DNA from: Acidobacteriota bacterium
GTDB taxonomy: Bacteria > Acidobacteriota > UBA6911 > JACQSX01
NCBI GenBank assembly: GCA_036507075.1
Contig: DASXQR010000015.1
Location: 1-12,459, forward strand
Length of the DNA stretch: 12,459 bases
Reading direction: 5' to 3'
The translations under genes were made by a program, and so were the position numbers. A model generated the notes under the pieces. The model made no database searches. It was not told the origin of the DNA and saw nothing but the letters and a program-made list of their open reading frames with translations. Positions 1 through 12,459 of the stretch are shown one piece after another (the first letter of the stretch is position 1; each line of letters starts with the position of its first letter).

Positions 1-160
<160 letters not shown>

Positions 161-263
161 TCCTTTCTCTGTGAAAATGTGTTCTGTTTTTCATTTCAAC
201 CGTTTTTGTCGAAGGCCACCGCGACCTTCGCAGGCCAACGCAACGCCGGCGCTGACGAGCCGG

Positions 264-2357
264 TTACTTCGGAGTCAGGAGCTTGCCTTTCATCTTGGCA
301 ATGATTTCCTCGCTGATCTGCCGCGGAGCTTCTTCATAACGCGCAAAGTGCATCGTGTAAGTTGCCCGGCCCTGCGTCATGGAGCGCAAATCGGTGGCAT
401 ACCCGAACATTTCCGCCAGCGGCACGGAGGCGTTGATTACCTGACTGCCCAACCGCTCTTCCATTGAACCTACTTTGCCGCGGCGCGAATTCAGGTTGCC
501 GATCACATCGCCCATATACTCTTTGGGCACGACCACTTCCACTTTCATGATCGGCTCAAGTAAAACCGGCTTTGCCTTGCGGCAGGCTTCTTTGAACGCC
601 ATGCTTCCGGCGATCTTGAACGCCATTTCCGAAGAATCGACCTCGTGATAGGAGCCGTCGAAGAGCGTAACCTTCACGTTCTGCATTTCGAAACCAGCCA
701 GCACGCCGCTTTCCATGGCTTCGCGCACACCGGATTCCACGGGCGAAATATATTCGCGCGGGATCGCGCCTCCTACGATTTCGTTTACAAATTCAGACTC
801 GGTGCCGGGCTCCTGCGGTTCCACGCGCAGCTTGACGTGGCCGTACTGACCACGGCCGCCCGTCTGGCGGATGTACTTGCCTTCCGCCTCTGCGGCGCGC
901 GTGATGGTTTCCTTGTAGGCCACCTGGGGTTTGCCGACATTGGCCCCCACCTTGAACTCGCGCAACAGGCGATCGACAATGATCTCAAGGTGCAGTTCAC
1001 CCATTCCGGAAATAATCGTTTGCCCGGTGTCCTGATCGGTGTGAACCTTAAAGGTAGGATCCTCCTGAACCAGCTTCCCCAGTGACAGGCCGAGCTTTTC
1101 TTGATCGGCCTTGGTCTTGGGCTCGATTGCCACGGCAATAACGGGAGCCGGGAAATCCATCGCTTCCAGGATAATCGGGTGGTCCTTGGCGCAGATCGTA
1201 TCGCCGGTAGTGACCGCGCGCAGCCCCACGGCCGCGGCGATATCGCCCGCGTACACCTCTTTGATCTCTTCGCGCTTGTTGGCGTGCATCTTCAGGAGAC
1301 GCCCGACGCGCTCCTGGCTCTGCCGGGTGGAGTTATAAACGCTCGATCCGGAATGCAGCATGCCCGAGTAGACGCGGAAGAAAGCGAGTTGTCCCACAAA
1401 AGGGTCTGTCATTATCTTGAATACCAGGGCGGAAAAGGGCGCCTTGTCGTCGGCGAGTCGTTCGATCTCTTCTCCTTTTTCGGAAGTTCCTTTGATGGCG
1501 GGGATATCCAGAGGCGAGGGAAGGAAGGCGACGATGGCATCCAGCAACTGCTGCACGCCTTTATTCTTGAAAGCGGATCCGCACAGCACCGGCGTGAACT
1601 TCAGCGAAACCGTCCCGCGGCGCAGCCCCGCCGTGATTTCTTCCGGCGTGATCTTCTCTCCACCGACGTACTTGGCCAGCAGGTGATCATCGGTTTCCGC
1701 CACAGTCTCCAGCATTTCTTCACGCAGGGCCCTGGCCTCCTCGCGATACTGCTCGGGAATGTCGGTAATTTCGAACTCGGAGCCGAGCGTTTCATCGCGG
1801 AACACAATGGCCTGCTCGCGGATTAAGTCGATTACGCCGCCGAATGTGTCCTCTTTTCCCAGCGGGGCCTGCACCGGCACGGGACGGGCGCCCAGTTTCT
1901 TGCGCATCATGTCCATTACGCGGCGAAAATCGGCGCCCGGACGATCCATCTTGTTCACAAAAGCAATTCGCGGAACCCCGTATTTGTCGGCCTGGCGCCA
2001 CACTGTTTCCGACTGCGGCTCAACGCCGGCCACGGCGTCAAACAGGGCCACGGCTCCGTCCAAAACGCGCAGCGAGCGCTCCACTTCGGCCGTGAAATCG
2101 ACGTGCCCGGGAGTGTCAATGATGTTGATCCGGTGGTCTTCCCATAAGCAGGTGGTGGCGGCCGAGGTAATCGTGATGCCGCGCTCCTGTTCCTGTTCCA
2201 TCCAGTCCATGGTGGCGGTGCCTTCATGGACCTCGCCGATCTTATGAGTGATTCCCGTGTAATAAAGAATGCGCTCGGTGGTCGTGGTCTTGCCGGCGTC
2301 AATATGTGCCGTGATCCCGATATTGCGCGTTCTTTCTAAAGGTACCTGCCTTGGCAC
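264..2357 (-). CDS. fusA: Elongation factor G
   Basis: 697 aa; [46 protein letters not shown] motifs; GTG start with GGGGAG SD; str operon context. Confidence 0.99.
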
Positions 2358-2389
2358 GACTTAAAACTCCCCAAAAATCTCAGAAAAGC

Positions 2390-2624
2390 TTGAACCGCCA
2401 AGAACGCCAAGAACGCAAAGACTTTCATTTCCTTTGATCCGGCAACTACTCGGTAGACGGTCCATTTTGTTCAATTCAATCAACCCCAAAAATCGTTAAT
2501 CTTTGCCACGACTTGAGACTCCAGCATGGAATCCCTAAAAAAATCGTTAATCTATGACATCTCCTGGGATTCCAAGAATATGTACTCAAATTTCTTCACG
2601 CTCTTGGCGCTCTTGGCGGTTCAA
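2390..2624. repeat. MITE/REP-like element with 31-bp terminal inverted repeats built from CGCCAAGA 8-mers
   Basis: 2390-2420 TTGAACCGCCAAGAACGCCAAGAACGCAAAG versus reverse complement of 2594-2624 TTGAACCGCCAAGAGCGCCAAGAGCGTGAAG (27/31); AT-rich 173-bp interior. Confidence 0.85.
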
Positions 2625-2628
2625 TCCT

Positions 2629-3099
2629 TTACCAGCGGAAGTGCGCAAAGGCTTTGTTGGCCTCTGCCATTTTGTGCACGTCGTCGCGCTTCTTTACGGC
2701 CGAGCCGCGGCTGTTGGCAGCGTCCATCAACTCGGCTGCCAGCCGCTCTTCCATCGTCTTTTCTCCTCGGTGCCGGGAATAAGTCACCAGCCAGCGAATT
2801 CCCAGCGACGTACGGCGGTGAGGATTTACTTCCACCGGAACCTGGTAGGTCGAACCCCCGACGCGCCGCGACTTTACTTCCAGCAGCGGCTTGACGTTGT
2901 CCATCGCCTTCTTGAAAACCTTCAACGGGTCGTCCTTGGTCTTGTCTTTTACGATATCCAGCGCCTTGTAAAAAGTGCTCTCGGCCAGGCTCTTCTTTCC
3001 CTGCAGCATGACTCCGTTGATGAATTTGGTCACCAGCTCGCTGTTGTAAACAGCATCGGGCAACACTTCCCTCTTGGGGATTTCTCTCCTTCTGGGCAT
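2629..3099 (-). CDS. rpsG: 30S ribosomal protein S7
   Basis: 156 aa; MPRRR start, [30 protein letters not shown] end; AGGAG SD. Confidence 0.99.
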
Positions 3100-3184
3100 T
3101 ACAAGCTCCTGGTTGTGATTAGAAGCAGCGCCGCTCGCCGCCGTATGAACCGGGGCTCCGACGCGCTACAAAGCTTCTCTGGAC

Positions 3185-3559
3185 CTAGGCTTTCGGCCGT
3201 TTGGCGCCGTATTTACTACGGCTGTTCTTTCGGTCCTGCACGCCTACTGAGTCCAGCGTCCCACGAACCACGTGGTAACGGACTCCCGGCAGGTCCTTGA
3301 CACGGCCTCCCCGGATAAGAACGATGGAGTGTTCCTGCAGATTGTGGCCGATTCCTGGAATATAGGTGGTCACTTCGATTCCATTGGTCAAACGCACTCG
3401 GGCCACTTTGCGCAATGCCGAATTCGGCTTCTTGGGTGTCTGGGTGTACACCCTTACGCAAACTCCCCGCTTCTGCGGACATGACTGCAGCGCGGGACTC
3501 TTGGTCTTTACACTCGCCCTTCTTCGCCCCTTTCGGACCAGTTGATTAAAAGTCGGCAA
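3185..3559 (-). CDS. rpsL: 30S ribosomal protein S12
   Basis: 124 aa; [43 protein letters not shown] start with GGAGAAGG upstream. Confidence 0.99.
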
Positions 3560-3715
3560 TCGCCTTCTCCCTTGGATTTACCGCAAAGCAGCGCCAGTCT
3601 CGGTTCCTCAAAGGGCCGTTTTGAATACCCGAAAAGGCAGGACCGCGCCGCGCTGATGAAAACTTGCCAGAAAAATCAAAGCCAGCTCGCTACTCTGGCT
3701 GGCTTGATAACGCCG

Positions 3716-3746
3716 CAAACAAAAAATGATGCCCTGAAGCATCATT
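3716..3746 (-). terminator. Intrinsic-terminator-like hairpin within the rpsL 5' leader
   Basis: Minus-strand RNA AAUGAUGCU-UCAG-GGCAUCAUU followed by UUUUGUUUG. Confidence 0.45.
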
Positions 3747-3796
3747 CTTTGGAACGCTTCAACTATCAAATATCCAGAGCTGTTTAAAACCTTACA

Positions 3797-3825
3797 ACTA
3801 TAGGACCTATCCCAAACTCTGTCAA
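3797..3825 (-). promoter_or_regulatory. Sigma70-type promoter of the str operon
   Basis: Minus strand TTGACA (3825-3820), exactly 17 nt spacer, TATAGT (3802-3797); predicted start near 3790. Confidence 0.8.
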
Positions 3826-3934
3826 GAAGATCCTGTCAGGTTTAGAAACTCAAGAGTTTACCATTCCGAATGGGAATTTCAAGAACTTTTTTCAGTGCCG
3901 GGTCGTGGTCTGGCAGTCGAGGAAAGACAGTCAA

Positions 3935-4005
3935 GGAGAGACGGCCTGAGGGCCGTCTCTCTGCGGTGTCCTGCCAAGCTGAGACGGCCCTCAGGCCGTC
4001 TCTCC
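3935..4005. repeat. Inverted pair of REP-like palindromes (REPIN/BIME-like doublet)
   Basis: 3935-3959 GGAGAGACGGCCTGAGGGCCGTCTC is the exact reverse complement of 3981-4005; each unit is itself a hairpin (GAGACGGCC-4 nt-GGCCGTCTC) with a 5' GGAG tetranucleotide; 21-nt spacer. Confidence 0.85.
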
Positions 4006-4051
4006 GCTCCCGAATAATTTGCGCAGGCCGCGAAAATTCTCATGGTTACTA

Positions 4052-4155
4052 GTACAGGATTGTTGGTTGTCCGTGGCTTATTGTCAGTTGTCACTACTGA
4101 CGACAGTATGCAATAACCACTGACAACGGGCCACAGACAACGGACAATCCTGTAC
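4052..4155. repeat. 104-bp imperfect palindrome built from 7-nt repeats
   Basis: Arms 4052-4091 and 4116-4155 complementary at 33/40; right arm reads ACTGACA-ACGGGCC-ACAGACA-ACGGACA; inner TACTG-ACGA-CAGTA mini-hairpin. Confidence 0.85.
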
Positions 4156-4179
4156 CTCTGTGGTGAAGTCTTTTTCCCG

Positions 4180-4185
4180 TATACT
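4180..4185 (+). promoter_or_regulatory. Putative -10 element (TATACT) for the LPS operon
   Basis: TATACT 7 nt before ATG 4193; no SD before the ATG; no good -35. Confidence 0.45.
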
Positions 4186-4192
4186 ACTGTTT

Positions 4193-5536
4193 ATGTTTCA
4201 CCGGCTGCTCTACAACGTGGTGTTGTGGACCTTTTTCCTCTTCTACTCCCCTGTCTTTTTCTTTCGTATGTTCAGGCAACGCAAGCGCGTGGGTGCCCTG
4301 CGGCAGCGATTCGGAGTGGTTCCGCGGTTGGCACACCCCTCCCGTCCGCGGATCTGGCTGCATGCCGTATCAGTGGGCGAAATAATGGTCCTGCAGCCGC
4401 TGATCCAAAAACTCAAGGAGGAAAACCTTTCCGTCGTCATTTCCACCACAACGGCGACCGGAAATCATTTGGCACGCAGGCTTTACAGCGATCTGGCGGA
4501 GGCGGTAATCTTCTTTCCCTTTGACTTCAACTTTGCCGTCCGCGGCAGCCTGAATGCCATCAAGCCGGACCTTTTTGCCCTGGTAGAAACGGAAATCTGG
4601 CCCAACTTCCTATGGAATTGCGCCCGCCGCGGAATTTCCGCTTTTTTGATCAACGGCAGGATTTCCGATCGCTCCTACCCGCGATACCAGATGATCCAGC
4701 GCCTGCTGGCCCCTTCGCTGAAGCATATCGAGCGGTTTTGCATGCAAAGCGCCAAGGATGCCCAGCGCATGATCGAGCTGGGGGCCGATCCGGCGCGAGT
4801 GCGCATTACAGGCAACCTAAAATACGACATTGAACCGCGCCAACGCCAGCAACAGTTGAACCTTCTCATTCGCGAAGTTCTGGGCGTGGGCCCAAAAGTT
4901 CCATTGCTGGTCGCCGGCAGCACGGCTCCGGGTGAGGAAGCCATGCTGCTTGAATCGGTCCGGCAGATAAGAAAGTCGAACATCGACTTGAAGGTCGTCA
5001 TCGCACCGCGTAATCCCGAAAGATTCCAGGATGTGGCTGGGCTTTTGACGGCGCATGGAATGAGGTTTACGCGCCGCTCGTTCTTCTCCGAGTACGACCT
5101 GGCGCATCCTTTGAAAAGCGAGGTCCGGTACGACGCTTTCTTGCTCGATTCAATTGGTGAACTTACCGGGGTCTATGAGGCAGCGACCATTGTTTTCGTC
5201 GGAAAGAGCCTGGTACCGGGAGGAGGGCACAATATTGTGGAGCCGGCTTTCTTCGGAAAGCCGATCCTGTTTGGGCCTTACATGGAAAACTTTCAGGAAA
5301 TCGCCGACACTTTCCTGCAGCAAAACGCCGCCATCCAGGTGATGAATCCAGCCGATCTGACCCAACAGATGCATCACCTTCTGCGCAATCGCGATGTCAG
5401 GATTTCCATGGGCGAGCGCGCCAGTCGAATTATCTCGGACAACCGCGGCGCGGCGGTGCATACGCTCCAGGAAATTCGCGAATTGGTCGTCCGGAAACCC
5501 GAACTTGCGACACGAGGAACGCCAAAGCCTGAGTAA
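4193..5536 (+). CDS. waaA: 3-deoxy-D-manno-octulosonic acid (Kdo) transferase
   Basis: N-terminal TM helix; IWLHAVSVGE, ETEIWPN, NGRISDRS, GNLKYD, GGHNIVEP motifs. Start taken as ATG 4193 (ORF track gives 4160). Confidence 0.95.
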   Translation: MFHRLLYNVVLWTFFLFYSPVFFFRMFRQRKRVGALRQRFGVVPRLAHPSRPRIWLHAVSVGEIMVLQPLIQKLKEENLSVVISTTTATGNHLARRLYSDLAEAVIFFPFDFNFAVRGSLNAIKPDLFALVETEIWPNFLWNCARRGISAFLINGRISDRSYPRYQMIQRLLAPSLKHIERFCMQSAKDAQRMIELGADPARVRITGNLKYDIEPRQRQQQLNLLIREVLGVGPKVPLLVAGSTAPGEEAMLLESVRQIRKSNIDLKVVIAPRNPERFQDVAGLLTAHGMRFTRRSFFSEYDLAHPLKSEVRYDAFLLDSIGELTGVYEAATIVFVGKSLVPGGGHNIVEPAFFGKPILFGPYMENFQEIADTFLQQNAAIQVMNPADLTQQMHHLLRNRDVRISMGERASRIISDNRGAAVHTLQEIRELVVRKPELATRGTPKPE

Positions 5537-5544
5537 ATCGGGTA

Positions 5545-5591
5545 GCTTGGTGCCTTGGTGGTAAAAAAAATGAACCACAAAGGCACCAAGC
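5545..5591. repeat. Short 8-nt-period palindrome between waaA and lpxK
   Basis: GCTTGGTGCCTTGGTGGT (5545-5562) pairs with ACCACAAAGGCACCAAGC (5574-5591) at 17/18; the CCACAAAGGCACCAAG arm resembles CCACGAAGGCACGAAG in the rnpB insert. Confidence 0.75.
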
Positions 5592-5599
5592 CAGGAAAC

Positions 5600-6622
5600 A
5601 TGAATTTTGCCCTGATCCCGCTCTCCTGGCTCTACGGAACAGGGGGGGCGGTTCGCCGCCAGTACTACAGATTTTTCCGTAAGCCGCAGAAGCTCGGCCG
5701 CCCCACAATAAAGGTGGGAAACATCGTGGCCGGCGGCACGGGAAAAACACCTTTTGTCATTTATCTTGCCAGGCTGCTGAAGAAGCGAAATCTGCAACCG
5801 GTCGTTCTCACGCGGGGATTCGGACGCGCCAGTTCCGGAGTTCTGAAAATCGGCGACTCGAGCGGTTCCACCTCTACAGTCGAGGAGTCCGGCGACGAGC
5901 CCAAGCTGATCGCAGACCAGGCGCGATGTCCCGTGTATGTATGCGAGAACAGAATGGAGGGCGCCACAATCGCGCTGCGGGACTTCCCGCATGCGACATT
6001 CCTTCTGGATGACGCCTACCAGCAGCTTGGAATCCGGGCAGACATAAATTTCGTGCTGATCGACGCTACCAATCCCTTCGGAAACGGCCGCCTGCTTCCC
6101 GCCGGAACACTGCGCGAGCCGATCCGTCAGTTATCGCGCGCAGATGCAATCGTCATCACTCACGCCGACCACCCCTTTGACCAGGACGCTCTGATGGAGC
6201 GCCTCAAAAAACATAACCGGGCCGCGCCGCTTTTCTTTGCCTATCATGAGGTGATCGGTCTTCAGGAGGTCCCCGGAGGAGAATGGCACGACGCCCGCCG
6301 GTTTCGCGGCGCAAAGGCGGTGGCGCTGTCGGCCATCGGCAACCCTTCGGTGTTCGAACATGATTTACGACACCACCAGATCCAGGTGCTGGAGCATCTG
6401 GCCCTTCGGGACCACTTCCCCTATTCCCAGGAGATGCTGGATCGGGCGCTTCGACGGTGCCAGGAAGTGGGAGCAGATATAATCGTCACTACCGAAAAGG
6501 ATGCTGTCAAAATGGACAGCTTTCAAATTCCCTCCGGCAAGATCTACGCGCTCGGTATTGAGACGCGGGTCGACGAGCAGGAGAATTTCATCGAATACTT
6601 GAAAATGTTCCTGGATCTGTAA
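5600..6622 (+). CDS. lpxK: Tetraacyldisaccharide (lipid A) 4'-kinase
   Basis: VGNIVAGGTGKTP Walker A, LTRGFG, GDEP, LLDDAYQ, LLPAGTLRE, TTEKDAVK. Start taken as ATG 5600, preceded by AGGA (ORF track gives 5555). Confidence 0.95.
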   Translation: MNFALIPLSWLYGTGGAVRRQYYRFFRKPQKLGRPTIKVGNIVAGGTGKTPFVIYLARLLKKRNLQPVVLTRGFGRASSGVLKIGDSSGSTSTVEESGDEPKLIADQARCPVYVCENRMEGATIALRDFPHATFLLDDAYQQLGIRADINFVLIDATNPFGNGRLLPAGTLREPIRQLSRADAIVITHADHPFDQDALMERLKKHNRAAPLFFAYHEVIGLQEVPGGEWHDARRFRGAKAVALSAIGNPSVFEHDLRHHQIQVLEHLALRDHFPYSQEMLDRALRRCQEVGADIIVTTEKDAVKMDSFQIPSGKIYALGIETRVDEQENFIEYLKMFLDL

Positions 6623-7695
6623 TGAATTCGTTCCTCATTCGGGTTCCAAACTGGATCGGGGACTGCATCATCAGTCTTCCTGCGGTGGCGGAGGTGCGGC
6701 GGATTCATCCGCGGGCAGAAATTACAGTAGCGGCCCGCTCCTGGGTTGCCGACATCTACCGGGTTGGCGGTCTGGTGGATGACGTGATCGAGTACCAGTC
6801 GGGCGCGCGCGGTCCGGCGCGGCTCTTTCGCTTTGCCGCCGAACTGCGACGCCGGAAATTCTCCTGCGCATTGCTCCTGCAGAACGCCATGGAAGCGGCC
6901 CTGCTGGTTCGCCTTGCCGGAATCCCAAGACGGATCGGATATGCCACGGACCGCCGCGGGTTTCTGCTTACCGATGCCGTCTCGGTTGACCCGGCGGTCG
7001 GCAGAATGCACCAGAGCTTTTATTATCTTGATCTGCTGACCCGCTCCGGACTCAGCAATCTGGATTATGCGCGCCTGGCCGGCTACCGTCCGGATGCGCG
7101 GATCCGCCTCAGCACAGAGCAGCACGGGATGGCCGATGCGTTTTTGAGCTCCATCGGAGTTTCCCCCGAGAGACCGCTGGCCGGCATCAATCCGGGCGCT
7201 TTCTTCGGATCGGCCAAGCGCTGGTTCCCCGAGCGCTACGCCGCCGTTGCCGATTATCTGGCCGAGCGGCACAACATGCAGGTGCTCATTTTCGGTTCCA
7301 GCAACGAAATTGAAATCGCCCGCCGGATTGAACAGAATATGAAAACCCGGCCGTTTGTTCTTTCGGGCAAAACCACATTGATGGAGCTCATCAGCCTGAT
7401 CAACCGGTGCGATCTTTTCATCACCAACGATTCGGGACCGATGCATCTGGCTTCCGCGCTGGACCGTCCCATGATCGCTCTTTTCGGCTCCACCGATGAA
7501 ACCGCCACCGGGCCCCTCAGCGGGCGCTCTCGCGTGATTCACAAGCCGGTGGAATGCACGCCCTGTTTTCTTCGAGAATGTCCGATCGATCTGCGCTGCT
7601 TCAAACAGATTGAAGTGGCCGAGGTCTGTCAAATAGCAGACGAGATGTCGCCGCACTGGAAGGCCAGAGGCGTCCGACCGGAGGCCTTGCGTTGA
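6622..7695 (+). CDS. waaF: LPS heptosyltransferase II (GT9)
   Basis: IRVPNWIGD, NPGAFFGSAKRW, ITNDSGPMHLA, CTPCFLRECPIDLRC; TAATG overlap with lpxK. Confidence 0.88.
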   Translation: MNSFLIRVPNWIGDCIISLPAVAEVRRIHPRAEITVAARSWVADIYRVGGLVDDVIEYQSGARGPARLFRFAAELRRRKFSCALLLQNAMEAALLVRLAGIPRRIGYATDRRGFLLTDAVSVDPAVGRMHQSFYYLDLLTRSGLSNLDYARLAGYRPDARIRLSTEQHGMADAFLSSIGVSPERPLAGINPGAFFGSAKRWFPERYAAVADYLAERHNMQVLIFGSSNEIEIARRIEQNMKTRPFVLSGKTTLMELISLINRCDLFITNDSGPMHLASALDRPMIALFGSTDETATGPLSGRSRVIHKPVECTPCFLRECPIDLRCFKQIEVAEVCQIADEMSPHWKARGVRPEALR

Positions 7696-8678
7696 AAGAC
7701 AGGCTGCTGGAGCTGATCGAAGGGATATCGCGCACCCGGCTCCTTGTTTTCGGGGATCTGATTCTGGATCAGTTTCTGTTCGGCGAGATTTCCCGCATCT
7801 CGCGGGAGGCTCCGGTGCTGATTCTCAAGTACCGCGAAACCGCCATTGCAGCCGGGGGCGCTGCCAACGCCGCCAATAATGCCGCGGCGCTGGGCAGCAG
7901 CGTGACCACGGTGGGAGTTCTGGGGGCCGACAACTGGGGCAAGCAGTTGGCTGGCCTTCTGCCGCCGGGCGCCGAGACGGTCACGGAAGATTCCTACAGC
8001 ACTCCCACCAAGATTCGAATTCTGGGCGGATCGAGCCATTCCCCGCGCCAGCAGATCGTGCGTCTGGATTATGAGAGCGCCGTGCGCCAGTCCACCCAGC
8101 TTGAGCAGCGCCTGTCGCACCTGATCGAGTCAGTGGTGGAAAACGTGAATGGCGCGGTCATCTCCGATTACGGCGGCGGCACGGTTGCCCCGCACCTGGT
8201 CGAAACCATTGTGAAATCGTGCGGCGCCAGAAAGATTCCGGTCGTGGTGGATTCCCGGTTCTCACTGCTTCGCTATTCGGGAGCCACGGCGATGACCCCG
8301 AACATATCCGAAGTTGAAGATGCGCTGCACGAGAAGATCGCCCATGACGAGTCGCGCATCGAAGCGGTGGGGAGAGAGCTTCGCCGGAAATGCGATCTGC
8401 AGGCGCTGCTGATAACTCACGGAAGATTCGGCATGACGCTGATTGATAATCAGGAGCGCGCCACCCACATCCCGATTTTCGGATCCGATGAAGTAGCCGA
8501 TGTGACCGGGGCAGGCGACACGGTGATCGCCGCATTTACTTCTGCCCTCGCCGCGGGAGCCACTTTCTTTGAGGCCGCGATGCTGGCCAACTACGCCGCC
8601 GGGCTGGTGGTAATGAAGCGCGGCATTGCCACCGTGACGCCCGAAGAGCTCACAAAAGCCGTGGCCGCAGACGAATGA
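7692..8678 (+). CDS. rfaE1: D-glycero-D-manno-heptose-7-phosphate kinase (stand-alone HldE/RfaE domain I, PfkB family)
   Basis: GDLILDQFLFGEISRISREAPVLIL, GGAANAANN, QQIVRLD, SDYG, DVTGAGDTV; TTG start overlaps the waaF stop (TTGA). Confidence 0.9.
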   Translation: MKDRLLELIEGISRTRLLVFGDLILDQFLFGEISRISREAPVLILKYRETAIAAGGAANAANNAAALGSSVTTVGVLGADNWGKQLAGLLPPGAETVTEDSYSTPTKIRILGGSSHSPRQQIVRLDYESAVRQSTQLEQRLSHLIESVVENVNGAVISDYGGGTVAPHLVETIVKSCGARKIPVVVDSRFSLLRYSGATAMTPNISEVEDALHEKIAHDESRIEAVGRELRRKCDLQALLITHGRFGMTLIDNQERATHIPIFGSDEVADVTGAGDTVIAAFTSALAAGATFFEAAMLANYAAGLVVMKRGIATVTPEELTKAVAADE

Positions 8679-9169
8679 TGTCTGAAAAAATCCTTACCCT
8701 GCAGCAGGCCTGCAGCAAATGCTCACAGTTGAAGCAGAAGGGGCGCCGAATCGTCCTGGCCAACGGCTGCTTTGATTTGATCCATGTGGGACACGTCCGG
8801 TATCTGGAAGCGGCCCGCGCCGCAGGAGATATTTTGATTGTCGCTGTTAATTCGGATGAAAGCGTCCGGAAATTGAAAGGCCCCGGCAGGCCGCTGATTC
8901 CGGAGCGGGGCCGGGCCGAAATGATTGCCGCGTTCGATTGTGTCGACTATGTAATTGTCTTTTCCGAACAAACACTGGAAACCGTGCTGCTGGCTCTCAA
9001 GCCGGATGTGCACGCCAAGGGTACCGATTACACCGAAGAGTCGGTGCCCGAGCGCGAAGTAGTGCGGAGCTTTGGCGGCACAACGGCGATCGTCGGAGAC
9101 CCGAAGGACCATTCCTCGCGTGATTTAATTCGCAAAATCCTTGAAAATAGCAAGGATGCCAGCGCCTAA
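8675..9169 (+). CDS. rfaE2: D-glycero-beta-D-manno-heptose-1-phosphate adenylyltransferase (stand-alone HldE/RfaE domain II)
   Basis: NGCFDLIHVGHVRYL (HIGH-like), VNSDESVRKLKGPGRP, KPDVHAKGTDY; ATGA overlap with the upstream gene. Confidence 0.9.
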   Translation: MMSEKILTLQQACSKCSQLKQKGRRIVLANGCFDLIHVGHVRYLEAARAAGDILIVAVNSDESVRKLKGPGRPLIPERGRAEMIAAFDCVDYVIVFSEQTLETVLLALKPDVHAKGTDYTEESVPEREVVRSFGGTTAIVGDPKDHSSRDLIRKILENSKDASA

Positions 9170-10235
9170 GTTTCTGTTAGTTCGGCTCACGGCGATTGGA
9201 GATGTGATCCACGCGTTGCCGGCGGTGATGGACCTGCGGTCTTCTTTTCCCGAGGCGGAAATAGACTGGCTGGTGGAAACAACCGCCGCTCCTCTGATTC
9301 GCAACTCGCAAATTGTCAGCCGGGTAATCGAAATCTCAACGCGTCGCTGGCGGGAGCGTATGCTTGCCCCCGTCACGCTGCGGCAGATTGGCGGCACTGT
9401 CGCCACCCTGCGCCGGGGCCGCTATGACTGGGCAGTGGATTTTCAAGGCCTCTGGAAATCGGCTCTGCTTGCCCGATTGTCCGGGGCGCGAGAAGTGATC
9501 GGCTTTCACTCATCGGACCTGCGAGAGTCCTCTGCGCGCGTTCTCTATAGTCTCCAGGCCGGCCCGGCGCGCGGCATGCACCGCATCGAGCGTAATCGGA
9601 ACCTGTTGAAGATCGCCGGTCTTCATCCATCGGGGCCGGCGCGGTATCCCGCAACGCTCTGGACGGAGGAAGACCGCAGGAATGTAGAGAAGTTATCGCG
9701 GGGGTTGGACGGCTCTCTGGTAGTGATCAATCCGGGAGGAGCCTGGCCCACCAAACTTTGGCGGGCTTCCAGATTCGGCCAACTGGCGCGCAGGATCCAT
9801 CAGGAATTCGGATATCAAATCGTTTGCACCTTCGGCCCCGGCGAAGAATCGCTGGTCCGTACGGTGCAGACCCACGCAAAACCAGCGCCAGTTGTGCCGC
9901 TGAAACTTTCCATCTCCGAGTTTGCCTGTTTTGTCCGCCGCGCGCGTATGTTCATCGGCGGGGATACGGGACCGATGCATATCGCCGCCGCTTTCCAGGT
10001 GCCGATACTTTCGGTTTTTGGGCCGACCAGCGTGCCTTCAACGGGCCCTTACCAGACGCCTCAGAAAGTGGTGCAGCACATCCTTCCCTGTTCGCACTGT
10101 TACAGGCGCAGTTGCTGGCATCACAGTTGTATGAAGATCGAGACCGACGAAGTCTGGAGCGGCTTTCTTGAGCTGCAGGAAGGTCTCAGCAGCTCGCGCT
10201 CCCAACCTGCTCACAATCTGGCTGGCCTCGAATGA
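9156..10235 (+). CDS. waaC: GT9 glycosyltransferase, heptosyltransferase I-like
   Basis: LLVRLTAIGDVIHALP, IDWLVE, DFQGLWKSA, GGDTGPMHIAAA, FGPT; start taken as ATG 9156. Exact heptose linkage is inferred. Confidence 0.75.
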   Translation: MPAPKFLLVRLTAIGDVIHALPAVMDLRSSFPEAEIDWLVETTAAPLIRNSQIVSRVIEISTRRWRERMLAPVTLRQIGGTVATLRRGRYDWAVDFQGLWKSALLARLSGAREVIGFHSSDLRESSARVLYSLQAGPARGMHRIERNRNLLKIAGLHPSGPARYPATLWTEEDRRNVEKLSRGLDGSLVVINPGGAWPTKLWRASRFGQLARRIHQEFGYQIVCTFGPGEESLVRTVQTHAKPAPVVPLKLSISEFACFVRRARMFIGGDTGPMHIAAAFQVPILSVFGPTSVPSTGPYQTPQKVVQHILPCSHCYRRSCWHHSCMKIETDEVWSGFLELQEGLSSSRSQPAHNLAGLE

Positions 10236-10266
10236 AACCAACTCCCTGCTGCTTCATCTAAATCCA

Positions 10267-10854
10267 ATGGGATTCGATTATGCAGCGATCCTGCAGAGAG
10301 TCCGTGTACCGATTCGAACCGTTTGGGTGGCATTCTTCCTCGTCTTTAGCCGGCCTACGGCAGATCTTGTCCTCGCCGGACTGGCGGTTTCGGTCGCGGG
10401 ACTCTGGATTCGAATCTGGGCGGCTGGGTGTATTGAAAAGAGTAGAGAGCTGGAAATGCGGGGGCCTTACCGATACACGCGCAATCCTTTGTATCTCGGC
10501 TCGTTTCTTGTCGGACTGGGCGGTTCAATCGCGTCAGGTAACCCCTGGCTGCTGCTCAGCTTTGTGGCGATTTTTGTCATGGTGTACGGACCGGTAATGA
10601 GACGCGAGGAACAAGAGTTGATGAAGCTCTTCCCCGAACATTTTCCCGCCTACCGGCGCAGTGTGCCGCTTTTTTTGCCCCGCTTCCGAGCGGCTCGCAT
10701 GAATACGAGAACCTCACCGGGAACTGAAACAGCGCCCCCCAGCGGCGAAAGGCGCTTTCGCTGGTTCCGAGTAACCCGCAATCGGGAGTACAACTCCATT
10801 CTTGGATTCGCGGCCGTCTTTGGCTGGATTCTTTTTCGCTTATGGGCAAGTTGA
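10267..10854 (+). CDS. ICMT/PEMT (Ste14-like) integral membrane SAM-dependent methyltransferase
   Basis: Several hydrophobic helices; GLWIRIWAAG, GPYRYTRNPLYLG, REEQELMKLF, YRRSVPLFLP family motifs; start taken as ATG 10267. Confidence 0.88.
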   Translation: MGFDYAAILQRVRVPIRTVWVAFFLVFSRPTADLVLAGLAVSVAGLWIRIWAAGCIEKSRELEMRGPYRYTRNPLYLGSFLVGLGGSIASGNPWLLLSFVAIFVMVYGPVMRREEQELMKLFPEHFPAYRRSVPLFLPRFRAARMNTRTSPGTETAPPSGERRFRWFRVTRNREYNSILGFAAVFGWILFRLWAS

Positions 10855-11684
10855 GAATTCGAGCGATTCTGTTTTTGCTTCTCTTCACCTTTGCGGCCGT
10901 ACCGGTGGGAAAACCGGCGGCCCGGCCGGCTCCTTTTCAAGCGGCCGAAACCGCCGCCTACGAAGTGAAGTGGAAGGCCCCGGTGTTTTTCCTCCCGAGC
11001 CTGCATGCCGGGCTGATGACGCTGCAGGTGCACCGGCCAACCATGCACGAAGGCGGCGCGGCATTGCATTTCAGCGCGGTCGCGAAATCGGACGGGGTCT
11101 TCCCAAAGCTCGGCGGAATCGTCGTCGACGATTCTTTCGATTCGCTGGTTTCGGCTGACGGTTTCTGTTCGCGCCGCGTGGTGAAGGTCCAGAAAGAAGG
11201 AGACAGAAAGCGCGAGATCGTCCTGACATTCGATCCGGAAAACAAGACCACTCACGTGCTGGAAAAGGACATCTCCGTCGCTCCGCCGCGCGTCGTAAGG
11301 AATGAAACCATGCCGCTGCCCGGCTGCGCCGTCGACGTGTTGTCTGTTTTCTACGCCGCCCGCCGGTTCGACCTTGAAATCGGAAGGAGTTTTAACATGC
11401 TGATGAGCGACAATGGTTCCAGCCGCCCCATCACCATTACCGTCGAGAAGCGCGAAAGCATCGAAACCGGCGAAGGAAGGATCCCCGCTTTAAAGATCCG
11501 AACCGGCTCGGCAATGGGTTTGTTTTCCTCCGGCGGTACTTTTTCCATCTGGTACTCGGACGACGAGTTGCGACTCCCCGTGAAATTCGAAGCCAAAGTA
11601 AGCTTCGGCCGGGTCTTCGGCTGGCTCAAATCCTACAGCGGCCCCTCCGGCGCCAGCCTGAAGCGCGAGACCGCCGCACGGTAG
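10842..11684 (+). CDS. Exported beta-rich protein, DUF3108-like
   Basis: Basic then hydrophobic signal peptide; ETAAYEVKW, DVLSVFYAARR, VEKRESIETGEGRIPALKI, IWYSDDELRLPVKFEAKVSFG resemble DUF3108 from memory; overlaps the upstream gene by 13 nt. Confidence 0.72.
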   Translation: MGKLRIRAILFLLLFTFAAVPVGKPAARPAPFQAAETAAYEVKWKAPVFFLPSLHAGLMTLQVHRPTMHEGGAALHFSAVAKSDGVFPKLGGIVVDDSFDSLVSADGFCSRRVVKVQKEGDRKREIVLTFDPENKTTHVLEKDISVAPPRVVRNETMPLPGCAVDVLSVFYAARRFDLEIGRSFNMLMSDNGSSRPITITVEKRESIETGEGRIPALKIRTGSAMGLFSSGGTFSIWYSDDELRLPVKFEAKVSFGRVFGWLKSYSGPSGASLKRETAAR

Positions 11685-11713
11685 CGGGAGAGACCTGACG
11701 TCAGCAAATCCTG

Positions 11714-11719
11714 TATAAT
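11714..11719 (+). promoter_or_regulatory. -10 element (TATAAT) of the rnpB promoter
   Basis: Perfect TATAAT about 12 nt upstream of the P1 helix of rnpB; no consensus -35. Confidence 0.65.
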
Positions 11720-11731
11720 AGAGCCTCAGAT

Positions 11732-12379
11732 TCACCAGAGTGGAGTAGGTGATCGCCGTTCAAGTGGCAAGTTATCAGGGGCAAGAATTACCAGTTAGCG
11801 AAGTTTGCCACGAAGGCACGAAGACACGAAGTCAACGATTCAGTTAGAAGTTTACTTCTGCGGCAGACAGGATTGATTTAGGAGAAGTGCCACTTCAACG
11901 CGTAATCCAGTGCTTCGTGGCTTCGTGGCTTCGTGGCAAACGCCAACTGGTAATTCTTGCACCCTGTTACCTTGCCACTTGAACGGAGGAAAGTCCGAAC
12001 ACCACTGGGCTGTGCGCTTCGTAACGCGAAGGATCCGCGAGGATACGGAAAGTGCCACAGAAAATACACAACCAGGTGACAAGTTGGCAGCGGCAAGAAT
12101 TACCAGTTTCACTGGTAACTCATGCCCCTGATCACTTGTCACTTGGAAATGGTGAAAAGGTGCGGTAAGAGCGCACCGCTTTCTTCGTGAGAAGAAAGGC
12201 AGGGTAAACCCCGCACGGTGCAAGACCAAATAGGCATCGCTGGTCCGCTTCGGACCGCTCGCGCCCAGGAGCTCCGCAAGGAAGAAGATGCGGGTAGGTC
12301 GCTTGAGGGAGAAGGCAACTTCTCTCCCAGATGAATGATCACCCCAGACAGAATTCGGCTTACAGCCCCACTCTGGTGA
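11732..12379 (+). ncRNA. rnpB: RNase P RNA, bacterial class A, greatly enlarged
   Basis: P1 TCACCAGAGTGG (11732-11743)/CCACTCTGGTGA (12368-12379); P2 GGTGATC/GATCACC; GAGGAAAGTCC (11986-11996); GAAAGTGCCACAGAAAA; GGTGAAAAGGTGCGGTAAGAGCGCACC; GGTAAACCCC; GCAAGACCAAATAGG; ACAGAATTCGGCTTAC (12348-12363). Confidence 0.97.
11803..11941. mobile_element. MITE-like element with 29-bp TIRs of CACGAAG(N) 8-mers, inserted in rnpB P3
   Basis: GTTTGCCACGAAGGCACGAAGACACGAAG (11803-11831) versus CTTCGTGGCTTCGTGGCTTCGTGGCAAAC (11913-11941), 27/29 complementary; second copy at 12411. Mobility is inferred. Confidence 0.7.
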
Positions 12380-12410
12380 TTCTGTGATCCGTAGTCAGTT
12401 TGAACCACGT

Positions 12411-12459
12411 TTTGCCACGAAGGCACGAAGACACGAAGTCAACGATTCAGTTAGAAGTT
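12411..12459 (+). repeat. Second copy (truncated by the window end) of the rnpB P3 insert
   Basis: 49/49 identical to 11804-11852, including 21 nt of unique interior sequence beyond the TIR. Confidence 0.92.

Follow-up and report, generated by a model that had tools for sequence, protein, structure and literature searches.

Background

Repeats inside bacterial RNase P RNA are already known from cyanobacteria and from Rickettsia. In heterocyst-forming cyanobacteria, STRR heptamer repeats were reportedly found in the RNase P RNA by Vioque in 1997 (NAR 25:3471), lying in tandem in helix P12. In Rickettsia, palindromic elements (RPEs) are described in the M1 RNA and tmRNA genes (Ogata 2002, via PMC2229807). 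Prokaryotic RNase P RNAs are given as 250-550 nt long, with a mean of 374 nt for type A (PMC7191817). Among other stable RNAs, rRNA can carry intervening sequences (IVSs), which are described as 100-200-nt stems that stand in place of a tetraloop and are excised by RNase III (PMC8708148).

Here we describe an RNase P RNA gene, rnpB, from an uncultured soil Acidobacteriota bacterium (genome G000, completeness 95.7%). The window, that is the whole stretch of 12,459 nucleotides that was analysed, contains the last part of the rpsL-rpsG-fusA-tuf region and an LPS operon, with rnpB at its right end (gene names were read from translations). As with the STRRs, an RNase P RNA of type A has short-period genomic repeats inside a variable helix, but where the cyanobacterial repeats are said to be tandem heptamers in P12, we find paired inverted arms in both P3 and P12 and a second element nested between those of P3, in an RNA of ~650 nt; the arms of the outer repeat have a weak 7-nt period and occur as inverted pairs, those of the inner one have an 8-nt period, and the host is an acidobacterium. 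The likeness to RPEs is that a self-folding repeat (105-146 bp in the case of RPEs, and thought to be neutral there) sits inside an RNase P RNA gene, whereas RPEs, as PMC2229807 describes them, are frequently found in frame within protein genes and none of the 79 inner copies of G000 lies inside an open frame; here there are also two nested families and an older, family-wide layer. New, as measured against the open literature that was searched, are the two-layer P3, the outer layer fixed across a family in several helices, the measured nesting habit of the inner element and the presence of outer arms at the ends of stable RNAs.

Anatomy of the RNase P RNA

The gene encodes a type A RNase P RNA on the plus strand (11727-12384), as delimited by RF00010, by folding and by pair counts in four species. 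The RF00010 match (11925-12373) scores 248.4 bits against a gathering threshold of 100, but because of the insert in P3 it places the 5' end of rnpB about 200 nt too late. The true 5' strands, lying that far upstream of the Rfam start, are those of P1 (core 11735-11745, partner 12366-12376) and P2 (11748-11754, partner 12337-12343), together 11735-11754, which were placed by hand and are backed by pairing in three relatives (G001, G002 and G003); three P1 pairs are changed on both sides among the four species, while P2 is invariant. P1 can be extended to 11727 on its 5' side and 12384 on its 3' side and the RNA is thus 640-660 nt long, which bears out an estimate of about 650 nt made earlier from the letters of the window alone (the sequence-only reading).

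Assignment to type A follows from the score, the conserved regions and the P4 pseudoknot with its bulged U in the alignment to the model. The universal GAGGAAAGTCC (11986-11996) forms J3/4 and the 5' strand of P4 with the bulged U, its P4 partner being 12354-12361, and the region 12348-12384 holds ACAGAATTCGGCTTA, the 3' strand of P4, followed by the 3' strand of P1, supported by the Rfam alignment and by pair counts. Of the other type A helices, P6 and P18 were counted in the four species along with P1 and P2, P13/14 and P16/17 are seen in the Rfam alignment, and P19 is absent from the RNase P RNA of this Acidobacteriota family. P12 (12072-12146, 75 nt) is a second hairpin of the outer family, recognised by repeat search, by comparison with relatives and by pair counts, and it had gone unmentioned in the sequence-only reading. 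Just upstream of P1 a TATAAT box (11714-11719) is probably the -10 element of the rnpB promoter; the identical hexamer stands in the same place in G001-G003, but because a consensus promoter scan upstream of rnpB gave no full sigma-70 match its role is only inferred. Elsewhere in the window, other short-period intergenic palindromes lie at 2384-2630, 3932-4007, 4052-4155 and 5545-5591, one pair of them bracketing the gap between fusA and rpsG.

P3 is 231 nt long (11756-11986) and forms one hairpin. Inverted-repeat search finds the outer arms at 11756-11800 and 11941-11986, the left one also matching the profile of its family and having an orthologue in G001-G003, and between them a 139-bp non-coding element with CACGAAG arms (11803-11941), whose terminal inverted repeats (TIRs; 11803-11831 and 11913-11941) are 29 nt long, 93% complementary and 81 nt apart, around a core at 11832-11912. 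The folding energy of 11756-11986 is -133.7 kcal/mol (z -15.0), which none of 200 shuffles equalled. Of its 90 pairs, 69 are in the arms and TIRs, in runs of 16, 2, 5+16, 2, 13, 7 and 8, and the 81-nt loop region adds 21 weaker ones, so that both the coordinates and nested anatomy of P3 and the single stem of about 70 bp with an 81-nt loop region, as the sequence-only reading had drawn them, were confirmed. Its 7-nt period fared less well: autocorrelation of the outer arm at that spacing is weak (0.45), and the inner TIR has an 8-nt period (0.79 at 8, 0.15 at 7). Rfam searched at a relaxed threshold gave no known RNA family within the insert.

Misfolding by pairing between the related arms of P3 and P12, or with the element downstream of rnpB, was considered and rejected, since the native fold wins: P3 and P12 folded natively give -70.4 kcal/mol against -54.4 for cross-pairing, and the ensemble holds no cross pairs. 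As a point on the other side, P2 has only 3.3 expected pairs in the pseudoknot-free ensemble, computed on a span that was one base short.

Evidence for a working ribozyme

RF00010 has a single match in the 95.7% complete genome, making this rnpB the only copy found. The gene for the protein subunit, rnpA, is present (contig C83) and no protein-only RNase P (HARP, PF08745) was found in G000. Over P1, P2, the P3 base, P6, the P12 base and P18 in the four species, 98.3% of 236 cells are paired and 10 pairs are changed on both sides, whereas slid controls are 34-49% paired; these counts come from four related sequences and are modest evidence, and palindromic DNA can be co-corrected without selection on the RNA. 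The conserved regions are intact and P4 is perfectly paired in the alignment to RF00010, in keeping with the earlier claim of an intact catalytic core.

Could rnpB instead be a decaying pseudogene, inactivated by its insertions? What speaks for this is that P12 of G000 (12068-12150) is without the 3-bp basal stem that G001-G003 have, 4 nt being missing on each side. Against it stand the single copy, the presence of rnpA with no HARP found, the intact conserved regions with a perfectly paired P4 and the conserved TATAAT upstream, and we consider decay very improbable. Judged from these comparisons, rnpB of G000 looks functional.

Assembly support for the insert

Five sequencing runs of five studies contain parts of the stretch, none of them recorded as RNA; four were compared, all as assembled contigs. 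From study X3, record 17 (11558-11886; 2 differences, 1 gap; depth 3.3) begins in the upstream gene, crosses P1 and P2, then the outer arm and the TIR, and reaches the core proper to the inner copy of P3. From X1, record 6 (11804-12179; no differences; depth 11.9 against 9.6-14 for its neighbours) joins that inner core to the catalytic domain and P12. From X2 come pieces covering 11000-11833 and 11804-11937 (record 10). Among the joints listed, none skips the inner element. The junctions of the insert, for which a read check had been proposed, are therefore supported by contigs from three sequencing studies, with the caveats that no single listed piece spans the stretch, that X1 may be the source sample and that X1-X3 are all soil runs of 2020, possibly from one campaign.

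These pieces bear on the possibility that a multi-copy repeat was misplaced inside P3 by the assembler. In favour of such an artefact, the contig ends 470 nt downstream inside the identical 49-nt start of the same element, no single listed piece covers the whole stretch and the left-junction pieces of X1 and X2 extend just 31 letters into the shared TIR. On the other hand X3 record 17, X1 record 6 and X2 record 10 cover the junctions and the core, and relatives carry the same outer arms. An assembly artefact as the source of the P3 insert is largely refuted, and we give it hardly any weight.

The second inner-family element downstream of rnpB, whose start (12411-12459, plus strand) was found by repeat search, is cut by the contig end. 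Read-derived contigs reach 12440, and the last 19 bases (12441-12459) are an exact copy of the element in P3 and lie outside the listed read-derived pieces. The last 19 bases of the contig may be a mis-extension, a suspicion that arises because X1 record 6 is unbroken.

The outer arms are an old part of P3 and P12

The family has four assembled genes (G000-G003; four species in three genera), and each of them carries the same outer arm at the base of P3 and again at that of P12, with its pairing kept; in G003 the arm is found in P16 as well. Scans with family-level core patterns gave 3 loci in genome contigs and 0 in metagenome contigs. What lies between the arms differs: measured approximately between anchors, P3 is ~229, ~128, ~34 and ~133 nt long in G000 to G003, and P12, also between anchors, is 78, 87, 123 and 123 nt. 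In G005, of the same order, P3 is 18 nt and P12 17 nt long and rnpB has no outer arm, while the genome holds 93 matches to the arm pattern elsewhere. Six of the 137 genomes of the class have such matches (14 in G000, 20 in G001, 2 in G002, 6 in G003, the 93 in G005 and one stray); both of those in G002 lie in P12 with none elsewhere in that genome, and G004, which is 77% complete, has none. No outer arm was found in viral contigs (0 loci). Taken across these four genes, the outer arms appear as what we conclude they are, an old and fixed part of P3 and P12, not a recent passenger.

In the genome of G000, 56 of the 58 profile matches to the outer arm could be anchored. Eleven of the 56 have a tRNA end no more than 3 nt away, against 0.03 expected for random placement in non-coding DNA, and 10 of the 44 tRNAs are touched in this way. 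Ten arms adjoin start codons of real genes (11 were listed, and one antisense to a tRNA was dropped), among them a lone arm at 104-140 (plus strand) whose end adjoins the start codon of tuf, which runs on the minus strand from 103. Outer arms also stand at the 3' end of 23S, the 5' end of 5S and both ends of the SRP RNA. In relatives, arms lie within 7 nt of tRNA ends in 5 of 9 (G001), 1 of 8 (G003) and 1 of 10 (G005) cases examined, and the tRNA-His, -Arg, -Trp and SRP positions that are occupied by arms in G000 are likewise occupied in relatives.

Several of these places in G000 have features of their own. The SRP RNA (contig C222; L236:567-822) is a small core bracketed by outer-family arms, and because these extend its terminal helix the small RNA scores as Bacteria_large_SRP (102.8 bits, 256 nt). 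A second 5S-like copy on C167 (L235:510-627) has its first ~22 nt replaced by an outer arm and scores 52.8 bits, against 103.2 for the intact copy. On C209 (11706-11936) a convergent pair of outer arms bounds the entire 23S-5S spacer, and a tRNA-Trp on C213 (619-698) has arms on both sides, which would extend the acceptor stem in the precursor.

Such placement invites the idea that the outer arms have been domesticated, whether as stems that help to process or stabilise stable RNAs (tRNA, SRP RNA, the 23S-5S spacer, RNase P RNA) or for tertiary contacts, and that the long P3 and P12 are themselves under selection. The clustering at tRNA ends and at the 23S, 5S and SRP ends, the shared occupation of the tRNA-His, -Arg, -Trp and SRP positions and the persistence of arms in P12 of G002, which has no other pattern match, all agree with it. 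However, the cargo varies freely in both length and sequence, G005 keeps a short P3 and P12 despite its 93 matches elsewhere, and persistence is expected anyway once an arm has replaced the base of an essential helix. Moreover the arm end reads C(A/G)T and can therefore abut ATG and CCA by target preference alone. We consider domestication improbable.

The inner element nests in hairpin tips

The inner CACGAAG element, delimited by its copies across the genome, has 58 loci with matches of at least 100 bp in G000, of which the closest is 90% identical and the rest 70-84%. The median length of the 79 inner arm pairs is 131 bp; in a count of 82 arm pairs, the arms stand 80-139 bp apart in 79 and farther apart in 3. 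Alignment of the 58 copies reveals, between 11846 and 11896, two copies of a self-complementary core box, GAAGTGYCACTTC, the first degenerate (11846-11859) and the second intact (11884-11896), and 86 of the 104 matches to the box in the genome lie within 120 nt of a CACGAAG arm; these boxes are possible binding sites of a putative mobilising protein. In consensus form the inner core contains no open frame.

Full-length matches occur only in G000 among 61 genomes, 7 of which match at all, the others with just the arm. An inner arm was seen in viral contigs at one unrelated locus only.

Being short, non-coding, multi-copy and bounded by terminal inverted repeats, the inner element has the character of a MITE, and it resembles Correia/NEMIS, ERIC and RUP as these are described in PMC10969869 and PMC2229807 (non-coding, ~130-140 bp, TIRs, tens of dispersed copies, a stable hairpin). 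It differs from them in its arms of 8-nt tandem units, in its frequent nesting in palindrome centres and in that no target duplication or TA ends were seen, by a boundary test that is imperfect: a 3-bp repeat was found at 1 of 77 copies and a 4-bp repeat at 1 of 77, with the right boundary misplaced for part of the copies, and none is evident in the alignment or at the P3 site. No transposase matching the element was identified in this analysis.

Of 77 inner copies with flanks, 25 lie in the middle of a stem formed by those flanks; for random sites the figure is 0.54%, and for mismatched flank pairs 0.57%. When the commonest host family is dropped this becomes 12 of 61, the P3 copy being among the 12; about two thirds of the copies lie elsewhere than in a palindrome centre. 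The inner element thus has a general habit of landing in hairpin tips, which is no coincidence, and the nesting in P3 is explained without luck, because insertion at the centre of a palindrome automatically preserves the RNA helix.

Origin and history of the two layers

The sequence-only reading had proposed that two unrelated families were inserted successively and are tolerated because they fold on themselves. The families are distinct, they self-fold at a helix tip and their order is borne out, the outer arms being present in four species of three genera and the inner element only in G000, but "unrelated" was too strong, because each resembles an inverted-array cassette, of one and the same kind, that lacks its gene.

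G000 has 6 matches to GxxExxY (PF13366) and 9 to four-helix-bundle (PF05635) proteins. By BLAST, inverted short-period arrays flank 5 of the 6 GxxExxY loci and 4 of the 7 four-helix-bundle loci examined. The sixth GxxExxY locus is a remnant on C59; it has CACGAAG arms and is the sole gene found between such arms. In G001, G003 and G005 (32 loci examined of 37 fetched) inverted flanks were seen at 19 of 22 four-helix-bundle and 8 of 10 GxxExxY loci, one of them with arms close to the inner TIR. A gene-bearing copy with exact outer arms was not found, none of those 32 loci having them. The inner TIR has a stronger local similarity to one GxxExxY cassette (0 of 300 shuffles as good), and the outer arm a weak one to two cassette arrays picked by eye (1 and 12 of 300 shuffles as good). 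Both families probably derive from inverted-array cassettes with GxxExxY or four-helix-bundle genes, the case for the outer arm being weak. Upstream of many of these genes (L063, L067, L068, L069, L071, L072, L073) stands TTCG, then after ~17 nt CAGTTA(T/C)GT, in a promoter-like arrangement. Two other candidate carriers were set aside: a 418-bp arm pair in G005 encloses, after a complete hairpin, a short antitoxin-like ORF and not a mobiliser, and the small one of the three GIY-YIG genes in G000 has neither arm family on its flanks.

Our preferred reading, to which we give a probability of roughly 0.6, is that this type A RNase P RNA works and that the tips of its variable helices have served as landing pads for gene-less palindromic repeats, the extra RNA being a neutral appendage that is mostly uncut. 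To judge by its distribution, a pair of order-specific outer arms would first have replaced the tips of P3 and P12 in the ancestor of the family, and that of P16 in G003. Comparison of the species shows that the cargo between the arms then turned over lineage by lineage. Finally, as placement across the genome suggests, the 139-bp MITE-like element would have entered the P3 tip in the G000 species, bringing the stem to ~70 bp. Because each insert is a closed hairpin, P1, P2, the P3 base, P4 and the rest would fold as usual, and the arms would have become helices themselves. The cassettes in which a GxxExxY nuclease-fold or four-helix-bundle gene lies between inverted 7-9-mer arrays are most likely related to both families, which would be their non-autonomous kin, and the added RNA probably sticks out from the ribozyme.

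Is the P3 stem cut by RNase III?

The long stem could have another fate: RNase III may cut it (and perhaps P12) as it cuts an rRNA IVS, leaving a split ribozyme in which a 5' piece of ~45-75 nt is held by P1, P2 and the stump of P3 to a long 3' piece. G000 has an RNase III gene (rnc, C179), in whose translation the catalytic motifs are intact if the residues have the roles we assume for them. With its consecutive stems of 16, 21 and 13 bp, P3 is as long as an IVS stem that is cut by RNase III, which argues against a mostly uncut RNA; the stem from which the Coxiella IVS is reported to be excised is 28 bp long and contains one mismatch and one bulge (PMC4990558). There are further precedents in the accounts of rRNA IVSs (PMC8708148), of Neisseria Correia elements, which RNase III cuts at the TIRs (PMC10969869), and of E. 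coli RNase P RNA fragments that can reassemble into active complexes (PMC11143913).

The P3 insert is, as in the IVSs described in PMC4990558 and PMC8708148, a long stem-loop of similar size in place of the short helix tip of a stable RNA, and some IVSs carry a four-helix-bundle (S23p) gene, to which the cassettes with inverted arrays in G000 are related. The differences are that the host here is RNase P RNA with no gene inside, and that excision by RNase III, known for IVSs, is hypothetical here.

G000 itself has, at the tip of a helix in its 23S rRNA, an IVS-like hairpin of ~110 nt built from heptamers, which also favours cutting. This insert (C209; L234:2445-2560, minus strand) is made of inverted heptamer arrays and lies near model position 1870 (z -7.5). 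By E. coli numbering we take this to be helix 68, which is not among the usual IVS sites (helices 9, 25 and 45).

Other evidence points away from cutting. No report of a bacterial RNase P RNA fragmented by RNase III was found in the open literature searched, the STRR-bearing RNase P RNAs of Vioque are reportedly full length, and the retention of the P3 base in four species suggests that the base is not destroyed. The P3 base has the longest perfect run and adjoins the region that binds the protein subunit, so that cutting there could be harmful. On balance we think cutting of the P3 stem plausible but less likely than not. Slightly less likely again is a broader conjecture, that the family of G000 has a naturally fragmented RNase P ribozyme from which RNase III removes the tips of P3 and P12, with outer repeats steered to stable-RNA ends, helix tips and start codons by an undescribed mechanism linked to GxxExxY/four-helix-bundle cassettes and inner ones steered to hairpin centres. 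Searched for bacterial RNase P RNAs that are long or fragmented, and for heptamer-GxxExxY cassettes, the open literature outside subscription journals returned no description of either.

Long RNase P RNAs in the phylum

RF00010 matches over the cut-off were found in 187 genomes of the phylum, from which 106 loci were fetched, enriched for low-scoring or long matches, with 81 higher-scoring genomes outside the set; G015 (as a row) and G082 and G194 (in the tally), which are flagged as unpublished, are included and no conclusion depends on them. P3 could be measured in 102 of the 106 loci (L042, L043, L109 and L136 were not measurable), and automatic calls of a long P3 in L027, L128, L130, L142, L151 and L165 proved false on inspection by eye. 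The median P3 is ~22 nt and four exceed 100 nt (231, 184, 134 and 130). The unusual length of P3 in G000 thus stands, as it is the longest of the 102, but long RNase P RNAs as such recur in the phylum: 11 of the 106 loci exceed ~500 nt in total, and G003 is longer than G000 (~663 against 637 nt by the same measure).

In another family of the same class, P3 reaches 183 nt in the single-contig genome G047, where it consists of an unrelated repeat matched at least 42 times across the genome, while three measured congeners have P3 of 20-29 nt; G029 has a 220-nt P16/17 segment. These two single-contig genomes belong to one genus, and their ~160-nt rnpB inserts (L039 and L041, in P16/17 and P3) are absent from the measured congeners. 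In L117 and L120 (G091 and G117) the RNase P RNA is 570-585 nt long, and several of its helices, P3, P12 and P19 among them, bear AT-rich hairpins of short period, an independent repeat-driven expansion of the RNA.

Conclusions

The RNA of ~650 nt extends the published size range of prokaryotic RNase P RNA as given in PMC7191817 (250-550 nt), and annotation by covariance model clips such genes, the Rfam start here being 200 nt too late. The precise placement of arms at stable-RNA ends is a handle on the movement of poorly described heptamer-array cassettes, and rnpB of G000 is a cheap test case for bacteria running on a split RNase P RNA. For the family itself, the series of four species with fixed outer arms and changing cargo, together with an outgroup with short helices, illustrates how selfish repeats can give rise to the expansion segments of a ribozyme and become locked in afterwards.
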